Shown here: piece by piece, positions 1-64,000 of the stretch
How positions within the stretch are numbered: position 1 is the first letter of the stretch
Layout of the letters: each line of letters starts with the position of its first letter
Virus record (IMG/VR): IMGVR_UViG_3300046616_000314
Span: 124,001-188,000 of that record
DNA length: 64,000 nucleotides
Reading direction: 5' to 3' (one strand)
Notes under the pieces: model-generated
What the model was told of the DNA's origin: nothing
The model's input: only the letters and a program-made list of their open reading frames with translations
Databases searched by the model: none
Program-made: the position numbers and the translations under genes

Positions 1-247
1 TGGCATGAGTAAAATTGCCACCAAGGGCATACATGATGGCGTATGCGATATCGGATGTAATATAGACGCGCCCGGCAACAGGAGCAAGCATACCCTTGCC
101 TTGGGTCTCGCGACCTTTCAGACCTTCGGTAGCAACGACATTGGCTGCACGAGTCGATGACGTGCCGTGATAGTACGTTTTTGCACGAACGTTATCGTCC
201 GGTGCAGCCTCGTCAATTTCGGTACCAAATAATTCGTGAAAACGCAT
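1..247 (-). CDS. ADP-ribosyltransferase-like protein (runs off window), candidate capsid-packaged protein
   Basis: Manual translation MRFHELFGTEIDEAAPDDNVRAKTYYHGTS...GLKG...GRVYITSDIAYAIMYA; YHGT and VYxT..A..YA are ART-fold motifs; TATAAATA at 252-259 just upstream. Confidence 0.65.
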   Translation of the reverse strand, partial: MRFHELFGTEIDEAAPDDNVRAKTYYHGTSSTRAANVVATEGLKGRETQGKGMLAPVAGRVYITSDIAYAIMYALGGNFTHA

Positions 248-250
248 CCA

Positions 251-496
251 TTATTTATAGTGGAGTGCGAACGCCTCGTTAGCTAATCGTTTGGCTTCGA
301 CCATAGCATCTTCTTTGAGCAAGAACGTTTCGCCTACTGCATGTCTAGTCTCAGGCGAATGGATAACGTACGTGCGATTGCTCAGTTCAAGGACATCGAA
401 ACGAATACGAACATCGTCGTATTGTTCATCATTCTCGCGGTCGATTTCATCGGGGAAGACGTGCCAGTGATCGGCAATGGTATTGGGCGGAATCAT
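251..496 (-). CDS. hypothetical protein
   Basis: ORF MIPPNTIADHW...; ATGA overlap with upstream ORF. Confidence 0.5.
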   Translation of the reverse strand: MIPPNTIADHWHVFPDEIDRENDEQYDDVRIRFDVLELSNRTYVIHSPETRHAVGETFLLKEDAMVEAKRLANEAFALHYK

Positions 497-672
497 TCTG
501 GTGGAATCTCCTTGCATAACTCACTCAATTCATCAACGCTTTGAGATAAAACGTTAAACAGTTGATCTAAGCCCTTTTGATTTACATTATTCTTGAGAGC
601 TTCATTATATGCTTTTTGTGCAGCATCAACGGCGGCACTAGCATCAGATAATTTCAAAATAAAATTTGACAT
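493..672 (-). CDS. small helical hypothetical protein (59 aa, not in ORF track)
   Basis: Manual translation MSNFILKLSDASAAVDAAQKAYNEALK...EIPPE; fills the gap and overlaps the next start. Confidence 0.45.
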   Translation of the reverse strand: MSNFILKLSDASAAVDAAQKAYNEALKNNVNQKGLDQLFNVLSQSVDELSELCKEIPPE

Positions 673-846
673 ATATTAATCATATCGAAAAATTACCAAA
701 AATTCAATTTATTTCGCAACCTTTCATCCCGATCACGCACCAAAATTGTATGGACGCGGGGGATTCAGCCCGAATTGTCCATCATAATAGGTGAGCCTGT
801 CACAAACACCCTGGCTCGTCTCCTAATAGATGAAAGGAACCCAAAC

Positions 847-1059
847 ATGCAAATCCTAGAGCTTGATCCCGTGTGGACCCTGAACCTCAACACCAATGAC
901 CTTCGGCTCGTTTTAAAGGCTCTAGGAGGGCGTTTACGAGAGGATGACACCAAGGATGCATTCGACCTTGGAGAACGGCTCACAGAGGCTCGTATCAGCG
1001 TCACACGGTCGCGGCTGAAGGCTATCGACAAGCTAGAGGAAAACTTTCGTAAGCCTTGA
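847..1059 (+). CDS. hypothetical protein
   Basis: MQILELDPVW...; GAAAGGA RBS upstream. Confidence 0.6.
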   Translation: MQILELDPVWTLNLNTNDLRLVLKALGGRLREDDTKDAFDLGERLTEARISVTRSRLKAIDKLEENFRKP

Positions 1060-1083
1060 CAATTTACGGAATTTTGGTAGTCT
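1056..1083 (+). promoter_or_regulatory. sigma70-like promoter driving the 26-gene paralog array
   Basis: TTGACA-N16-TAGTCT with extended TG; ATG 6 nt after the -10 box. Confidence 0.6.
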
Positions 1084-1089
1084 GTTCGA

Positions 1090-1416
1090 ATGAACAAGGT
1101 GGAACTTCATCTTCTCGAAAAAAGCCGCTATGTGGCGCGACCAGGGAAACTCCTAAAGGACTTCCCTGATTGTGCCATTGTGGTGTTGGAGTATCGCATA
1201 TCGTTCTATCAAAATTTCGATATCGAGTCTGTTCACAACGAGATTACTAATCTGGTGATTGGTAAACTTGAAGGTAAATGGTCTCGGCGTAATCCTCATG
1301 GTTGGCAAGAACAACGTGAAATGGGTTACAATATCAGACAAACGTTCCTTTTCGAACGCGAAGAGGACGCGATGATGTTCAAAATTCTAACGAGTGTGCT
1401 CCCCTATGTTCAATAA
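1090..1416 (+). CDS. FxxEEDA-FKLKW family small protein
   Basis: C-terminal FLFEREEDAMMFKIL. Confidence 0.75.
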   Translation: MNKVELHLLEKSRYVARPGKLLKDFPDCAIVVLEYRISFYQNFDIESVHNEITNLVIGKLEGKWSRRNPHGWQEQREMGYNIRQTFLFEREEDAMMFKILTSVLPYVQ

Positions 1417-1867
1417 GCTGGTTGACATCGCGAAAGACGCTTGGAAAACGTTTCGGGAAGACGAGACGATTGCTCGTGTCAACGTGCGTGTGCCTGAGAA
1501 AATGGTCAGCACGGATCAAGATGTTCTCCAACTTCTGGCGCAACTTCGCACCACATGGCGTGCAAATATGGCGACTGGGGCTATTTCTCCTAACACACCG
1601 ATGCCAGTTCCACCGATTCCCGGTATCCACCGGAAGTCTTTCAACATCCAAGCGGGAAGCCAGCAGTCCAATCGCTATGGGCGCCCTGGCAATGCCTATG
1701 ATTGGGCTGAACCAGAAATTCTCGAATGGTTGCAAAAGACCTATCGCTATCCTGTCGTGTTGACCCGCTATTTCGACTACGGGACTCAGCAGCAAGAATA
1801 TCGCGTGACGTTCAAAACGGACGAACATGCGTCGCTGTTCATCCTGCGCTGGGTTGGCAATAAATGA
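1394..1867 (+). CDS. FxxEEDA-FKLKW family protein
   Basis: VTFKTDEHASLFILRW; true start may be slightly downstream. Confidence 0.7.
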   Translation: MCSPMFNKLVDIAKDAWKTFREDETIARVNVRVPEKMVSTDQDVLQLLAQLRTTWRANMATGAISPNTPMPVPPIPGIHRKSFNIQAGSQQSNRYGRPGNAYDWAEPEILEWLQKTYRYPVVLTRYFDYGTQQQEYRVTFKTDEHASLFILRWVGNK

Positions 1868-2109
1868 GCCATGAAATGCTCATAAAACACGCTCTGTTCG
1901 GTAAGGTGTGGTACCCGGTGATCTCTATGGAAGAGGACGTGGGCATACAACCGTCTATCAGCTTTCAAAATTGGGCGAAAAAACATATCGCGGGTTTCGA
2001 ATTGAAAATGATTAAGTGGACCGGTCCCGAACTGTCTTGGATCACTATCAAATTTGAAAACGAAGAAGATGCTTGCCTCTTCAAATTGAAATGGTGCAAC
2101 AATGCATGA
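1864..2109 (+). CDS. FxxEEDA-FKLKW family small protein
   Basis: IKFENEEDACLFKLKW. Confidence 0.75.
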   Translation: MSHEMLIKHALFGKVWYPVISMEEDVGIQPSISFQNWAKKHIAGFELKMIKWTGPELSWITIKFENEEDACLFKLKWCNNA

Positions 2110-2362
2110 GTTTGATTTGAAAGACTGTCATTGGGTTTGGCTACCGATTTCGGTACCGGGGGCTTCTCGTAAAATTGAGTGGCACGCCGACGTGCTTCCC
2201 TGGCTTAAAGCCAATCTGTCAGCCATACCGGATATTGATATGCGGATGTACGACAGGACCCTACCACCGAAGGCTGGTCAATTGAATTTCTGGCAAAAGG
2301 TTGCTTTCTTCGCTACTGAAGAAGACATGGTTGCATTCAAATTGAAGTATGGTGGCGCATGA
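2102..2362 (+). CDS. FxxEEDA-FKLKW family small protein
   Basis: FFATEEDMVAFKLKY. Confidence 0.75.
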   Translation: MHEFDLKDCHWVWLPISVPGASRKIEWHADVLPWLKANLSAIPDIDMRMYDRTLPPKAGQLNFWQKVAFFATEEDMVAFKLKYGGA

Positions 2363-2676
2363 ACCAATTGAGAGTTGTGCTGGAACGGTCGGACCAATTT
2401 CGTGTGTACGAATTCCGCGTAAAGAAAGGCATGTGGATCGGCAACGAAACCGATAGCCCCATTGTTTTCACCGCCGAAGCTGAAGAGTGGCTGACCGCGA
2501 ACAAAATCCGCGTCAAGAGTCTGGATTTGGAACTGGTTCCGCATCCCGAATTCCTGCGTCAAAAAGCCGCTGGTGAACTGGCTCCCGATTACACGGGTTC
2601 TGGTTTGTGGCGCCAAGCTGTCGTTCGTTTCTATTCCAAGAACGATGCAGCGATGTTCCGGCTGAAGTACGCATGA
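2359..2676 (+). CDS. FxxEEDA-FKLKW family small protein
   Basis: RFYSKNDAAMFRLKY. Confidence 0.75.
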   Translation: MNQLRVVLERSDQFRVYEFRVKKGMWIGNETDSPIVFTAEAEEWLTANKIRVKSLDLELVPHPEFLRQKAAGELAPDYTGSGLWRQAVVRFYSKNDAAMFRLKYA

Positions 2677-2891
2677 CATATGTCGCCACGTTTTTCATCG
2701 TAAACACGGATTATCGTGTAATACGTGCGAAAATGGGCGTGCCAGATTTCATGTCTTTCAGTGAAAAAATAAAAGAAGAATTCCCGTCTGCCTCTACTAC
2801 AAAATGGGTTTATCGTCATACGGCAGAATCGGGATTTCATGTGAGCATGTCTGAAGAAGACGGCATCATGTTTAGACTGAAGTATCTATGA
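2673..2891 (+). CDS. FxxEEDA-FKLKW family small protein
   Basis: MSEEDGIMFRLKY; ATGA overlap start. Confidence 0.7.
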   Translation: MTYVATFFIVNTDYRVIRAKMGVPDFMSFSEKIKEEFPSASTTKWVYRHTAESGFHVSMSEEDGIMFRLKYL

Positions 2892-3247
2892 CCGAACCGG
2901 ACTCAATCAATTCATCGTACTACAAATGGTATTACGTTTTTGCAGAACAACCCATGGGCATGACCGATCATTTTCTTAGAGCGACCCACAAGTTCAAGCA
3001 CGTGTGGACAGATCGCATTCTCCAAGGTCCAGCGGGCGCATATATTGAGCGTGGTTTCAACGATGAGATTCTTGCGTGGATGGAAGCAACGGGATTCGAA
3101 TGCTGGTTCGAAGAACGCATGAGATCGAACGATGAACTTCTCTATTATTCAGATGGTTCGCCCGTTCTGGTTCCGCGATTGGTTATCGTATTCCATTCGG
3201 ACGAAGATGCCGTATTGTTCAAAGTGAAGTGGATGATTGCGAAATGA
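2888..3247 (+). CDS. FxxEEDA-FKLKW family small protein
   Basis: VFHSDEDAVLFKVKW. Confidence 0.75.
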   Translation: MTEPDSINSSYYKWYYVFAEQPMGMTDHFLRATHKFKHVWTDRILQGPAGAYIERGFNDEILAWMEATGFECWFEERMRSNDELLYYSDGSPVLVPRLVIVFHSDEDAVLFKVKWMIAK

Positions 3248-3537
3248 GTGACGATTATATTGCGATCACCGATCACCGAACCGGAAACCTTATCGTTGGA
3301 TACGAGGCAACGTGTCAGTTTCAACGGGACAATCGGTTCCATGGAAACGTGACGTTTAAACCAGACATCAAAGAATGGATCGAAATGACCGGTTGCAAAT
3401 GCAAGATCGAGAAACAGTCGATCTCGCTTTTGAAACTCCAATATTCGGATGGCTCGCTGGTTAAGTCGAATCGTTGGGTGATTGCTTTCGGGTCAGCCGA
3501 AGATCGACTTCTTTTCAAGATTAAATGGAAAGTATGA
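3244..3537 (+). CDS. FxxEEDA-FKLKW family small protein
   Basis: AFGSAEDRLLFKIKW; shares YSDGS with previous ORF. Confidence 0.75.
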   Translation: MSDDYIAITDHRTGNLIVGYEATCQFQRDNRFHGNVTFKPDIKEWIEMTGCKCKIEKQSISLLKLQYSDGSLVKSNRWVIAFGSAEDRLLFKIKWKV

Positions 3538-3773
3538 GCAACTTCACCGACATCGATTTAAACGGTGCTCATTTTTTACGTGGCGGCTATAACGGTCGTG
3601 TGTTCGTAGAACATATGACAAATGGTTCCGTGTACTTCATGTACGATGTTGAAGATTGGTTGAAAAAGCAAGAAATCCATGCTACGATTTTCAATTCTCC
3701 AAGCGGTAGAATAGTGACAGTTAGGTTTTCCAACGACAGCGACGCGGCTCTGTTCAGATTGAAATGGCTATGA
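3534..3773 (+). CDS. FxxEEDA-FKLKW family small protein
   Basis: RFSNDSDAALFRLKWL. Confidence 0.75.
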   Translation: MSNFTDIDLNGAHFLRGGYNGRVFVEHMTNGSVYFMYDVEDWLKKQEIHATIFNSPSGRIVTVRFSNDSDAALFRLKWL

Positions 3774-4066
3774 GTATTACGATCTCACCTTCGACACGCA
3801 ACAAGCTGTTCTATCGGCTGTACTCGTCATCGTACGCCGAAGGGTTCTTGAGTTTCGACCGGGACCACACTGGATTGGTCACGGTCCTGAACCCAGATAT
3901 CGCCGAATGGTGTGAGGCGAACCTTGCGGCTGTTCCTCTGCCCTTCCACGATGGTCATCAAATGCTGTCGGATGGACCCGCTGCAAACTATCTGATCTTC
4001 AAGAACGAGGACGATATGTCTTTGTTTCATATGAAGTTTTCAGAGCGCAATACACCAAGACGATGA
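3770..4066 (+). CDS. FxxEEDA-FKLKW family small protein
   Basis: IFKNEDDMSLFHMKF. Confidence 0.75.
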   Translation: MSITISPSTRNKLFYRLYSSSYAEGFLSFDRDHTGLVTVLNPDIAEWCEANLAAVPLPFHDGHQMLSDGPAANYLIFKNEDDMSLFHMKFSERNTPRR

Positions 4067-4344
4067 ATTTGCTTTTTTGGCAGCGCAAATTTTCCGTTGG
4101 AATCAATTACGATTTCATGCTGGCGTACCTGTATCGCAGCGTGGGAAATCTGAACGATAAATTTTATCCCAAGCAAGAATTAGACACATGGTGGAAAAAG
4201 AATATTCCGTATTCTTTCAAAGCTACGATGTTAGGTTCGTGGGCTCGTCAGGCTTTGGGCGCCACAGATAGCAATATCGATGTTGTGGAAATTCTTTTTA
4301 AAACCGAAGCTGACGCATTAATGTTTCGGTTGAAATGGCTATGA
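4063..4344 (+). CDS. FxxEEDA-FKLKW family small protein
   Basis: LFKTEADALMFRLKWL. Confidence 0.75.
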   Translation: MNLLFWQRKFSVGINYDFMLAYLYRSVGNLNDKFYPKQELDTWWKKNIPYSFKATMLGSWARQALGATDSNIDVVEILFKTEADALMFRLKWL

Positions 4345-4604
4345 TTATTCCTTGGTGTTTTAAGCGTTATAAGCATTCGGTCAAAGTCGGTTATGATTTC
4401 GTATTGAAGAACCTGCGGCGGCGCCCGTTAGGCTATGGTGGCGGCTTTGTCCCTCAGTATGATCTAGAAATGTGGTGGTTCAAAAATATGCCATATCATT
4501 TCAGAGCAAAAATACTTGGCTCATGGGATGAAGCAATTACGACTGTAGAAATTCTATTCAAATCCGAAGAACACGCAATGCTGTTTAGGTTGAAATGGCT
4601 ATGA
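4341..4604 (+). CDS. FxxEEDA-FKLKW family small protein (close paralog of 4063-4344)
   Basis: LFKSEEHAMLFRLKWL. Confidence 0.75.
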   Translation: MIIPWCFKRYKHSVKVGYDFVLKNLRRRPLGYGGGFVPQYDLEMWWFKNMPYHFRAKILGSWDEAITTVEILFKSEEHAMLFRLKWL

Positions 4605-4942
4605 TTTTCGATCTCAAGGCACGGCGCAAGTATCCACATAGTTTCGTGGCGTATGATCATACGCTATCGGATCGATATTTTCTGTTGATTCATGACATCC
4701 GCGAGTATGTCAAGTCTCGGACTGACAATGCTTTTGTTGTTGATTCGCTACCTATGTACTTGCGACACTTTCCCAAAGCCATGCAACTACAGATGTTACA
4801 AACATGGGAAAAACAACGCGAGTCGTGGCAGCATAAGCACCCGATCAACACCACAAAATTTCAACTGAAAACCTATAACCGTTTCGTCGCTGCATTTGAG
4901 ACAGCCGATGATCTAGTCATGTTCAAACTCAAATGGCTCTAA
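4601..4942 (+). CDS. FxxEEDA-FKLKW family small protein
   Basis: AFETADDLVMFKLKWL. Confidence 0.75.
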   Translation: MIFDLKARRKYPHSFVAYDHTLSDRYFLLIHDIREYVKSRTDNAFVVDSLPMYLRHFPKAMQLQMLQTWEKQRESWQHKHPINTTKFQLKTYNRFVAAFETADDLVMFKLKWL

Positions 4943-5211
4943 GAGATTTCTTCTTCCCCTGGAAATATCCGCTCATCCTTTCCAACGACTTCATTGTGGA
5001 AAACGCGAGCGCGATGCGTGACGAAATTTGGTGGGCGCCAGAAATTCAGGAATGGCTTGACATTTCTATCCCTTCTGGTGTTAAATTGGTAAGGAAGAAA
5101 GAAAAGACGTTTATTGGTGGTTTGGGTCAGCGCATTACCAAACGTATCAACATCGTTTATTTCAAACGTGAAGAAGACCGTCTGATGTTCAAGTTGAAGT
5201 GGGCGAAATGA
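4933..5211 (+). CDS. FxxEEDA-FKLKW family small protein
   Basis: YFKREEDRLMFKLKW. Confidence 0.75.
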   Translation: MALRDFFFPWKYPLILSNDFIVENASAMRDEIWWAPEIQEWLDISIPSGVKLVRKKEKTFIGGLGQRITKRINIVYFKREEDRLMFKLKWAK

Positions 5212-5441
5212 AGATTTTTTGGAACATTATCCCGTATCGCCCCATGCTCGAAATGAAAGAGTCGTGGAAGGCAGACATGCGCGTCAAGCACGGGACGGCT
5301 GACGAGCTTCACGCAAAGTTGTCGGAATGGATCGAGTTTTCCATGCCGTATTCACCCCTCGCCAAAGAACATAAAGGCAAGGACTACCTTTGGTTCAAGA
5401 GTGATAAGCACGCGGCGGTCTTCAAACTTAAGTGGCTATAA
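5208..5441 (+). CDS. FxxEEDA-FKLKW family small protein
   Basis: WFKSDKHAAVFKLKWL. Confidence 0.75.
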   Translation: MKIFWNIIPYRPMLEMKESWKADMRVKHGTADELHAKLSEWIEFSMPYSPLAKEHKGKDYLWFKSDKHAAVFKLKWL

Positions 5442-5442
5442 T

Positions 5443-5763
5443 ATGATCAAATACTTACCTCGATTTTTTAAACTCAAGGTTCCTGCGAAATACATCAACA
5501 AGCGTTTTGCCAGAAACGTCCGTGATGCCCTGGAACAGACCTACGCGATTGCTTCGGGGCAAGCGAGCGTAGAAGACTACCTTCCCAATTGGGAAAACCG
5601 CGAGGTTGATTCGTGGTGTGAACGGCACTTCGGTTATATCCCCAAAATCAAGGCTACCGCTGTTCAATGGGAAACTCGTTTAGACGACGATTCGGGCGTC
5701 CGGTTCAGTACAAGTTTTCTAACTCCAACCCACGCTATGCTTTTCCGTTTAAGATGGCTATAG
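5443..5763 (+). CDS. FxxEEDA-FKLKW family small protein
   Basis: SFLTPTHAMLFRLRWL. Confidence 0.72.
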   Translation: MIKYLPRFFKLKVPAKYINKRFARNVRDALEQTYAIASGQASVEDYLPNWENREVDSWCERHFGYIPKIKATAVQWETRLDDDSGVRFSTSFLTPTHAMLFRLRWL

Positions 5764-5972
5764 CGTTCTGGCATCGGAGAACCAAGGTTTCGCCCAAATA
5801 CTTGATGGATTCAACCATGATGTTTTGGTGCCTGCATAATCTTGGTTACACCCCAGAACGGATGTACAAATCGGTTTTACTTGTTGGCGAAAAACTAGTA
5901 ACATCGGATTATCTGACGTTTAGAACGTCACGTGATCTATTTCTGTTTTCGGTGTGTGCGCTAGAAAAATGA
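5754..5972 (+). CDS. FxxEEDA-FKLKW family small protein (divergent)
   Basis: WC...GYxP and TFRTSRDLFLF. Confidence 0.62.
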   Translation: MAIAFWHRRTKVSPKYLMDSTMMFWCLHNLGYTPERMYKSVLLVGEKLVTSDYLTFRTSRDLFLFSVCALEK

Positions 5973-6253
5973 AACGCTTCCTACCCAAGTTCTACAGAGT
6001 AGACATTCCTCCGAAGATGGCTGGGGGTGCTTGGGTAGATTTGCCTTCGTCGCAACAACGATATTACTCAGTCTATTTCCATAACCCCGATATCCTCCAA
6101 TGGTGTGTTAGAGAACTGGGTTACGTTCCCGAACTGGTTCAACATGATCGCGGGCGGACGATTAGTGGTGGCTATACCCCTATCGTCTTCAATTATTATA
6201 TCAAGCTTGCCACCAAGCATGACGTTGTGATGTTCAAACTGAAATGGCTATAA
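5969..6253 (+). CDS. FxxEEDA-FKLKW family small protein
   Basis: WCVRELGYVP...ATKHDVVMFKLKWL. Confidence 0.75.
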   Translation: MKRFLPKFYRVDIPPKMAGGAWVDLPSSQQRYYSVYFHNPDILQWCVRELGYVPELVQHDRGRTISGGYTPIVFNYYIKLATKHDVVMFKLKWL

Positions 6254-6501
6254 TCCTCAGACCGATGGCTGACATGCCCGAAGATGGTACGGCAATTGCC
6301 GTCGTCTTCGATGATCTGATTCGCTTTGGTTCAGTCACAACGAATGCATCAGTGGTGAAATTCTTCGCGGATAACGCTTTCAATGAATGGTGTGACGCTA
6401 TGCTTTCGCGTCGTCCATATGTCCGCGACTCTCTGTATAGAGTTTGGTTTCAATTCGCCAATAGCGACGATGCCGCAATTTTCAAACTTACGTTCAAATA
6501 A
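6244..6501 (+). CDS. FxxEEDA-FKLKW family small protein
   Basis: QFANSDDAAIFKLTF. Confidence 0.75.
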   Translation: MAIILRPMADMPEDGTAIAVVFDDLIRFGSVTTNASVVKFFADNAFNEWCDAMLSRRPYVRDSLYRVWFQFANSDDAAIFKLTFK

Positions 6502-6860
6502 TGCCGAGTGCTCAATACATTAAGTGGCTGACGCCCGTTGAACCATTTGTTCATCGGGTTCCAGGGATCGTATCGTATCATCGGATGCTGTATCGGAAGA
6601 GTAATCCGCCGGTCGTGCCGCCCAAGTGCGCCAATACGTTTTATACGTATGCGGAAGACCGGCGGTTGGTGAATATTGCTCCGTTCATTGCTCCAAAGAT
6701 GGAAAGATGGTTGCAGGAGAAAACCGAAGGTAGATATTTCTTGGTCATGCGTAACAAGAACAACATTCTACCGGGTATCTATTTTGAAGATGAAAACGAT
6801 GCGGTCTATTTCGCATTGGCATGGAATACTAAGCAGAGACATCGACGTGAACACAGATAA
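6501..6860 (+). CDS. FxxEEDA-FKLKW family small protein
   Basis: YFEDENDAVYFALAW. Confidence 0.75.
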   Translation: MPSAQYIKWLTPVEPFVHRVPGIVSYHRMLYRKSNPPVVPPKCANTFYTYAEDRRLVNIAPFIAPKMERWLQEKTEGRYFLVMRNKNNILPGIYFEDENDAVYFALAWNTKQRHRREHR

Positions 6861-7140
6861 ATGGCGTTATGAATTCGATAAAGATAGGTGGTTCTCATCG
6901 CGTTATCACGGCAAGTATGAGAATTTCTCACTGATCGAAAAGCCACAAATCATGCAAGAAATAAAACTTAATGGTGGTGTTGTTTCAATCGATTGGGAGC
7001 GTATTGCCATATGGTGCCGGGATAAATTTGGCAAATTGCCACTGATCTTGACCCAAGGCGATTATCTAGGTATTGTGCTTCCAACGGACGAAGACGCCCT
7101 AATGTTTAGGCTCAAGTTCTCGGAATTGTTCAGTATATGA
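6847..7140 (+). CDS. FxxEEDA-FKLKW family small protein
   Basis: LPTDEDALMFRLKF; GTG start inferred. Confidence 0.68.
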   Translation: MNTDKWRYEFDKDRWFSSRYHGKYENFSLIEKPQIMQEIKLNGGVVSIDWERIAIWCRDKFGKLPLILTQGDYLGIVLPTDEDALMFRLKFSELFSI

Positions 7141-7493
7141 CTTCGAAAATCTTGGTTCACGTTAATAGACCAACACGAACCGCGATCCTTTCTAAGACTG
7201 ATAATTTCGCCTCTGAGGCGGATCGACCCGCCGTGCTTGATCCTGACTTCATTGACTGGTGTAAGACCACTCTACGGGGCTCCTGCGAAGCCGTGAAGGC
7301 ACGCATGGACCAATGCGGCGAGCTACCAGACGATTCTTTCACTAAGCGTCAGTTATGGTTCAATCAAGGCGCGCTGAATGCGAAGCCTCCGAATCCTCTG
7401 CATTGGTTTCATCGTCTGGTGCTGTATTTCGAATACGAAGAAGACGCCACCATGTTCCGTTTGAAGTGGAGCGTTCCCGAAAATGAGTTATAA
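7137..7493 (+). CDS. FxxEEDA-FKLKW family small protein
   Basis: YFEYEEDATMFRLKW. Confidence 0.75.
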   Translation: MTSKILVHVNRPTRTAILSKTDNFASEADRPAVLDPDFIDWCKTTLRGSCEAVKARMDQCGELPDDSFTKRQLWFNQGALNAKPPNPLHWFHRLVLYFEYEEDATMFRLKWSVPENEL

Positions 7494-7818
7494 CGTTCGT
7501 GGAATCGGCATAGTTACAGGCAGATCACTAACCGATAGGGATTGGAAGGGTGAGTGGAAGAACGTCGAAACTCTTCCGCCCTTTATTCTGTACCATTCGG
7601 GTCACTGGAAATATAGTTCCAAGATCGACTGGCAGGGTACTTTCATATGGTGTTCTGCGAACATCAAGAATTTCAGTGCCTTCGCCATCAGAACTGAATC
7701 ACTATCGGGTCCTAACGTTGGATGCCTGTCATTCGATACTGAAGAAGATCGCATGTTGTGCAGAATGAAATTTCCAGATTGGGATTTCATTCCGGCTGAT
7801 ATGGTGCTGCACACATGA
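7483..7818 (+). CDS. FxxEEDA-FKLKW family small protein
   Basis: SFDTEEDRMLCRMKF. Confidence 0.75.
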   Translation: MSYNVRGIGIVTGRSLTDRDWKGEWKNVETLPPFILYHSGHWKYSSKIDWQGTFIWCSANIKNFSAFAIRTESLSGPNVGCLSFDTEEDRMLCRMKFPDWDFIPADMVLHT

Positions 7819-8123
7819 GAATGCGTTACATCGTCCCAAGCGCGGCAGGAAACCGCCTAGTCTGGTATGGCGAATGGCTTAGGGTTTCTGCCGTTCCGCC
7901 GAATTCGCTCATTCTACCCACACAAAATGTGGCAGAGAGCGTTAATCTCGCACACTGGTTTGAATGCCAGAAATGGGCGAAGGAAAATTTTGGCTATTTC
8001 GAAACCTTCGGTCTCGATACAATAATAGTGCGCCAGTCGCCGCTTTGGGGCGCCCATTTCGAAACCGAAGATGACATGCTATTGTTCAAACTGAAATTCA
8101 ATCGATGGCAGATTTTCGAATGA
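7815..8123 (+). CDS. FxxEEDA-FKLKW family small protein
   Basis: HFETEDDMLLFKLKF. Confidence 0.75.
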   Translation: MRMRYIVPSAAGNRLVWYGEWLRVSAVPPNSLILPTQNVAESVNLAHWFECQKWAKENFGYFETFGLDTIIVRQSPLWGAHFETEDDMLLFKLKFNRWQIFE

Positions 8124-8452
8124 TTACCCGGCACGTTGCTCAACCAACGAAGAAACGTTGGCACAATACCGAACGGCAGTTCGTTCGCGTAAATGGGCAA
8201 GTGATCAAACACCTTTTACTAGATTGTGCCAGGAACCCGTATTTCTGGGTGCTAGTCGATATCATGCATTTTCAACCGTATGACGATACGTTTTGGTATG
8301 ACATGCTGCATTGGGGTAGCGAGAATTTTGAGAAGCAACCCGTGGTCCTGTTTCAGAATCATTATTCCGCTATTTTATTTTGCAGCGATGAAGACGCGCT
8401 GCTTTTTAAACTGAAATTCTCTGGGCGGTATACCGCGAGTATGAGCCAATGA
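8120..8452 (+). CDS. FxxEEDA-FKLKW family small protein
   Basis: LFCSDEDALLFKLKF. Confidence 0.75.
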   Translation: MITRHVAQPTKKRWHNTERQFVRVNGQVIKHLLLDCARNPYFWVLVDIMHFQPYDDTFWYDMLHWGSENFEKQPVVLFQNHYSAILFCSDEDALLFKLKFSGRYTASMSQ

Positions 8453-8778
8453 AAGGCGCAATCACATTATACTTTCGGGAGAGTCCCGAAGCGACGTGCT
8501 GGACCGTAAAGGATCGTGACAAATACGTCATGGTCAACGGTAAGACATTTCGCAATCTGGTAAAGGATTGCGTTAAGAATCCGTTTCCATATATCCTTAT
8601 CGATCATGACAAGCACATGGTTGATACGAATATTTGGAATGAAGTTCTGCCATGCACCAAATGGGAAAAATTTCCGACCATTTTGGCACAATGTCAGTTC
8701 ATCCTCGTGCTATTTCATAGCGAGGACGATGCCGTGATGTTCAAGATCATGTTCTCGAAATATTTTAAGGGAGAATAG
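8449..8778 (+). CDS. FxxEEDA-FKLKW family small protein (paralog of 8120-8452)
   Basis: LFHSEDDAVMFKIMF. Confidence 0.75.
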   Translation: MKGAITLYFRESPEATCWTVKDRDKYVMVNGKTFRNLVKDCVKNPFPYILIDHDKHMVDTNIWNEVLPCTKWEKFPTILAQCQFILVLFHSEDDAVMFKIMFSKYFKGE

Positions 8779-8780
8779 AA

Positions 8781-8944
8781 TGGTGCCGGTTGCAAGACTC
8801 GAACTCGCGACCTTCGGTTTTCCTTGATCCTCTAAGCTTTAGGCTCTCGGACCTTCAAAGGGGGAGAGACTTTCGTCTGCTCCCGCTTCAGTCAACTTAA
8901 TGACCTGTACAAAACCACTGCTCTACCAACTGAGCTAAACCGGC
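8781..8944 (-). tRNA. tRNA-Thr(UGU) with 88-nt insertion (putative intron) after position 37
   Basis: Reverse strand GCCGGTT-TA-GCTC-AGTTGGTA-GAGC-A-GTGGT-TT-TGT-A-[88 nt]-A-ACCGA-AGGTC-GCGAG-TTCGAGT-CTTGC-AACCGGC-ACCA; TATAAATA at 8963-8970 upstream. Confidence 0.88.
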
Positions 8945-8995
8945 GTACCGTTTCTATAATTATATTTATACTAAACTAATTTAGTCCTGTCAACA

Positions 8996-9238
8996 TCAAT
9001 CGACTTCGTTGCGACAAATTTTCACGATAGCCATGATGACGATGGAAACACCGAGAGCCGATACCAGTGCAATGATCGGATGGGTACACAACAACCCAAC
9101 GAATGCCAGGGCTCCGAAGAGAATCAGACCCACTAGAGCAAGTCCTACAAATAAGACTGCACCGATTGTTACGCATTCGACAGTGGATAGACGAAGGGCT
9201 TTAACAACCCGCTTGATATTTTGTAAGTTCATATCCAT
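8996..9238 (-). CDS. small membrane protein
   Basis: Two long hydrophobic segments. Confidence 0.6.
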   Translation of the reverse strand: MDMNLQNIKRVVKALRLSTVECVTIGAVLFVGLALVGLILFGALAFVGLLCTHPIIALVSALGVSIVIMAIVKICRNEVD

Positions 9239-9528
9239 TTGAGTTTAAAAAGGATTAGGGTATCGTCGTCAATGAATTCTAGGGCTAGACGCCATTCACG
9301 TCTTCCGTCTATCCCAAAATCTATAGTATCTAATTTTGGCACATATTTCAAATTTTCTTTACACCAATCGACAAAATTATCCGACAGAACAATAGCATTT
9401 GAACTGGTATGTGTTTTACCAGGGAATATTTTTGTCACGTCAACCACAAAGATGTCGTTGAACGGTGATCGCTTCTGATGATTTTCCGGCATGAACACAA
9501 AAACGGGCATTAGGTAGCTTTCAGCCAA
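9229..9528 (-). CDS. FxxEEDA-FKLKW family small protein
   Basis: WCKENL...EFIDDDTLILFKLKWI. Confidence 0.72.
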   Translation of the reverse strand: MAESYLMPVFVFMPENHQKRSPFNDIFVVDVTKIFPGKTHTSSNAIVLSDNFVDWCKENLKYVPKLDTIDFGIDGRREWRLALEFIDDDTLILFKLKWI

Positions 9529-9833
9529 TCATCGATAAAATCGGTTGCAAGGAAGGTGTCGGCGCCAAATTGGGCGTAACGCATCTTGAACATCGTTGCG
9601 TCCAGATCGGTTTCGAAACGAAGATGGAACACTTGGTTGCCGCCATTGTCATACTCTACAGTCGTCGTGGGGTATTTGATGCCCCTGCGGTCCATCCACA
9701 GTAGTACGGAGGTAATAAGATGGTATTCGCGAAAATGCTGTTTGGCTACCTCATCATAGGTCCATCGCCAGTCCAGCAATTGCTCACTACCGTTTTCGTT
9801 AGTCTCGTGAACCCTTACAACGGTATCAGCCAT
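9510..9833 (-). CDS. FxxEEDA-FKLKW family small protein
   Basis: RFETDLDATMFKMRY. Confidence 0.72.
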   Translation of the reverse strand: MADTVVRVHETNENGSEQLLDWRWTYDEVAKQHFREYHLITSVLLWMDRRGIKYPTTTVEYDNGGNQVFHLRFETDLDATMFKMRYAQFGADTFLATDFIDDWLKAT

Positions 9834-10129
9834 CAGAATTTCAACCTACAAAGCAGCATGGATTCTGCGGAGTCTAATTCAAGTAGGAGCTTACGGCAAA
9901 GCCCTTTATTGAAAATAGGTCGCAAGATTGGTGTAATTTCGTTGGCTTCACACCAACAGGTAAATTCCTCCGTCAGCCGAAATACCTCGATAACATTCAA
10001 ATGTCTACTCAGTCGCCCGCTTTTGGTTATTTTGAAGCCAGCCAAATGTTGTTTCGTGGGATCAAGTTCCCACACCTTGCTTCCAAGTTCGGATACATCC
10101 AACTCGTATTTCACAGTTTGTTTGCCCAA
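9833..10129 (-). CDS. FxxEEDA-FKLKW family small protein
   Basis: WCEAN...ELDSAESMLLCRLKF. Confidence 0.68.
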   Translation of the reverse strand: MGKQTVKYELDVSELGSKVWELDPTKQHLAGFKITKSGRLSRHLNVIEVFRLTEEFTCWCEANEITPILRPIFNKGLCRKLLLELDSAESMLLCRLKF

Positions 10130-10383
10130 TAGAGTTTGAACAGGGCTGCGCTATCGGTGTTGTCGAACACGATGAGAGGTTTCCACGTATTAACTTCCGC
10201 GTAGACCTTATTACCATCTGCCACGTGTTGGAAGGAATACCCGTTGACGCCATGCTGTTCGCACCATTTGACGAACGCTTGGGTAGGAAGAATGACGCGA
10301 TCATGTACGCGAGCCGCCCAAATTTCCCATCTAGAATTGAGAGTAAGGGCGATCTCGTTCACAAACGTTTCTCCGAAAACCAA
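10111..10383 (-). CDS. FxxEEDA-FKLKW family small protein
   Basis: WCEQHG...VFDNTDSAALFKLYW. Confidence 0.72.
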   Translation of the reverse strand: MVFGETFVNEIALTLNSRWEIWAARVHDRVILPTQAFVKWCEQHGVNGYSFQHVADGNKVYAEVNTWKPLIVFDNTDSAALFKLYWANKL

Positions 10384-10742
10384 GAAGGATAGGCGTTTAT
10401 AACACGTTTTTGAACAAATGCCATAAAATTACTACTAGAATCTCTGGAATTTCTGAACTGGAACGCTTGATCCTGAAGCGTTACTAACAGAGTGGAGTAT
10501 TCGAGTGCGATATCTTCATAGCTCGTATGGAAATCGTAGTTCTGGGTCAATACGATGATGGCAGCAATTAGATCACTATCATCCACGTGTTCGAATTCGC
10601 GGGGATCATATTCAATTTCTTTAAGAACAGCGTTCGCCAGAGCTTTGAAAGCGTTGCGATCATGTGGCTCTAAACGTTCAGAAAAACTCTCCATATGAGA
10701 ATGGAGTACACTAAGATGTTTCATACCAATACTTATTAACAA
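10359..10742 (-). CDS. hypothetical protein
   Basis: ORF embedded in the minus-strand array, lacks the family motif. Confidence 0.55.
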   Translation of the reverse strand: MLISIGMKHLSVLHSHMESFSERLEPHDRNAFKALANAVLKEIEYDPREFEHVDDSDLIAAIIVLTQNYDFHTSYEDIALEYSTLLVTLQDQAFQFRNSRDSSSNFMAFVQKRVINAYPSWFSEKRL

Positions 10743-10948
10743 AACTTCAATTTAAAATATACAATATCGTCTGGGTTAGTAAGTGTGACTTCGTATAGAA
10801 AGCTAGCAAGTTTAGATTGTCTATAGAAAGTATAGCGTTCTCTGAGAAATGCTCGAATACTAGACAAGCATTCGATTTGATCATAGAACAGAAAACGCCC
10901 CGGATCGGAGGGGCTTTCCCAAGCGCGTTCAACATCAATCATAACCAC
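10736..10948 (-). CDS. FxxEEDA-FKLKW family small protein
   Basis: TLTNPDDIVYFKLKF. Confidence 0.68.
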   Translation of the reverse strand: MVMIDVERAWESPSDPGRFLFYDQIECLSSIRAFLRERYTFYRQSKLASFLYEVTLTNPDDIVYFKLKFC

Positions 10949-11238
10949 TTCAACTTAAACAGCATGGCTTCTTCATCAGTCTCAAACCACATGGAAATGT
11001 GGTCGGGAAACATATCGTTTTGTGTGCGGCGGTTCATAGCAGTTTCGAGAAACGTCCGCCCGATTTCTCCATCACGTTTACGCTCGTTGAGCCATTCGTG
11101 AATTACGTCATCAATCATCGGATACCACAGACCATCGCGCCAGACGAACAGGAAGGCGGTTGTACACCCCGGTCCACCGTATGCGGCATGGTGGTGTTGT
11201 GGAATTTTCAGTTCATACACGTGAAATATACTCAGCAA
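10939..11238 (-). CDS. FxxEEDA-FKLKW family small protein
   Basis: WFETDEEAMLFKLKWL. Confidence 0.72.
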   Translation of the reverse strand: MLSIFHVYELKIPQHHHAAYGGPGCTTAFLFVWRDGLWYPMIDDVIHEWLNERKRDGEIGRTFLETAMNRRTQNDMFPDHISMWFETDEEAMLFKLKWL

Positions 11239-11491
11239 ATTTCAAACGGAATATGACTGCATCGTTATCCGAGACGAAACATGCGGCTGATCGAAACCGA
11301 TACGCGGCGGTAGACATGCTGCGTTCCATCGGTGATTCGTAAATAAAATCATAGCGATAATCTACGACTGCCAAATCTTCGGTTTGGGTTGCGCACCATG
11401 CTTCCATCGTCTGCCGGGCTTCGAAAGACAGAACCTTGTTTAGGATGATAGGCGTAAACCGTTTCCGATCTTTGTGCGCGTTTGGGTCCAT
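11213..11491 (-). CDS. FxxEEDA-FKLKW family small protein
   Basis: CFVSDNDAVIFRLKF. Confidence 0.72.
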   Translation of the reverse strand: MDPNAHKDRKRFTPIILNKVLSFEARQTMEAWCATQTEDLAVVDYRYDFIYESPMERSMSTAAYRFRSAACFVSDNDAVIFRLKFAEYISRV

Positions 11492-11569
11492 ATCTCACCA
11501 TACCTTAACGAAATTGAAATTGCAAATTTTCGTAGGGTTCGCTATGGTAAATCATTGATTGGAATTGAT

Positions 11570-11788
11570 ATGCTTATCTCGTTTGAAGAAATGAATGACT
11601 GCCACGAATTCACTGTGGATCACACCTTGATCGCGAAAATCGTCAAGGAACGTGTGTGCAACCATGACTATTGGGTCATCCACCCTCAAGAAGGGTTTTC
11701 GTTCCGTACTGTCGATAAGATGTCTCACCTGACAATCAAGGGTGCATTTGACATTTGCTGGAATGAATGGGTGAACTATGTGGACTGA
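11570..11788 (+). CDS. hypothetical protein
   Basis: ORF from internal ATG (MLISFEEM). Confidence 0.5.
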   Translation: MLISFEEMNDCHEFTVDHTLIAKIVKERVCNHDYWVIHPQEGFSFRTVDKMSHLTIKGAFDICWNEWVNYVD

Positions 11789-12059
11789 TCGTGACGGCAA
11801 CGAAATCGAAATCGAGACGATGAGCGACCGCTATTTGCTTAATGCGCAGCGATATGCGAAGGCGCGTCTCAAGAAAGTGCGCGAGCAACTGAAGGAAGCC
11901 CAACAGTTTTGGATGATGGTCCAGGGCGATCATGCAGAACGCGAACTTGAGCAACTGATTGAGCGTGGCGAAGATACCGTGTTCATGTTAGAAACCGGAA
12001 TGCGTAAGATGGAAGCTGTCATGCTGTCGCGCGGACTGTCACCGTTACCACAGGTCTAA
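11778..12059 (+). CDS. hypothetical phage protein with coiled coil
   Basis: WTDRDG...I..MSDRYLLN N-terminus resembling common phage hypotheticals. Confidence 0.65.
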   Translation: MWTDRDGNEIEIETMSDRYLLNAQRYAKARLKKVREQLKEAQQFWMMVQGDHAERELEQLIERGEDTVFMLETGMRKMEAVMLSRGLSPLPQV

Positions 12060-12060
12060 G

Positions 12061-12276
12061 ATGTTACATCGTATCCGACTAGGCTATGAAAAAACGTACG
12101 AATTGTCGGAATATGGCGCGCGGGGCGTGTTTAGGTATCTAACTCCCCACGTGGAAGAATGGTGTGAAGAAAACGAAGTCGATCTTCATAGCATCGAAGA
12201 CAATGACGATGACACCTACACCTTTAATTTTGTAGATAAAGACAGCGCGGCATTGTTTCGGTTCAAGTGGCTCTGA
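12061..12276 (+). CDS. FxxEEDA-FKLKW family small protein
   Basis: EEWCEEN...NFVDKDSAALFRFKWL. Confidence 0.75.
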   Translation: MLHRIRLGYEKTYELSEYGARGVFRYLTPHVEEWCEENEVDLHSIEDNDDDTYTFNFVDKDSAALFRFKWL

Positions 12277-12542
12277 TGTATGATTTAGACGTTGCTTATG
12301 ATTATGTTTTGCCGTTGGCGAGTTATGATGTTCATGCAAAAACTCGAATCATCAAGCCGCCTGTTGGCGATTGGTGCAAAGAGAATGGCATAGGCACACC
12401 TACTCTTTCTCATATCAAGGCGAACGTCAAACCGAACATGGAAGGTTCGTTTTATACGTTCACGTTTCAATCAGAAGATGATGCCGCCTTGTTCAAGTTG
12501 AAATGGCTGGCTAAAAATTTGAAGATTGACTTCGGACGATAA
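12276..12542 (+). CDS. FxxEEDA-FKLKW family small protein
   Basis: DWCKENG...TFQSEDDAALFKLKWL. Confidence 0.75.
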   Translation: MYDLDVAYDYVLPLASYDVHAKTRIIKPPVGDWCKENGIGTPTLSHIKANVKPNMEGSFYTFTFQSEDDAALFKLKWLAKNLKIDFGR

Positions 12543-12573
12543 CAGGTACATCGTGTCCGAAACGGAGATCGTT

Positions 12574-12759
12574 ATGCCTAGACTGACCAGTGCCGAGTAT
12601 CTTCGCGCCTACAAAGAAGGTCAGCAAGCTTTCGCCAACATGCTTCAGTGCAGCGATAACCCATACACCGCTCTCATGGATGACCAATTTTTCGGCTGGG
12701 AAAATGGTTGGGTTGACGATCAGCAAGCCGCCTGGGATAAACTGATAGAATCGTTTTAG
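12574..12759 (+). CDS. ribosome modulation factor (Rmf)-like small protein
   Basis: RAYKEGQQA...NPY...WENGW matches the Rmf-fold pattern; GGAG RBS. Confidence 0.5.
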   Translation: MPRLTSAEYLRAYKEGQQAFANMLQCSDNPYTALMDDQFFGWENGWVDDQQAAWDKLIESF

Positions 12760-13349
12760 TACAGACGAGATTTCTTTTTCGTATCTTTGTCTAAACGAAG
12801 TTTGGCGATCACTGCATCTTGTATTTGCTTGGCAGGCTTCCCGTCCACATAGAGTAATGGATGGTCAAAGATCGGAGAATATTGGTGTGGTCCATCAAAT
12901 TCTTCAGGATGATCAATATGATAGATGACGTGTTTCATCATTCTCTCATATTGGGTCATAACCATTTCTAAGCGAATGATATATCGACTCACGTTGTTGA
13001 TGGGTCCGATTACAAACTCTTCCGCTTCGGTATATTCGCCCTCGCGCGTGTATGGCGTAGGCTCGTAAAAACTCTTCTTCTCATCGGTGTCCCAGTAATC
13101 GACGGGCGAGATTTTGTAGTTGTGTGACAGGCGCCGTTGGTCCAGCACGAACACTACGGCTCCGAAACCATGGGCGATACGCGGGCTCCGCGACAGGCTT
13201 ACGCCATTAATGTCGTCCAAGTCCATGTTGGAATGGCTGGTTCGATCCGCCATTTTATTCTGTTTGAGAATGAGCAAAGCACCACCGAACGTCGTCCCAT
13301 GATACAGGGGCGCGTCTCGTCCTTCACATAGAATCTCATGAATAAACAT
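12756..13349 (-). CDS. ADP-ribosyltransferase-like protein, candidate capsid-packaged protein
   Basis: LYHGT...GVSLSRS...EAEEFV motif series; N-terminal MFIHEILCE leader; directly downstream of the neck gene. Confidence 0.55.
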   Translation of the reverse strand: MFIHEILCEGRDAPLYHGTTFGGALLILKQNKMADRTSHSNMDLDDINGVSLSRSPRIAHGFGAVVFVLDQRRLSHNYKISPVDYWDTDEKKSFYEPTPYTREGEYTEAEEFVIGPINNVSRYIIRLEMVMTQYERMMKHVIYHIDHPEEFDGPHQYSPIFDHPLLYVDGKPAKQIQDAVIAKLRLDKDTKKKSRLY

Positions 13350-14117
13350 TTAGCCGATTACGAAGCCATAGCCCATGTCGGAATCGATCAACTGAATGAT
13401 CTCTTGTTCCAGACGTTCCAGTTCGGATTGTGCTTCCGATTTTAGAGCGTCAGCGTTCATGGTGATACCACCTTGAGGACCGGCGAGGCTTTGGAACTTG
13501 CCACGGGCTTCAGCGATCATCAGCTTGCATTGCGCCAAGGCATAGTCACGAATCCACGGGCGAGCATATACGTCGTTGATGATGACTTCTTCAGGACGGG
13601 CGTTGTAGACGTGGACCATGATTTGCTCAACGTATGTAATCTTGCGTTGGATCGTCAGGCTCTTGGAATAGGTATCCCAAGTGTAAAGGATGTCGCGACC
13701 GAACATGCGACCAACAAGCTCTTGATATTGCATAGCAAAGTCGTAAGTGGCTAGCATACCTGCACCGCCGGTATCCATGCCACCTGGGTTGGAAATCATG
13801 TAGATGTTGTTGGTGAAAGCAAGGCTGAAGGGATCGATGGACGCGCCGCCAGCGGTGCCGCCGATGTTACGACGATACAGGGCGACGATGTTTTGAATTT
13901 CCTTCGGGAGAGTGTACTTGTTAACATCTGGTTGAGCATCGAAGAAGACGAAGCTCTCTTCAACGCTGTTACCCGAACGCTGACGATAGCGATCTAGGGC
14001 AAAGGTGATGGCAAGATTATACTCTTTATCTTCCAATTCAAGGTCAATCATGCCGCCGCCCAAACGGGTTTGAATTTCGTCAATCAATTGCGAGCGCGCA
14101 GTTACGTTATTAGCCAT
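13350..14117 (-). CDS. neck protein, T4 gp13-like
   Basis: LGGGMIDLEL, WIRDYALAQCK...KF...GGITMNAD, C-terminal FVIG pattern of gp13-like proteins; GATAAATA upstream. Confidence 0.8.
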   Translation of the reverse strand: MANNVTARSQLIDEIQTRLGGGMIDLELEDKEYNLAITFALDRYRQRSGNSVEESFVFFDAQPDVNKYTLPKEIQNIVALYRRNIGGTAGGASIDPFSLAFTNNIYMISNPGGMDTGGAGMLATYDFAMQYQELVGRMFGRDILYTWDTYSKSLTIQRKITYVEQIMVHVYNARPEEVIINDVYARPWIRDYALAQCKLMIAEARGKFQSLAGPQGGITMNADALKSEAQSELERLEQEIIQLIDSDMGYGFVIG

Positions 14118-14184
14118 GATAAATCCTCACCTTGTAAGGTATTTATCGGTTGACTTTCGTTTGGTAATTAACGAAAATACAAGC

Positions 14185-14382
14185 ATGAAACACGATTTCT
14201 CTGGCTTTCTCGGACGGGCATCGATGCCCGCTGGTTCTCGTTGCGCTTTGCGTCTGAGTAATCGACGTTTGAAGCCCGAAAACCTAAATCTGACTCGTGA
14301 TCAGATGCGTACCTATGCGAAACTTCACGGCTTACCGTACAATGGTCACGTATCTTCGCATAGGTACGGTCAGTGGCGTTGA
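14185..14382 (+). CDS. hypothetical protein
   Basis: ORF after TTGACT promoter-like sequence. Confidence 0.4.
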   Translation: MKHDFSGFLGRASMPAGSRCALRLSNRRLKPENLNLTRDQMRTYAKLHGLPYNGHVSSHRYGQWR

Positions 14383-14431
14383 CATAATTTTCGTAATACC
14401 GTAATAGTCCAGCTTCAGTCGGGAGTATTAC

Positions 14432-14641
14432 GTGTATCAAAAGTCTCAAGAAGAAATCGAACGTGGTTGTCTGAAGTCAAGTAAGATTTTTCCAATTGCG
14501 AATGAAGTGAAGGCAAGATATCTGGCGGGCGAGTCCATGACCAGTATCGGAAATAGCTATCGGCACTTGGGGGTTACGAGTGCCGCTGTCTCTGGTTTCA
14601 TCACCAAGAACAAGATCAAGCGACTAGCCCAAGCTGCATAA
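14432..14641 (+). CDS. small helix-turn-helix protein
   Basis: RYLAGESMTSIG...GVTSAAVSGFI HTH pattern; TTGACA upstream. Confidence 0.5.
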   Translation: MYQKSQEEIERGCLKSSKIFPIANEVKARYLAGESMTSIGNSYRHLGVTSAAVSGFITKNKIKRLAQAA

Positions 14642-14669
14642 GACAGATGATCTAGCCATAAATAAACTT

Positions 14670-15761
14670 ATGGCTAGATTTTCTATTTGGAACAGCGGCA
14701 ACGGACGACGCACAAAAGATTTTAGATTCATTGATCGCACGATTTCTGAATTCTTCAACGTGTCGGGTACTGCCCTCTTTATTCACCTTTATGAAGGTGT
14801 GTACGACCAAGAGGCTCAAGATGGGTCCATCATGGATGGCGGGATCACCGCTATTGAAGACCCGGTTCTAGGTGAAAATCGCGACCGCAAGTATCGCGAT
14901 GAAATCATTGAAATGCGTGGCACATATAATGTCGCGGATAACGACTTTGATATGAAGCAATTCGGTTTGTTTCTATCGAGCGATACGATCTTTATCGAAG
15001 TCCACATGAATGACATGCTCGCAATGTGCGGACGCAAGATCATCCCTGGCGACGTGATTGAACTGCCTCACCAGCGCGACGACGCGATGTTGGATGGTGG
15101 TCCAGCTATCAACAAATATTACGTGGTGGAAGATTCCAACCGGGCTTCGGACGGTTATTCCTCGACATGGTATCCGCACATTTGGCGCCTGAAGATGGTT
15201 CCGATGACGGCTACCCAAGAATTCCAAGACATTCTGGATCAACCTGCGACCGATCCATGGGGCATCAACGATGTCGCCAACGGTGTTACTATTGGTGATA
15301 TCGCTACAGGTAGTGATGGCAATGATCTCATAGACATCAACCAAGACATCTATGATATTGCGGTTGCCAACTTCCGCAATCGTAACTTCGAAACTCAACA
15401 ATTCTGGGTCAAGCCTGGGGACGAAATCACGAGTCAGAACCCATGGATTTTGGCAGGTAACGGTATTCCCCCGAATGGCTATGCTCTATTAGGTACGGGT
15501 GCCACATTCCCGATTAATCCTGACGTGGGCGACTACTATTTGCGCTCAGATTACAATCCGCCGACTTTGTTCCGTAGAACCGAGCATGGATGGAAGATGC
15601 AGGAAATCAATTGGCGTCACCAAGACTGGACGCCAGCGAGCCGCCTGTATCATGATTTCCTCAATAACAATAGGGATGCCACGTTCGACAACGACGGTGG
15701 AACAGAGAAAGAAAAGCAAGCTCTGTCGAAAGTTGTTCGCCCGCGCGCAGATTTCGAATGA
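14670..15761 (+). CDS. neck/head-closure protein, T4 gp14-like
   Basis: ENRDRKY, DMKQFGLFL..DTIFI, GRKIIPGDVIELP; CATAAATA 5 nt before ATG. Confidence 0.72.
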   Translation: MARFSIWNSGNGRRTKDFRFIDRTISEFFNVSGTALFIHLYEGVYDQEAQDGSIMDGGITAIEDPVLGENRDRKYRDEIIEMRGTYNVADNDFDMKQFGLFLSSDTIFIEVHMNDMLAMCGRKIIPGDVIELPHQRDDAMLDGGPAINKYYVVEDSNRASDGYSSTWYPHIWRLKMVPMTATQEFQDILDQPATDPWGINDVANGVTIGDIATGSDGNDLIDINQDIYDIAVANFRNRNFETQQFWVKPGDEITSQNPWILAGNGIPPNGYALLGTGATFPINPDVGDYYLRSDYNPPTLFRRTEHGWKMQEINWRHQDWTPASRLYHDFLNNNRDATFDNDGGTEKEKQALSKVVRPRADFE

Positions 15762-16291
15762 AGGATGTAGGACGCTCACTTACGAATTTGCTCCGCGAGG
15801 AAGCTAAACGCCGTCCAATCGCGGCTGATCTAGTCAATCGCATCGGTGAACTTACCGATGAGGAAATTGATACCGTGAAGGTTCCGTTGCCTTGGTATCG
15901 CAAAGCGTTGCGTGAACTTAAAAAAGAATACATGCGTGGCGATGGTCGCCACGAGGGTTTGAACAAATGGATTCTACGAAATTTCGTAGAAGGAATTGCC
16001 CCCGATCCCGTTGGTAATTTACGCCGCTGGGAACATGCCGATATGTTCATTGACATCGACCGTGGTAATCAAATCGAAGTCCGCACGGGTGAATACATTT
16101 GGTTCGACCCCAAGGGCGGTGTTTGGATTGGTACAATCTACGCCAAGGTGATTGATTACAAATTGCAACACTCGATTGATTTGGGTAGCGCAACTAAGTG
16201 GGCATACAAACAAAAATGCCGGGAACGACTTGAAGGTCATTTCCCGGCATTTGATAGTGCTAACCGTAAGGGTATTACTATCGGTCGTTAG
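15758..16291 (+). CDS. hypothetical protein
   Basis: 177-aa ORF, ATGA-coupled to the previous gene. Confidence 0.6.
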   Translation: MKDVGRSLTNLLREEAKRRPIAADLVNRIGELTDEEIDTVKVPLPWYRKALRELKKEYMRGDGRHEGLNKWILRNFVEGIAPDPVGNLRRWEHADMFIDIDRGNQIEVRTGEYIWFDPKGGVWIGTIYAKVIDYKLQHSIDLGSATKWAYKQKCRERLEGHFPAFDSANRKGITIGR

Positions 16292-16923
16292 ACCAAAAGA
16301 GTCTTCAGACGAGCAAGGTAAGCCTTGCGGTCATCTAGACCATTCGTGCCACCATTGATCTTCTTGGTGATCGAAAGAACGTCGTCCTTATCGGCGAAAT
16401 CATTCATCTTGCGATCTGTCCAATAGAGGCAGGCGGTCAGGGTTGCGATTTCGGGATCAGCAGCCTTTTCAGGAAGCTTCGCCAGATCGATACCCAAACG
16501 CTTGCCGTAGGCAACGTAGTTGAAATAGCCGGTCAATTGGAAGATACCGCGCCCGCGATACTTCGGACCCATGCCGACTTGGTTGTTACCCAAATCCTTA
16601 CGGAAGTCGTACTTCTGAAGGTAGTCATCAAAACCGTCATGGTTCGCATCCTTACCCGAACCCAACTCTTGAAGATAGCGGAAGCCGCCAGTTTCATGAG
16701 CCGCCTGGGCGATGAAGTGCGAAATACGAAGACCGGTGACGATATTGTACTTCGGGAAGTCGGCTGCGAAAGCACGTCCTAGCAGGACGCTCAACGAACC
16801 CAAATCCTTTTTGACTGAATAATTGATGATGGCGGTGAAGGTCTTAGGACCAAGATCACCATCCAAAGTACCAGGGGAGAAGCCAGCAGCCACAAGCTTC
16901 TTCTGAATTGCTAAAACGTCCAT
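16288..16923 (-). CDS. endolysin: peptidoglycan-binding domain plus glycoside hydrolase family 19
   Basis: IQKKL...DGDLGPKT binding motif; AQAAHETGGF, YRGRGIFQLTG..NY, INGG.NGL.DR GH19 motifs; AGGAG RBS before ATG 16923. Confidence 0.9.
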   Translation of the reverse strand: MDVLAIQKKLVAAGFSPGTLDGDLGPKTFTAIINYSVKKDLGSLSVLLGRAFAADFPKYNIVTGLRISHFIAQAAHETGGFRYLQELGSGKDANHDGFDDYLQKYDFRKDLGNNQVGMGPKYRGRGIFQLTGYFNYVAYGKRLGIDLAKLPEKAADPEIATLTACLYWTDRKMNDFADKDDVLSITKKINGGTNGLDDRKAYLARLKTLLV

Positions 16924-16961
16924 ATCCATACTCCTAGTTAAGTACGGATATTTAGTCTGGC

Positions 16962-17189
16962 TTAGCTTTTCAGAATGTCGCTCGCGTAAGCAGATTGGCG
17001 AGCGCGGGCATAAGCGTCCAGACCGGCTTGTTCGTAGAACTTGCCGATGGTGGCAACAGCCGGGAAATACGTCGCAAACAGCTTGGTCCAAGCTTCAACG
17101 TGCTTAGCATATTGCGCGGTGCCTTCAGCGAACAAAGCGGTTGCTTCGTCACTGAAAGTCTTGAGATCATCTTTAGTCATATTGTGCAA
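16962..17189 (-). CDS. hypothetical protein
   Basis: Helical ORF overlapping its neighbour. Confidence 0.5.
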   Translation of the reverse strand: MHNMTKDDLKTFSDEATALFAEGTAQYAKHVEAWTKLFATYFPAVATIGKFYEQAGLDAYARARQSAYASDILKS

Positions 17190-17805
17190 TGCTTCCTGGG
17201 CGAACTTGGCACATATCTTGTGACAAATCCTTGAGTTTCTGTACGTCTTTAGTGTTCATGTCTTCACGACGAGTGAAAACTTGTTCAGCCTTGTGAACAT
17301 CCAAGCCGAGAACCTTGGCTTCTGCCGGGGTCAGCTTAGCGATAGCGGACTTGAAAACAAAATCAGTTCCGCCAAGACCTAGTTCTTCGGTTGCGTCATA
17401 CATGCAAGCCGAGTAACGGACGATCTTGAAAGTGGTCGGATCAACATCCGATTCGAAACGAATGGCGTCGTCAATTGCGATACGTGACCACATATACTTC
17501 AAATGTTCAACGTTGCTTGCCGAGAACAGGAACGGTTGTTCCGAGATATCTAGATAGCGTTCTTGGAAGCGAACGAAAAACAGAGTGCCATTGTTATGCT
17601 GCACGGTGGCGGCATAGTAGAACGCCTCTGGGTTCAGCTTTTGGGCATAGCGATTGCCGTATGCATCCGAGGATTCGCACACTTCATCGCAGCTAGTATA
17701 GTTGCGGCTGCGACGTGCCTTGGCTGCAACGATACCACGGCTCTTGGTCTTTGCGGTCATTCGACCGGCGGACTTGATGCCCGACTGCAACTTTTTGGAA
17801 GCCAT
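17173..17805 (-). CDS. hypothetical protein
   Basis: 210-aa ORF, basic N-terminus. Confidence 0.65.
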   Translation of the reverse strand: MASKKLQSGIKSAGRMTAKTKSRGIVAAKARRSRNYTSCDEVCESSDAYGNRYAQKLNPEAFYYAATVQHNNGTLFFVRFQERYLDISEQPFLFSASNVEHLKYMWSRIAIDDAIRFESDVDPTTFKIVRYSACMYDATEELGLGGTDFVFKSAIAKLTPAEAKVLGLDVHKAEQVFTRREDMNTKDVQKLKDLSQDMCQVRPGSIAQYD

Positions 17806-17874
17806 TTAAAATTACCTAAAAATTTATAATCCCATATTGCCAAATTGGGACAACGGAAGTCAATAAATAAACGC

Positions 17875-19236
17875 ATGGCTATTCACACATTGGATCATTT
17901 TTATGATCGTCAGCAACTTCGTTTCCTAGAGCAAGTGGTTCGCGCCTTTTCGGGGTTCCAATATACCATTGGTAGCCGCAAGGGTATGCCTCCTGAACTG
18001 AAGATGGTCCCGGTCACGATGGCTAAGACAAGCAAGCTTGTCGCCAACATCATGCGCAACGGTTCTGAAAACAGCCTCAACTCCGCGCCTCAGATTACGG
18101 TCTGGCAGACAGGCTTGACGGGGCGTCGCGAAGACGTTCAGAACCCGGCTCACGTTGATGAGCTAAAAGTTATCGAGCGTGCGATTGATCCGCTCACGAA
18201 CAAATATACGGCTGAACGCGGGCGTAGTTATAGCGTCAAGCGTCTGATGCCCCGACCGTTCAACATGGAAATCCAAATCGACCTTTGGACATCCAACTAC
18301 GAACAAAAATACGAAATCATGGAACAAATTCTTCCGGTTATGTATCCTAACTTCTGGATTCAAAACAGCGACAATGCGTTGGATTGGACTGCCCTGACGG
18401 ATGCTCACCTAGAAGACATCACATGGACTTCTCGTTCTATTCCGGTCGGTACCGAGGAATTGGAAATCTCTACGATGAAGCTGCGTATTCCTATTTGGAT
18501 TTCGCCGCCAGCCATGGTCACGCAACAGCGTCTCATCGAACAAATCGTCACGAACATCAACGACGTTCCGTTCGATGAAAATACTATCGTGGATAAGGAC
18601 TACGCGAAAGGTAAGCGCATGTCGCAAGAGGTTGTTACTCCTGGCAACTTCAAAGTCTACATCGAAGGCAACATCGCTTCGCTAGTCGATGAGCGTGGCT
18701 CGAATGTCGATGCAGAGGGCAATCCCTACAAATGGTCTGAATTGCTTTGGGATTATGGAGCGTTGCGCCCGGCTGTCAGCCGTATGATTTTGAATCCCAA
18801 TGCGGCTGATTTGGAAGCGACATCGGGTATCGTTGGCACGCTGCAATACAGCCAAGACCCGAATGAATTATTTTTCCAAATTGATCCAGACACGATCCCG
18901 AGCAACACGTTTGCTCCGGTTGACGCCTTGATTGATCCTATGACAGCGTTCCCAAGCCAAAAACTTCCCCCGGTGGCTCAAGGTCAACGATATCTGATTA
19001 TCAGTGATGTTGGACCTTCGGTAGCGTGGGGAAATCTGAATGCCAGCGTAAATGATATTATTGAATTTTCGGGTACGGAATGGTTTGTATCGTTTGATGC
19101 TTCGCAATCGGACGCAACACAGTTACAGTTCGTATTGAATTTGAATTCTTCGAATCAACTCAAGTGGACTGGTATAGAATGGATTCTATCTATCGATGGT
19201 ATCTATAACCCTGGCTTCTGGCGTCTAAAACTCTGA
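17875..19236 (+). CDS. tail sheath stabilizer/tail completion protein, T4 gp15-like, with C-terminal extension
   Basis: HFYDRQQLRFL, MPRPF...DLWTSN.EQK..IMEQI...F; C-terminal GQRYLI...WG...NDIIEF module; AATAAATA upstream. Confidence 0.75.
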   Translation: MAIHTLDHFYDRQQLRFLEQVVRAFSGFQYTIGSRKGMPPELKMVPVTMAKTSKLVANIMRNGSENSLNSAPQITVWQTGLTGRREDVQNPAHVDELKVIERAIDPLTNKYTAERGRSYSVKRLMPRPFNMEIQIDLWTSNYEQKYEIMEQILPVMYPNFWIQNSDNALDWTALTDAHLEDITWTSRSIPVGTEELEISTMKLRIPIWISPPAMVTQQRLIEQIVTNINDVPFDENTIVDKDYAKGKRMSQEVVTPGNFKVYIEGNIASLVDERGSNVDAEGNPYKWSELLWDYGALRPAVSRMILNPNAADLEATSGIVGTLQYSQDPNELFFQIDPDTIPSNTFAPVDALIDPMTAFPSQKLPPVAQGQRYLIISDVGPSVAWGNLNASVNDIIEFSGTEWFVSFDASQSDATQLQFVLNLNSSNQLKWTGIEWILSIDGIYNPGFWRLKL

Positions 19237-19274
19237 TTGACACTAAGAGCGCGGGCTGATAGATCACCAGTAGC

Positions 19275-19351
19275 GCGCTCTTAGCTTAGCGGTCGAAAGC
19301 CGGGTGCTCATAACACTCTGATCACTGGTTCGAATCCAGTAGGGCGCACCA
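19275..19351 (+). tRNA. tRNA with CAU anticodon (Ile2 or elongator Met)
   Basis: Full cloverleaf GCGCTCT...CT-CAT-AA...AGGGCGC-ACCA; G1-C72 paired, so not an initiator. Confidence 0.92.
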
Positions 19352-19352
19352 C

Positions 19353-20204
19353 TCATCTATCCATATGGTTCAGCATATGAAAGCCTAGTTTCTGCATGGC
19401 AGGATCGGCTTCGTACATGCTTTTTGGAACCCATAATGGAAGATAATCGTATTTTTTATTGATAGCCTTGTGCTGGGCAACCGGGAATTCTTCGGGAATT
19501 TTACCCTCTACGTCAATGATGGTTGCGTTTTTTGCAACAATCAGGAATTGTTGATAGGCAATATGTTCAAAAGCATACCAGTCGATACGCTCTAGAAATG
19601 TATCCAATCCTTGATTTTCATCCATCATAGCAAAAAAATCAGCTAGGTCTTCTTTCTTATATGTGGGAACATCATGGAACCACGTATAAACATGACCGTC
19701 ATTGGTGTTTTGTTTGATCTTGGCAACCTGATCTGGTTTAAAATATCGATGGTTGACATTGTTCATTCTATAGAATGAAAAATCTCGCGTGGTACTTCCG
19801 AAGAAAATATTCTTTTTGTAATTAGTAACCGCTGCCTTGAGGATAGTCGTCAGATCAGACAACGCTTTGGAATCAGCATCGACACAGACGGCATAATCAT
19901 AATCGCGCATAGACCACATAAGAGCGGCAAATTTCTTGATATTGATAATTCCTGACGCGGAGCATTGGATTGCCTTTGAACCCGCGTGCAAGCCTTCTGA
20001 CGAGAGATAATCTGCCGTGGCAAGAAAGAACAAGTTATTATACTGCGGCGATTGAGCTAATCGTTTCTTGAACAAATCGATGTCTCTACCTACAGAGACA
20101 GCAATAACAATTTTTTCATTTTCGGGATTGGATAATGTTTCGAGAAAATCCAAAAGCCATGGGATTTTAGGTTCATGGCAAGGGATGATGAGACAAGCAC
20201 GCAT
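19353..20204 (-). CDS. putative glycosyltransferase (GT-A-like)
   Basis: N-terminal CLIIP strand and YAVCVDADS DxD motif; AATAAATA upstream. Confidence 0.45.
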   Translation of the reverse strand: MRACLIIPCHEPKIPWLLDFLETLSNPENEKIVIAVSVGRDIDLFKKRLAQSPQYNNLFFLATADYLSSEGLHAGSKAIQCSASGIINIKKFAALMWSMRDYDYAVCVDADSKALSDLTTILKAAVTNYKKNIFFGSTTRDFSFYRMNNVNHRYFKPDQVAKIKQNTNDGHVYTWFHDVPTYKKEDLADFFAMMDENQGLDTFLERIDWYAFEHIAYQQFLIVAKNATIIDVEGKIPEEFPVAQHKAINKKYDYLPLWVPKSMYEADPAMQKLGFHMLNHMDR

Positions 20205-20211
20205 CTATTAT

Positions 20212-20676
20212 TTATTTGATGCAAAGAAACGCCAGCGTCTTCAGTTCGCCTTTGATGTCGTTGATTTTCGCGAGAGATTCGCGCATGTTCTCAACAATCA
20301 TTTCGGCGCGGGAAATATTACCTGACGCGATAGCCCGAACAATGGCGTGTTGTGGTTCATGCATAAAATATTGTTCACTAAAATTTCGGGCTTCCATCAA
20401 CCATCCAAGGTAACGTTCACGGTCCTTGCCATCAAAATAGTGATCCCGGTCGTCATAATGATATGTATCCGGTGAACTAATGAGACCTTGAGTCATGTCG
20501 TCACGCGCACCATTCAGCCATGCGCGGCAACCCGAAATGTAGGCGGTGCGCCCATCGATAATTTCGCTAATCTGTAGCATATACCAATATATGCTATGGG
20601 ATGTATCACTAAGGTCTTCTGCCTCTTTTGAGAGACCAAAGACATACATTCCAGGGATGATATGGGCTGGGATCAT
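20212..20676 (-). CDS. hypothetical protein
   Basis: ORF from internal ATG (MIPAHIIPG). Confidence 0.55.
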   Translation of the reverse strand: MIPAHIIPGMYVFGLSKEAEDLSDTSHSIYWYMLQISEIIDGRTAYISGCRAWLNGARDDMTQGLISSPDTYHYDDRDHYFDGKDRERYLGWLMEARNFSEQYFMHEPQHAIVRAIASGNISRAEMIVENMRESLAKINDIKGELKTLAFLCIK

Positions 20677-20756
20677 ACAAGGAAGATACCAAAAAACGTG
20701 TTGGGATGAAAGAGTTTTTCTTGACCAATTTCGTTTTCGTGATAATGATGAGGTAA

Positions 20757-21110
20757 GTGAAAGGATATTCTGTGGACTCATCTGTTGTTAGAATTAGGCA
20801 GTATAACAAGGTCAAGTTCCCTGCCGCGTCGGCTGGGGAATTGCGTGATCTGGCTACTGCCATTCGCAACGGTCATGTGTTCGGAAGCTGGGATATGAAG
20901 GCGGGCGACGAAGCCCTGTTGGAAGTCGTATTCTGTCACCTTCGTTTGCGCTCGCAATGGCGCCTGAAGGAAGAAGAGTACAACAGCATCAAATATTTTT
21001 ACGGCTACCTGAAGGATGCCGTTCCCAATGCCGCCAACGGTTATCCGATGTTCTTGAAGTTTCATGCGCTGTCGGAAACCGATTACGCTCACCTGTTGAA
21101 GATGCTGTAA
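20757..21110 (+). CDS. hypothetical protein
   Basis: GAGG RBS, GTG start. Confidence 0.6.
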   Translation: MKGYSVDSSVVRIRQYNKVKFPAASAGELRDLATAIRNGHVFGSWDMKAGDEALLEVVFCHLRLRSQWRLKEEEYNSIKYFYGYLKDAVPNAANGYPMFLKFHALSETDYAHLLKML

Positions 21111-21111
21111 G

Positions 21112-21390
21112 ATGCAACAAGCTGTTTTCTACTTTCACGGATATGACGGCATGGAACTTGAGCCCATTCGGCTCATCATGTTGGACGACGATATGTGCAA
21201 CGACGTTGGTCGTTCCATTCGTCAATTCCTGATGCATCTGAACAGCACGCAAGCCTTGTATCACATTGAATTTGAGCCGACCGATGACTACACGGAATAT
21301 CGGATTGTGGTCTATAACGACGAAGATTCTGTTGCGGGGAAGCTGAAGTTCCCGATGCTTAAATTCGAGGAAATCACCAATGCGGATTGA
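21112..21390 (+). CDS. FxxEEDA-FKLKW family small protein (divergent)
   Basis: VYNDEDSVAGKLKF. Confidence 0.62.
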   Translation: MQQAVFYFHGYDGMELEPIRLIMLDDDMCNDVGRSIRQFLMHLNSTQALYHIEFEPTDDYTEYRIVVYNDEDSVAGKLKFPMLKFEEITNAD

Positions 21391-21628
21391 TCACGAAGGC
21401 TGGAAAAAAGTCTCGCTTCCCTTCACGCATGTTGAAGTGGTGAACCCGTCCTTTCGGCTGTTCCATCGCGAACTGATTCTGAAATGGATCGACGCTCACT
21501 GTGACGGTGGCTGGTACTACTACGACGATAGCACCAACTACACGTTCGAAAAGAACGAAGACGCCGTGATGTTCCAAATGTGGATCACCGCGAACCCGTT
21601 CAAGGACAACATCACGGAACACGTCTGA
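21380..21628 (+). CDS. FxxEEDA-FKLKW family small protein
   Basis: KWIDAHCDGGWYY...TFEKNEDAVMFQMW. Confidence 0.72.
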   Translation: MRIDHEGWKKVSLPFTHVEVVNPSFRLFHRELILKWIDAHCDGGWYYYDDSTNYTFEKNEDAVMFQMWITANPFKDNITEHV

Positions 21629-22305
21629 TGGTGTACGAAAAAACAGAGACGTGTTTCGTACTTCAACACCCTGACAAGTACGAAAAATATTGGACGGGCG
21701 TTGGCATCGCCAAGGCGCGATCCAATGGCGTGCGCTTTGATGTTCAAGGCAAGATGTATCCGTCTGCGGAAGATGCAATGATCGCGCATGACATTTATCA
21801 GGTTGCCGCGAATTATTTCAAATCGGCGAACTTGCCGCCTAGCCTAGACCTAGTTGAACTTCAAATCACCACCAAAGAAATCGGCAAACCGGAGCGTATG
21901 CCGAACCAAGAAAAGAATTTGGTGATCTCTAATTTTCTTAAAATTCCTGACGCTCAGCGCAAGGAATTCGCGCATCTATATGACTTCGCGAACTATCTAC
22001 TAGATCATAGGTCATATGATCTAGTCAATCAATTTGACTATCTGGTTGCAGTGCAAGGTGACTTTGATGATTACCGTACCGGGGGACGCGAAGAAGAATG
22101 GACGGCATATGTCGCAATGATCGAAAGCAAGCTTTCGATTTCACTGGGCTTAAAACATAATAAACTTTGGCACAATAGCTCAGACTATAACAAACGTCTC
22201 GTGTACTGCGTTTTTCCGGTCAATTCGGATGATCTTGTGGTTGTAAAGATGCTCTGCCCTGCGATGCGCGCAATCAACCTGCGCACCGGAAAGCTGGCGT
22301 CCTGA
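21628..22305 (+). CDS. hypothetical protein, paralog trio member 1
   Basis: N-terminal KYWTG...F...GK module shared with the next two ORFs. Confidence 0.65.
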   Translation: MVYEKTETCFVLQHPDKYEKYWTGVGIAKARSNGVRFDVQGKMYPSAEDAMIAHDIYQVAANYFKSANLPPSLDLVELQITTKEIGKPERMPNQEKNLVISNFLKIPDAQRKEFAHLYDFANYLLDHRSYDLVNQFDYLVAVQGDFDDYRTGGREEEWTAYVAMIESKLSISLGLKHNKLWHNSSDYNKRLVYCVFPVNSDDLVVVKMLCPAMRAINLRTGKLAS

Positions 22306-22916
22306 TGTCAGTCGATATCGTCTACAAAATCCGAGACAAGACCACGGGTCTGTACTGGGGCGGTCCCAAGCTCCAATGCACGGATCAAGTTGGAACACGC
22401 TTTGCGCGTTGGTCGATGGTCGAACAGGTCGTCAATGATATGTATCGTCTTCACGGCGGCTTCCCTGAAAATTGGGAAATCCTGACGGTCAAACTCAAAG
22501 AAGAAATTGAATTCATTCGCGACCACAAGCAAATTTCGATCACACATATGATCGAACAAATCTTGATGAAACGGTCTGCCGAATTTGGACTAAACTCGCA
22601 CGTTATGGATTCGTTGCTGACAAGCGGATCGTTCATGAAGCTTCGGCGCAATCAAGTTCTGAAGCGGTGGACGCACGTGTTTTATGTGCCGATCTCTCGC
22701 TATTCGAACGTTCAGATTCGTGCAGAATTGTCCAAGAAATTCGGTGACATTGAAGGTCACATGACCATCAAGGACAATCGCTGGGTCTTCACGGACAATG
22801 CAGAGATCGCTTCGACTGCGGTTATGATGGGCTTGACGGAAGTCTGTATTGACATCAATAACTTACGCGGTTGGTTGGCGGAAAAAATTGGTTGTGAGCC
22901 TGAAGCGATATGGTAA
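22305..22916 (+). CDS. hypothetical protein, paralog trio member 2
   Basis: YKIRDKTTGLYWGG...VGTRF. Confidence 0.65.
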   Translation: MSVDIVYKIRDKTTGLYWGGPKLQCTDQVGTRFARWSMVEQVVNDMYRLHGGFPENWEILTVKLKEEIEFIRDHKQISITHMIEQILMKRSAEFGLNSHVMDSLLTSGSFMKLRRNQVLKRWTHVFYVPISRYSNVQIRAELSKKFGDIEGHMTIKDNRWVFTDNAEIASTAVMMGLTEVCIDINNLRGWLAEKIGCEPEAIW

Positions 22917-23515
22917 CGAGAACAACGACGGGCTATCGCCTTCGCGCCCCTGATGGAAAATTTTATAAAAAAGGTTCGTATAATCTTGGCGAGCCTTGGT
23001 TCGATAAGATCGGTTCGCGGTTCGCGAACCTGAATGCGATGAATACTGCCTGGGTCATCTATTTGGATGAAGCCAAAAAAACAGATACGCCCGAGAAATA
23101 TCCGCAACTGACTCCGATTGAAGTCAAGACGGTTTCGGTCATCAAAGAGCGGGAGTTGTCTGCAACGAAACCAACGACCGATCTTGCTATGCAATTTCGT
23201 TCTGTGTTCCGCTACGACACTGAGGCTTGGCATTTCCTGCGCCAGTGTTGCCGCAAGAACCTTGAGCCTGTCTACGTCATTCGTATTGGCGGTCTCATTT
23301 CCGAAACTTCGGACTTTTTGCAAGTTTTGGAAACGAACCTTACGATTAAAATTTCGCCCCTTGCGAAATACATGAAGGATAATCAGTTTGATTACAACGC
23401 GGATCGGATAGTTGCCGTATTTTCGGAAGCTGATTTAGCTTTCATTAAGATGAAAATCCCCAAGAGACTTACCCTCATCGGGTGTGATCTTAGAACCATG
23501 ACAGAATTTGCTTGA
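22910..23515 (+). CDS. hypothetical protein, paralog trio member 3
   Basis: YRLRAPDGKFYKKG...IGSRF; C-terminal VFSEADLAFIKM. Confidence 0.65.
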   Translation: MVTRTTTGYRLRAPDGKFYKKGSYNLGEPWFDKIGSRFANLNAMNTAWVIYLDEAKKTDTPEKYPQLTPIEVKTVSVIKERELSATKPTTDLAMQFRSVFRYDTEAWHFLRQCCRKNLEPVYVIRIGGLISETSDFLQVLETNLTIKISPLAKYMKDNQFDYNADRIVAVFSEADLAFIKMKIPKRLTLIGCDLRTMTEFA

Positions 23516-23580
23516 CAACGGGAGAATCTATAGTAATGTTCGGACATAGATCGAAACAACATTCTTTCGGAGATAAAACC

Positions 23581-23724
23581 ATGCCGAACACCGCCGCTGG
23601 TCGTCAGCAAGCCTATCTCAAGTCGCAATCGGTCGATGATCTGAAGGCGGGCATTCGCAGCCTGCAACCGGGCGAAATGCGTTCGATCTTGGAAGACGAA
23701 CTGCAACGCCGCCTGAACCCCTAA
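23581..23724 (+). CDS. small hypothetical protein
   Basis: GGAG RBS; MPNTAAGRQQ...; TTGACA promoter at ~23512. Confidence 0.5.
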   Translation: MPNTAAGRQQAYLKSQSVDDLKAGIRSLQPGEMRSILEDELQRRLNP

Positions 23725-24458
23725 TGTTTATCAAGGGGCTCCGCTGTACGGGATTTAATAGTTGGTTCAGCACCGACATTAAATTCACGAAGAATACCTG
23801 CATCATTGGAATGAATGGTGCAGGTAAGACAACGGTCCTGAACCTGCTTGCCGGTGTCATGGGGACACCGAACGCCAATGAATTGATTGAAGGGCGTCCG
23901 ATCACGTCTTGTGAAATCGACTTCATTGACGACGATGGCAATGAACGTACTTTCTCTATGAAGAACAAAAATCAGTTCGACATGGATGAGATCACCGAAT
24001 TCAAAAAGACCCTGTACAACAAGGTGAGTTTCATTCTCACCAGTGACACATTCGATGACTACTTCGTTGGTCGTCGGGCTGATGGCGTTGAGAACTTTCA
24101 ACGAATGCAGCAAATTTTGGAAGGCATGGACCACATGCATTTCAATAACCAGAACACACGTATCGAAGGGAAGACCTACCAGGGCTTCGTATCCGAGACC
24201 GGGGCGCAACGTTATTTGCTGCACCTGTTTATGCGAATGCCCCCTGAGACTGGCGTTCCCATTCTGGTTGATGGTCCCGAACGCCATCTGCATCCTTCGA
24301 CGCAACGCACGCTAATGGAAACCATTCGTCACGTCGAACAGTTTATCTTTACATGCCATAGCCCGTTCATGCTGTCGGAATCGCGCCAGGGGCGTGAAGG
24401 TAGAAGCACGATCATCGATCTGGCAACGGGAAAATCGTCTGATTTTTTTGACGATTAA
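23724..24458 (+). CDS. ABC-type ATPase (AAA_21/OLD-like)
   Basis: Walker A GMNGAGKTT; Walker B/D-loop ILVDGPERHLHP; H-switch TCHSP. Confidence 0.8.
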   Translation: MFIKGLRCTGFNSWFSTDIKFTKNTCIIGMNGAGKTTVLNLLAGVMGTPNANELIEGRPITSCEIDFIDDDGNERTFSMKNKNQFDMDEITEFKKTLYNKVSFILTSDTFDDYFVGRRADGVENFQRMQQILEGMDHMHFNNQNTRIEGKTYQGFVSETGAQRYLLHLFMRMPPETGVPILVDGPERHLHPSTQRTLMETIRHVEQFIFTCHSPFMLSESRQGREGRSTIIDLATGKSSDFFDD

Positions 24459-24477
24459 ATTTATTTTCGGATTTATG

Positions 24478-24506
24478 TTGACAAGCTCGTCGCAGTTTGC
24501 TAAATA
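24478..24506 (+). promoter_or_regulatory. promoter of leader peptide/tRNA operon
   Basis: TTGACA-N17-TAAATA, 6 nt before ATG 24513. Confidence 0.55.
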
Positions 24507-24512
24507 TAGATT

Positions 24513-24629
24513 ATGAAAAACGCATCGACCCTTTTCGCAACTGTTGCCCCGGCTTTCGCCGGTCGCGGCTTTGTGCGCGGTGGCTCGGAGGAACGTGAAG
24601 GTTCCGCCGGGTTGCTTGGTCGCGTTTAA
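24513..24629 (+). CDS. putative 38-aa leader peptide ahead of the tRNA cluster
   Basis: MKNASTLFATVAPAFAGRGFVRGGSEEREGSAGLLGRV; overlaps an 11-bp stem (24605-24615/24652-24662). Confidence 0.5.
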   Translation: MKNASTLFATVAPAFAGRGFVRGGSEEREGSAGLLGRV

Positions 24630-24697
24630 CTAGACCATCCTTAAATTAAGGGCAACCCGGCGATCCAGTGGACAACCACTGGACCAAATTGCCATGC

Positions 24698-24774
24698 GCG
24701 CCCTTCGTCTAACTGGACTAGGACCCTCGACTTTCAATCGGGTAATGCGGATTCGAATTCCGTAGGGCGTACCA
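24698..24774 (+). tRNA. tRNA-Glu(UUC)
   Basis: Cloverleaf with CT-TTC-AA loop and CCA end. Confidence 0.92.
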
Positions 24775-24794
24775 ACCTTTATTAGGTACATGAT

Positions 24795-24869
24795 GCGGCT
24801 ATAGCTCAGAGGTAGAGCGTCTGCTTGCCATGCAGAAGGTCGTGGGTTCGATCCCCACTAGCCGCTCCA
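24795..24869 (+). tRNA. tRNA-Gly(GCC)
   Basis: Cloverleaf with TT-GCC-AT loop, U73, CCA. Confidence 0.95.
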
Positions 24870-24893
24870 TCACCCTAATAAATGTTCCTGTGT

Positions 24894-24968
24894 GGAGCAT
24901 TCGTCTATCGGTTAGGACGCCAGAATTTCACTCTGGAAAGAGGGGTTCGATTCCCCTATGCTCTTCCA
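24894..24968 (+). tRNA. tRNA-Glu(UUC), second divergent copy
   Basis: Cloverleaf with AT-TTC-AC loop and CCA end. Confidence 0.9.
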
Positions 24969-25010
24969 AAAAATTATTGTCAAATATAATTTCCATGATA
25001 CAAGTATAGC

Positions 25011-25394
25011 ATGGAAACCAAGTCCTACATCATTGATGCATTTGTAACCAGGGATAACACCTTCTGGGGATCGCTCACCACGACAATTAAGCGTCCGATG
25101 GACGGATGGGAATGCTTGCCTGGACATGCGCCGTACAACGCCTACTGCATGTTTTGGGGCAGACGAGACCAAACGAAAATTAACCTAAAACAGGTTCCTT
25201 ACACCAAGCGTCATCGCACTCTTCACGTAAAACATCGTGACGGATTTTTGAGTGTCAATGGCGTAACTCCCCTGCACCCGCAAAACGATGCCGTGCTGTT
25301 CGATCAGATGCGGGCGACTATTCCTGTCTGGTATCCTGAATTCATGGATCGCCTGGACGAAATGATGATCATGTTTTTGCTGAAGGAAAGCTGA
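25011..25394 (+). CDS. hypothetical protein
   Basis: 127-aa ORF. Confidence 0.6.
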   Translation: METKSYIIDAFVTRDNTFWGSLTTTIKRPMDGWECLPGHAPYNAYCMFWGRRDQTKINLKQVPYTKRHRTLHVKHRDGFLSVNGVTPLHPQNDAVLFDQMRATIPVWYPEFMDRLDEMMIMFLLKES

Positions 25395-25395
25395 A

Positions 25396-25605
25396 ATGGC
25401 TAAGCTGGAAATTGGTTCGCGCGTCGTTATGGTCAACCACAAGGGCGATGATCGCGCCATCGACTATGGCGAAGACAAACTGGAAATCGGCATGACCGGG
25501 ACCATCACCGGCAAGGACACCGATGACTTTGAGTGGGTCGCCAAAATCGATCAAGACAATGGTCGGGAATATGGCTTCTATCGCGGTGAACTGAAGCTTA
25601 TCTAA
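25396..25605 (+). CDS. small SH3/KOW-like beta-barrel protein
   Basis: LEIGSRVV...GMTGTI...ELKLI pattern; AAGGA RBS. Confidence 0.55.
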   Translation: MAKLEIGSRVVMVNHKGDDRAIDYGEDKLEIGMTGTITGKDTDDFEWVAKIDQDNGREYGFYRGELKLI

Positions 25606-25655
25606 GTATTCGCTTGACGAATGCTTGAAAGGGGTTATACTCGTAACATAATCAT

Positions 25656-26282
25656 TTGATTCTTTGTTGGAGATACGTCTTGGAAGATTACAATGAATGG
25701 TTCCAGTGGGCGGTGACGCAGAAAGTGCATCCCGACGTGCTGGGCTATATCCAAGTCTTCAAGAACGAATTGTCGCTGTATGACGACGGTCGTAACACGA
25801 TCACGCCGAGGGCGTGGGTTCGTATCTCGGACATGCTTTACGCCAACACCGAGGAAGACATTCTGAGAGCCGCTATGCGAGTCATCGGCGGCGCCGATGC
25901 CCAAAGCCTTGACCGGTTTCTCTACTATCGGACCATCTTGACTGGTATCTCGCCGGTTGATTCCATTCTGTCGGGAAATGCCACGGTCGAGACGGCGAAG
26001 ACTACGACCGAGCGAATGGCTGCGATTACCATGGCGTACTCTTCGTCTGTGGCGGCGTGCTATGAACTTGCTGCGCGTGCCGAACAAGGTGTTACCGACG
26101 AATGGTATCAAGCCGCTGATAATTTCATTCAGTATTTGGTGACGACCGAAGTCGTTGAACTTCAGGTTGATATTTTGAAGCAAGCTATCGTCGTGTACAA
26201 ACTCCCGTTTTCCACGGCTAAGATGCCAGTGTTTGCCAAATACACCAAAGATATGCGTCGTATGGTTTTGGAGGATTGTTAA
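25656..26282 (+). CDS. stand-alone C-terminal part of a MoxR-like AAA+ ATPase
   Basis: EW.QWA...HP.V..YI and TPRAW sensor motif, no Walker A/B; real start likely TTG ~25680 after GGAG. Confidence 0.5.
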   Translation: MILCWRYVLEDYNEWFQWAVTQKVHPDVLGYIQVFKNELSLYDDGRNTITPRAWVRISDMLYANTEEDILRAAMRVIGGADAQSLDRFLYYRTILTGISPVDSILSGNATVETAKTTTERMAAITMAYSSSVAACYELAARAEQGVTDEWYQAADNFIQYLVTTEVVELQVDILKQAIVVYKLPFSTAKMPVFAKYTKDMRRMVLEDC

Positions 26283-26752
26283 TGATCGATATCGTCACCG
26301 AAATGCGTCGCTGCTATGAGCAATTCCAAGGTCAGCGGACGCTCGAAAATTTCGATATGTTCGAAAGCCTCGCGGAGAACTTTAGCGTGATCGCCGAACA
26401 CGCGGCACGTGAAGCCATGGATGGGCGGATGCGTAGCGTCAGCGTTTCGAAGGCTTCGGTCCAACCTCTGACCACCGACAAGGAATATGGCAAGGGCGTC
26501 AATGTCCACTATTCGGTGGATGCCAAGTACGGCTTCCTGCTGTCGGACCCCTACACCTATCAAGCCGGGGCGATGGGTCCGATGTTCAGGAGCTTCACGG
26601 ACATCCTGCGCAAGCGGATGGAAGCTCTGTACGGCAAGTACGCGAAGGTGTATGTTCAACACAATTACGGCGGGCGCAAGAAGAACTTCACTTTCTTGGT
26701 GACGGTGAAGTGCTACCCGTCGATGTATTCGCGCGAAGAGGAAGCCGCCTGA
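26282..26752 (+). CDS. hypothetical protein
   Basis: Coupled ORF. Confidence 0.6.
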   Translation: MIDIVTEMRRCYEQFQGQRTLENFDMFESLAENFSVIAEHAAREAMDGRMRSVSVSKASVQPLTTDKEYGKGVNVHYSVDAKYGFLLSDPYTYQAGAMGPMFRSFTDILRKRMEALYGKYAKVYVQHNYGGRKKNFTFLVTVKCYPSMYSREEEAA

Positions 26753-27510
26753 TGAACGACCCCGTTCAATTCGAACGCGACTATAATACCGCTGTTGATC
26801 TTCAGCGGTATCGCGAAAGCATCATGCACGGCATCTATTCGGCTATTCAGACGAGCCTTGGTGTCGCGTTCGCAACGAACGATATTTCGAAGCTGCTGTA
26901 TCGTTATCTTGAACCGCACAAGACTCAAGAAGGCACGATTCGCATTCGCGAATTCCATGTCCCGGTCAAGGTGATCACCGATGCCTGTGACTATCTGGGC
27001 ATGGATTTGAACGTTCCTCAATCGCGTCAAGACTATGAAAACGCTAGTGAAGTTCTAGAAAAGGTTATGGTGTGCGGTAAGTCGAATGCCGAATTGGCGG
27101 CTTTCCCCGGCTACTACCAACCGAAGATCATCGATCCGGCTGAATATGAAATCCGTGCGCTGTCGATGGCAATGCATACGACCGTTGTCCGAATCAACAT
27201 CGAAGAAAAAGAAACCGAAGACTTTCCGATTCGTGTCCCGAAGGTTCTTCGGAAGCTGTACGATGCTTTCCTGATCCATCCCGACGTGATCGAGTACGGC
27301 AACCAGTATCGGATTTATAATAAAGCTCGCAAGCGCGACATTTATTATTTCCGCAACAATCCCGCCGTCGATGCTTTCTCGGAAGAATTGATCGCGTTGA
27401 TCAAGTCCAAGCAAGATGCGGAAACTGAAGCGAAGACCAATGCCGAACGCATTAAGCGTCAAGAAACTTACTTGATGCTGAAGGCAGAATTCGAGCCCGA
27501 AACCCTCTAG
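26752..27510 (+). CDS. hypothetical protein
   Basis: TGATG-coupled ORF. Confidence 0.65.
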   Translation: MNDPVQFERDYNTAVDLQRYRESIMHGIYSAIQTSLGVAFATNDISKLLYRYLEPHKTQEGTIRIREFHVPVKVITDACDYLGMDLNVPQSRQDYENASEVLEKVMVCGKSNAELAAFPGYYQPKIIDPAEYEIRALSMAMHTTVVRINIEEKETEDFPIRVPKVLRKLYDAFLIHPDVIEYGNQYRIYNKARKRDIYYFRNNPAVDAFSEELIALIKSKQDAETEAKTNAERIKRQETYLMLKAEFEPETL

Positions 27511-27519
27511 GAGATAATC

Positions 27520-27840
27520 ATGTCCGATTCGCCTGCTTATCGCCTGGGATTCTTTGGGCTCTGCGTCGAAGACAACCACAACAAGGTGTGGGGTTGGATT
27601 GTATCAACGAGCGGAAATCGTTATTACATTTTTTGGGGCAAGGCTGGCGCCAAGAAACTAAGTATGGCGGAACGCAACGTTGGGCAAATTAATAACCTAG
27701 TGCGCGAGAAACAATCGCTAGGTCGTAAGAACGGAACCTACGTCGCGGTTCATAAAGACCATGTTGAGCAAGCCTATCCCAATTTCTGGGAACAGCTTGA
27801 AGAACAATTCTGCTTCATGAGGCTGAAGGCTAAGATTTAG
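27520..27840 (+). CDS. WGR-domain-like protein
   Basis: HNKVWG...YYIFWGK...K..Y pattern; AGGAG RBS. Confidence 0.55.
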   Translation: MSDSPAYRLGFFGLCVEDNHNKVWGWIVSTSGNRYYIFWGKAGAKKLSMAERNVGQINNLVREKQSLGRKNGTYVAVHKDHVEQAYPNFWEQLEEQFCFMRLKAKI

Positions 27841-30217
27841 TCCGCGAGAGATTGGTCTTCAGAGCCGTAGGCAAACGCAGTTCCAATTCAGCGATAACAT
27901 CCTTGAGAGCTTGGCGTTGCGTATTGGATAGGTTCGGAGCAATGTTCAAGATTTTTTGACGAGCCGCCGAACTATCTAGATAGCTAGATTCGGTTGTCAT
28001 CATTTCCTTGAATTCATTACCTTCCATTACGCCATAGTACCAAACGGTCGATGACCATGCTGGCTTGATAGCAGCATGGAAGACCTGTAGCCCGGCATAA
28101 TGACCCATGGGCGTAGCGACTTCACTGATAGTTTTTCCGGTCTTGTGCGTGCTCTCGTTTCGGATAAGCCCAAATACCTCAAGGTCACTCGTTTGGAGAT
28201 TGCTCCCTAGTTTCAATTTGTGTTGCTTTACGAATTTAAGCAAATCAAAATTGCCTGCTTCTAACGCATCTTCAAGACGACGTTCAGCGGCGTCATGATA
28301 TGATGATGACTTGAAACGATTCTTTTGAGTTTTGAATCGTTGATAACGACTTACTGTACCGCTGACCGAAGTGATTTCATCTTTGTCATTCACAATGACA
28401 AGCCACGCCAGATCACTCCAACGCTCGATTTTACCAACGCGGTCTGGGGCTTCGCCATTTAGTGCGAGCGTTATATAATACGACTTTGGAGCATCCTCGC
28501 CAGGGCTAGGAATTTTCCAAATTGGATCGTTGCCAAGTTTGCCGAGGCTTTCGCTAAACTCTTGGAAGGGCTTCCACTCGCCATTGACGAAAGTGACACC
28601 TAGTGTTTCTGGCATATGAACAGCCCAACTTTCACAGAAGAAATGTTGATCATTAAAATAATCAGCGATTTCTTTTGCATATTTTGTGAACAATGCGGGG
28701 TCGCCGTTTGGCTTTTTCATTGCCGAAATCTTATTGTTATTGACTTCGGTCAGAGGCATAGTCTCGCCATCGATGGTGATAGAAACGGCATCACCTTCGC
28801 GCTGAATGGAAATATCTCCATACTGTTTAGCAAACGACTCACCCTTGGATGCAACAGAGATACCTAGATAATTAGCGATCTCTTCCATGTTCATGCGACC
28901 ATTGCCGCGAACGCGCTTGTCGGTTGATGCCTTCTTGAAAATGTTTTGAACTTGATCGACTTGGACCGGGCGAGCGCGTTGCTTCGACCAGAATTCATCC
29001 ATGAAAGCAAACACTTTATCCATGTAGCTTTTCTTGGTGTTGAAGCTGAACGTTTTCTCGTTGGCGGCTTCCAACGACTTGACCAACAGTTGCGCGGTTT
29101 TCTGAGACATTTCCTCAGTGAACGGTAGCTTGAAGCGATCAGCGATAGCTTTGATACGCTCAATTTTTTGAGCCAGCTTCGGACCATATTCTTTTTCGTA
29201 GCTGTATTCGTCGCCACGATGCGGCTCCACATTTTTGAAACGCTCTGCCATATCGGCGGCGATTTCAGTGAATGAAGCCGTATTGTCGTACTGAACTTTG
29301 ATCGGCTTGAAGCCTGGACCTTGAAGCGTGACCGCCATCTTTGAAGCCGTGGATTCAGTATTTTCGCGATGCTTGCGCATGAACGAGTAATCCTTGTCTA
29401 GGATAACGACGATCTTGCGCTTAGCAGCGGTGTAATAAGTTGTCTCGTGTTCGCCACCAACCGCATTCGAAGACACGAGGCGGTCGCCAATAGCTTTGGC
29501 GATCATGGCGGGGAGGCGTTGTAGTTGTTCGGTGTGATCAGCCGAGCCGATCTCAGCTTGCGTTGCCGCGCGATTTCGTAGTTCAAATACGTCGATCACC
29601 TTGAAAGCAGAACGCTTCATGAAGACAATTTGTTCGGGTTCGGCGCGATAGATAATAGCTTCATGTTCTGATCGCGATTTGTCCTCTAGCGCATCGATTC
29701 CTGCTTTCAGGAAGAACGCCGTTTGGGTCGCGTTGTCGTGTTTAACCTTTTGACCGACCTGGGTATAGGACTGCACAACGGCAAAGAACGCTTTTGCGAT
29801 GATATTGCCTTGTTGGAACTGACCCACACGTTGGATCATGTTCATTTTTTTCTCAGGATCGGCAATGCCCATCTTGGTCAGAATCGAGATAGCGGTGTCT
29901 TTGGTCAGGTCGTTGAGAACGAGCTTATGAGCCGACGTGTCTTGGATGACGCGCAGATAGCGGGTCTGTTGTCCGTACTGAATGTCGGCGGGGTGATTAA
30001 GAACGTATTCCAGCGGATAGGCGTACAAGCCCGCCGGGTCCGAGTGATTGGGAACCGGAGAGAAATTACGATCCAGAGTGTTACCGGCGTGATCGCCAAA
30101 ATTCACATATAAATCTTGGCGATGAGCCAAGGGCATATACTTCTTGCGGAAAGCTTCGAACGTCTTCGGAAAGAAGTCCGCAGCGTGAATTTCATTGAGG
30201 ATTTCGTATGCGCGCAT
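27830..30217 (-). CDS. large late protein with PxGLYAYPL domain, candidate capsid-packaged protein
   Basis: 795 aa; MRAYEILNE leader; N-domain paralogous to 60714-62093; AATAAATA 4 nt upstream. Confidence 0.7.
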   Translation of the reverse strand: MRAYEILNEIHAADFFPKTFEAFRKKYMPLAHRQDLYVNFGDHAGNTLDRNFSPVPNHSDPAGLYAYPLEYVLNHPADIQYGQQTRYLRVIQDTSAHKLVLNDLTKDTAISILTKMGIADPEKKMNMIQRVGQFQQGNIIAKAFFAVVQSYTQVGQKVKHDNATQTAFFLKAGIDALEDKSRSEHEAIIYRAEPEQIVFMKRSAFKVIDVFELRNRAATQAEIGSADHTEQLQRLPAMIAKAIGDRLVSSNAVGGEHETTYYTAAKRKIVVILDKDYSFMRKHRENTESTASKMAVTLQGPGFKPIKVQYDNTASFTEIAADMAERFKNVEPHRGDEYSYEKEYGPKLAQKIERIKAIADRFKLPFTEEMSQKTAQLLVKSLEAANEKTFSFNTKKSYMDKVFAFMDEFWSKQRARPVQVDQVQNIFKKASTDKRVRGNGRMNMEEIANYLGISVASKGESFAKQYGDISIQREGDAVSITIDGETMPLTEVNNNKISAMKKPNGDPALFTKYAKEIADYFNDQHFFCESWAVHMPETLGVTFVNGEWKPFQEFSESLGKLGNDPIWKIPSPGEDAPKSYYITLALNGEAPDRVGKIERWSDLAWLVIVNDKDEITSVSGTVSRYQRFKTQKNRFKSSSYHDAAERRLEDALEAGNFDLLKFVKQHKLKLGSNLQTSDLEVFGLIRNESTHKTGKTISEVATPMGHYAGLQVFHAAIKPAWSSTVWYYGVMEGNEFKEMMTTESSYLDSSAARQKILNIAPNLSNTQRQALKDVIAELELRLPTALKTNLSRTKS

Positions 30218-30220
30218 TCT

Positions 30221-30481
30221 TTATTTATTGCACGCCAAGAAGACCATCATGGCTTCTTCTTCGGTATCGAACTGAATCCCGATTTGACTTTCTTTGTTCC
30301 GAACGGGCATCCATTTACCGAGGGTTTCGACTATAAGACCACTTACATATGACTTTTTGGGATATCCATAATTAGTCATGGCATGTTTGTAGACTTCCCA
30401 ATACTCCTTCGGAGGAACATTGGAGAATTCAGATGTTTGGGGGAAAAATATAGCGCGCGGGTTTTGTTTGGAAATATACAT
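30221..30481 (-). CDS. FxxEEDA-FKLKW family small protein
   Basis: QFDTEEEAMMVFL. Confidence 0.65.
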   Translation of the reverse strand: MYISKQNPRAIFFPQTSEFSNVPPKEYWEVYKHAMTNYGYPKKSYVSGLIVETLGKWMPVRNKESQIGIQFDTEEEAMMVFLACNK

Positions 30482-30798
30482 TACAGTTTTGGGTAAACTA
30501 CAGGTCCGAATTTCAGTACGAACAGTATAGCATCTTCTTCATCCCGAAAGCCAAAATCATTTATGTTGATGCACGACCGATATCGGCTCAACTCAGGATA
30601 GGGGATAGTACCACCCACAATTCGGTAGTTGTCGCCTTGGGCGTAACAAAATTCGTACATCGCATCACGCGCGGCGATGAATTGCGAGAACAAATCGTTT
30701 TGGTTAGAAACGATTGTATCGATCATGTAGGTAAAGCGGAAATGTGGGTCTATTTGGAAATTGGGTCGAGTTAGACGCCACATTTTTTTGTCAGACAT
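30481..30798 (-). CDS. FxxEEDA-FKLKW family small protein
   Basis: GFRDEEDAILFVLKF. Confidence 0.72.
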   Translation of the reverse strand: MSDKKMWRLTRPNFQIDPHFRFTYMIDTIVSNQNDLFSQFIAARDAMYEFCYAQGDNYRIVGGTIPYPELSRYRSCININDFGFRDEEDAILFVLKFGPVVYPKL

Positions 30799-31055
30799 TA
30801 GACACCGCTGTTGATAGCCACGAAAATGACCATATCAACTTCGTAGCGAAACATAAAGGCAATCCAGCCAGTTTCTTGGTGCGACCAACGTCCGCCGAAT
30901 TCGGCGCGACCGCTTTGACCGAAAGTCTTGCGGCAAAAAGCGGTCAGAGACTTGATCCGGTCGGAATCGAGCGCGTCAGTGGTTTCCACACGAAACGGGT
31001 ACACCGTGTCGCCGGAATTGTTCTTCACCACTTTCCATTCGATTGCTTTTTCCAT
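30798..31055 (-). CDS. FxxEEDA-FKLKW family small protein
   Basis: FC..TFG...GRW...MFRYEVDMVIF. Confidence 0.65.
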   Translation of the reverse strand: MEKAIEWKVVKNNSGDTVYPFRVETTDALDSDRIKSLTAFCRKTFGQSGRAEFGGRWSHQETGWIAFMFRYEVDMVIFVAINSGV

Positions 31056-31114
31056 GATCCTATTCTCTCACAGATGTTACTTATGTCAAGTAATATTAAA
31101 CAGCTAAATATCGT

Positions 31115-32191
31115 ATGCGCGCATTCGAACTGTTTGAAGAAAAGAAAACCCTCTACGTCTCTCGTAAGCTGAAGAACGGCGAGGCGTTAGTGAAATGGGC
31201 TAAGGATCAAGGCTTTACTGAATGCCTAGCCCCATCGGAAATGCATGTCACGATTGCATATTCCAAGAGCAAGATCGAATGGAGCGATATGACTTCAGCC
31301 GAGAAAGAGCTTACGGTCAAAAAGAAATCTGGCAAGCGTAAGATCAAATGTTTCGGGGAAGACAAAAACGCAGTCGTTTTGGTTTTCGATAGCGAGGAAC
31401 TTAAGGATCGCTGGAAAGAATTTAAAGATGAGCTAGGGGCATCCTGGGACTTCCCGACTTATCATGCTCACGTAACCATTACCTACAACGGTCTTCCCGA
31501 AGGTGTGAAGCTCAAAGACATTACGCCCTATGAGGGTCCTTTGGAATTTGGTCCCGAACGCAAGTCGGAGATCACCAAGGATTGGAAGGGTAAGACCAAG
31601 ACGAAGAAACTCACGGAATCATTTCGTCTGGCTGACGTAGATACCGAAGAACTGTACCAGACCTTCAAGAAATCCTATGAAGCCGAAACGGGCGCAAGCT
31701 GGTCTAAGGACAAGATGCTAGAGCGGGCGCGCAATTGGGAATTCTTCGGAGAACCTACAGGCTTCGTTGCGATTCGTCGGCAAGCCTCTGGGATGGTGAA
31801 ACTCGTTGCTACGGCAGGCGACTTCAAAGGCATCATGCGCGGCTTCTCAGAACTTCAGAACGAGGGTGGTCCGTTGTGGGGCGCCGTCTCTAATCAACTA
31901 GCGAGAATCGCCAAGAGCCGGGGTATGATCGTGCCTCACCTGATGCCGGGTGGTCCGACCTTCATTAAGCTGATGGTTCCCATGATCCCGGCAGCGGTGT
32001 TCGGTGGGTTCGAACCAAAGATCAATGACGATGGTGGCATGACATTTGAGTATGATGATGTAGGGGCAGCTACCAAGTATTTGATTGGTAACAAAGAATA
32101 TTTCAAAATGGCTATTGCCAATAACAATCTTTCATCGTATATTTCAAAGGTTCCTGGGTTGAAACAATTCCTAGCTTTGATTGGATTATGA
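31115..32191 (+). CDS. Acb1-like 2H phosphoesterase (anti-CBASS-like) fused to a second domain
   Basis: Two HxT motifs (MHVTIAYS, HAHVTITY) plus GASWDF and PYEGPLEFGPE; MRAFELFEE leader; GCTAAATA upstream. Confidence 0.75.
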   Translation: MRAFELFEEKKTLYVSRKLKNGEALVKWAKDQGFTECLAPSEMHVTIAYSKSKIEWSDMTSAEKELTVKKKSGKRKIKCFGEDKNAVVLVFDSEELKDRWKEFKDELGASWDFPTYHAHVTITYNGLPEGVKLKDITPYEGPLEFGPERKSEITKDWKGKTKTKKLTESFRLADVDTEELYQTFKKSYEAETGASWSKDKMLERARNWEFFGEPTGFVAIRRQASGMVKLVATAGDFKGIMRGFSELQNEGGPLWGAVSNQLARIAKSRGMIVPHLMPGGPTFIKLMVPMIPAAVFGGFEPKINDDGGMTFEYDDVGAATKYLIGNKEYFKMAIANNNLSSYISKVPGLKQFLALIGL

Positions 32192-32512
32192 TTGGAAAAC
32201 AAGCGCGAAACATTAGAGTATGTCTTTGATGTCCTTCATAGCAAACTCAAGATGCTGCGCGTTGGAATCACTTCCTACGAAGAAACTCTGATTTTCGACA
32301 ATCAGGAATTTCACTACAAACGTGAAGTAATTGTAAGCCACAAAGATCGAAGTCAATGGGTCTTCCACTACTATGTTCATAGGGATTGGAAAATCACTAT
32401 GAATTATATACTTGATGACGCTGACAGCAAAGAAAATTTCATGGTCCAGGGCAACACGGATGCCTTGACCGAACTGGCGGTAATGTGGCGCCTCAAGGGT
32501 CATCAGACTTGA
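32192..32512 (+). CDS. hypothetical protein, G..E.F.ED..KLKG family
   Basis: C-terminal GNTDALTELAVMWRLKG. Confidence 0.55.
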   Translation: MENKRETLEYVFDVLHSKLKMLRVGITSYEETLIFDNQEFHYKREVIVSHKDRSQWVFHYYVHRDWKITMNYILDDADSKENFMVQGNTDALTELAVMWRLKGHQT

Positions 32513-32536
32513 CGAAAATTTTCTAATCGTTATGGT
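32509..32536 (+). promoter_or_regulatory. sigma70-like promoter (TTGACGAAAAT motif, also at 34049 and 41050)
   Basis: TTGACG-N16-TATGGT; identical 11-mer at three gene ends. Confidence 0.5.
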
Positions 32537-32538
32537 CG

Positions 32539-32832
32539 ATGACCATGAATGATTTTGCTATCGCTTTTTTCGTAAATTGCAGATTCGCCACATTACAAAA
32601 TGATGGTGCAGGCAACTACCATGCCGATTTGGTTATTGGTGAAACTCCGGTGAAATATATTTTCACACCTTTGAGTGAGATTCAATCGCAACATAAGTAT
32701 TCTGCCAATGGCTGGGAATTTCAGTTTGTGACCGACATTCGTGGGAACGCGAAGATCGTCTCAAACAAGCTGTCGGGCGACCACGAACGTTTTTCCGATG
32801 ACATGGCTCTGTGGAAGCTGAAGTATGGTTGA
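32539..32832 (+). CDS. hypothetical protein, G..E.F.ED..KLKG family
   Basis: GDHERFSDDMALWKLKYG. Confidence 0.6.
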   Translation: MTMNDFAIAFFVNCRFATLQNDGAGNYHADLVIGETPVKYIFTPLSEIQSQHKYSANGWEFQFVTDIRGNAKIVSNKLSGDHERFSDDMALWKLKYG

Positions 32833-33253
32833 CCATAGGTATGTTGAAACATACAAATTATGGCGAACCCAATCATACGGTCTCGGGATCAGAAATTATG
32901 TAGATCGTGAATCCACCAAAGTCATGTGGAATGAAATCCACAAGATTAGAATTGGTAAGTGGTGGGATCGGTTTTGGCTAAAATTAGCCGGTGGAGAATT
33001 TGTTTGGTTGCGTGACTTTGATGAGCGCGCTTTTTTAGTCAAAGCTTATCGGCTAGAGGACGGATCGTTCCGAGCCACGCGATACGAAAGCAGCGAAACG
33101 TTCTACAATTTAGAACTTCTCCCCGATGGGTTAACCAAAGGGTGTAGATTTTCGTATAATTGGGTGTTTGAGAATCACGAAAAACAGGTTATGATGTTCC
33201 TTAAATATCGGGATTCATATCCTGACAAGGTTTTAGAGGTTTTTGAATTCTGA
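32825..33253 (+). CDS. hypothetical protein, VWLRD pair member 1
   Basis: FVWLRDFD...W..EN.E.Q..M. Confidence 0.62.
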   Translation: MVDHRYVETYKLWRTQSYGLGIRNYVDRESTKVMWNEIHKIRIGKWWDRFWLKLAGGEFVWLRDFDERAFLVKAYRLEDGSFRATRYESSETFYNLELLPDGLTKGCRFSYNWVFENHEKQVMMFLKYRDSYPDKVLEVFEF

Positions 33254-33597
33254 TGGCAAAGCAAGTTCTCACGTGGCTTCCGCCCAAGACGGCTCCGAAG
33301 TCGTTTCGTACTGATTTTATGCGCCTGATCGCAAAAATCGGTAAGGGTAAGCTGGTTTGGTTGCGCGATTGGGACGACCAAATCACCCTGACTGTCGCTC
33401 GCACTCGCAAGATGGGCGACGAAGTTGTTTTGTCGGCGCCTCGTTTTTGGCCCCTGGCTGCACCTTGCATTCTCAACGAGGACGGCACGGTCAATGGCAT
33501 TGAAATTGCTAAGCAATGGATCGCCGAAAACGAAGAAGACCAAACCCTGATGTACGTCAAGAATTCTGACGTTTATCGGAACATGGCGGATCGCTGA
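33253..33597 (+). CDS. hypothetical protein, VWLRD pair member 2
   Basis: LVWLRDWD...W..EN.E.Q..M. Confidence 0.62.
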   Translation: MAKQVLTWLPPKTAPKSFRTDFMRLIAKIGKGKLVWLRDWDDQITLTVARTRKMGDEVVLSAPRFWPLAAPCILNEDGTVNGIEIAKQWIAENEEDQTLMYVKNSDVYRNMADR

Positions 33598-34052
33598 TGG
33601 AAGTCACCGTAACCACGGCTGCTGGTGCAAAGCACTGGTTAGCTAAGCTTGATGCCGTAGTCGCTAATCATCAAATTTGGAGCGATTACAACAACGTCAA
33701 CGATTTGTTGACGTGGCGTCGCGGGTGGTGGGCTAAATTTCGCGGGCGCGAGAACAAGTTTCCGAAGCGTAAGCGTTACGGCGGTGCCATGTGGCAGCAA
33801 CGGCGACATGATCGTCTCACTGAGTTGCTGACAGAGCTTACCGACAACTCTGGCAATCCACAATATTTCGTGACTCTGAGTGAGTCCGAAAATCACAACA
33901 TCGGTGAGTGGGCGCGAAATTCGGATTATGCTGATTTCATGGCGGTCGTTGCCGAACACCCCGGTTTGTTGGAAGCCTGGGATGCGGCAATTGCTGCGAA
34001 AACGACCAAGCGTGCTTTCTGGGCATGGAAGGTTTATCCTCCGCTCGATTGA
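33597..34052 (+). CDS. hypothetical protein
   Basis: Coupled ORF. Confidence 0.6.
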   Translation: MEVTVTTAAGAKHWLAKLDAVVANHQIWSDYNNVNDLLTWRRGWWAKFRGRENKFPKRKRYGGAMWQQRRHDRLTELLTELTDNSGNPQYFVTLSESENHNIGEWARNSDYADFMAVVAEHPGLLEAWDAAIAAKTTKRAFWAWKVYPPLD

Positions 34053-34111
34053 CGAAAATAAATTGACCGCCTTCGTGGTTTCTGTCAGATTAACAGGCTA
34101 CGGAGGCGGTT

Positions 34112-34840
34112 ATGTATCGAGTCACAGACACCACAAATCTCAAGGCAGTCATGGGCTACATGACCGCTGATGAAGTTGCGACCGGTAAATTTCGACAAAA
34201 ATTGGTTGAATTTGCGACCAAGAGCAAAACGATTGTTCGTTGCTCGACATCACCGCTTACCTATACCATGGACGATGACGGTGTGATCACCGTGGCAGTT
34301 CACTTCAGTAAGGACGGCACAAAAACAAATGTGCTTACCTTCATCGTAGAACCTTGCACGCCGGATTTGCGAATCGAAAATCTGGTTCTACCAACCGATG
34401 ATGTCGTACGCTATAATTTGTCTCCTGAAATTAAATCTAAGGTGTTTTTTGCGACACCGGAGTACAAATCCAAAGCGGCGAAAAAAGCGGAAAAAGTAGA
34501 GCCAGAACCGGTGCTGACCAAGCGAGAAGCCTGGGAGAAGCACCGAAACGAGCGCAAGCAAAACGCCATGGCAGAATTTTCTGCCAAGTACAGCTACACC
34601 GAAGTTTCAACCAAGCTGCGCGAAGTGCTTCGCCATGCAGAATATGACTATGCGCTTCGGTTCTCGCGTTCGTCATCAAGCATTTACGTGATTGCTCAGA
34701 AAAAAGGCAAGGTCGTAAACATTCGGGTTTCCGACCACGGGAACAGCAAAAAGAACATGCATTATTCTGATATGTTCTTCGATCCCAAACAAATCGTTAA
34801 CGGCGAATTCGAAACTGCGATTAAAAGCTTGTCAAACTAA
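34112..34840 (+). CDS. hypothetical protein with C-terminal SxY...RVSDH module
   Basis: GGAGG RBS; SSSIYV...IRVSDH. Confidence 0.65.
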   Translation: MYRVTDTTNLKAVMGYMTADEVATGKFRQKLVEFATKSKTIVRCSTSPLTYTMDDDGVITVAVHFSKDGTKTNVLTFIVEPCTPDLRIENLVLPTDDVVRYNLSPEIKSKVFFATPEYKSKAAKKAEKVEPEPVLTKREAWEKHRNERKQNAMAEFSAKYSYTEVSTKLREVLRHAEYDYALRFSRSSSSIYVIAQKKGKVVNIRVSDHGNSKKNMHYSDMFFDPKQIVNGEFETAIKSLSN

Positions 34841-34888
34841 AATTTCGTGATAATATTCTTGAGACATTAAATGTTTTAGGAGTCTTTC

Positions 34889-35251
34889 GTGGATTTTGGT
34901 TTTCCTAGCAATCTCGCCAACCGCATTGAGGTTGCCTATTTCAACCTGACCTACATCATGGCTCGCATCAAGCAAGCTTCTACCGGCATCCATCTGAAGC
35001 CCGCCGTGGTTCTGAAGGAAGTCAAGAAGGCTCGTGCGGCTCTGGATCGGTTGGAAGCCGAAGCTCTGGTGGTGCAAGCTGAACAGCAAGCCTACGCCAA
35101 GGCTGTCGCGGATCAACGCAAGCGCGATGATCGTGATCGGGCTCGCGAGCAAGCTCGCAATGCCGCTCAAGCTGCGAAGCTGGACCAGTTCTCGCGCACC
35201 CCGGCTGGCGCCAACGTCATCGGCTTGGTTCCCAAGAGCAACGCCGCCTGA
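34889..35251 (+). CDS. coiled-coil hypothetical protein
   Basis: AGGAG RBS, Ala/Gln/Arg-rich helix. Confidence 0.65.
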   Translation: MDFGFPSNLANRIEVAYFNLTYIMARIKQASTGIHLKPAVVLKEVKKARAALDRLEAEALVVQAEQQAYAKAVADQRKRDDRDRAREQARNAAQAAKLDQFSRTPAGANVIGLVPKSNAA

Positions 35252-35363
35252 TGGAAGGCGTTTTTTACATCCTTGGGTTCATTCTGCTTTTGACTGGAAA
35301 TCCGGCTGGGATTATTTTTCTCATAATCGGATTCGCGTTCATGGATACGAAAAAGGGTCGCTG

Positions 35364-35639
35364 ATGCGGTACGTAATTTTTATTCTGTTTCTCTTCGTCG
35401 TGACGGCGTGCGTTGAACCCGCGCCCAATGCCGCGAAGGTGAATGAATACCCGTCATCTGTTACCTTCACCGAAGCTGCTGCGAACCAGCAACAAGCGGA
35501 AAGTGATGCAAAAATCACCGAATTTGAAGACGTGATAAAGAAATGCCACGAAGCCGATGGCATCTTTATTCAAGATGGGCACTATGGCGAAAACGTTTGC
35601 TTCCGCCGGGATGCCGTGATCTTCACTGAGCGGCACTAA
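35364..35639 (+). CDS. putative lipoprotein
   Basis: MRYVIFILFLFVVTAC lipobox-like signal. Confidence 0.6.
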   Translation: MRYVIFILFLFVVTACVEPAPNAAKVNEYPSSVTFTEAAANQQQAESDAKITEFEDVIKKCHEADGIFIQDGHYGENVCFRRDAVIFTERH

Positions 35640-36121
35640 TGCGCAGGCTCGCCATCCTGGCGTGTCTCGCGCTGGCGGCTTGCGACAGCGGCACGTTCAA
35701 AGAATCGGATCACTCGACGCAGGCTTTTGACATCGTTGTCTATAAGCCCGTCGAGAATCCGATCAACTATAACGTCTCTATGTTGGACGTGGGTGTTCAA
35801 GAGCCGATTGCTACGGCGTTGCCTCTTCAATTCGAGAACACTGTTCCGGTTGCCCCACAACCCGTTGAACAAATTCCTCAAGTTCGTGATAACGCTCCAT
35901 TGCCGCCGAGGATTATTCATCCTCCGGTGGTGGATACGAATGAATATAACTATCCCGAAGATCAAGATGAAATTGATAGACAGGATGGTATTAATTGGGC
36001 TAAACGTATGCAAATCCTAGACTTCCAAGTGTGTAGCGGAGCAAGAAGCTTAGCCTACGCGAAAGGTTGTGTTGGACAGGCGCAACGCAATCGCCAGGAA
36101 TACGACGAACGAGGATACTAA
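35639..36121 (+). CDS. putative lipoprotein
   Basis: MRRLAILACLALAAC lipobox. Confidence 0.7.
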   Translation: MRRLAILACLALAACDSGTFKESDHSTQAFDIVVYKPVENPINYNVSMLDVGVQEPIATALPLQFENTVPVAPQPVEQIPQVRDNAPLPPRIIHPPVVDTNEYNYPEDQDEIDRQDGINWAKRMQILDFQVCSGARSLAYAKGCVGQAQRNRQEYDERGY

Positions 36122-37474
36122 ATGATTCGACTGCACAATTCGTTGTCACGGAAGTTGGAAGACTTCAAGCCGATTGATTCTAATCGGGTGACGATGTACG
36201 TGTGTGGTGCGACCGTTTATGACACCCCTCACCTGGGTAACGCCCGTCCTGCTGTTGTGTTCGACGTGCTGTTCCGGCTGTTGCAACACGCCTATCCCTT
36301 GGTTGAGTATGCGCGAAACTTCACTGACGTTGATGACAAGATCATCGCCCGGTCGAACGAATCCGGCGAACCCATCAATGAACTGACTGAACGGGTCATC
36401 CGCGAGTATCACGCCAGCATGGATGCGCTGGGCGTGGCGCGACCGACTTATGAGCCGCGCGTGACGGGCAACATGGCTCCGATCAAGGGCATGATCTCTG
36501 AACTGATTATGTCGGGGCACGCCTATGTCTCTGAAGGTCATGCACTATTCGACGTGAAATCATTCCCGTTGCATGGATCATTGAGCGGACATCTTCAAGA
36601 AAACTTGGATGTTGGACACCGCGTGGCTGTTGCCGACTATAAGCGCGATCCGGCGGATTTCGTTTTGTGGAAGCCTGCCAAGGAAGGCGAGCCCGCTTGG
36701 GACTTCCCTTCGGTTAGTTCGGGTCGCCCTGGCTGGCACATTGAATGCTCCGCGATGATCAAAAATGTTTTCGCGGACAACACCATTGATATTCATGGCG
36801 GCGGCGCGGACCTTCGGTTCCCGCATCACGAATGCGAAATGTCACAGAGCCATGCGGCGAATGGTCATCATTTAGCTAACTACTGGCTGCACAATGCCAT
36901 GGTTACGCTTGGTGGAAGCAAGATGCAAAAGACGGGTAGTCATATGATTACTGTCGATCAAATTTTGCGAAACAATGATGGGGCTTCAGTTCGCTTTGCA
37001 TTGCTGTCAAGCCATTATCGGTCGCCTCTGGATTGGTCGCCAGAACTACTCGAAAACAGCCATGGGACGCTTGCTAAGTGGCATAAGCTACTTTCGGCGA
37101 GCGATGCTCCTGCGGAGGCTAACAACGTCTCTACGGCGATCCTGAAGCCTCTGTATACCGATCTGAACGTCCCTGGCGCGGTGGGTGCAATCCATAACGC
37201 GCTGGCGACTGTCACGGATACGGTTGCCGCCGGGGTTCGCTATGCTGCTTCGGTCATGGGCTTCGATCTCAGTCAGGAAGCCAACCTAGCGTTCTTGAAG
37301 GAACCGGAGTTGGAGCCGCAATTGGTTCTGGAAATCGAGCGTTTGCTAGGCGAACGGGCTGTTGCCAGACAAAATAAAAATTTTGCGGAATCGGATCGGG
37401 TTCGCGAACTGATCGCCAACATGGGGGTCGTTGTGGAAGACGGTCCCGAAGGCACGACGTGGAAAGTCAAATGA
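36122..37474 (+). CDS. cysS: cysteinyl-tRNA synthetase
   Basis: YVCG.TVYD..HLGNAR, NFTDVDDKII, DF.LWK, GRPGWHIECSAM, DIHGGG.DL.FPHHE, KMQKT (KMSKS variant), C-terminal anticodon-binding domain. Confidence 0.95.
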   Translation: MIRLHNSLSRKLEDFKPIDSNRVTMYVCGATVYDTPHLGNARPAVVFDVLFRLLQHAYPLVEYARNFTDVDDKIIARSNESGEPINELTERVIREYHASMDALGVARPTYEPRVTGNMAPIKGMISELIMSGHAYVSEGHALFDVKSFPLHGSLSGHLQENLDVGHRVAVADYKRDPADFVLWKPAKEGEPAWDFPSVSSGRPGWHIECSAMIKNVFADNTIDIHGGGADLRFPHHECEMSQSHAANGHHLANYWLHNAMVTLGGSKMQKTGSHMITVDQILRNNDGASVRFALLSSHYRSPLDWSPELLENSHGTLAKWHKLLSASDAPAEANNVSTAILKPLYTDLNVPGAVGAIHNALATVTDTVAAGVRYAASVMGFDLSQEANLAFLKEPELEPQLVLEIERLLGERAVARQNKNFAESDRVRELIANMGVVVEDGPEGTTWKVK

Positions 37475-37674
37475 CTTTCCGGCGGATAGTGTTTCAAGAC
37501 GTTTGCGTGGTCGAGAGCGACGATGGCAAGCAAGCCAAGATCGCCGAATTTGGGCGAGAAGACTTGCCGGTCTTTGTTCGTTTTCAAAGCTGGGACACAA
37601 CCAAAGAACACGAAATCATGTCGTTGTTTGAAGGCAAGACAGTTCGTGTTACGGTGGAAGTTATAGATGACTGA
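37471..37674 (+). CDS. hypothetical protein
   Basis: ATGA-coupled to cysS. Confidence 0.6.
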   Translation: MTFRRIVFQDVCVVESDDGKQAKIAEFGREDLPVFVRFQSWDTTKEHEIMSLFEGKTVRVTVEVIDD

Positions 37675-38044
37675 TCTGATTGCACAATTTGATTACGGTG
37701 ATGAGCGCGTCGAACTTCGCCATCATGTTAATGCAAACAATTGGGTTGTTCAGCGCAGCACTTTTAATAGCGCGACCGACTTCACCATTCTTCTAATGAT
37801 TTCGGTGAAATCTAAGGACGAAGGTGAAAAGAACTTTCAAAATTTAGTCCAAGAAATTATCCAGGGTCCTTTGACCATAAAAAACCGGACTCTATTGGAT
37901 GAGATACAGGTTCATAAAATTTTGAAAGACCCGTTTGCCGTTCGTATCAATATGATGCGAGGGTCTATTGCGGCGCCGTCAGTTGAGACCATGATGGACA
38001 TCCACGGCGAGCGCGGGCAATGGTCGCGTGACGGTTATGATTGA
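37667..38044 (+). CDS. hypothetical protein
   Basis: Coupled ORF. Confidence 0.55.
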   Translation: MTDLIAQFDYGDERVELRHHVNANNWVVQRSTFNSATDFTILLMISVKSKDEGEKNFQNLVQEIIQGPLTIKNRTLLDEIQVHKILKDPFAVRINMMRGSIAAPSVETMMDIHGERGQWSRDGYD

Positions 38045-38336
38045 TGACATTCCAGAGTTTGGACCGGTTGAGCAATATTACTGTCGTAATGGGGCGCGAT
38101 TGTCGATTGCACTGATGCCCGAATTAGATTTCGACATGATCGCCCAAGGTAAGAGCCGATGGTTGGACAACTATGAGCTTGCGATCATCTACCCGAACGA
38201 TGAGATCGCGCCGTTGATTCGGGACCGGGACATAGAATTTCTAAGAACTTATACGAAAACCATCATCGAAGAAAATGGTGGGCTTTGTCCGCATCGTGGA
38301 AAAGTTATTTTTGTAAAAGTTGTTGTTAAAAAATAA
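38028..38336 (+). CDS. hypothetical protein
   Basis: Coupled ORF ending at the terminator. Confidence 0.55.
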   Translation: MTVMIDDIPEFGPVEQYYCRNGARLSIALMPELDFDMIAQGKSRWLDNYELAIIYPNDEIAPLIRDRDIEFLRTYTKTIIEENGGLCPHRGKVIFVKVVVKK

Positions 38337-38362
38337 AGGGGAGCACTGGGCTCCCCTTTTTT
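38335..38362. terminator. bidirectional intrinsic terminator
   Basis: AAAGGGGAGC-ACTGG-GCTCCCCTTTTTT between convergent genes. Confidence 0.8.
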
Positions 38363-38363
38363 C

Positions 38364-39209
38364 TTAGCCGTCTGATCGCTTGTAGCGATATTCCAGCATT
38401 TTGGCGAAGTCGCCTTGGTATTGGTAGCTCCCAAGGTGGCTTAGCTTCGAGTCTGCATCACAGAAAACCTTGCCGCCGATTTGCTGCCACAAACGACAGA
38501 AAGCATAGTCTTCCGAAAGATAACGACCTTCTTCGTCAATAAACGTGTCGAAGAAATTGTAATAGTAATCGTTGATCTTACCAGCCAGCTTTTCCAAGCC
38601 AACTTGGTGATCGGGCTTGTACTTCAGCTTGGGATAATTCTTGATCATCTTTTCAAAGACGGGTCGCTGAATCATCATCAAGCCGGTAGGGGCGTCCTTA
38701 ACTTCAACGAAGCCATTGGTGACTTGGAAAGACGTGCCAATGGGATTGAAGGGGTAGCCCGTGTACTTCCCAATAAATTCTTCCTTTGTCATTTCTGCCG
38801 GAAGGACATCGGGGAATTGCAGAGCCTTCAGTGGATAGACACCAGCGGCAATCTCGTAGTTGCTTTGCAGCAAGCGATAGACTGCCTCTGGCTTGAAACC
38901 GATGTCGGCGTCAATCCACAGAAGGTGGGTGTATTGTTCATTCGACAGGAATTCGGCGACGATTGAGTTACGCGAGCGCGTAATCAACGAATCACCGCCA
39001 CGGACGATGAACGAAAGATCGACATCACCACGCTTTTGCACGGTGAAGATCAGTTGAATAATGCTCAAGAAATAATTCTGGAACACCTGACCGCCGTAAC
39101 AAGGCGTAGCAATGCAGATATGTGGCTTAGTTGGAGCCGGGGGAGTTGCCACAGCCGGGGGCAGAACCGGGGTAGTGGCAGTTGGATTTAAGTTGATTTC
39201 TTCACTCAT
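38364..39209 (-). CDS. glycosyltransferase (GT-A, phage type)
   Basis: IATPCYGG, THLLWIDADI, TGLMMI.R.VF, LSEDYAFCR, LSHLG. Confidence 0.8.
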   Translation of the reverse strand: MSEEINLNPTATTPVLPPAVATPPAPTKPHICIATPCYGGQVFQNYFLSIIQLIFTVQKRGDVDLSFIVRGGDSLITRSRNSIVAEFLSNEQYTHLLWIDADIGFKPEAVYRLLQSNYEIAAGVYPLKALQFPDVLPAEMTKEEFIGKYTGYPFNPIGTSFQVTNGFVEVKDAPTGLMMIQRPVFEKMIKNYPKLKYKPDHQVGLEKLAGKINDYYYNFFDTFIDEEGRYLSEDYAFCRLWQQIGGKVFCDADSKLSHLGSYQYQGDFAKMLEYRYKRSDG

Positions 39210-39280
39210 GAATGATTTACCAAAGCTAATAAGTTAATATTAACCTAGTCGTAGAGTAAAAATCAATATAAATCGTAATA

Positions 39281-39308
39281 AAAAAGGGGAGCACGAGGCT
39301 CCCCTTTT
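39281..39308 (-). terminator. intrinsic terminator
   Basis: AAAAAGGGGAGC-ACGAG-GCTCCCCTTTT. Confidence 0.75.
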
Positions 39309-39329
39309 CCAATATTATCTTAGCTAAGC

Positions 39330-39686
39330 TTAGATTGAAGCGATGCGTGCGTGACCAGCTTCGGTGGTTGCACCGAGTGTCCATGCGTACGAGCCGCCTT
39401 CGATAGTAGTAGCGCGCTTGGAAAGCAACTTCTTGACGTGTTGGGCAGTGCCCGACTCTACGCCGTTAACAACCGGGAAAATATCGATAACCAATTCACC
39501 AGCAACCGGATTGCCAGCCTTGGCGAGTTTGCAGACGTATTGTGTAACGCCGTCGCTCGAAACGATAAATTTGTAGATGCTCAATTGCTTAACGATATAA
39601 CCGTAACCAATAGATGTGCCATTGTGAAAGCGAATCTTGATTTTACCGGCTTCATTACCGAAATCAACATTTGAAACTGGATGCAT
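39330..39686 (-). CDS. putative small virion protein
   Basis: TATAAATA at 39719-39726, GAGGGAG RBS, beta-rich sequence. Confidence 0.6.
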   Translation of the reverse strand: MHPVSNVDFGNEAGKIKIRFHNGTSIGYGYIVKQLSIYKFIVSSDGVTQYVCKLAKAGNPVAGELVIDIFPVVNGVESGTAQHVKKLLSKRATTIEGGSYAWTLGATTEAGHARIASI

Positions 39687-39766
39687 AGTTTTCTCCCTCG
39701 AATCCGAGATTTATTAACTATTTATACGCATGTTGACATTTTAACATATACAGATATAACTCGTGT

Positions 39767-40096
39767 ATGACCTATCCCTATATGAAAGATTGCCCCGATT
39801 ATAGTCGGGAAGACTTGGAACGAATGACGGACGGTTGCTTGCCCAACTATCACGTCGTTCAGGTCTTGAAGCAACATATTCGAAGCTATCGCGAAGGGGC
39901 GTTGTCGTCGTTCACCCTGCGCGAAGATGTCGCGGAGTGGGTCATGAAGCAACAGGGCTACAATACGATTTGTACATCGGTGTTTGGCTGGAATTCAAAA
40001 TACCCGGATGAACGGTATGCCGTGCCGCTCTTGCTGTTCGATAGCAAGGAACACGCCGCCGCATATCAAGTGTTCTGGAACTGGGGGCGCAAATGA
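39767..40096 (+). CDS. FxxEEDA-FKLKW family small protein
   Basis: LFDSKEHAAAYQVFW; TTGACA promoter upstream. Confidence 0.68.
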   Translation: MTYPYMKDCPDYSREDLERMTDGCLPNYHVVQVLKQHIRSYREGALSSFTLREDVAEWVMKQQGYNTICTSVFGWNSKYPDERYAVPLLLFDSKEHAAAYQVFWNWGRK

Positions 40097-40458
40097 GCCA
40101 TTTCCAATTCAAAATTTTTACTCTGATCGACCACGGTGAGAACGACTACGAGCAATGCCCGCTCTTACTTGAACACACCATGCAAAAATATTATCCTTTC
40201 GCGGTGAAAGTTTCGGCGGATCAGTTTTATAACAATCTGCGGCGTATCTATTGGTACGACGAAATCAAGAATCCGTGGGCGTGTGGCGTGATCGGCGAAG
40301 AAGCGGGTCCGTACTTCACATTCTATCCCTACGAAGCCCGGTCTCCAAATCATCCCAAGCCGCCGACGTTTGGCTTGGCTCGATCCGAAATCTATGCTGG
40401 CTATTTTCTTTTTGAGAACCAAGAAGATGCTGCCCTTGCTCAAATGTATATGGTGTAG
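40093..40458 (+). CDS. FxxEEDA-FKLKW family small protein
   Basis: GYFLFENQEDAALAQM. Confidence 0.7.
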   Translation: MSHFQFKIFTLIDHGENDYEQCPLLLEHTMQKYYPFAVKVSADQFYNNLRRIYWYDEIKNPWACGVIGEEAGPYFTFYPYEARSPNHPKPPTFGLARSEIYAGYFLFENQEDAALAQMYMV

Positions 40459-40460
40459 TC

Positions 40461-40796
40461 ATGAGCTTTAGAAAAGTAGATCATGTCTTGATGGATACTG
40501 AGCACTTCATGTGCGAGTATATTGAAGGGCTGTTGCTGGCTCGTTATAAGCACATGATCAAAATTTCTACTGAGCAATACGCTGCGAACATCGAGAAAAT
40601 TTTCGAAAAACAAATGAATGACTATTGGACGGCGGGTGTCATTCGCGTGGACTCTAGCTTTAGGTCCAACGTATATCGATTTGCCCAATACGACAATTCG
40701 GACTCGCGCCCGAATCCCCACAAGGATGCAGTTCACGGCTATTTTCTCTTCAAAAATGAAGAGGATGCGGCATTTACCAGAATGATGCTCACGTGA
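40461..40796 (+). CDS. FxxEEDA-FKLKW family small protein (paralog of 40093-40458)
   Basis: GYFLFKNEEDAAFTRM. Confidence 0.7.
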   Translation: MSFRKVDHVLMDTEHFMCEYIEGLLLARYKHMIKISTEQYAANIEKIFEKQMNDYWTAGVIRVDSSFRSNVYRFAQYDNSDSRPNPHKDAVHGYFLFKNEEDAAFTRMMLT

Positions 40797-41053
40797 TTTA
40801 CGATATCTACAAAAATTGGCATACGTTTATAGTGCCGGATCATTTGTATGTTCAGAATGACAAATACCAGGGTCATGCGGCGGTGCCGACTGAATTTTTC
40901 AGTGAATGGTTGGCTCAAAACGTCAGGTACCCATATCGATTTGAACAAATTCCGCGAACGTGGGAGGGCTATGGTATGACGCTCCACAATTATCTCAAAA
41001 TACACTTTCGCAGCAAAGAAGATGCGGTAGTCTTCCAAATGAAATTCACTTGA
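40793..41053 (+). CDS. FxxEEDA-FKLKW family small protein
   Basis: HFRSKEDAVVFQMKF. Confidence 0.72.
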   Translation: MIYDIYKNWHTFIVPDHLYVQNDKYQGHAAVPTEFFSEWLAQNVRYPYRFEQIPRTWEGYGMTLHNYLKIHFRSKEDAVVFQMKFT

Positions 41054-41111
41054 CGAAAATTTAGAATCGGCTATATTGGCGTCAGAACCAAGATAAAGGA
41101 CATGACACTAT

Positions 41112-42299
41112 ATGGCTGATTTTTCCGTTGAAGTGGTGCGGATCGCTGCACCCGTTACCGATCACCCGAACGCTGACCGCCTGTCGCTGATTCAAATCGG
41201 CGGCTACCTCTGCATTTCCGCCAAGCTGGACGACGGCTCGCATCGCTACGAAGAAGGCGATCTGGTCGTCTACGTTCCCGAAGCGTCGGTGGTTCCTGAG
41301 TACATCCTGAAGCCGGGCTTCTGGGATGAAGCCAAGGGCAAGGGCATCCTGGCGGGGTCGAAGGGCGACCGCGTTAAGGCGAAGCGTCTGCGCGACATTT
41401 TCTCGCAAGGCATTCTGCTGGCTGTCGAATTCGACATGGGGGCTCCGACTGTTGGCGACGATGGTTCGCTTGATCTGACTCCGCACTTCTACATCACCAA
41501 CGAAGCTGGTGAGCGACTGAAGGTGGAAGCCGGTGATAACGTCGCCGAATTCCTGGGCATCACCAAGTACGAGCCGCCGGTTCCGGCGTGCCTCGCGGGT
41601 GAAGTCTGCAACATCTTCGGCAAGACCGCCAAGTATGATTTCGAAAGCATTCAACGGGTCACTGACCTGTTCGAAATCGGCGAAGATGTCATCGCCACCG
41701 AAAAGATTCACGGCACGAACAGCCAGATCGGCTACGTTCCGGGTCTGAACCATGAAGAACTGTTCTTCGACGGCAACCTGTACATCGGTTCGAAGGGTCT
41801 TTCGGCTCAAGGTCTGGTGATGAAGAACAACGAAAAGAACAAGACGAATACCTACGTCCTGGCTCTGACGAACCTTCTGGATCAAGGCTTCGGCGACAAG
41901 ATCAAGGTGATTTCGGATCGTTTCGACGGCGCCGTTGTTCGCGTCTTCAGCGAAATCTACGGCAAGGGCATTCAAGACCTGTCGTACGGTACGGACAAGC
42001 CGACCATCGCGGCGTTCGACATTCAAATCAACGGCGAATACGTCGCCTACGATCTGATGGTTGAACTGGCGACGGAACTGGGCATCGCCGTGGTTCCGAC
42101 GCTGTACGAAGGTCCCTACGACCTTGAAGCTCTGATCGTCCATCGGGACGGCATTGACACGATTTCGCAAACCAACGTGCGCGAAGGCATCGTGATCAAG
42201 GCGCGGAACGGCGGTCGTCACGTCCACCACGGTCGTAAGATCGGTAAGTGGGTGAGCCCGGCGTATCTGGAACGCAAGAACGCCACCGAACACAACTAA
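41112..42299 (+). CDS. ATP-dependent RNA ligase, DRB0094/Rnl2-like
   Basis: N-terminal HPNADRLS domain; motif I TEKIHGTN, SEIYG.GIQ, FDI, REGIVIK. Confidence 0.9.
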   Translation: MADFSVEVVRIAAPVTDHPNADRLSLIQIGGYLCISAKLDDGSHRYEEGDLVVYVPEASVVPEYILKPGFWDEAKGKGILAGSKGDRVKAKRLRDIFSQGILLAVEFDMGAPTVGDDGSLDLTPHFYITNEAGERLKVEAGDNVAEFLGITKYEPPVPACLAGEVCNIFGKTAKYDFESIQRVTDLFEIGEDVIATEKIHGTNSQIGYVPGLNHEELFFDGNLYIGSKGLSAQGLVMKNNEKNKTNTYVLALTNLLDQGFGDKIKVISDRFDGAVVRVFSEIYGKGIQDLSYGTDKPTIAAFDIQINGEYVAYDLMVELATELGIAVVPTLYEGPYDLEALIVHRDGIDTISQTNVREGIVIKARNGGRHVHHGRKIGKWVSPAYLERKNATEHN

Positions 42300-42304
42300 G
42301 ACTA

Positions 42305-42336
42305 TCCCGCCCTCGAAAGGGGGCGGGAATTTGTTT
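42305..42336 (+). terminator. intrinsic terminator
   Basis: TCCCGCCCTC-GAAA-GGGGGCGGGA followed by a T-rich tail. Confidence 0.7.
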
Positions 42337-42347
42337 AAGGATTTCCC

Positions 42348-43823
42348 ATGTCTGCTAGCGACCTTCACAAGCAAATCATTGTTGATCTGATCAAGAATGA
42401 CCCGTCCATTACTGCGCATGAATATGCGTTCAAGTACAGGACCAACACGTTCGTCGGAACAATCGAAATGTTCCGCGCTGAAGTGGCGAAGGAAACCCAA
42501 TCTAGCAGCGGTAAGCCGAAGCTGTCGCGCGTGTGGAAGAAGTCACAACCGGATGGCACGATTATCCGGGGTTATAGCAATCCCGTCTTTTGGCGTACGT
42601 TCTTTGTCACGGTCGAAGACGTGACGGGGAAGATCAGCCGCGTGGATATCTATGAAAAAGAATTCACGACTACGATCCCCGACTTGACCCTGCGGATTAT
42701 GACGTTTGCGTTGACGGATGCGGTCATTGCCACGGGCGAAACTGCTGTCGAGAAAATCGCAGAATCCAAGGTCAAAGAACTTGATGTTCTTCCTCTTAAG
42801 GAAACCCCTCGCGGGTTGGTGATCGACTACAAGTCGTTTGCTGAAATGTTCGAAAAGCAAGAACAGCGCGGTAAGCTCAAAAAACTAAAGAACGATCTCG
42901 AAAACTCGCGGCGGATGGCTAGCTATCTAGACGCTGCTGTCGCGGCTGCTGGATTTAAGTTCGAACACCCTGGCATTCGCAAAAATTCTACAGATTTCTT
43001 GGGAATCGTCACGCACTCTGACATTGTGTTCCGGGTGTATATCGCGGATCAAATGGACCGCGAACGTTTGCCATTTTTGTATGTCGATATTCACGATGCT
43101 GGATATTGCAATAGCTCGCAATTCTGCGGCATTCTGTATTTCGATGACGACACTGACGAGAAAATTGTAAATGATTTCTTCCTGGCATGTGCTGGGGAAG
43201 TCCCCACGGTTCTCGCCGGAAAAGAGATCAATCGCGCGCTCCTGCATCCATTCGCCGGTAAATCCGACAAGCGGACCAAGCCGATTGTGCAGGCTCCGAA
43301 GGAACCCAAGGCGACGAAATCAAAGGCTCCGGTGAAGAAAGCTGAACCTCGCGTTCAAGTTCTTCTCGCGGCGATCTCGTCTGACAAATACGTTTTTGAG
43401 CAAGACTACGCTCAATCGGCTTGGTTTGGTGGTTCCCTCCGGTCTCCGAACGCGGGCATCCATGCCAAGGAATGCATCGCGGAACTGGCGCGCTCCAACG
43501 GCGCCGTAAAAGAAAATATGTTTCCTCTGATTTGGGAACGCACTGAAGCCGATGGCTCCAAGAGCTTCGGGTACGCAGGAACGCTCCCGCGCTTGTTCTA
43601 CGTCGTACGGGAAACACAAGATGTTGTTACACGCATCGAAGTGTGGACGCATGATTTTACGTTCACCGATGTTGGGCAAGATTTGACTGTCAAGGGTGAT
43701 CCCAAGCACCTGATGCATTTCTATGCGGTCAAGGTGGTGGATGGTAAGTACGTCGTCACCCCGCCGCCGGTCGCACATTGGGATCGTTCGTTCTTCCGCC
43801 AAAATTTTAGGGAGATTGCGTAA
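42348..43823 (+). CDS. hypothetical protein with repeated W....DG module
   Basis: 491 aa; C-terminal domain paralogous to the next ORF. Confidence 0.7.
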   Translation: MSASDLHKQIIVDLIKNDPSITAHEYAFKYRTNTFVGTIEMFRAEVAKETQSSSGKPKLSRVWKKSQPDGTIIRGYSNPVFWRTFFVTVEDVTGKISRVDIYEKEFTTTIPDLTLRIMTFALTDAVIATGETAVEKIAESKVKELDVLPLKETPRGLVIDYKSFAEMFEKQEQRGKLKKLKNDLENSRRMASYLDAAVAAAGFKFEHPGIRKNSTDFLGIVTHSDIVFRVYIADQMDRERLPFLYVDIHDAGYCNSSQFCGILYFDDDTDEKIVNDFFLACAGEVPTVLAGKEINRALLHPFAGKSDKRTKPIVQAPKEPKATKSKAPVKKAEPRVQVLLAAISSDKYVFEQDYAQSAWFGGSLRSPNAGIHAKECIAELARSNGAVKENMFPLIWERTEADGSKSFGYAGTLPRLFYVVRETQDVVTRIEVWTHDFTFTDVGQDLTVKGDPKHLMHFYAVKVVDGKYVVTPPPVAHWDRSFFRQNFREIA

Positions 43824-44374
43824 TGGCTAGAATTCCCGAAGACGTGAGCGACAGCAATTTCTTCAAGCAATTGCTTCTCGACGCTTTCAAGTCGGATGAT
43901 TATATTTTTCATCAAGGCAGGGAAGTCAATCTAGACTATGATCGCCGGGGGCATGGACGGATCATTGATCCAAATATGACCGTGGAAGAATACAAAGCGT
44001 TGAAGCTTAAGCGTCTGCAAAAACGCAACGGTGGTTTTCTTCCGAAAGAATGGTATCGAGTTTGGAAGCGTAAGGAAGCTGATGGCTCTATTACGCGCGC
44101 TTTCCGTGCCTATGTGCTTACGGGAACCTATACCGTAAACGAACGCGACGGGGAATTCGATCAGATTAACGTCTGGTGTAAGGATTTCACGTCCAGCGGC
44201 GGTTGTCCTGGGGATGCTTGGTACCAACCAAAAGACGATCCCAAGCGTCAGCCGCAACCGCAATGGTTGATGCATCACTACAAAGTGGTGCAACTGTCGA
44301 ACGGTATTTACGCCTTTACTTCGCCGTCATTCGACCGCTCATTCTTTCATGCCGAATATTATCTGGTGCCATGA
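43823..44374 (+). CDS. hypothetical protein, paralog of C-terminus of previous ORF
   Basis: VW.KDFT, LMH.Y.V, DRSFF shared. Confidence 0.7.
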   Translation: MARIPEDVSDSNFFKQLLLDAFKSDDYIFHQGREVNLDYDRRGHGRIIDPNMTVEEYKALKLKRLQKRNGGFLPKEWYRVWKRKEADGSITRAFRAYVLTGTYTVNERDGEFDQINVWCKDFTSSGGCPGDAWYQPKDDPKRQPQPQWLMHHYKVVQLSNGIYAFTSPSFDRSFFHAEYYLVP

Positions 44375-44856
44375 TGATCGAAGACGAACAAAAGGGTTAT
44401 GTCCTTTGGCAGGACCCCACGAACGACAAAAATTATCTGTCGTTCCGCAATGGCATCATGACAGCGGTCCACGATGGCATTAGCGGTATGTCATCTGCGG
44501 ATGAAGTGTGGATTAACCTAACGTCCACGGAACTGGTTCCGTATGAAGTGCAGGTTCCGCCGAAGTTCCTCCAATCCAAGACCAATCCTCGTCCCGACTT
44601 TATGCCCAAGGATGTCAAGGCATTGATGGACGAAATTGTTGGGTCGGAAAGCACGGCTCATAATTTCGGTTGGGATGGTGACTTCTTTTATACGTGGCGC
44701 CGTCAATTTCGTGCCCGTGACCGGCAACGTATGAAGGTCGAAGAACTTTATACCCTGCTGGACGGCTATAACATTGATCGCGGTTGCATCATTCGCGCGC
44801 GAACGGGCGTCATCGAAGTTAGCGTTCACCTGATGGTAGAAAAACACAGGAAATAA
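44371..44856 (+). CDS. hypothetical protein
   Basis: ATGA-coupled ORF. Confidence 0.6.
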   Translation: MMIEDEQKGYVLWQDPTNDKNYLSFRNGIMTAVHDGISGMSSADEVWINLTSTELVPYEVQVPPKFLQSKTNPRPDFMPKDVKALMDEIVGSESTAHNFGWDGDFFYTWRRQFRARDRQRMKVEELYTLLDGYNIDRGCIIRARTGVIEVSVHLMVEKHRK

Positions 44857-44875
44857 CAACCACTTACATCATTAC

Positions 44876-44915
44876 GAAAAGCCCTCGGAAAAATTTTCGT
44901 TCCGGGGGCTTTTTC
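44876..44915. terminator. intrinsic terminator
   Basis: GAAAAGCCCTCGGAA...TTCCGGGGGCTTTTTC. Confidence 0.75.
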
Positions 44916-44997
44916 AATTTGTAAACCACGTTTCGGTGTGCTTATATGGGTCATCAAGTGGTTAACAGATTTTTCACCACATTTTTGAAAGTCATAA

Positions 44998-45432
44998 ATG
45001 AGTTGGGATGCCAGATGGCTCTCACAAGCGGAACACTCTGCAAGTTGGAGCAAAGATCGAAGCCGACACGTCGGCGCGGTCATCGTGAGAGGCGATATTG
45101 ATATTTCGAAAGGCTGGAATGGTTTTCCACGCAAGATTAACGACGAAGTTGACGAAAGACACGAACGTCCGCTGAAATATCTTTGGACGGAACACGCCGA
45201 AAGAAACGCAATCTATAACGCTGCAAAGCATGGTTTCGCGACTGACGGTTGTAGAATTTATCAGACTTTATATCCCTGCGCACATTGCGCCCGAGCCATT
45301 ATTCAATCGGGCATAATCGAAGTCATCACAACCGAACCGGATTGGAATGACCCGACCTATGCCGAAGAATTTAAAGTAACTAAACAGATGCTCGCGGAAG
45401 CATCAGTAAGTGTAAGGTTTTTAGATTTATGA
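44998..45432 (+). CDS. dCMP deaminase
   Basis: SKD...VGAVIV, G.NG.P, HAERNAI, PCAHC zinc motifs. Confidence 0.9.
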   Translation: MSWDARWLSQAEHSASWSKDRSRHVGAVIVRGDIDISKGWNGFPRKINDEVDERHERPLKYLWTEHAERNAIYNAAKHGFATDGCRIYQTLYPCAHCARAIIQSGIIEVITTEPDWNDPTYAEEFKVTKQMLAEASVSVRFLDL

Positions 45433-47507
45433 GCAAGCTTTTCGTTGAAAAAGTAATGTTGAACCTTCTCACCACTTGGAGAGAAACGTTCTACTACGAA
45501 AATCTGGTGCGTCGGGCTATGCACCACGGCGCGGGTCTCTTTGACCTGGGTGGTGTGTCATCGGATTGGCGTGAATTCCTGACCAACAAGCGCAACGCTC
45601 ACGTCGCGATCTTGGAAGCGCGAGGCGATAGCCGCGCGTCGAGCTACGACTATCTGGTTCCGATCACTGAATACCTCGACAAGTCGGACATGCAAACCGT
45701 GTACGACATGATCACGGGTAGCAAGCCGGAACTGAAGGAAGACTTCGTTCTGGACGCCAATATTGAACTGTTGGGCGGTCTGCTTGAACTGACTCCGATG
45801 GAACGTCTGGTTCTGCAAATGTCGGCGGAAATGCAGGAATTGGAATATCCAATGTCCGATATGTTCCAACGTCTGAATCACGATGACAAGATGCTGGACC
45901 CGGCTCTTGCCTATTCGGTCCTCTTTGGTAAGGCGGAATCGGAATTCAAGAACATCAGCAAGAGCTTCCTGCTGAACAGCGGCATTCTTCAGACGAACAT
46001 CGACTACAAGTATCTTCATCAAATCAATGAAGAACTGGTAGATTCGTTCACGGATAAGAAACTGACTCTGGATACTCTGGACGCAGTTTTGTTCCCGAGC
46101 GACATGAGCGCGAATCTGGACCTGACTTGCTACTCGCACCTGTCCAAGGAAATCGAGCGCACCGAACGTGTCATCCAAGTTTCGTTGGACGAAAAGAAAA
46201 TCGGTACCAATGTCATGTTCTGGGGTATCCCCGGTACTGGCAAGACCCAACTGGCTCTGACCCTGGCGAAGACCCACGGCTGGGACTTGAAGGTCATCGG
46301 TGACATTTCGAAGAATGATGCGACCGAAAAGAGCCGTGCGCAACGCATCGCTAGCTTGAAGATCGCGATGAAGCTGTATGCGGGCAAACCCAATACGGTT
46401 CTGTTGTTCGATGAAATGGAAGACCTGTTCAAGCACGACACGAACGCCGTGTTCTCGAAAGCCTTCATCAACCGCATCGTGGAATCCACTCCGGTTCCGA
46501 TCATCTGGACGACCAACGATCTGATCTCGCTGGGTAGCGCGGTGCTTCGCCGTATGACCTACAACATCGCGTTTGAAATCCCCACGCTTTCGGCTCGCCG
46601 CAAGATTTGGGAAAAGCATAGCGCGGACTACAAGGTTGATATCGACGCCGATACGATTTCGTCTCTGGCGACGAACTACAACATCGTTCCGGCTCTGATC
46701 GAAAACGCGGTCAAAATTTCTTCGTCGGCTGGTCTGGCTCACGCCGAATTGCCTGATATCGTCACGTCGCTGGATCGACTGATGAATTATGGTGAGAAGC
46801 GTAAGTTCCATATCACCACTAAGAAAGACACTCCGTATAGCCCGAAATGGGCTAACACTGATCTCGATTTGGACGATCTGACTTCACGTCTGACCAAAGC
46901 CAAACCGAATTTCAGCCTGTGTCTCTATGGTGCGCCCGGTACGGGTAAGAGCGAATATGGTCGTTATCTGACGGATAAGATCGGTAAGCCGCTGCTGTAC
47001 AAGCGTGCCTCTGATCTGATCAGCATGTGGGTTGGTGAAACTGAGAAGAACATCGCGCGTTGTTTCGAGGAAGCCAAAGAAGAACAAATGGTTCTGCTGA
47101 TTGACGAAGGTGATACTTTCCTGCGCTCTCGCGAAAACGCGAAAAATAGCTGGGAAGTCACTCAAGTCAATGAAATGCTGTCGCAAATGGAATCCCATTC
47201 GCAACCGTTCATTCTGACCACGAACTTGATGAAGGAACTGGACCCGGCGGCTATGCGTCGCTTCACCTTCAAGATGAAGTTCAACTTCCTGCGTTCTGAC
47301 CAAGCTGTCGAACTGTTCCAAGCGTATTTCGGAGTGGAAGCCCCCAAGGCAATCCTCACGAATGAAATCTTGGCTCCGGGTGACTTCGCCAACATCAAGC
47401 GTAAGACGGATATCCTGGGCATCACCGATGCCGAAGAAATCTACAAGATGATTCTTGAAGAATGCGCTCTGAAGCCGGATTCCCCGCCGCGCAAGCTGGG
47501 CTTCTAA
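45429..47507 (+). CDS. AAA+ ATPase with two ATPase domains
   Basis: GIPGTGKT/LLFDEME and GAPGTGKS/LLIDEGD; LDPAAMRRF; C-terminal LGF. Confidence 0.9.
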   Translation: MSKLFVEKVMLNLLTTWRETFYYENLVRRAMHHGAGLFDLGGVSSDWREFLTNKRNAHVAILEARGDSRASSYDYLVPITEYLDKSDMQTVYDMITGSKPELKEDFVLDANIELLGGLLELTPMERLVLQMSAEMQELEYPMSDMFQRLNHDDKMLDPALAYSVLFGKAESEFKNISKSFLLNSGILQTNIDYKYLHQINEELVDSFTDKKLTLDTLDAVLFPSDMSANLDLTCYSHLSKEIERTERVIQVSLDEKKIGTNVMFWGIPGTGKTQLALTLAKTHGWDLKVIGDISKNDATEKSRAQRIASLKIAMKLYAGKPNTVLLFDEMEDLFKHDTNAVFSKAFINRIVESTPVPIIWTTNDLISLGSAVLRRMTYNIAFEIPTLSARRKIWEKHSADYKVDIDADTISSLATNYNIVPALIENAVKISSSAGLAHAELPDIVTSLDRLMNYGEKRKFHITTKKDTPYSPKWANTDLDLDDLTSRLTKAKPNFSLCLYGAPGTGKSEYGRYLTDKIGKPLLYKRASDLISMWVGETEKNIARCFEEAKEEQMVLLIDEGDTFLRSRENAKNSWEVTQVNEMLSQMESHSQPFILTTNLMKELDPAAMRRFTFKMKFNFLRSDQAVELFQAYFGVEAPKAILTNEILAPGDFANIKRKTDILGITDAEEIYKMILEECALKPDSPPRKLGF

Positions 47508-47513
47508 TTAATG

Positions 47514-47550
47514 ACATGACCCCGTTTCGAAAGATTCGGGGTCGTGTTTT
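47514..47550 (+). terminator. intrinsic terminator
   Basis: ACATGACCCCG...CGGGGTCGTGT-TTT. Confidence 0.7.
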
Positions 47551-47575
47551 GTAAAAAATTTGGTAAGATGGCAAT

Positions 47576-47893
47576 ATGTTGAGCACCACACTTATCACCA
47601 TCGCGGTCATCATTGTCATGATCAGCACGGCTGTTTCCATTTTTGCCTTTTTGGTATGGAATGGTGCAATCACTGATCGTGATGACGCAGGGATAATGAT
47701 TTTTGCAAGCTGCGCGGGTGGAGTTTTCTTCTTCCTGTCGATCCCTGCTATTTTTATCATTTTGATTTTCAGAGGCTTGTTCAAGCTTTTTGAAGGTTTC
47801 TTCACTGACGTTATTTGGTATAGCCAGCAACGTAAGAAAGAAATCACACAAGCAGAAGAAGCACACAAAGCTAAACTTAAGCAAAGAAAATAA
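47576..47893 (+). CDS. membrane protein
   Basis: Two transmembrane segments. Confidence 0.6.
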   Translation: MLSTTLITIAVIIVMISTAVSIFAFLVWNGAITDRDDAGIMIFASCAGGVFFFLSIPAIFIILIFRGLFKLFEGFFTDVIWYSQQRKKEITQAEEAHKAKLKQRK

Positions 47894-47894
47894 T

Positions 47895-48938
47895 ATGCTG
47901 ATCGAATCTAAGAAGTATTACGACTACGACGACGTTTTGATTCTACCGAAGAAGACTTTTCTCAAGTCACGTAATGACGTTTCTTTGACGGTACTCTATA
48001 AGACCAAGCATTCGCAACGTTCTTTAGTAGGCGTGCCGATCTTTGCGGCAAACATGGACACCACAGGTACGTTTGAAATGGCGAGAGCCCTTCAAGCGGA
48101 ATCCATGTTCACCTGTCTGCATAAGTTTTACACGGCTGAAGAGATCATCGCCCAATTCGATAGCGGATTGTCTTATAATTTTGCGTTCGTAAGCATCGGC
48201 AAGTCGGCTGCGGACATCGAAAAATTTTCAAAGATTCACGACAAATATCCTAACGCGCATCTGTGTATCGATGTTGCCAACGGCTATACCGACGACTTCC
48301 TTACCTTTGTGAAGGAAGTCCGCGCAACGTTCCCGAAGACCGTCATCATGGCGGGCAACGTTGCTACGGATGACATCATTGCCGAATACGACGCAGCGGG
48401 TGTCGATATCGTCAAGATCGGCATCGGTCCTGGGAACTTCTGTCGTACTCGCACGACGGCTGGTGTTGGTGTTCCCCAACTGTCAGCGGTTATGGACACG
48501 TCGGCTGCTGCTGATGGCTATGGCATCTTGATTTGCGCCGATGGCGGGCTGAATGAATATTGCGATTTCGCGAAGGCATTTGCTGGCGGCGCCAACTTTG
48601 TCATGGCTGGTTCGATGTTCGCTGCCCATGAAGAATCGGGTGGTGACAAAATTACCGAGAACGGCGAGACGTTCAAGATCACCTACGGAATGTCGTCTGA
48701 GACTGCCATGAACAAATATTATGGCAAGGTGGATGGCTATCGCGCATCCGAAGGTCGAACCGTAAAGGTCCCGTATAAGGGTCCGGTGGCGGACACTGTT
48801 CGAAATATCCTGGGTAGCTTGCGTAGCACGCTGACTTATACTAATATCGCCAAGCTGGATAATTTGTACATGGCGAAGATGATTGTGGTCAACAATACCA
48901 TTAATCGCAGCCACGTACGGAACACGATTGGGAACTGA
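47895..48938 (+). CDS. guaC: GMP reductase
   Basis: DYDDVLILPK..SR, AANMDTTGTFEMA, CIDVANGY, KIGIGPG..C.TR, ADGG, YRASEGRTV; no CBS domains. Confidence 0.9.
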   Translation: MLIESKKYYDYDDVLILPKKTFLKSRNDVSLTVLYKTKHSQRSLVGVPIFAANMDTTGTFEMARALQAESMFTCLHKFYTAEEIIAQFDSGLSYNFAFVSIGKSAADIEKFSKIHDKYPNAHLCIDVANGYTDDFLTFVKEVRATFPKTVIMAGNVATDDIIAEYDAAGVDIVKIGIGPGNFCRTRTTAGVGVPQLSAVMDTSAAADGYGILICADGGLNEYCDFAKAFAGGANFVMAGSMFAAHEESGGDKITENGETFKITYGMSSETAMNKYYGKVDGYRASEGRTVKVPYKGPVADTVRNILGSLRSTLTYTNIAKLDNLYMAKMIVVNNTINRSHVRNTIGN

Positions 48939-48939
48939 T

Positions 48940-49212
48940 ATGGACGGCTTTGGCGGATTGATTCTTCTGTATATTACGGTAGCGATTATTTCCGCCATTG
49001 CTTACCTGTTGGTTAACATAAAATCAGGTACATACTTCAGCCAATCCGATCTGAATTCAGGTTACGGTTCGGCTGTTTTCTTTGGTTCCATCTGGTTCAT
49101 CACTGTTCCCGGCTATTTCTTTCTCTTGATCACGAGCTATTTGATTGACCTGTTCAAATGGTGTAATGGGAAATTCCTTGAAGAATCTCGTCGGGTACGG
49201 AGAAATACGTGA
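48940..49212 (+). CDS. membrane protein
   Basis: Two hydrophobic segments. Confidence 0.55.
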   Translation: MDGFGGLILLYITVAIISAIAYLLVNIKSGTYFSQSDLNSGYGSAVFFGSIWFITVPGYFFLLITSYLIDLFKWCNGKFLEESRRVRRNT

Positions 49213-49451
49213 GCGATGAGCCCGAAATTGAGAAGATGCTTGCCCTTCTCAAATTTGATCGGCAAAAATTAGCCGATTGGTTAGCCGAATACTTTGATAT
49301 CGGTGACAGCTATTTCTATGCGCTCACACGCTGCAAATCTGCGTTTGGGTATGGAACGGTCAGCATAGATGATTTCGTAGAAATCGATGACAACCAGATG
49401 TTTGATATCGCTGATTTCTTGATCATGAAATTTTCTAGTCAAACATCGTAG
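49209..49451 (+). CDS. hypothetical protein
   Basis: GGAG RBS, GTG start. Confidence 0.6.
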   Translation: MSDEPEIEKMLALLKFDRQKLADWLAEYFDIGDSYFYALTRCKSAFGYGTVSIDDFVEIDDNQMFDIADFLIMKFSSQTS

Positions 49452-49472
49452 ATCATGATAACGTCCTAGGAA

Positions 49473-49763
49473 TTGCTTCCTGGGACGTTTTTCGTGGACG
49501 ATTACACAAAGACCAGTGATTACCTTAAGGCGCGAGGCGAGCGTTCGCTTCATGCTGCGCTGTTCAATGTAATCATTTTTATCCTCGCATGTGTGTTCTT
49601 TTGTTTCTCCTACCATAGAATACAGTTTCCTCTTCTGAACCACATTGATGCAATTGTGCTTTGGATGATTTCTATGTATTTGTATTTTATGAGTATTGGA
49701 AACATCATCGTCTTGCAACGAATGTATGCATATAACGTATCGTTGTTCGATGAACAGCGGTAA
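49473..49763 (+). CDS. membrane protein
   Basis: Hydrophobic segments. Confidence 0.45.
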   Translation: MLPGTFFVDDYTKTSDYLKARGERSLHAALFNVIIFILACVFFCFSYHRIQFPLLNHIDAIVLWMISMYLYFMSIGNIIVLQRMYAYNVSLFDEQR

Positions 49764-50013
49764 AGAACTTGATCGCTTCTTTATAGAAAGCGGCGCAAGT
49801 TTTATACACAACAAAATTTCAACCTGTATTGCAGCATGGTTCGTTCCGATCCCTCTTTGGATTGCGGCGATTGCCCTGAATAACCTATACCTATATTTTG
49901 GAAGCACGATATTTTCGGTTGCAATTTGGTGGTGGTCGATATATAATTTGATCCAAATTAATAACGATTACGTGGATAAATTAGATGTCATCTATCGCGC
50001 AAAGCAAAGATGA
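49750..50013 (+). CDS. membrane protein
   Basis: Hydrophobic segments; start MNSGKEL. Confidence 0.45.
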   Translation: MNSGKELDRFFIESGASFIHNKISTCIAAWFVPIPLWIAAIALNNLYLYFGSTIFSVAIWWWSIYNLIQINNDYVDKLDVIYRAKQR

Positions 50014-50788
50014 TCTCGGCGACCGGATGAAGGGTTACGAGAATCATGAGACAGGGCGTCGGTTTATTCCGATGTTGCCGGTCTATGGGCGTTTCGATGG
50101 CATTGGCTTCTCGAAATTCACCAAAGGGATGGCTCGCCCATTCGACCAACGCATGACGGATACCATGGTTGAAGTGACCAAGTATCTCGTCAAGGAAACC
50201 CATGCTCGTATCGGCTATGTTCAGTCCGATGAGATCAGCCTGTTTTGGCACGCGGAAGACCATCTTTCGAGCTTGCGCCACGACGGCAAGGTCATGAAGT
50301 CGGCAACTACGGTTGCTGCCAAGGCTTCAGCGAAGATGGGTCAACTGATTCGTGGTTGGGAACCCTTTGAAGATCGCCTGCCCGCCTTTGACGGGCGCGT
50401 GCTTCAGCTACCCAATCGGGGCGAAGTCGCCAATATGTTTTTGTGGCGGAATATCGATGCGACCAAAAATGCGGTGAGCATGGCGGCGCGGCATTACTAT
50501 TCCACCAAGGAACTGTTCAAGAAGAACCAGGGTGAAATGATTACGATGCTAGCGGAAAAAGGCGTCACGTTTGACGACTATCCGAAGGCATTTCGTCAAG
50601 GTACCTGGGTTCGGCGTGTGACGGAGCAACGAACGTTGACCGATGATGAGCTAGCCAAAATTCCGGCTAAGCATCGTCCCAATGCTTCGGAACTGGTCAC
50701 GCGCTCTGAAGTCAAGATTTTGGATGTCCCTCCGTTCAGAGACATTTTCAATCGGGCAGGGTTCCTTTACGGCGAGGATGCGTACTAG
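49985..50788 (+). CDS. tRNA(His) guanylyltransferase Thg1-like protein (3'-5' polymerase)
   Basis: LGDRMKGYE, RFDG.GFSKFT, GYVQSDEISL, FDGRV, WR..DA..N. Confidence 0.92.
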   Translation: MSSIAQSKDDLGDRMKGYENHETGRRFIPMLPVYGRFDGIGFSKFTKGMARPFDQRMTDTMVEVTKYLVKETHARIGYVQSDEISLFWHAEDHLSSLRHDGKVMKSATTVAAKASAKMGQLIRGWEPFEDRLPAFDGRVLQLPNRGEVANMFLWRNIDATKNAVSMAARHYYSTKELFKKNQGEMITMLAEKGVTFDDYPKAFRQGTWVRRVTEQRTLTDDELAKIPAKHRPNASELVTRSEVKILDVPPFRDIFNRAGFLYGEDAY

Positions 50789-51018
50789 TGCCGAAAACGT
50801 TGACTAACGATTTCAACTCTACCGGAGGCTTTGTGCTTTATTTGCGGTCTCTTATGCAGAGCGGCGAGACTGGGCAGGAATGTCGGGATCGCCAAGAAGC
50901 ATATATAGATAAGCATTGCACTGGGCGATGGGGAGCAAATCAAATTGGATCAGCAATGGTACTAGCGTTTGAAGACCCGGAAGACTTGGTTTTGATGCGG
51001 TTGAAATACTCGCTATGA
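50788..51018 (+). CDS. FxxEEDA-FKLKW family small protein
   Basis: HCTGRW...AFEDPEDLVLMRLKY. Confidence 0.68.
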   Translation: MPKTLTNDFNSTGGFVLYLRSLMQSGETGQECRDRQEAYIDKHCTGRWGANQIGSAMVLAFEDPEDLVLMRLKYSL

Positions 51019-51072
51019 GATAAAGAATTTTCTCGTAGCGGTTATTTTTCCCTTGATTATAGGAGAAAGAAA

Positions 51073-51270
51073 ATGCTACTAGAAAGTTCACTAATTGGTC
51101 TGCCTCTGAAGGATGCAGAAATTCGCGGCAAGAAACTGGGAATTCGTTCTATTCGTGTGTTGGAAGAAGATGGCGAACGCTATCGCTTCGCAGCCGAAGC
51201 CGAACGTCAAGATCGGATTAATGTCGGTGTGATCGAAGGTCATATCGTACGCCTGTATGGACGTGGATAA
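51073..51270 (+). CDS. peptidase inhibitor I78/I13-like small protein
   Basis: LIGL...A...RV...DG...DRINV.V..G.IV...G pattern; AGGAG RBS. Confidence 0.55.
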   Translation: MLLESSLIGLPLKDAEIRGKKLGIRSIRVLEEDGERYRFAAEAERQDRINVGVIEGHIVRLYGRG

Positions 51271-51861
51271 ATGAAAGTTTCGCTTCGCAAAGCTGCCGCT
51301 CTGTCGCAACTCCTGTTCGACGCCAGCAAGAAATTTCCGCTGACGAAAACCATTTCGTTTTCGATCTATGCGGACGTTTCCGTTGGTAAGGAAATGATTG
51401 AGGCGCGCGAAGCTTTCGAGGCGAACCTTACGGCGGCTGGTGATCTAGTCGCTGGTGCCTACGTCATTCGTGCTCTGCTGGGCGACGCGAACAACAAGTT
51501 TGGCGTTGACGCTCGCCTTGCGGAACAAGCCGGTCTGAGTGCCCGCGAAAAGCTGCTGACGGCGGCTATCGCGGGCAATGATGCCTATGGTGCCGTGGCG
51601 TACAAGGAACCGAATACGGTCGGAGCCCAACTGTCGGCTATGATCGAGCGTTCCAAGTCGTCTGAACGTATCCGTTCGGATGACAGCCTGACCGTGAACG
51701 TGTTGGACGCTGGTTTCATCACGGAAATTCAAAATCAACTCGCGGACATTCGTCGCCGTAAGGTGGCGATCTCCGACGATCTGCTGGGTATCAATACCGG
51801 GCAGACTGTCGAGTTGCCGGAATCGGTCGTCAAGCTGCTGCAAAGCATCAAGGCGATCTAA
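51271..51861 (+). CDS. helical hypothetical protein (possibly remote DIP1984-like)
   Basis: MKVSLRKAAAL... and C-terminal D.LL.IN...VEL. Confidence 0.7.
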   Translation: MKVSLRKAAALSQLLFDASKKFPLTKTISFSIYADVSVGKEMIEAREAFEANLTAAGDLVAGAYVIRALLGDANNKFGVDARLAEQAGLSAREKLLTAAIAGNDAYGAVAYKEPNTVGAQLSAMIERSKSSERIRSDDSLTVNVLDAGFITEIQNQLADIRRRKVAISDDLLGINTGQTVELPESVVKLLQSIKAI

Positions 51862-51865
51862 GAGC

Positions 51866-52128
51866 TTGTGGAACGTCGGTCCTCGGATCGATGACCACGA
51901 GGGGTGAAGATGGAGTTGAGCTAGGTACACAAACAAAGTCATGGTTTCCTTCCAGGGAAACTCGCACCCGAAAGGGACGAAACCTTGCTAATCCGGTATT
52001 TTAGCTTTCGAGCCGCCTCTTTAGGGGTGTTTGTTTTTTGCTCGGATTTGTTGGTTTCTTTGTGCGTTGCTACTTGTTCGTTGCAACTTGTTCGTTGCTC
52101 GTACCCTTGATCGCTCCGTCTTCACTCT
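51866..52128 (+). ncRNA. putative structured non-coding RNA or 3'UTR element
   Basis: 15-bp closing stem 51901-51915/52114-52128, several internal hairpins, U-rich repeated tract. Confidence 0.6.
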
Positions 52129-52250
52129 ACCAATTCAAAAAAGGAACTGACTGTTATGATTGCCTAATTCGTCAAGAGATCGCTTCGCCCATCATAGTCA
52201 CGCGCTTGCGCGGGATGATGGCTGTCTATGACTAATTATAGGAAATCAAA

Positions 52251-52502
52251 ATGTCAGAAATTAAAAAGCCCAAGGGCTATCGTACACTGAATATCGGTCT
52301 GGAAACTTGGTACTGGACCAGAGGAAAAAAGAGCACGGTGATCATAAGCCCTCTCGGAAAGCGTTCTCACGTAAGTAACGACGTGATTGCCGATATCTTA
52401 GAAACGACTTGTGAGTGCTGCGGTGAGTCCGATGGGGGCGAAATCCCAGTGGTCTTGCCGAGTGGCGTTCGAAAATATATCGACGCTAATTTGAGAACTT
52501 GA
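52251..52502 (+). CDS. hypothetical protein
   Basis: AGGA RBS; CECC motif. Confidence 0.6.
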   Translation: MSEIKKPKGYRTLNIGLETWYWTRGKKSTVIISPLGKRSHVSNDVIADILETTCECCGESDGGEIPVVLPSGVRKYIDANLRT

Positions 52503-52553
52503 TAAATTTGCGCCAGCCTGAGAAATTGGGCTGGCGCAATAGCATGGTGGAAT

Positions 52554-52715
52554 ATGGGCTTCGAAGTCTGGGTAAAACTGACGAACTACGAACGTCAAGT
52601 CTATTGGGCTTTCGGCTTGCCGGAAGCTAAGAGCTATGCCTTAATGTGCAGAGAAATGCACGGGACGACCTTCACTGTTGAAGTGCGTGCCAACGGAACT
52701 ATTTTAGATGCCTAA
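52554..52715 (+). CDS. small hypothetical protein (53 aa, not in ORF track)
   Basis: MGFEVWVKLTNYERQ...TILDA after hairpin 52508-52539. Confidence 0.45.
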   Translation: MGFEVWVKLTNYERQVYWAFGLPEAKSYALMCREMHGTTFTVEVRANGTILDA

Positions 52716-53058
52716 GAAAGATATCCCGCGCATCGAGATAAATGATTATCTTGAACGCCTGACCGGTCAAAGTCTTGAAGGTTCGATTGATTTCGCCATC
52801 AAGACCTTTGTGGACATTAAACACAAGTATCCCGATCACAAGCTGCATGTCACCCATGAAGGTGATAGCTGGGGATCGGAATTTGAAATCAGCGGGACTC
52901 GTCCCGAAACTGATGAAGAATATGAGAAGCGCAAGGCTCTCCTAGAGCGGCGTGATGCCAAAGAACGTGAGCGCAAGAAAAACGCTTCCAAGGCGAAGAA
53001 AGAACGCGATCTCAAAGAATTGGCTCGTTTGAAAGCTCTTTACGAGAAAGACAAATGA
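52708..53058 (+). CDS. hypothetical phage protein
   Basis: RPETDEEYEKR...LARLKALYE pattern. Confidence 0.65.
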   Translation: MPKKDIPRIEINDYLERLTGQSLEGSIDFAIKTFVDIKHKYPDHKLHVTHEGDSWGSEFEISGTRPETDEEYEKRKALLERRDAKERERKKNASKAKKERDLKELARLKALYEKDK

Positions 53059-53351
53059 GTGAGCGTTTCCCATATGATCTAACTCTCCATAAAACCGCTG
53101 ATCTTACGAATGCTTGGCAGGTTCGGATTGTTATAAAGTATGGTACTACGCCGCCCCCGGCAAATTCCAGTATTTGGAAATTCGGGATGAATGATTTCTC
53201 GCTAGCCGAAGAGAACCCGTTCCCCTTTGGAAGAATGCAAGCTTGGATCGAAGACAACATAGACAGCTATGTCTATATTAATCCACATGGTTGTTTATTT
53301 GCATTCGATACAGAAGAAGAAGCTTGCTACTTTATGCTGTACTGGAAATGA
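53055..53351 (+). CDS. FxxEEDA-FKLKW family small protein
   Basis: AFDTEEEACYFMLYWK. Confidence 0.72.
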   Translation: MSERFPYDLTLHKTADLTNAWQVRIVIKYGTTPPPANSSIWKFGMNDFSLAEENPFPFGRMQAWIEDNIDSYVYINPHGCLFAFDTEEEACYFMLYWK

Positions 53352-53650
53352 GTTTCAAATTCAAAATTTTTCACGACGACACCGGGTCCGAAAAATTCCC
53401 ATGGGCGGTGGTTGCTGAATTTATAAATGCCTCTCCGTTTGATATCGCAAAAAATTATGCGGGGAGAGTGAATTTGCCATATTTGCCATCTTTGGCGTCT
53501 GAATCGATTAGTAGTTTTGCGCGACTTGAAACATGGCTAAGCGATAATATTGATATCTTCGAAGTATGCCCCGACTCGACCCGCTGGGAAAAAGAGTATT
53601 GGTTTGCGACTGAAGAAGACGCCTATCATTTCATGTTGTATTGGAAATGA
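53348..53650 (+). CDS. FxxEEDA-FKLKW family small protein
   Basis: WFATEEDAYHFMLYWK. Confidence 0.72.
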   Translation: MSFKFKIFHDDTGSEKFPWAVVAEFINASPFDIAKNYAGRVNLPYLPSLASESISSFARLETWLSDNIDIFEVCPDSTRWEKEYWFATEEDAYHFMLYWK

Positions 53651-53925
53651 GCGTAGAATATTTTATAGAATTTCACACCCGAGAGCCGGAACTACAATAT
53701 CCGTGGATGATTTTAGTTCGGACCACGGGAACCCGGCTTACCTCTATGTGGTACGACCGGGATTCTTGGTATCCCTATGAAGAAATGACTAAATGGCTCC
53801 AACTTGAATTAATAAATGAGCGAATGGAAAAGCTCAATTACGAATCCAAGGGAGACAAATACAAGAAGGCTTACTTCTTCACGACAGAAGAAGATGCTAT
53901 GAAGTTTTTACTTCGGTGGAAGTGA
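53647..53925 (+). CDS. FxxEEDA-FKLKW family small protein
   Basis: FFTTEEDAMKFLLRWK. Confidence 0.72.
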   Translation: MSVEYFIEFHTREPELQYPWMILVRTTGTRLTSMWYDRDSWYPYEEMTKWLQLELINERMEKLNYESKGDKYKKAYFFTTEEDAMKFLLRWK

Positions 53926-54763
53926 CCTGGGCGGCTCTCATAGCTTCTAGTTTTTCGTTCAGATTGAACCGCAACAATTGATCCCATTCGGGAACGCGGT
54001 CGTATTGGTGGACGACGGGATACAGCTTGCCCCCGGCGGTCTTCACGCCTTCTTCGTCCAGAACCGGTTCAGGCTCTAGCAGGAACGGTCTAAAGCCGTC
54101 TACCTTCTTGGGATCGGCGAAAGTCCCCGCTTGGCAAGCAAACCCATCTTCAGACAATCCAATTTGGGCTACATCCTTATAGGGATGCGAGTCGAGAAGC
54201 AGATTGTATCCGCTTTGGTCAGCGACAGGGAAGCCAGTTGACTTGGCGATCTGGGAAACGGCTAAGCAAAGGTCAGAGATATACGGCGCCTCACCAGCTA
54301 GGACGCCGACGTTGTATACGCACTTGTCCATGATGTTGTTCGCAATGGCTGGGAAGCCTTGATTCAAGTTATCCCGGTTCCATGCTTCATCCTTGAACTT
54401 GATGCCTTCTCCGACCGCGTAGAACTTACCGGTCAGGTTGGCGGCGAGCCAATCCATAGGATTTGATTGGAAATAAACGTCGCGAGCATCGGTCACGACA
54501 CAGTAGCGCAACTTGTCGGCTACTGGCTTCATAACTTCATAAAAATCATGGAAGCGTTGATTATAGATCGACCCGCGCAAGGGCATTTCGATCACTTGGA
54601 AACCGAGTTGCTTGAAATTCGCGATCACGTCGGCATTATTATCGTATACGATGACAGCCTTGAGACCGGTGTAACCTGAAGAAATTAGGCTAAGAGCCCA
54701 CAGGTTGACTTGTTCCCACTTGTATCCGCCTATCGCCCCTAGAACGAGGTCTTGTTTAGACAT
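53897..54763 (-). CDS. putative glycosyltransferase (GT-A)
   Basis: VVTDARDVYFQSNP, N.GV.AG, DQ..YN, VVHQYDR. Confidence 0.72.
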   Translation of the reverse strand: MSKQDLVLGAIGGYKWEQVNLWALSLISSGYTGLKAVIVYDNNADVIANFKQLGFQVIEMPLRGSIYNQRFHDFYEVMKPVADKLRYCVVTDARDVYFQSNPMDWLAANLTGKFYAVGEGIKFKDEAWNRDNLNQGFPAIANNIMDKCVYNVGVLAGEAPYISDLCLAVSQIAKSTGFPVADQSGYNLLLDSHPYKDVAQIGLSEDGFACQAGTFADPKKVDGFRPFLLEPEPVLDEEGVKTAGGKLYPVVHQYDRVPEWDQLLRFNLNEKLEAMRAAQVTSTEVKTS

Positions 54764-54790
54764 TTAGCTCACATATAAAAGTTACTATGT

Positions 54791-55276
54791 TTACTCTACG
54801 CTAGATTTCTCTGCAAAATCAATAATAAAATGACCTTGATTACTTAAAGTTAGTTTCAAGGTCACGATTTCTTCTTCACTGTTGGTGAAGAACCACTCAT
54901 CATTCTTGAGTTTTACTATACGCCGCCCAATGGTTTGCGAAATTTTCACACGAACCGGGCCTTTATCTTCGATCTTCGGATTGACCAGAAGTCCAAATCT
55001 GGCTGGCAACCGGTTGATCGCTGGCTTGGTTTTGTGAGCAAACTCTATGATGAAATGGTTCAGTTGTTCGACGGTGGTGAAGAACAGGGTATTACCAACC
55101 CACGTGAAATCCCTTGGGAAAACCTCTTGTCCCCACTTGACTGCATCGTTCCAGAATCTAGGACGCTGGGGATAATGCCCCTTCATCACATAGTTGGGAT
55201 AGCCCGCATTACGCAACTTTGAGGCTGCGTGAAACTTGTCTTCTAGGTCATCACAAAAATCACGAATAGGTTTCAT
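54791..55276 (-). CDS. protein with two degenerate FxxEEDA-like modules
   Basis: FFTTVEQLNHFIIEF and WFFTNSEEEIVTLKL. Confidence 0.55.
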   Translation of the reverse strand: MKPIRDFCDDLEDKFHAASKLRNAGYPNYVMKGHYPQRPRFWNDAVKWGQEVFPRDFTWVGNTLFFTTVEQLNHFIIEFAHKTKPAINRLPARFGLLVNPKIEDKGPVRVKISQTIGRRIVKLKNDEWFFTNSEEEIVTLKLTLSNQGHFIIDFAEKSSVE

Positions 55277-55341
55277 GGCTAAACATATCATTATTCTAGG
55301 GATTGTCAAGACATTCAAACTAGACTATAATCTAGAAAATA

Positions 55342-55605
55342 ATGGAGGTTCGTATGATTCTGAGAGATTGCAATCGTGGTGTTATCGTCGCCGTCGCCCA
55401 AGAAGACAGTGTTGATCAATGGCGTGGGCAAGTCGGTCATATCATCGGCGTCCGCAAGGTGGCGACTTATGACTATGCAGTTGAAGTCGAACTGGGCTAT
55501 AATCCACTGTTGCCTGAGATTGACCCCTTGACCGGTGTGAAGAACCCCGAGAACAAGCGGTTGGTCATCTGTGTGCATCCGAAATATTTGACACGGGATT
55601 TCTAA
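55342..55605 (+). CDS. hypothetical protein (SH3-like)
   Basis: GGAGG RBS before ATG 55354; G.VG.I...YAVEV. Confidence 0.55.
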   Translation: MEVRMILRDCNRGVIVAVAQEDSVDQWRGQVGHIIGVRKVATYDYAVEVELGYNPLLPEIDPLTGVKNPENKRLVICVHPKYLTRDF

Positions 55606-56061
55606 ATGCGTTGTGGCATGTATGTGAAGCGAGTCGAGAAAAACGGCAAGTTTAAAATTGTCGAACAACGCTCGTGGATAACCACTCTAGATCACTCAGT
55701 CTCACTAAACGGCTGGGGTCTGTCAGCGGAACAACTGCTGGCAGAAGGCGCCGAGATTTGTGACGGCAAGATCGAAGCTCGCGTGGAAGCCGAGGATGAA
55801 CCCTACATGGGCGGCTCAAGCGCGGTGTTGACGATCACTTACACGTGCGAGAAATGCCATGGTCAGCATTTCCCTCATCTTCCCGAGGATTCCAAGAGCC
55901 TTGGTAAGTTCCTGACGGAAGTCATCGAGCAAATGGATGACGCTCCCTTGATCGCGGCAAAAACTGCGCAAGAGAAAGTGGATGTCGATAATCGCAATGC
56001 GGCGATGGCGAAGATTAACGCGGATCGAGCGAAACGCAATCAACCTCCGCTGGGGTTTTAA
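55606..56061 (+). CDS. hypothetical protein
   Basis: CEKC motif. Confidence 0.6.
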   Translation: MRCGMYVKRVEKNGKFKIVEQRSWITTLDHSVSLNGWGLSAEQLLAEGAEICDGKIEARVEAEDEPYMGGSSAVLTITYTCEKCHGQHFPHLPEDSKSLGKFLTEVIEQMDDAPLIAAKTAQEKVDVDNRNAAMAKINADRAKRNQPPLGF

Positions 56062-56096
56062 TTAGGGTCCTAGGGCATCGTCTGTTATGATGCTTT

Positions 56097-56228
56097 ATGA
56101 AATTTACAACATTCTCTGACCCTAAACCCAAGCCCGGTATGTCTGACCCTCGTTCAACGGGGGTGTCCAGACCAAGACCGCGACCCTCTACACGTTTCGT
56201 TCCAAACGATCCGCGTAGCACACGATAA
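56097..56228 (+). CDS. putative 43-aa Pro/Arg-rich peptide
   Basis: MKFTTFSDPKPKPGMSDPRSTGVSRPRPRPSTRFVPNDPRSTR; stop abuts the terminator. Confidence 0.35.
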   Translation: MKFTTFSDPKPKPGMSDPRSTGVSRPRPRPSTRFVPNDPRSTR

Positions 56229-56265
56229 AGAAAAGCCGCCAGAGGGTTTCCCTGGCGGCTTTTCT
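56229..56265. terminator. bidirectional intrinsic terminator
   Basis: AGAAAAGCCGCCAG...CTGGCGGCTTTTCT. Confidence 0.8.
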
Positions 56266-56266
56266 G

Positions 56267-56467
56267 TTACTGTTGGCTCAGAACGTATGTCTTAGCATCA
56301 GCGAGCAACTTGAACTTGCGTTCGTTATCGTAATCTTCGCCACGTCCAGCAACCCATTGGCGAACCCTGGCTGGATTTTGCTGATCGGCAAAGGTTCGTG
56401 CGCCGATGTCAGGATAAATCCACCAATCATTTAGGCGATAAACGCCGTTATGATCCCGTTCAAACAT
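56267..56467 (-). CDS. hypothetical protein
   Basis: TGATG-coupled to the AlkB-like gene. Confidence 0.55.
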   Translation of the reverse strand: MFERDHNGVYRLNDWWIYPDIGARTFADQQNPARVRQWVAGRGEDYDNERKFKLLADAKTYVLSQQ

Positions 56468-57036
56468 CAGATCAAGCCTCTGAAGGTTGCGCTGATTCTG
56501 GGCTTATGGAACCCAGACTTGGGGATCGCGTGCTGGTGCGTGGATTGCATTCCCGCCTCCATAATGGCGACGGAGCCGTGTTCCAGCAACAACTTCTCTT
56601 CGTCTCCGAACACCGGCTTGACGGTATCCGAACCGGCGACCAGAACGCGCCTAAACTTGATGACACGCTCTTGACCCAGAGTGATGATCGGAATCGGCTT
56701 GGTGTGATCGATGCCGGGATCATCATCGGCGTGGAAGCCCAAGGAATCCAGACCGTCTTTGTAGCCGTTCAGGAAACAACCTTCGAAACTGATGCCGGTG
56801 GCGACATAGATTCGGTCGGTCATTTCGGTGATCAGTTCGTGAGCCGCCTGGGGCTCATAGGTGCGCAGCTCCCTTTTCCCGTAGGTGTACGGGCGATTCA
56901 GGATGTTGTACCAATACTCCCTACGCGGAGTGTTGGGGCGGAACTGCCAATCCAACTCAGCCCACAATCTGTCGAAATAGACAGTCGCGGTCTTCGGATC
57001 GATGAAGTTCTTTACGTATGTAACCGGAGCGTCCAT
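56467..57036 (-). CDS. AlkB-family 2OG-Fe(II) dioxygenase
   Basis: LNGY.DG.DSLGFHADD (HxD), HAIPK, RISATFR. Confidence 0.9.
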   Translation of the reverse strand: MDAPVTYVKNFIDPKTATVYFDRLWAELDWQFRPNTPRREYWYNILNRPYTYGKRELRTYEPQAAHELITEMTDRIYVATGISFEGCFLNGYKDGLDSLGFHADDDPGIDHTKPIPIITLGQERVIKFRRVLVAGSDTVKPVFGDEEKLLLEHGSVAIMEAGMQSTHQHAIPKSGFHKPRISATFRGLI

Positions 57037-57062
57037 GACGGCTCCCCTTTTCTATTTCTGGA

Positions 57063-57458
57063 TCAGATCGGGTCAGTGCCCAAGATGCGATCCACGATGG
57101 GTTTGACGGCGGAATTGGTCGGAACGTACTGGAAAGCCATGTCGTTTGCCGAAATCGGACCAAACGTGCGCCAGCCTTCCGTATCCGAACCGCCTTCGAA
57201 AATCACGGTGACGTAATCATCGGTGGAATACTCGTCTTTCTTGCAAAGCTCGATAGCCTTGACTTCACCGGCTCCACCAAAATGACCGAAGATGTTCGGG
57301 TTCATGAACACCTTGAACGCCGAGCGTCGCTGCCAATGCTGGCAAAGTCGGCGGGCGGTCGTGTTAGCCCAACTACCAGTGTACTCACGGGCTTGCGCCG
57401 GAAACGTGAAGTCCGCCGGTTTTGCTTGTTTGAAAATACGCATACGGCTCTCCATCAA
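57063..57458 (-). CDS. hypothetical protein
   Basis: ORF upstream of the AlkB-like gene. Confidence 0.6.
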   Translation of the reverse strand: MMESRMRIFKQAKPADFTFPAQAREYTGSWANTTARRLCQHWQRRSAFKVFMNPNIFGHFGGAGEVKAIELCKKDEYSTDDYVTVIFEGGSDTEGWRTFGPISANDMAFQYVPTNSAVKPIVDRILGTDPI

Positions 57459-57513
57459 AGAATAGTCCTTATAATATCAGGGATATGCTTTCTGTCAACT
57501 CATAAATAAAGAT

Positions 57514-58569
57514 ATGTCTGACTTAGCCAAACGTATCATTGAATTATCCGGTCGCATCGTAGAAGATTCTGCTTTGTTTACTTCCGATCAAGCACAAGAT
57601 GTTCTTCGTTCCCACGGGTTCGACCCTGTAGGCTTGACCGATGATATTTTCAAGATGACCTATGATCGTGGTGTGAAGGCAGGCAAGATTACACCGCGAA
57701 ACAAAGACATTATCATTCGCGCGTATGGCGTTGTGAAACATAGCGAATCTGCTGTTCCCGAGTGGGCAAAAGCGGGTGGCTATTCCGGTAATCACGAAAT
57801 CAAAACGACCGACTATTCGGATGCTAATTTCATTAAGAAACGCATCTGGGAACTGTCGGGTCACGCTAAGACTCCTTACACACTTTGGGTTTTCGACGGC
57901 AAGTCTTTCTCTACACATTTGACGGTGTTTGGAACGCCTAAGTATCTACGTGAAATGACCAAGGCAATGATGATCTATGCTCGCAAATCTGCGGCGATTT
58001 TTGTCACCGGTCCTAGCAAGGCTTTGATTTTGCTGGCTATTGGTGGATTCATTTTGGAACAACCGATGGCTCTAGAAAATCGTTCAATCACCGATCCTCA
58101 TTTTGTTGCCGCATTACCAAACATGCTGTCGCGCATTGCTCAACAAATCAAAGACAAGGCGCCACCTGTTGCTGAATTCAAGGCATGGTTCAACACTAAG
58201 AACGGTAAGATGATCGAAATGAAACCTACTGAAAGTTTCTACGATCCTATTCGTCAAGACCCAAAACAGTATGGAGTCATTGATGAAGAAATGGCATCCT
58301 TGACCAATGTTCGGGCGAAGATGGAAGCCAAAGGTTGGGCTGCTATTGGGGTCAACGCAGCGGACAAAAATAACATAACTGCTATTGTTCAGGCGGGTGA
58401 TAACGATAAAGCACTCGCGGCAAGCCGTTGGTTGTATCATCAACGTTACGAAAAGGCTCCCTGGAAAAAATTGAATGTTAAGGCGCAAGGGCGCACCATC
58501 GTTCTAGACGGGCACGCCGAGATTCTTGACTACCTTAAAACTGGTAAGGCAAGCTATTACATCGGTTGA
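57514..58569 (+). CDS. late hypothetical protein, candidate capsid-packaged protein
   Basis: CATAAATA 5 nt before ATG; RIIELSG.IVE leader. Confidence 0.65.
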   Translation: MSDLAKRIIELSGRIVEDSALFTSDQAQDVLRSHGFDPVGLTDDIFKMTYDRGVKAGKITPRNKDIIIRAYGVVKHSESAVPEWAKAGGYSGNHEIKTTDYSDANFIKKRIWELSGHAKTPYTLWVFDGKSFSTHLTVFGTPKYLREMTKAMMIYARKSAAIFVTGPSKALILLAIGGFILEQPMALENRSITDPHFVAALPNMLSRIAQQIKDKAPPVAEFKAWFNTKNGKMIEMKPTESFYDPIRQDPKQYGVIDEEMASLTNVRAKMEAKGWAAIGVNAADKNNITAIVQAGDNDKALAASRWLYHQRYEKAPWKKLNVKAQGRTIVLDGHAEILDYLKTGKASYYIG

Positions 58570-58618
58570 TTTCGTATTTTGATCGTGATATTTTATAAAA
58601 AATATTTACGGATCGGTC

Positions 58619-59119
58619 ATGTCCACCCTTATCATGTCTCGTGTGAGAAAATTGAGCGAAGACGATTTCAAGAGCATCCAAGGCTCTGAAACGCACGCGG
58701 CTATGGTCAAGTGGCGTATTCGCATCAAGATCGACAAAGACTATACTCAGAACGCCCTTTCGACCTTTGAAAAATGGGCAGAAGACAACACCACGGGTTT
58801 GTACCGGGTTTGCTGGTATGGGTCAGATCGAGCCGCCATTGACATCTATTTCGAAGAAGACGCGGACGCGGCGACCTTTAAGCTGAAGTTCGAAGGTTCC
58901 AAGGAATCACCTATTCCGAAGAATCCACCACCAAGACCACAACCGAACTTCAATCAAACTGCCGCCATGCAGCGCGTCAAGCAATCGATCTACGACAAAT
59001 ATACCGATCATGATCCATATGATTCGTTCGGTCGCTACGATAGCTACGAGACCGATTTGACCAAGCTTGAACATCTTCGTCGGATGTACGAGCAACAGCG
59101 TAAAAGCAAAGGCAAATGA
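58619..59119 (+). CDS. FxxEEDA-FKLKW domain protein with C-terminal extension
   Basis: EKWAEDNTTG.Y...YFEEDADAATFKLKF, then Pro-rich linker. Confidence 0.72.
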   Translation: MSTLIMSRVRKLSEDDFKSIQGSETHAAMVKWRIRIKIDKDYTQNALSTFEKWAEDNTTGLYRVCWYGSDRAAIDIYFEEDADAATFKLKFEGSKESPIPKNPPPRPQPNFNQTAAMQRVKQSIYDKYTDHDPYDSFGRYDSYETDLTKLEHLRRMYEQQRKSKGK

Positions 59120-59565
59120 AAATCTTAGAGGGTTTTCTTGAGAAGAACCCCAAGGTTCTCGCAGCGGTCGATGTCTGGTTTGCAGAAATGCAAGCGGGTG
59201 GATGGCTCACGGTATCGGGCATCTACCCACAATGGCAACGATATCTTGCGCTCAGCGACAACGGCAAGATCGTAAGTTTTATGATTTTCGAGCGTGCGGC
59301 AAACAAGTCCATGATCCGCATCAAGGCGGCTTGGACTGACCCCGCGTATCGCCGTCAAGGGCTCTACGATACCCTCTGGAACGAGCTTGTGAGCCGCTAC
59401 AGGGGCATGTACGGAACTATCCGTAGTGGCTTCCATAAATCCAATAAAGCCTCTGAGGCGATGCAAATCAAGCAAGGTCGAAAGATCGTAGAAGGCATCA
59501 GCGGGAATGGAACCCACATGACATCTTACTACGAACTGAACCCCAAATTAAATATTGCTTTCTAG
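59116..59565 (+). CDS. GNAT-family acetyltransferase
   Basis: WTDPAYRRQGL motif A; N.AS motif. Confidence 0.75.
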   Translation: MKILEGFLEKNPKVLAAVDVWFAEMQAGGWLTVSGIYPQWQRYLALSDNGKIVSFMIFERAANKSMIRIKAAWTDPAYRRQGLYDTLWNELVSRYRGMYGTIRSGFHKSNKASEAMQIKQGRKIVEGISGNGTHMTSYYELNPKLNIAF

Positions 59566-59606
59566 TATTTGAATAGCGGATAATCTTCTATATTTGGAGA
59601 TTATCT

Positions 59607-60338
59607 ATGCGCGTTGCCGTACTCACACCATACCATAAAGAATCACTAGACGTTCTTAAGCGTTGCCACGATAGCGTTGTAAATCAAACCCATGCCGATG
59701 TTGTTCACTTCATGGTGGCGGATGGACACGCTATTGATGAGATCGACACTTGGGAAAAAATTGAACATATTAAGCTCCCCAATCAGCACGCCGATTATGG
59801 CGATACGCCGCGTTGCATTGGTGCTCTGAGTATTTCGGCTCAAGGGTTTGACGCGATCACGCTTCTGGACGCGGACAACTGGTTTGAACCAAACCATATC
59901 GAAACTTTGCTGAAGATGCAGCGGGACACCGGAGCCCAAGTCGTCACGGGTACACGAACCCTACGGCGCCCCGATGAAAGTATCCTGGCGGTTGACACCG
60001 AATCCGATGGTGTTCATTTCAATGATACCAATTGTTACCTCATGATGAAGCCGACATTCGTTGCGTTCAGTTCATGGGGCTTCAAGGATACGAAGGAAGG
60101 TATCATCGGAGATCGATATTTCTGGGAAACCGTGCAGCGCATGGGCTATACCCGCGCCCACTGTACAATTCCGACCACGAATTACGTGACGACGTTTGCC
60201 TATCACTATGAGAAGCATGGCGAGACGCCACCCGATTGGTCAAAGGTTATTGCACGCCTACCTGGGGACACTCACAACACCATGTATAATTACGTGGATT
60301 ATGTTGCCAAGATTAAGGCGATCCGAGCTAAAGCTTAG
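59607..60338 (+). CDS. glycosyltransferase family 2
   Basis: VAVLTPY, SV.NQT, VADG, LLDADNW. Confidence 0.85.
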   Translation: MRVAVLTPYHKESLDVLKRCHDSVVNQTHADVVHFMVADGHAIDEIDTWEKIEHIKLPNQHADYGDTPRCIGALSISAQGFDAITLLDADNWFEPNHIETLLKMQRDTGAQVVTGTRTLRRPDESILAVDTESDGVHFNDTNCYLMMKPTFVAFSSWGFKDTKEGIIGDRYFWETVQRMGYTRAHCTIPTTNYVTTFAYHYEKHGETPPDWSKVIARLPGDTHNTMYNYVDYVAKIKAIRAKA

Positions 60339-60672
60339 GATTTTTGTGCAACACAACGTCGGCGGTGAGAGCTTCGACTTCTGAAAAATAGATGTCAATC
60401 TTATGTGAGCGTGCGGGACCATCGGAAAATTCGATGTCTCGTGCGCTCATTCCGTTTTCACGATGCCGTAGAAAAATTCGGTAGCCAGATGGGTTATCGC
60501 ACTTTACGATAACAACAATCTTAATCTTGTCACCGATCTTCTCAATCGTTTGCGGAGTAAGACCACAATATATTGGAGCCGGAATTTGTGTATTGATTTT
60601 TTCGACAACAACTGGAACTGGCTTGAGAAACAAACCCATAAGCAACGCTAACAAATACATAAAATACACCAC
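60328..60672 (-). CDS. hypothetical exported/membrane protein
   Basis: N-terminal hydrophobic segment; CTAAATA upstream. Confidence 0.5.
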   Translation of the reverse strand: MVYFMYLLALLMGLFLKPVPVVVEKINTQIPAPIYCGLTPQTIEKIGDKIKIVVIVKCDNPSGYRIFLRHRENGMSARDIEFSDGPARSHKIDIYFSEVEALTADVVLHKNPKL

Positions 60673-60713
60673 GCGGACACCTATAGATATTTAGTTGGCT
60701 ATAAATAATAGTT

Positions 60714-62093
60714 ATGCGTATTGCTGAACTTTTTGAAAACGTGCTTCTAGAGCAAATCGATATGCGCAAGGCATTAGAGAAATACGCCAATGATCCGTCT
60801 ATCTATGTATCATACACGAATTTACCAAAAATTGGAATCAATCCGAAGTTTGACTTCGGGACACCACTAGGCATCTATGCCTATCCGCTGCGGAATATGT
60901 GGTTCGACATCAAATCGAACGATGTCCCATTCGGCGGTAATCGCAAATATATTCAAATTCTGAAAGCCGGTCCTTCGGTTATCAAAGCCGAGACTTACAA
61001 TAACTTCGAAGCAGACTGCCGGAAACTATACGATTTGTATGGCAAGGAATTTATTTCGAAATACAAAGATGCTTCCGATCCAGAAAAAATATGGAAATTC
61101 TTTGTGGATCACGCAAGCCAAGACGCCGAACACTACCATAATGGCACGATGCCAATCGTTCATTTGTGGGGACTCACACACAAATTAGCTAATTTTCTCG
61201 CGCCAGATCAGCGCAGCGGGCTTACCGTAGTGACGAAATGGAATTCAATTTTTCGTGCTTTGGGCTATGGTGGTATTTCGGATGGCGGTATGGGTTTGAT
61301 CCACGCCAACGAGCCTGCACAAGTAATTTTCTTTTCTAAGAGCGCGTTCCAGCATATCGGAATGGTAGACAACGTTCGAAAGATCACACAAGACCTTTCC
61401 AACCACGAGATCGAAGATTTGAACGATCTCATTGAAATCATAAACGAATATTGGGTAGACCACGATAGTTCAGATCGTGATGTCGGGGCAGAAGGCAATG
61501 CTGCTAAGATGCTACACCAAGCCGTAGCAAACGAATGGCTTGATCTGTTCAAGACAGGTTCGACCGCGCATTTTAAAATCAATGATCTTCATACGTTTTG
61601 GTCCAGCGTCACGATGAGTGAATTCAAGCGATTTGCTAGAATGCTATTGAAGCAGGGCAAGCCGGGTACCGTTGCCAAACTGATTCAATTGATCAAAGAA
61701 TTCCCGCAACTCGACACGTCGATCAGCAACATCGTGGAACTTGCGGCGAAGACACCTGGGGTTCGTATGAACCGCGCAGATTTCGATGCTCTCTACGATC
61801 CTGAATTCACAGAGAAAGCGGATAAAGAGGGCGTAAGCTTGCGCTATGATCGCAACGAAATCATTCTTCGTCAGGCGGTTGCGCAGTTGGTCAGAGGCGA
61901 GCAATTCAATTTGCGTCGTGCTGCTGAAAAAATGAAAGACAAACTACCGTTGGACTACGGCAAGAAAGTCACACCCGAAGACGTGAAGAAATTCCTGGGC
62001 GCCAAATATGCCCAAAAAATTGCTATGGAGTTTGAAGATTCGAGTATCGAACAGATGATCGAACGCGAACGCCGTAGATGGGTGTTCGCTTAA
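60714..62093 (+). CDS. late protein with TPLGIYAYPL domain, candidate capsid-packaged protein
   Basis: TATAAATA at 60700-60707; MRIAELFE leader; paralog of 27830-30217. Confidence 0.7.
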   Translation: MRIAELFENVLLEQIDMRKALEKYANDPSIYVSYTNLPKIGINPKFDFGTPLGIYAYPLRNMWFDIKSNDVPFGGNRKYIQILKAGPSVIKAETYNNFEADCRKLYDLYGKEFISKYKDASDPEKIWKFFVDHASQDAEHYHNGTMPIVHLWGLTHKLANFLAPDQRSGLTVVTKWNSIFRALGYGGISDGGMGLIHANEPAQVIFFSKSAFQHIGMVDNVRKITQDLSNHEIEDLNDLIEIINEYWVDHDSSDRDVGAEGNAAKMLHQAVANEWLDLFKTGSTAHFKINDLHTFWSSVTMSEFKRFARMLLKQGKPGTVAKLIQLIKEFPQLDTSISNIVELAAKTPGVRMNRADFDALYDPEFTEKADKEGVSLRYDRNEIILRQAVAQLVRGEQFNLRRAAEKMKDKLPLDYGKKVTPEDVKKFLGAKYAQKIAMEFEDSSIEQMIERERRRWVFA

Positions 62094-62281
62094 TAACTCT
62101 TGTCGATGTACAGGATGTCTTCTGGACGCTGCTTCAGAGCGCGTAGATAGCCCGAGATTTCTCGTTCGGACATATTTTCATGGCGTTCAATGATACCATC
62201 GACATATTCGATGACCATTTCCAGCTTATCTTCATTGAGATAATAGCTGGCAACCGCTGGTGAGCGGAGCGAGAAATTCAT
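62090..62281 (-). CDS. KTSC-like small protein
   Basis: S..V.S......L...IEY.DG....H.N.....YL.A resembles a degenerate KTSC domain. Confidence 0.4.
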   Translation of the reverse strand: MNFSLRSPAVASYYLNEDKLEMVIEYVDGIIERHENMSEREISGYLRALKQRPEDILYIDKSY

Positions 62282-62314
62282 TTGTTGGGATCAATCAAAA
62301 AATAAAAAGAGCGT

Positions 62315-62389
62315 TGGCGGCGATCAGAGGACTCGAACTTCTATACACCCTTTGCGAGGGCACCCGTATCCAATTCCGGGCAGATCGCC
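62315..62389 (-). tRNA. atypical tRNA-Cys(GCA)-like gene
   Basis: GGCGATC/GATCGCC acceptor stem, TTCGAGT T-loop, TC-GCA-AA loop, encoded CCA; G73, C33 and a T-stem mismatch are non-canonical. Confidence 0.6.
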
Positions 62390-62446
62390 ATGTCAAACGC
62401 TGACCATTACTATATAGGGAATCATCAAAGCCCCGTCAAGGCTTGA

Positions 62447-62905
62447 TTACGAATTTTCGTCAAAAATTTCGGCGTTTTGGAAAATGGCTTGGAAACGGGG
62501 ATGAGCCATGAACTGTCCGACAGTGGATTTATCGGCGTAGATGAATCCCAGATCGGGGTCTTCGATGAACGCATAGTGACCCGGAGACGCATACTCGCGC
62601 GCAGCGTCTTCCTTCAGAACCTCAAGGTCCAGGGCAAACATGAAGGGAATGACGTTGGTTGAAACGTCGGTCAGTTGCCGCCAAATCTGGTGGTGGATGG
62701 CTTGTGAAGCATCCCAGAAATAGATGTCGTTTTGGAGAATGAACCCGCGAGCCAGACCATACTTTGCACGCTCTATTAGAGCTTTAGTGCCATTACGGGT
62801 CGGGTTGATCGTAACCAATACATCGCGCCCGCGAATCTCAAAACGCTCAACTTTTTCGTTGAGTAGCGATTCTTCAATTATATCGATGTACTTGCGAAGG
62901 CTCAT
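62447..62905 (-). CDS. late hypothetical protein, candidate capsid-packaged protein
   Basis: CATAAATA upstream; MSLRKYIDIIEESLLNE leader. Confidence 0.65.
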   Translation of the reverse strand: MSLRKYIDIIEESLLNEKVERFEIRGRDVLVTINPTRNGTKALIERAKYGLARGFILQNDIYFWDASQAIHHQIWRQLTDVSTNVIPFMFALDLEVLKEDAAREYASPGHYAFIEDPDLGFIYADKSTVGQFMAHPRFQAIFQNAEIFDENS

Positions 62906-62914
62906 AAAATATAT

Positions 62915-63217
62915 TTATGATCCGAGAAGACCTTTCAGTCGGGCACGTACCATAAGGTCTTCAAAGACTTCTTGGTTCCCGCTAAATTTATGTTCGAAAC
63001 GAACCTTGTGGATTTTGATACTCCACACATGGTCTCGTGGGCGCAACCTGATATAACCGGGACCGAAAATCACAAAGATATCCGTGCCAACCAGATCGCC
63101 CAAGAGCGATCCGGTTTCTTGCCGCATGTAATAATCGGCGCCCTGGCGGCGGCGAGCATCTTCCTGGCTCATACCGATCAAATGCAAAAACAGATTTCGG
63201 ATCAATTCATCGTTCAC
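62915..63217 (-). CDS. hypothetical protein, G..E.F.ED..KLKG family
   Basis: GNQEVFEDLMVRARLKG. Confidence 0.6.
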   Translation of the reverse strand: MNDELIRNLFLHLIGMSQEDARRRQGADYYMRQETGSLLGDLVGTDIFVIFGPGYIRLRPRDHVWSIKIHKVRFEHKFSGNQEVFEDLMVRARLKGLLGS

Positions 63218-63573
63218 TTAATCAATCCTTTCAGCTTAAAAAAGCAAATATCTTCATCAAAATGTTGATGGGAGCCGCGAAGGTAGAAATGCCCATCAAG
63301 GTATTTCACTTCCCACATTTCAGCCATGAGAATTACGTTAAAGAAACTGTCGTTGCTATACATATAAGTGAAACTATGACCTTCAACTTCCGTATCGCTT
63401 TGGAATGCACCGACCTTAGCCGGTCCATGGATAGCCAGTTCCTTCTTGTGTCGGTCATGAATCTCTTGTGGAATACTGGTAGCAACCACTCGGATTAGAC
63501 CGTCAACCGTATCAAACAGGTTGGGGTCTAATCTGAGTGGCTTTTTACCGGTTGGTGAAGCGATCAAGGACAT
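63214..63573 (-). CDS. hypothetical protein, G..E.F.ED..KLKG family
   Basis: GSHQHFDEDICFFKLKG; start MSLIASP. Confidence 0.6.
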   Translation of the reverse strand: MSLIASPTGKKPLRLDPNLFDTVDGLIRVVATSIPQEIHDRHKKELAIHGPAKVGAFQSDTEVEGHSFTYMYSNDSFFNVILMAEMWEVKYLDGHFYLRGSHQHFDEDICFFKLKGLIK

Positions 63574-64000
63574 TTTGAACCTCGCGCAAAACCAACTCGA
63601 CTGGGACATTCTTAGCGACGGCGTTATCCAGGCTACCATAGTGCTGTTCCAAACATTGGAACATGATAGTCTTGATTTCTTCCTCATCGGGACCGAACGG
63701 AAGCTTGCTTTCCTTGTAAACCGTTTCCAGTTCACTTTCGGTCTTGGTGAAGAATTGCTCGACCTGATCCAGAGTCCATTCGCCGTTGCGGATAGCAATC
63801 AGCTTACGGTTATTCCGTTGCAGGTCCAAGTCACCTTCGGTCAAGATTTGCTCGACTTCGCCCAAGAGGCGAACCAGATGGTACGCGAACTTGGTATCGT
63901 AGCCGTACTTGGCGATGGTCTCGGCTCGCTTCGGATTGCTCCGATTTTGCTTCGACTTGATCTTACCCAATTGCGTGAAGGCGTAACCCTTGAAGCTATG
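63545..64000 (-). CDS. nucleotidyltransferase (Pol-beta superfamily), C-terminal part; 5' end outside window
   Basis: Open frame to window edge: FKGYA..Q, GYDTKFAYHLVRLL, L..IRNG, S.LP..PD. Confidence 0.8.
   Translation of the reverse strand, partial: HSFKGYAFTQLGKIKSKQNRSNPKRAETIAKYGYDTKFAYHLVRLLGEVEQILTEGDLDLQRNNRKLIAIRNGEWTLDQVEQFFTKTESELETVYKESKLPFGPDEEEIKTIMFQCLEQHYGSLDNAVAKNVPVELVLREVQNVLDRFTNR

Follow-up and report, generated by a model that had tools for sequence, protein, structure and literature searches.

Short RNA motifs repeated at fixed intervals and read by oligomeric proteins are exemplified by the trp leader bound by TRAP (GAG/UAG repeats) and the leader bound by HutP (UAG repeats 7 nt apart), in which the arrays are cis-regulatory and single-stranded and are read by host ring proteins. 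Sponge RNAs of the CsrB/RsmZ type likewise carry many copies of one short motif in a stable non-coding RNA suited to titrating a protein, but there the motif is GGA, displayed in hairpin loops at irregular spacing. In type III toxin-antitoxin systems a tandem-repeat RNA (ToxI and similar) is encoded beside its protein partner, with repeats of about 36 nt that lie upstream of the toxin gene and are cut into units. Phages additionally carry large ornate RNAs of about 600-800 nt, such as GOLLD (RF02032) and ROOL, which are highly structured, of unknown function and located next to tRNA genes, and for which no dedicated protein neighbour has been reported; the stable RNAs species 1 and 2 of T4 also sit among phage tRNA and RNA-repair genes. 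Finally, the Y RNAs of Ro ribonucleoproteins and tmRNA have paired 5' and 3' ends, a pyrimidine-rich internal region and phage-encoded examples. Giant phages carry many unexplained genes, but few of their non-coding RNAs are known.

The locus considered here lies in a window of 64,000 nucleotides, bases 124001-188000 of the IMG/VR record IMGVR_UViG_3300046616_000314, a 561-kb, 97%-complete virus record, that is, a giant phage. In a stretch of this window without a credible gene, an RNA of about 230 nt, of a family not described before, follows the gene of a 196-aa protein predicted to be all-helical (Table 1). The RNA carries six U-Y-G triplets at a period of 7 in a tract predicted to be single-stranded, recalling the TRAP and HutP targets, but here the array sits inside a closed, multi-helix RNA in a phage, next to a helical protein with no similarity to TRAP or HutP. 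In contrast to the Csr motifs, the motif is U-Y-G in a linker at a strict 7-nt spacing, and no Rfam Csr/Rsm model matches. In contrast to ToxI, the repeats are 7 nt long, lie inside a folded RNA and follow the gene, and the protein has no ToxN-like fold. The nearby genes are related to RNA and nucleotide metabolism and include, besides those in Table 1, a dCMP deaminase, an AAA ATPase and an IMPDH/GMP-reductase-like protein.

Table 1. Features of the locus and its surroundings, in window coordinates
Position	Strand	Feature	Remarks
41112-42299		RNA ligase gene	
49985-50788		Thg1-like tRNA-His guanylyltransferase gene	
51271-51861	+	196-aa protein gene, conserved neighbour of the RNA	Family phrog_25230; no Pfam family
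51862-52250		Stretch without a credible gene	
51866-51900	+	GC-rich spacer hairpin between the stop codon and the RNA	Inferred role: 3' protection of the mRNA, or a processing signal
51901-52132	+	Structured RNA as matched end to end by both covariance models	R1 252 bits, R2 180.7 bits; once in the 561-kb genome; inferred extent
51901-51915	+	P1, 5' arm of the 15-bp closing stem	Pairs with 52114-52128; model covers 51901-51913 with 52116-52128
51924-51928	+	GGTAC, possible stalk extension	Would pair with GTACC, 52101-52105
51943-51962	+	P3, variable hairpin	At this position in most homologues; sequence and length vary
51965-51977	+	P4, CACCC-loop-GGGA hairpin (CCC-GAAA-GGG at 51967-51976)	Stem nearly invariant; loop GAAA, UUAU, GUAA and others
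51979-51995	+	5' strands of P5a (51979-51984) and P5b (51990-51995)	Internal loop UUGCUA between them
52014-52039	+	P6 hairpin (CGCCTC/GGGGTG, 52014-52029) and U-rich run	Hairpin plus YUGUUYNUUUG kept in all members; looks like a terminator but lies inside the RNA
52038-52235		65-aa mechanical ORF	Overlaps the repeat tract; not conserved
52043-52058	+	3' strands of P5b (52043-52048) and P5a (52053-52058)	Internal loop UUGUU between them
52058-52099	+	Six heptads, N-N-U-Y-G-Y-N, A-poor, predicted single-stranded	G at 52062, 52069, 52076, 52083, 52090 and 52097
52065-52098	+	14-nt tandem repeat	
52114-52128	+	P1, 3' arm	
52129-52132	+	ACCA directly after P1	Among the 13 aligned sequences, only in the window and CcrColossus; others ACCU, ACUU, AUCU, UACU or U-runs
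51938-52120; 51931-52110; 51967-52124		Single contigs from three RNA libraries	
52251-52502	+	83-aa ORF	

An earlier note, made from the sequence alone, had described this gap as a structured RNA with a U-rich repeated tract, and its observation is confirmed, as every element that it listed is present in the sequence. The three non-Watson-Crick pairs of the 15-bp stem are all G-U, and the stem appears in both the MFE and the centroid structures of the + strand, which folds to -130 kcal/mol (z -3.5, with 0 of 100 shuffles as good), whereas the minus strand folds less well (z -2.1). Some details, however, need correction. The note had included the first hairpin in the RNA, but the RNA proper starts only after it: all 13 loci compared have one or two GC-rich hairpins in a spacer of 39-80 nt, with no U-run and no shared sequence. 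The note's GCTAA/TTAGC hairpin is not conserved and competes with the covarying helix P5b. Its GGTAC/GTACC continuation of the stem is present in the MFE fold and can be extended into an irregular stalk in every homologue, but by duplex energy this is no better than shuffled sequence, and it is therefore possible rather than shown. The basic period of the repeat is 7 nt and not 14, the 14-nt super-period being seen only in the window and the Bambus group.

The RNA does not belong to any family for which a model could be matched. Against Rfam 15 at gathering thresholds the window gives only four tRNAs, all elsewhere; the region 51700-52350 searched at E<=10 gives one chance snoRNA hit at E 1.3; and nine homologous loci searched at E<=1 give nothing on the RNA. 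No paper describing this RNA was found in the literature. Comparison of the region with 50,697 phage records at the DNA level gave no match, and a search with the CcrColossus RNA finds only CcrColossus and CcrPW, indicating that the members are too diverged for blastn. Scans with exact motifs were equally unproductive: one found nothing, another gave one chance hit inside a 363-aa ORF, and a scan of metagenomes gave 12 hits, all chance matches in coding-looking DNA with no U-rich tract.

Relatives could instead be reached through the protein. A word-based search found one homologue (44% identity) on a 1.75-kb contig, L002, whose gene is followed by a 312-nt gap that aligns with that of the window and in which the same long stem is kept through four double changes. 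A covariance model built from these two sequences (R1), and later one from 13 sequences (R2), found the RNA on the + strand 39-80 nt after the protein gene in 17 of 17 loci with enough downstream DNA. These are the window, L002, the metagenomic contigs L018 (L018/L019), L020, L022, L023 and L024, the more distant family members L032, L033 and L034, the 415-kb IMG/VR contig L391, and the cultured Dolichocephalovirinae phages CcrColossus and CcrPW of Caulobacter and Bambus, Kabachok, Domovoi and Gurke of Brevundimonas; a further contig, L021, is cut off. In the GenBank records of the cultured phages nothing is annotated at the site. A search of IMG/VR for related loci with the single protein found none, whereas one with an eight-row alignment led to L391, and an nhmmer screen of the loci collected found no new member, although nhmmer also missed the distant members L032-L034.

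What is inherited as a unit is the protein gene plus the RNA. Whole-genome searches give exactly one of each, side by side, in the window's genome, CcrColossus, Bambus and Gurke, while a 98%-complete 437-kb phage that shares the Thg1-like gene has neither. Small proteins follow the RNA everywhere, but they are homologous only within subclades, and a conserved third gene downstream could thus be rejected. The protein family is large, with 957 cluster representatives at 50% identity found by a profile search at E<=1e-3, but the pairing is a property of a subfamily and not of the whole family, as relatives at 24-30% identity show. Two of these (L392, L402) are followed by a 229-237-nt stretch of the same build, with a terminal closing stem and GAUUGYN or UUUUGUC heptads, as judged by eye and by MFE fold only; one (L397) is followed directly by three tRNAs; two (L394, L404) have no gap; and three (L396, L399, L400) are followed by another conserved non-coding stretch inside tRNA arrays.

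The structure is supported by covariation on a plain MAFFT alignment of 13 sequences (A6) that was not fitted to any structure. Under a 29-pair model 95.7% of cells are paired, against 80.9 +/- 1.2% in shuffles (0 of 500 reach the observed value); 20 of the 29 pairs change on both sides; and sliding the 3' partners by one to three columns lowers pairing to 43-62% (at most 61.5%). P1 is far beyond chance, being 99.4% paired with 9 of 13 pairs changed on both sides and a first pair that is G·U in all 13 sequences, and the two further helices P5a and P5b also covary strongly (96.0% and 89.5% paired, with 5 of 8 and 5 of 6 pairs changed on both sides). As G-U is accepted and A-C almost never occurs, the constraint acts on the + strand RNA and not on DNA. 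Two other helices were dropped: an alternative from RNAalifold on the two-sequence alignment (GUAC/GUGC), which breaks in L018, L023 and L024, and a small hairpin inside the heptad tract (A6 columns 187-190 / 199-202), which shows almost no double changes and has 2-3 broken cells at three of its four pairs.

Within the A-poor tract (A fraction 0.05-0.14) heptads 2-6 align without a single gap in the 13 sequences, with an invariant G every 7 columns, U at position 3 in 86% of cases and A virtually absent at positions 3-5. A 6-of-6 run of G at period 7 is found in 11 of 16 sequences, and no other period from 5 to 9 reaches 6 in the A-poor 3' region of any sequence; the tests on single sequences are only modest, with 48 to 262 of 5000 shuffles reaching 6 of 6, and the strength lies in the alignment. 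The same U-Y-G triplet recurs in other single-stranded segments, namely both sides of the P5 internal loop and the U-run after P6, giving about ten such sites per molecule. In L002 and L018 the triplet is UCG at 5-6 tail sites and at three of these other sites, whereas almost all other members have UUG, and Gurke and the Bambus group use CUG or GUG. Eight or nine parallel changes in one lineage are hard to explain unless all sites are read by the same partner, though this concerted change rests on one lineage of two sequences.

It might be asked whether the tract codes for a small hydrophobic protein, since the 65-aa ORF exists and its U-rich codons give it a hydrophobic N-terminus, or whether it acts as DNA, since the 14-nt direct repeats resemble the iterons of an origin. 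The data largely exclude both, and we regard them as very improbable: ORFs over the element differ in frame, start and length, L023 has none of 30 aa or more, the repeat period is 7, indels are not multiples of three, the pairing constraint acts on one RNA strand, and the element is present in RNA libraries.

The stretch is found whole in one DNA run, probably the source sample, and in part in several RNA libraries. When these were compared with window positions 51000-52600, two rhizosphere metatranscriptomes of about 15 million letters each, from one study, and a soil RNA-seq run from another study each gave a single contig of 158-183 nt lying wholly inside the RNA and none on either flanking gene. 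All three carry the same single difference, G>T at 52066, a variable heptad position. This is what a small, abundant, stable RNA would produce, although contigs show neither strand nor ends, these three do not cover 51901-51930 with the 5' arm of P1, and RNA libraries can contain DNA. The pattern bears on the possibility that the element acts only in cis, as a 3' UTR stabiliser, a terminator or attenuator region, or an RNase III processing stalk. In favour of this, P6 with its U-run resembles a terminator, several members have a U-run after P1, and the RNA is probably co-transcribed with the protein gene, as the hairpin-filled spacer leaves no room for a promoter. However, the contigs read through the terminator-like site to 52110-52124, though contigs cannot show transcript ends, and they cover the element but not the genes on either side; the conserved multi-helix core and heptad array go far beyond what a terminator needs; and the downstream gene is not conserved. 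A purely cis-acting role is thus considered improbable.

The genomic setting raises the alternative of a self-assembling or otherwise protein-independent ornate RNA, functionally akin to GOLLD and ROOL or to the T4 species 1 and 2 RNAs. A Thg1-like gene lies 0.5-1.2 kb upstream in the window, L018 and L020; aaRS genes occur in L020; CcrColossus has a CCA-adding enzyme 7 kb and a Thg1 gene 15 kb downstream of the RNA; the window's genome also encodes a CCA-adding/poly(A)-polymerase family protein; and of the distant protein relatives inside tRNA arrays, one lies 960 nt upstream of a full GOLLD (238 bits). The module therefore belongs to the tRNA and RNA-repair neighbourhoods of these phages. 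On the other hand, no member has an Rfam match, the RNA is much smaller than GOLLD or ROOL, GOLLD is 55 kb away in another contig, and the window's own genome carries a separate GOLLD-like match (251967-252447 of the genome, 98 bits, below the gathering score of 150), so that this RNA does not replace GOLLD. These observations point to a shared neighbourhood rather than the same RNA, and this alternative appears unlikely.

A tRNA-like or tmRNA-like molecule, whose paired 5'-GGGG and 3'-ACCA ends would be processed by RNase P, completed by the CCA-adding enzyme or by Thg1 and possibly aminoacylated, is suggested by the 5' GGGG, a G3·U pair and the 3' ACCA in the window and CcrColossus, by the invariant G1·U pair and by the Thg1-like and CCA-adding enzymes that these phages encode. 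Yet ARAGORN finds no tRNA or tmRNA at this place in the window or in five homologous loci, the paper on the Brevundimonas phages reports that ARAGORN found no tmRNA (PMC10070969), and no Rfam tRNA or tmRNA model matches. There is no T-arm, no T-loop is visible in the alignment, and there is no tag reading frame, as no ORF is conserved and the A-poor tract has no stop codons. The 5' GGGG and 3' ACCA occur in only 2 of 13 aligned sequences and G3·U in only some, and this reading is likewise improbable. A Y RNA is not supported either, as no Rfam Y RNA model matches and no TROVE protein (PF05731) was found in the 561-kb genome, although the controls responded. Nor is a retron or DRT template RNA supported, as a reverse transcriptase (PF00078) is absent from the whole genome and none occurs among the neighbouring genes.

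The protein itself has no recognised family or fold. The window copy gives no Pfam or PHROG hit, and 40 of 62 family members match phrog_25230, of unknown function. With a 62-row alignment AlphaFold (AF2) gives a confident all-helical model (pLDDT 95), for which Foldseek and VIA-align find only generic helical hairpins and BAR-like rows at insignificant scores, with no PDB match beyond these; the ESM Atlas returns viral hypothetical clusters (TM 0.82-0.86) and a weaker likeness to a cluster partly annotated DUF6847. The protein is near-neutral (pI 5.8-7.8) and has no recognisable RNA-binding fold, but the family has a conserved RRRK patch. A homodimer is predicted, with a score of 0.66 against 0.00 for the best of three controls, a mark reached by 20 of 30 proteins solved as pairs of one chain and 1 of 23 solved as single chains; contacts agree at 98% or more between runs and partner pLDDT is at least 88, though this is the model's own confidence and not a measurement.

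Taken together, the analysis establishes the RNA structure, its conservation and linkage to the protein gene, its presence in RNA libraries, the heptad periodicity and the concerted motif change, whereas co-transcription and processing from the protein's transcript, binding of the tract by a protein, the identity of that protein and the biological role are inferences. The proposal favoured here, at a rough probability of 0.45, is that the RNA is the nucleic-acid half of a phage ribonucleoprotein. In this view the closing stem of 14-15 bp holds together the hairpins P3 and P4, the interrupted helix P5a/P5b enclosing P6, and a 42-nt single-stranded linker, and the heptad array, together with three or four further U-Y-G sites in loops, would bind several copies of one RNA-binding protein, most likely the co-encoded one as three dimers, with the RNA either scaffolding that protein or holding it in reserve during infection. 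The odds are kept below even because the contact is inferred and the protein does not look like a classical RNA binder. The earlier note's interpretation, a non-coding RNA partner of the upstream protein or a protein sponge or decoy, is thus supported in part: the non-coding nature and the co-inheritance hold, while the contact and any sponging stay at the level of inference.

The chief alternative is that the RNA is a decoy for a host factor, such as a single-strand RNA-binding protein or an endoribonuclease recognising U-Y-G in U-rich RNA, the upstream protein being linked only by gene order. This would agree with the number of U-Y-G sites, the avoidance of A, an apparent abundance sufficient for assembly from RNA libraries of about 15 million letters, and the non-basic protein without an RNA-binding fold. 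Against it stand the strict gene pairing over proteins down to about 33% identity, the joint presence or absence in whole genomes, and the difference in motif between phages of closely related hosts, UUG in the Caulobacter phages and GUG or CUG in the Brevundimonas phages, which fits a fast-evolving phage partner better than a conserved host one. It is accordingly held to be unlikely, though less so than the other alternatives.

No known family fits this RNA, and the nearest kinds are the stable structured RNAs of phages and the repeat-motif RNAs that bind proteins; it has a fixed protein neighbour and a very unusual feature, six gap-free heptads that change in concert. It is also open to direct experimental study, being present without annotation in cultured phages of Brevundimonas and of the model bacterium Caulobacter crescentus (CcrColossus record 201344-201567, where the protein is gp272, and CcrPW). 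A further reading, tentative and less likely than not but with a substantial chance of being right, is that of a previously unknown class of phage ribonucleoprotein spread over hundreds of giant-phage lineages, wherein a dedicated helical protein would read a six-fold heptad 'ruler' displayed by a closed, structured RNA, motif and protein would co-evolve (UUG, UCG and CUG/GUG types), and the particle would act on host or phage RNA metabolism in the tRNA and RNA-repair module of these genomes. If the heptad array is a multi-site protein dock, it would be a compact new model for periodic RNA recognition, and it could also point to a new layer of phage control over host RNA metabolism.

Upstream of the finding lies an RNA-repair and nucleotide-metabolism block, formed by an RNA ligase with an OB-fold domain, a dCMP/cytidine deaminase, a double AAA ATPase and an IMPDH/GMP-reductase-like protein. 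The Thg1-like tRNA-His guanylyltransferase (PF04446, phrog_4717) also lies 0.4-1.2 kb upstream of the protein-RNA module in the metagenomic contigs L018 and L020, but 15 kb downstream of it in CcrColossus; a functional link to the invariant G1·U end of the RNA is, on present evidence, no more than a possibility. The window further codes for five phage tRNAs (Met, Glu, Gly, Glu, Cys), of which the second tRNA-Glu and the tRNA-Cys were found by ARAGORN, whereas Rfam lists four tRNAs at the gathering threshold.

Coordinates of neighboring and related features (window positions unless another record is named)
Feature	Position	Strand
tRNA-Met, -Glu, -Gly, -Glu, -Cys	19275-19351, 24698-24968 (+), 62315-62389 (-)	
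RNA ligase with OB-fold domain	41112-42299	+
dCMP/cytidine deaminase	44998-45432	+
Double AAA ATPase	45429-47507	+
IMPDH/GMP-reductase-like protein	47790-48938	+
Thg1-like tRNA-His guanylyltransferase	49985-50788	+
G>T difference in RNA-library contigs	52066	
Wastewater-run contig	52128-52297	
Spacer between the RNA and the next gene	52133-52250	+
Further long hairpin in this spacer	about 52158-52248	+
Gene for the 83-aa protein	52251-52502	+
GOLLD-like RNA match, same phage genome (outside the window)	G000:C1:251967-252447	+
Large gene-free gaps in the area of this match	G000:C1:251682-252056, 253201-253806	
GOLLD RNA in L399 (contig IMGVR_UViG_3300033067_000084)	1971-2427	

The same phage genome carries a GOLLD-like RNA match outside the window (RF02032, 98 bits, E 3.6e-27, below the gathering score of 150), in an area where a crude ORF map showed several large gene-free gaps. 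In the contig L399, a full GOLLD RNA (238 bits) with an embedded tRNA lies 960 nt after a distant relative (24% identity) of the 196-aa protein. L399 and two further contigs, L396 and L400, also share another conserved non-coding stretch directly after that gene, amid tRNA arrays, which has no Rfam match.

On the 3' side of the RNA, the spacer of about 120 nt that separates it from the next gene folds into a further long hairpin with no U-run. This hairpin is absent from L002, a contig bearing a homolog of the upstream protein, and so is not part of the conserved RNA; it may be a leader of the 83-aa gene. A small protein of 60-85 aa follows the RNA in all the loci inspected; these proteins are homologous within two subclades, namely a GY...VYW type and a CcrColossus gp273 type, but neither between them nor with the window's copy, which has a CECC motif. 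A contig from a wastewater run, labeled RNA-seq but probably DNA, starts exactly at the last base of P1, the closing stem of the RNA, and covers the downstream spacer and the start of the next gene. All three RNA-library contigs, which come from two studies, share a single-base difference from the window. Thus, a slightly different strain of this phage seems to be widespread in soil and rhizosphere samples.

What the first reader, a model, noticed from the sequence alone, without database searches (positions are those of the whole stretch)
62315..62389. Non-canonical tRNA-Cys-like gene in a phage with its own CysRS: possible private synthetase/tRNA pair
Seen: perfect 7-bp acceptor stem, encoded CCA, its own TTGACG promoter and flanking precursor pairing (AGCGTT/AACGCT). 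However, it has G73, C33, an irregular D-arm/anticodon-arm junction and an A-C mismatch in the T stem. Known: U73 and GCA are the main CysRS identity elements and U33 is near-universal. The phage CysRS (36122) has KMQKT in place of KMSKS. Inference: an orthogonal or nuclease-resistant pair, a tRNA donating Cys outside translation, a decoy, or a decaying pseudogene.
Basis: partly seen in the sequence, partly recalled or inferred. Interest (0 to 1): 0.6.

Follow-up and report, generated by a model that had tools for sequence, protein, structure and literature searches.

The report
Purine-73 cysteine tRNA in a megaphage
A 561-kb phage that carries its own cysteinyl-tRNA synthetase also carries a cysteine-anticodon tRNA whose main synthetase recognition base (U73) is replaced by a purine; related huge phages keep the same altered tRNA, so it may be a tRNA only the phage enzyme can charge, but that is not shown.

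Summary
ARAGORN calls a 75-nt tRNA-Cys(GCA) at 62315-62389 (minus strand). It has a perfect 7-bp acceptor stem, encoded CCA, G73, C33, no nucleotide 26 (or a 4-bp anticodon stem), a 3-nt variable loop and an A·C mismatch in the T stem. Rfam scores it 27.3 bits, just under the threshold of 29.

It is not an isolated oddity. The window lies in a 561-kb IMG/VR phage. Homologous tRNA(GCA) genes with a purine at 73 occur in four other CysRS-encoding huge phages and on one 372-kb metagenome contig. Four of these five also have C33 and all five have G38. Across these six genes, 18 of 21 stem pairs show compensatory changes.

Each near-complete phage genome that has an intact purine-73 gene also has a U73 tRNA-Cys. 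Here that is an 86-nt long-variable-arm gene 16 kb away, outside the window.

C33 is the less strange feature. The C33/G38 loop occurs in U73 tRNA-Cys of bacteria, and it is apparently the only tRNA-Cys of one Myroides strain.

The phage CysRS keeps its catalytic, zinc-binding and anticodon-binding residues. KMQKT is specific to this genome and does not track purine-73.

A private pair defined by the discriminator base is plausible but unproven. There are no RNA or charging data.

The parts
62315..62389 (-). tRNA-Cys(GCA)-like gene, 75 nt. It has G73 (62318), C33 (62356), anticodon 62355-62353, encoded CCA (62317-62315) and a T-stem A·C mismatch (62339/62329).
   Evidence: ARAGORN. Rfam tRNA 27.3 bits. 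Homologues with compensatory changes.
62411..62439 (-). Sigma-70-like promoter motif: TTGACG, 17 nt, TATATA. The -10 element ends about 21 nt upstream of the tRNA 5' end.
   Evidence: Sequence. One match in the window against 0.03 expected. Not listed by the stricter scan. Function not shown.
62396..62401 (-). 5' leader segment AGCGTT, complementary to the 3' trailer.
   Evidence: Sequence. Paired in the minimum-free-energy fold of the precursor.
62310..62315 (-). 3' segment AACGCT (it starts at A76), pairing with the leader.
62297..62308 (-). T-rich run (TTTTTATTTTTT) directly after the trailer pairing. Possible transcription stop.
   Evidence: Sequence. Not called by the terminator scan.
36122..37474 (+). 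Phage cysteinyl-tRNA synthetase, 450 aa, full length with anticodon-binding domain. HLGN at residues 37-40, KMQKT at 267-271.
   Evidence: Pfam PF01406 358 bits plus PF23493. 367 bits to E. coli CysRS 1LI5/1U0B, with Cys28, Cys209, His234, Glu238, Trp205 and the anticodon-contact residues R427, W432 (F here), D436 and R439 aligned (residue roles from PMC13449415).

Best explanation
The gene is one member of a small, conserved class of second tRNA-Cys genes in huge phages that encode their own CysRS. In this class the anticodon stays GCA, but the discriminator U73 is replaced by a purine (G or A). U73 is the strongest recognition element for every studied CysRS. The anticodon loop usually carries C33 and G38.

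**Most likely mechanism (inferred, not shown)**
- The RNA is transcribed from its own promoter-like site.
- It is trimmed out of a precursor whose leader and trailer pair.
- It decodes UGU/UGC as cysteine.
- Lacking U73, it should be a poor substrate for the host CysRS. It would then depend on the phage CysRS, which keeps all catalytic, zinc/cysteine-binding and GCA-binding residues.
- The phage would thus hold one conventional route to Cys-tRNA (its U73 long-arm tRNA, usable by either enzyme) and one phage-only route. The altered anticodon loop of the phage-only tRNA might also escape loop-targeting host nucleases.

**Shown:** the gene's anatomy, its conservation and covariation, its co-occurrence with a U73 copy, and an intact CysRS.
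**Inferred:** expression, charging, and which enzyme charges it.
For: 1. **Homologues keep a purine at 73.** They were found with a covariance model of this gene.
   - G001: G73, C33.
   - G012: G73, C33.
   - G002: A73, C33.
   - G017: A73, U33, G38.
   - Contig L236: G73, C33.
   - Sources.
2. **Covariation.** On these six genes, 96.8% of stem cells are paired and 18 of 21 pairs change on both sides. None of 500 shuffles reached this, and slid controls gave 37-51%.
3. **Orthology.** G000 and G001 share flanking ORFs around the gene. Their terminases are 65% identical.
4. **A second strain.** A ~98% identical strain in a second metagenome keeps G73 and C33. Its one change in the tRNA turns U6-A67 into U6·G67, which stays paired.
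5. **Association with CysRS.** All four near-complete phage genomes with an intact purine-73 gene carry one CysRS, as does G001. Five CysRS-less huge phages had six tRNA-Cys genes, all with U73.
6. **No U73 among viral C33/G38 hits.** A scan of IMG/VR for the C33/G38 loop that did not use CysRS returned only purine-73 tRNA(GCA) genes. The same scan of bacterial and metagenome contigs gave 10 U73 and 1 G73.
7. **The phage CysRS looks active and reads GCA**.
8. **UGY is still cysteine.** The phage's own conserved zinc-ligand cysteines are encoded by UGY. A translating GCA tRNA must therefore carry Cys.
9. **Precedents.** Non-U73 tRNA-Cys with co-varying CysRS in methanogens (PMC8762117). A dedicated CysRS*/selC* tRNA-Cys pair (PMC5389517). 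A discriminator base that sets the orthogonality of two PylRS pairs (PMC9071458).
Against: - No CysRS residue or motif tracks the presence of purine-73 tRNAs. KMQKT is unique to G000, and HxGN is found in all the phage enzymes.
- Several CysRS-encoding huge phages have only U73 tRNA-Cys: G003, G004, G005, G010 and G013.
- G005 sits inside the CysRS clade of G000/G001/G002.
- Every such phage also has a U73 tRNA-Cys, which alone could explain why it keeps a CysRS.
- A complete 85.6-kb phage without CysRS (G051) has an A73/C33 tRNA(GCA)-like gene, though its acceptor stem is broken at pairs 1-3.
- This copy is the most aberrant of its class. It is 3 nt shorter between the D and T stems and has a T-stem mismatch.
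- Its Rfam score is sub-threshold, as is that of G002 (26.2); G001 just passes at 29.9.
- Only DNA runs hold the locus, so there is no evidence of expression.
- The set of phages searched was mostly chosen through CysRS, which biases the association.
Confidence: 0.4

Rival explanations
1. This copy is a degenerating or already inactive member of the purine-73 class. The U73 long-arm tRNA-Cys does the work, and this gene persists by drift.
For: - It lacks nucleotide 26, or has a 4-bp anticodon stem.
- It has a 3-nt variable loop and an A·C mismatch in the T stem. Its relatives have standard spacing.
- Rfam scores it 27.3 bits, below threshold.
- The thermodynamic fold is not better than shuffles (z = -1.3).
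- There are no RNA data.
Against: - The 7-bp acceptor stem is perfect. CCA, the T loop and G18G19 are intact.
- Its closest relatives score just as low: G001 29.9 and G002 26.2. A low generic score is therefore a trait of the class.
- The only substitution seen in a second strain preserves a base pair.
- The gene keeps a promoter-like site and a T-run in a 165-nt intergenic gap.
Confidence: 0.2
2. It is a spare tRNA-Cys that resists nucleases or toxins and is still charged by the host enzyme or by both enzymes. The C33/G38 loop and the changed acceptor end let it survive host tRNA-targeting defences. Privacy towards the phage CysRS is not the point.
For: - Phage tRNAs often differ from host tRNAs in the anticodon loop at nuclease sites (PMC10264068).
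- The C33/G38 loop is compatible with normal decoding. It is apparently the only tRNA-Cys type in Myroides sp. NP-2.
- The window also encodes an RNA ligase of the tRNA-repair kind at 41112-42299.
- Purine-73/C33 genes also occur on phage records where no CysRS was found (G050, G051, G052).
Against: - From established CysRS enzymology, replacing U73 lowers charging by orders of magnitude (reviewed in PMC9976931). A host enzyme is therefore unlikely to use a purine-73 tRNA.
- The host and its nucleases are unknown.
- G050 and G052 are fragments, and the G051 gene has a broken acceptor stem.
Confidence: 0.15
3. It is not a translation adaptor. It is a tRNA-shaped decoy, regulator or non-ribosomal Cys donor. 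It could titrate a host factor that binds tRNA-Cys, or it could be charged with another amino acid.
For: - Its two hallmark features for use by CysRS and the ribosome (U73 and U33) are both changed.
- The 32-38 positions can pair in all class members: U-A, C-G or U·G. That would close the loop to 5 nt.
Against: - The same loop serves as ordinary tRNA-Cys in bacteria.
- The anticodon GCA and A37 are invariant across the class. That fits decoding.
- Mischarging would poison the phage's own zinc-ligand cysteines.
- No partner gene is conserved next to it.
Confidence: 0.15

Closest known systems
Non-U73 tRNA-Cys of some methanogens (G73, A73 or C73) with co-varying CysRS (Perona et al. 2018, as summarised in PMC8762117)
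   Same: A GCA-anticodon tRNA whose discriminator is not U, in a genome that has a CysRS. The idea that the change makes two cysteine-charging routes orthogonal.
   Different: - There it is the organism's own tRNA-Cys, and the second route is SepRS/SepCysS.
- Here it is an extra copy beside a U73 tRNA-Cys, in a phage.
- No CysRS change could be tied to it here.
selC* tRNA-Cys with dedicated CysRS* in Desulfobacterales (PMC5389517)
   Same: A second tRNA-Cys species in one genome, served by an extra CysRS copy: a private cysteine pair.
   Different: - selC* tRNAs keep U73, have an 8/4 Sec-like shape with a long variable arm, and often have a UCA anticodon.
- CysRS* lacks the anticodon-binding domain.
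- Here the tRNA is 7/5 with a short variable loop, GCA and G73, and the CysRS is full length.
Huge-phage translation genes (Al-Shayeb et al. 2020, PMC7162821)
   Same: A phage over 500 kb with dozens of tRNAs and its own synthetases. That paper proposes that phage synthetases charge the phage's own tRNA variants.
   Different: That paper gives no case in which a major identity element is switched. This locus would be a concrete, testable example.
Phage tRNAs with anticodon-loop changes that evade host anticodon nucleases (PMC10264068)
   Same: A phage tRNA with a non-consensus anticodon loop (C33, and G38 in relatives).
   Different: The host and its nuclease are unknown. The same loop exists in cellular tRNA-Cys. 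The discriminator change is not explained by loop-nuclease evasion.
Two PylRS/tRNA-Pyl pairs kept apart by the discriminator base (PMC9071458)
   Same: A single base at position 73 can make two synthetase/tRNA pairs of the same amino acid mutually orthogonal in one cell.
   Different: A different synthetase class and amino acid. Both enzymes there belong to one organism, not to a host and a virus.

Membership tests
tRNA (Rfam RF00005) | Cloverleaf with a 7-bp acceptor stem, D, anticodon and T arms, and the T-loop consensus | tested here: met
   ARAGORN cloverleaf. T loop TTCGAGT, and G18G19 present.
tRNA (Rfam RF00005) | Score at or above the curated gathering threshold (29 bits) | tested here: not met
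   27.3 bits. Class relatives score 26.2-53.9 bits.
tRNA (Rfam RF00005) | Stems supported by compensatory changes in homologues | tested here: met
   18 of 21 pairs change on both sides and 96.8% of cells are paired; 0 of 500 shuffles reached this. The alignment was fitted to the model, which favours the structure.
tRNA (Rfam RF00005) | U33 preceding the anticodon | tested here: not met
   C33. C33 also occurs in cellular U73 tRNA-Cys.
Canonical tRNA-Cys (CysRS substrate) | GCA anticodon | tested here: met
Canonical tRNA-Cys (CysRS substrate) | U73 discriminator | tested here: not met
   G73 at 62318. G or A in all class members.
Canonical tRNA-Cys (CysRS substrate) | Aminoacylation with cysteine | not testable with these tools
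   No biochemical or RNA data. Only DNA runs hold the locus.
Non-U73 tRNA-Cys with co-evolved CysRS (methanogen type) | Changes in the acceptor-binding region of CysRS that accompany the discriminator change | tested here: inconclusive
   The alignment of 14 phage CysRS shows a few group-specific columns. They are confounded by phylogeny, and the residues that contact base 73 could not be looked up.
Non-U73 tRNA-Cys with co-evolved CysRS (methanogen type) | The non-U73 tRNA is the genome's tRNA-Cys | tested here: not met
   A U73/U33 tRNA-Cys is also encoded, at genome 202177-202262.
selC* tRNA-Cys / CysRS* pair | 8/4 Sec-like cloverleaf with a long variable arm, and a CysRS lacking the anticodon-binding domain | tested here: not met
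   7/5 cloverleaf with a 3-nt variable loop. The CysRS has the CysS_C domain.
Nuclease-evading phage tRNA | An anticodon-loop difference from the host tRNA at a nuclease site, and resistance to cleavage | not testable with these tools
   Host unknown. The loop differs from the consensus, but no host comparison or assay is possible.

The most novel reading that the evidence does not exclude
Huge phages carry a natural orthogonal cysteine pair. A purine-73 tRNA-Cys would be invisible to the host CysRS and charged only by the phage's own CysRS. This would give the phage a private supply of Cys-tRNA that survives host shut-off of, or attack on, the cellular tRNA-Cys/CysRS system. The C33/G38 loop would add resistance to loop-cutting nucleases.
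Probability: 0.3. Interest if true: 0.75.

Novelty: new variant of a known kind. Interest (0 to 1): 0.6.

Why it matters
U73 is treated as a universal, dominant identity element for cysteine tRNA. A conserved viral tRNA(GCA) class that replaces it, in genomes that bring their own CysRS, would be a concrete case of a virus rewiring tRNA identity rather than merely supplementing codons.

It would make the long-standing proposal that huge-phage synthetases serve phage-specific tRNAs directly testable, using two RNAs and two enzymes. It could also supply a natural orthogonal CysRS/tRNA pair for genetic-code engineering.

Separately, the C33/G38 loop appears to work as the sole tRNA-Cys of a bacterium. 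That qualifies the textbook near-universality of U33.

Tried and rejected
- **Near and distant BLAST against GenBank phages.** No homologue of the locus or the tRNA.
- **Flanking ORFs as probes in IMG/VR.** No relatives. Pfam and PHROGs were blank for them.
- **A strict DNA pattern of this tRNA.** No hits.
- **A pattern with CGCAARGG.** It mostly hit GCAA tetraloops in the variable arms of Ser/Leu tRNAs.
- **The last viral scan, for U33/G38/R73.** It was swamped by tRNA-Ala(UGC) and gave nothing.
- **A shifted anticodon register** (CGC with U33, or a GNRA tetraloop closed by C33-G38). Rejected: the stems do not pair in that register, and it is not conserved (reading).
- **An 8-bp acceptor stem through a -1 base pairing with base 73.** The -1 base can pair in only 5 of 8 genes, which is not more than chance.
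- **A second CysRS paralogue dedicated to the purine-73 tRNA.** Not found: there is one CysRS per genome.
- **KMQKT or HLGN as markers of a special enzyme.** Rejected.
- **Searching the 372-kb metagenome contig that holds L236 for CysRS.** The record is not held.
- **The paper describing the CysRS-tRNA structure.** Not held, so the residues that contact base 73 could not be mapped.
- **Evidence of expression.** No RNA run holds the locus.

Full report
**1. What is there**

The window is bases 124001-188000 of a 561,116-bp IMG/VR virus record judged 97% complete. ARAGORN finds five tRNAs in the window. One is a 75-nt tRNA-Cys(GCA) on the minus strand at 62315-62389.

- a perfect 7-bp acceptor stem;
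- G at the discriminator position, followed by encoded CCA;
- anticodon loop UCGCAAA, which gives C33;
- a D stem that abuts the anticodon stem with no nucleotide 26 (equivalently, a 4-bp anticodon stem);
- a 3-nt variable loop;
- an A·C mismatch in the T stem.

The T loop (TTCGAGT) and G18G19 are normal. The general Rfam tRNA model scores the gene at 27.3 bits, just below its threshold of 29.

Upstream lies TTGACG, 17 nt, TATATA. This occurs once in the window against 0.03 expected by chance. The stricter consensus scan does not list it. A 6-nt leader segment pairs with the trailer in the predicted precursor fold, and a T-run follows.

The CysRS at 36122-37474 is real and full length. It has KMQKT and HLGN motifs.

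**2. It has relatives, and they keep the odd discriminator**

BLAST against GenBank phages and probes from the flanking ORFs found nothing. The phage CysRS did recover about twenty huge-phage records in IMG/VR.

I built a covariance model from this tRNA and searched it in those records. A broader second model followed. The hits were read with ARAGORN. The tRNA(GCA) genes of these phages fall into three kinds:
- **Ordinary short genes** with U33 and U73. This is the largest group.
- **Long-variable-arm genes** with U33 and U73. These are in G000, G012, G022 and G026.
- **A class with a purine at 73**, listed below.

| Record | Position 73 | Anticodon loop |
|---|---|---|
| G000 (this gene) | G | UCGCAAA |
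| G001 | G | CCGCAAG |
| G012 | G | CCGCAAG |
| G002 | A | CCGCAAG |
| G017 | A | UUGCAAG |
| L236 (372-kb metagenome contig) | G | CCGCAAG |

On these six genes, 96.8% of stem cells form pairs and 18 of 21 pairs show changes on both sides. None of 500 shuffles reaches these values, and structures slid by one to three columns give 37-51% pairing. The alignment was fitted to the model, which favours the structure, but the margin is large.

G000 and G001 share flanking ORFs around the gene, and their terminases are 65% identical. These two genes are therefore probably orthologues.

A watershed metagenome holds a ~98% identical strain. Its only change inside the tRNA converts U6-A67 to U6·G67, and G73 and C33 are retained.

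The class is therefore a maintained, structured RNA and not a one-off decayed copy.

**3. What is specific to this copy**

The relatives have a nucleotide 26, a 5-bp anticodon stem and a 5-nt variable loop. This copy is 3 nt shorter between the D and T stems and has the T-stem mismatch.

Its low generic tRNA score is nevertheless shared by its nearest relatives.

| Record | Rfam tRNA score (bits) |
|---|---|
| G000 (this gene) | 27.3 |
| G001 | 29.9 |
| G002 | 26.2 |
| G012 | 35.0 |
| L236 | 50.3 |
| G017 | 53.9 |

Whether the shortened arm still allows decoding cannot be judged from sequence. This keeps a "dying member of a live class" reading open.

**4. The genome has a conventional partner for CysRS too**

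The whole genome has 36 tRNAs. One is a second tRNA-Cys(GCA) at genome 202177-202262, 16 kb beyond the window, inside a Ser/His tRNA cluster. It has U73, U33, an 86-nt length with a long variable arm, and an unusual G55.

In G002 and G012 the purine-73 gene lies 12-20 nt upstream of a U73 tRNA-Cys. G017 also has both kinds.

Every near-complete genome with an intact purine-73 gene therefore also has a U73 gene. For G001, which is 72% complete, none was found.

**5. C33 is not the strange part**

I scanned for the loop CCGCAAG followed by a T arm and CCA, leaving position 73 free.
- **Metagenome and bacterial genome collections.** Both scans were cut at 120 rows. They gave eleven tRNA-Cys genes, ten with U73 and one with G73.
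- **Myroides sp. NP-2.** It has three tandem tRNA-Cys genes, all with C33, G38 and U73. No other tRNA-Cys was among the model hits; the other hits were Gly, Trp and Asp. A C33/G38 loop can therefore serve as a cell's working tRNA-Cys.
- **IMG/VR.** Every tRNA(GCA) hit had a purine at 73: G001, G002, G012, plus three records, G050, G052 and G051.

In viruses this loop therefore goes with purine-73. In cells it goes with U73.

**6. Link to the phage CysRS: suggestive, not established**

In favour:
- Each of G000, G001, G002, G012 and G017 has exactly one CysRS.
- Five huge phages without CysRS had six tRNA-Cys genes, all with U73.
- The phage enzyme aligns over its full length with E. coli CysRS. 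The zinc and cysteine ligands (C28, C209, H234, E238) and W205 are conserved. So are the anticodon contacts R427, W432 (F here), D436 and R439 (roles from PMC13449415). It should therefore be active and should read GCA.

Against:
- KMQKT is unique to G000, and the others have KMSKS or KMAKS. HxGN is common to all phage CysRS. No column cleanly tracks purine-73 beyond what phylogeny explains.
- Several CysRS-positive phages have only U73 genes. One of them, G005, nests with G000, G001 and G002 in the CysRS tree.
- G051 is a complete 85.6-kb phage without CysRS. It has an A73/C33 tRNA(GCA)-like gene, although its first three acceptor pairs are broken.
- G050 and G052 are fragments, so the absence of CysRS there says little.
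- Most records were reached through CysRS, so the association is biased.

**7. Other readings**

- The phage's own conserved cysteines are encoded by UGY. A GCA tRNA active in translation must therefore carry cysteine. This argues against mischarging.
- The invariant GCA and A37 across the class fit decoding.
- A nuclease-evasion role for the loop fits published proposals (PMC10264068). It also fits the RNA ligase gene in the window. It does not explain the discriminator change.
- From established enzymology, U73 together with GCA dominates CysRS recognition (PMC9976931). A host CysRS is therefore unlikely to use a purine-73 tRNA.
- Natural non-U73 tRNA-Cys with co-varying CysRS exist in methanogens (PMC8762117).
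- A dedicated CysRS*/tRNA-Cys pair exists in Desulfobacterales (PMC5389517).
- A discriminator base alone separates two PylRS pairs (PMC9071458).
- Al-Shayeb et al. proposed that huge-phage synthetases charge phage tRNA variants (PMC7162821).
- I found no paper describing purine-73 tRNA-Cys in phages. The library searched is incomplete.

**8. Verdict**

The best explanation is a conserved, discriminator-switched second tRNA-Cys that probably depends on the phage CysRS (confidence 0.4).

| Rival explanation | Confidence |
|---|---|
| This copy is decaying | 0.2 |
| A defence-evading spare tRNA charged by the host enzyme or by both | 0.15 |
| A non-translational tRNA mimic | 0.15 |

It is a new variant of known kinds: non-U73 tRNA-Cys, and phage synthetase/tRNA sets. 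A simple charging assay would decide it.

Noticed in passing
Outside the window: genome 202177-202262 (L159:1501-1586, minus strand): A second tRNA-Cys(GCA) with U73 and U33, a long variable arm (86 nt), a 6-bp anticodon stem, a 3-bp D stem and G55 in the T loop. It sits in a Ser/His tRNA cluster. Similar long-arm tRNA-Cys genes occur in G012, G022 and G026. Class-II-shaped tRNA-Cys is itself unusual.
   Followed up: partly
Outside the window: genome 195100-195175: ARAGORN calls a tRNA of undetermined identity with a 6-nt anticodon loop (anticodon given as 'ct').
   Followed up: no
L413:1174-1573 (Myroides sp. NP-2, G027 contig 44): Three tandem tRNA-Cys genes, all with C32, C33 and G38 (loop CCGCAAG) and U73. 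They are apparently the only tRNA-Cys of this bacterium: a cellular exception to near-universal U33.
   Followed up: partly
window 41112-42299 (+): An RNA ligase (Pfam RNA_ligase plus the PHA02142 OB domain), of the kind phages use to repair cleaved tRNAs. This fits a conflict over tRNA integrity.
   Followed up: no
window 36122-37474 (+), and CysRS of 13 other huge phages: All huge-phage CysRS examined have HxGN in place of the HIGH motif. Only this genome has KMQKT in place of KMSKS.
   Followed up: yes
L142:1480-1600 (G002), L085:1480-1600 (G017), window 62296-62404: Several huge-phage tRNA genes have 6-10 nt of leader that is complementary to the trailer (for example GAGAGAT/ATCTCTC, and a 10-bp pair at the G017 U73 gene). 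This extends the acceptor helix in the precursor and may be a shared processing or termination signal.
   Followed up: partly
window 24698-24968 and 19275-19351 (+): Four further tRNA genes in the window, all with normal Rfam scores of 51-74 bits: Met(cat), Glu(ttc) twice, and Gly(gcc).
   Followed up: no
window 17845-19236 (+) and 45429-47507 (+): A T4 gp15-like tail sheath stabiliser and a double AAA ATPase, confirming a myovirus-type huge phage.
   Followed up: no
L445:1038-1111 (G051, complete 85.6-kb phage): A tRNA(GCA)-like gene with C33, G38 and A73 but mismatches at acceptor pairs 1-3, in a phage without CysRS. It is either a broken copy or a differently processed RNA.
   Followed up: partly
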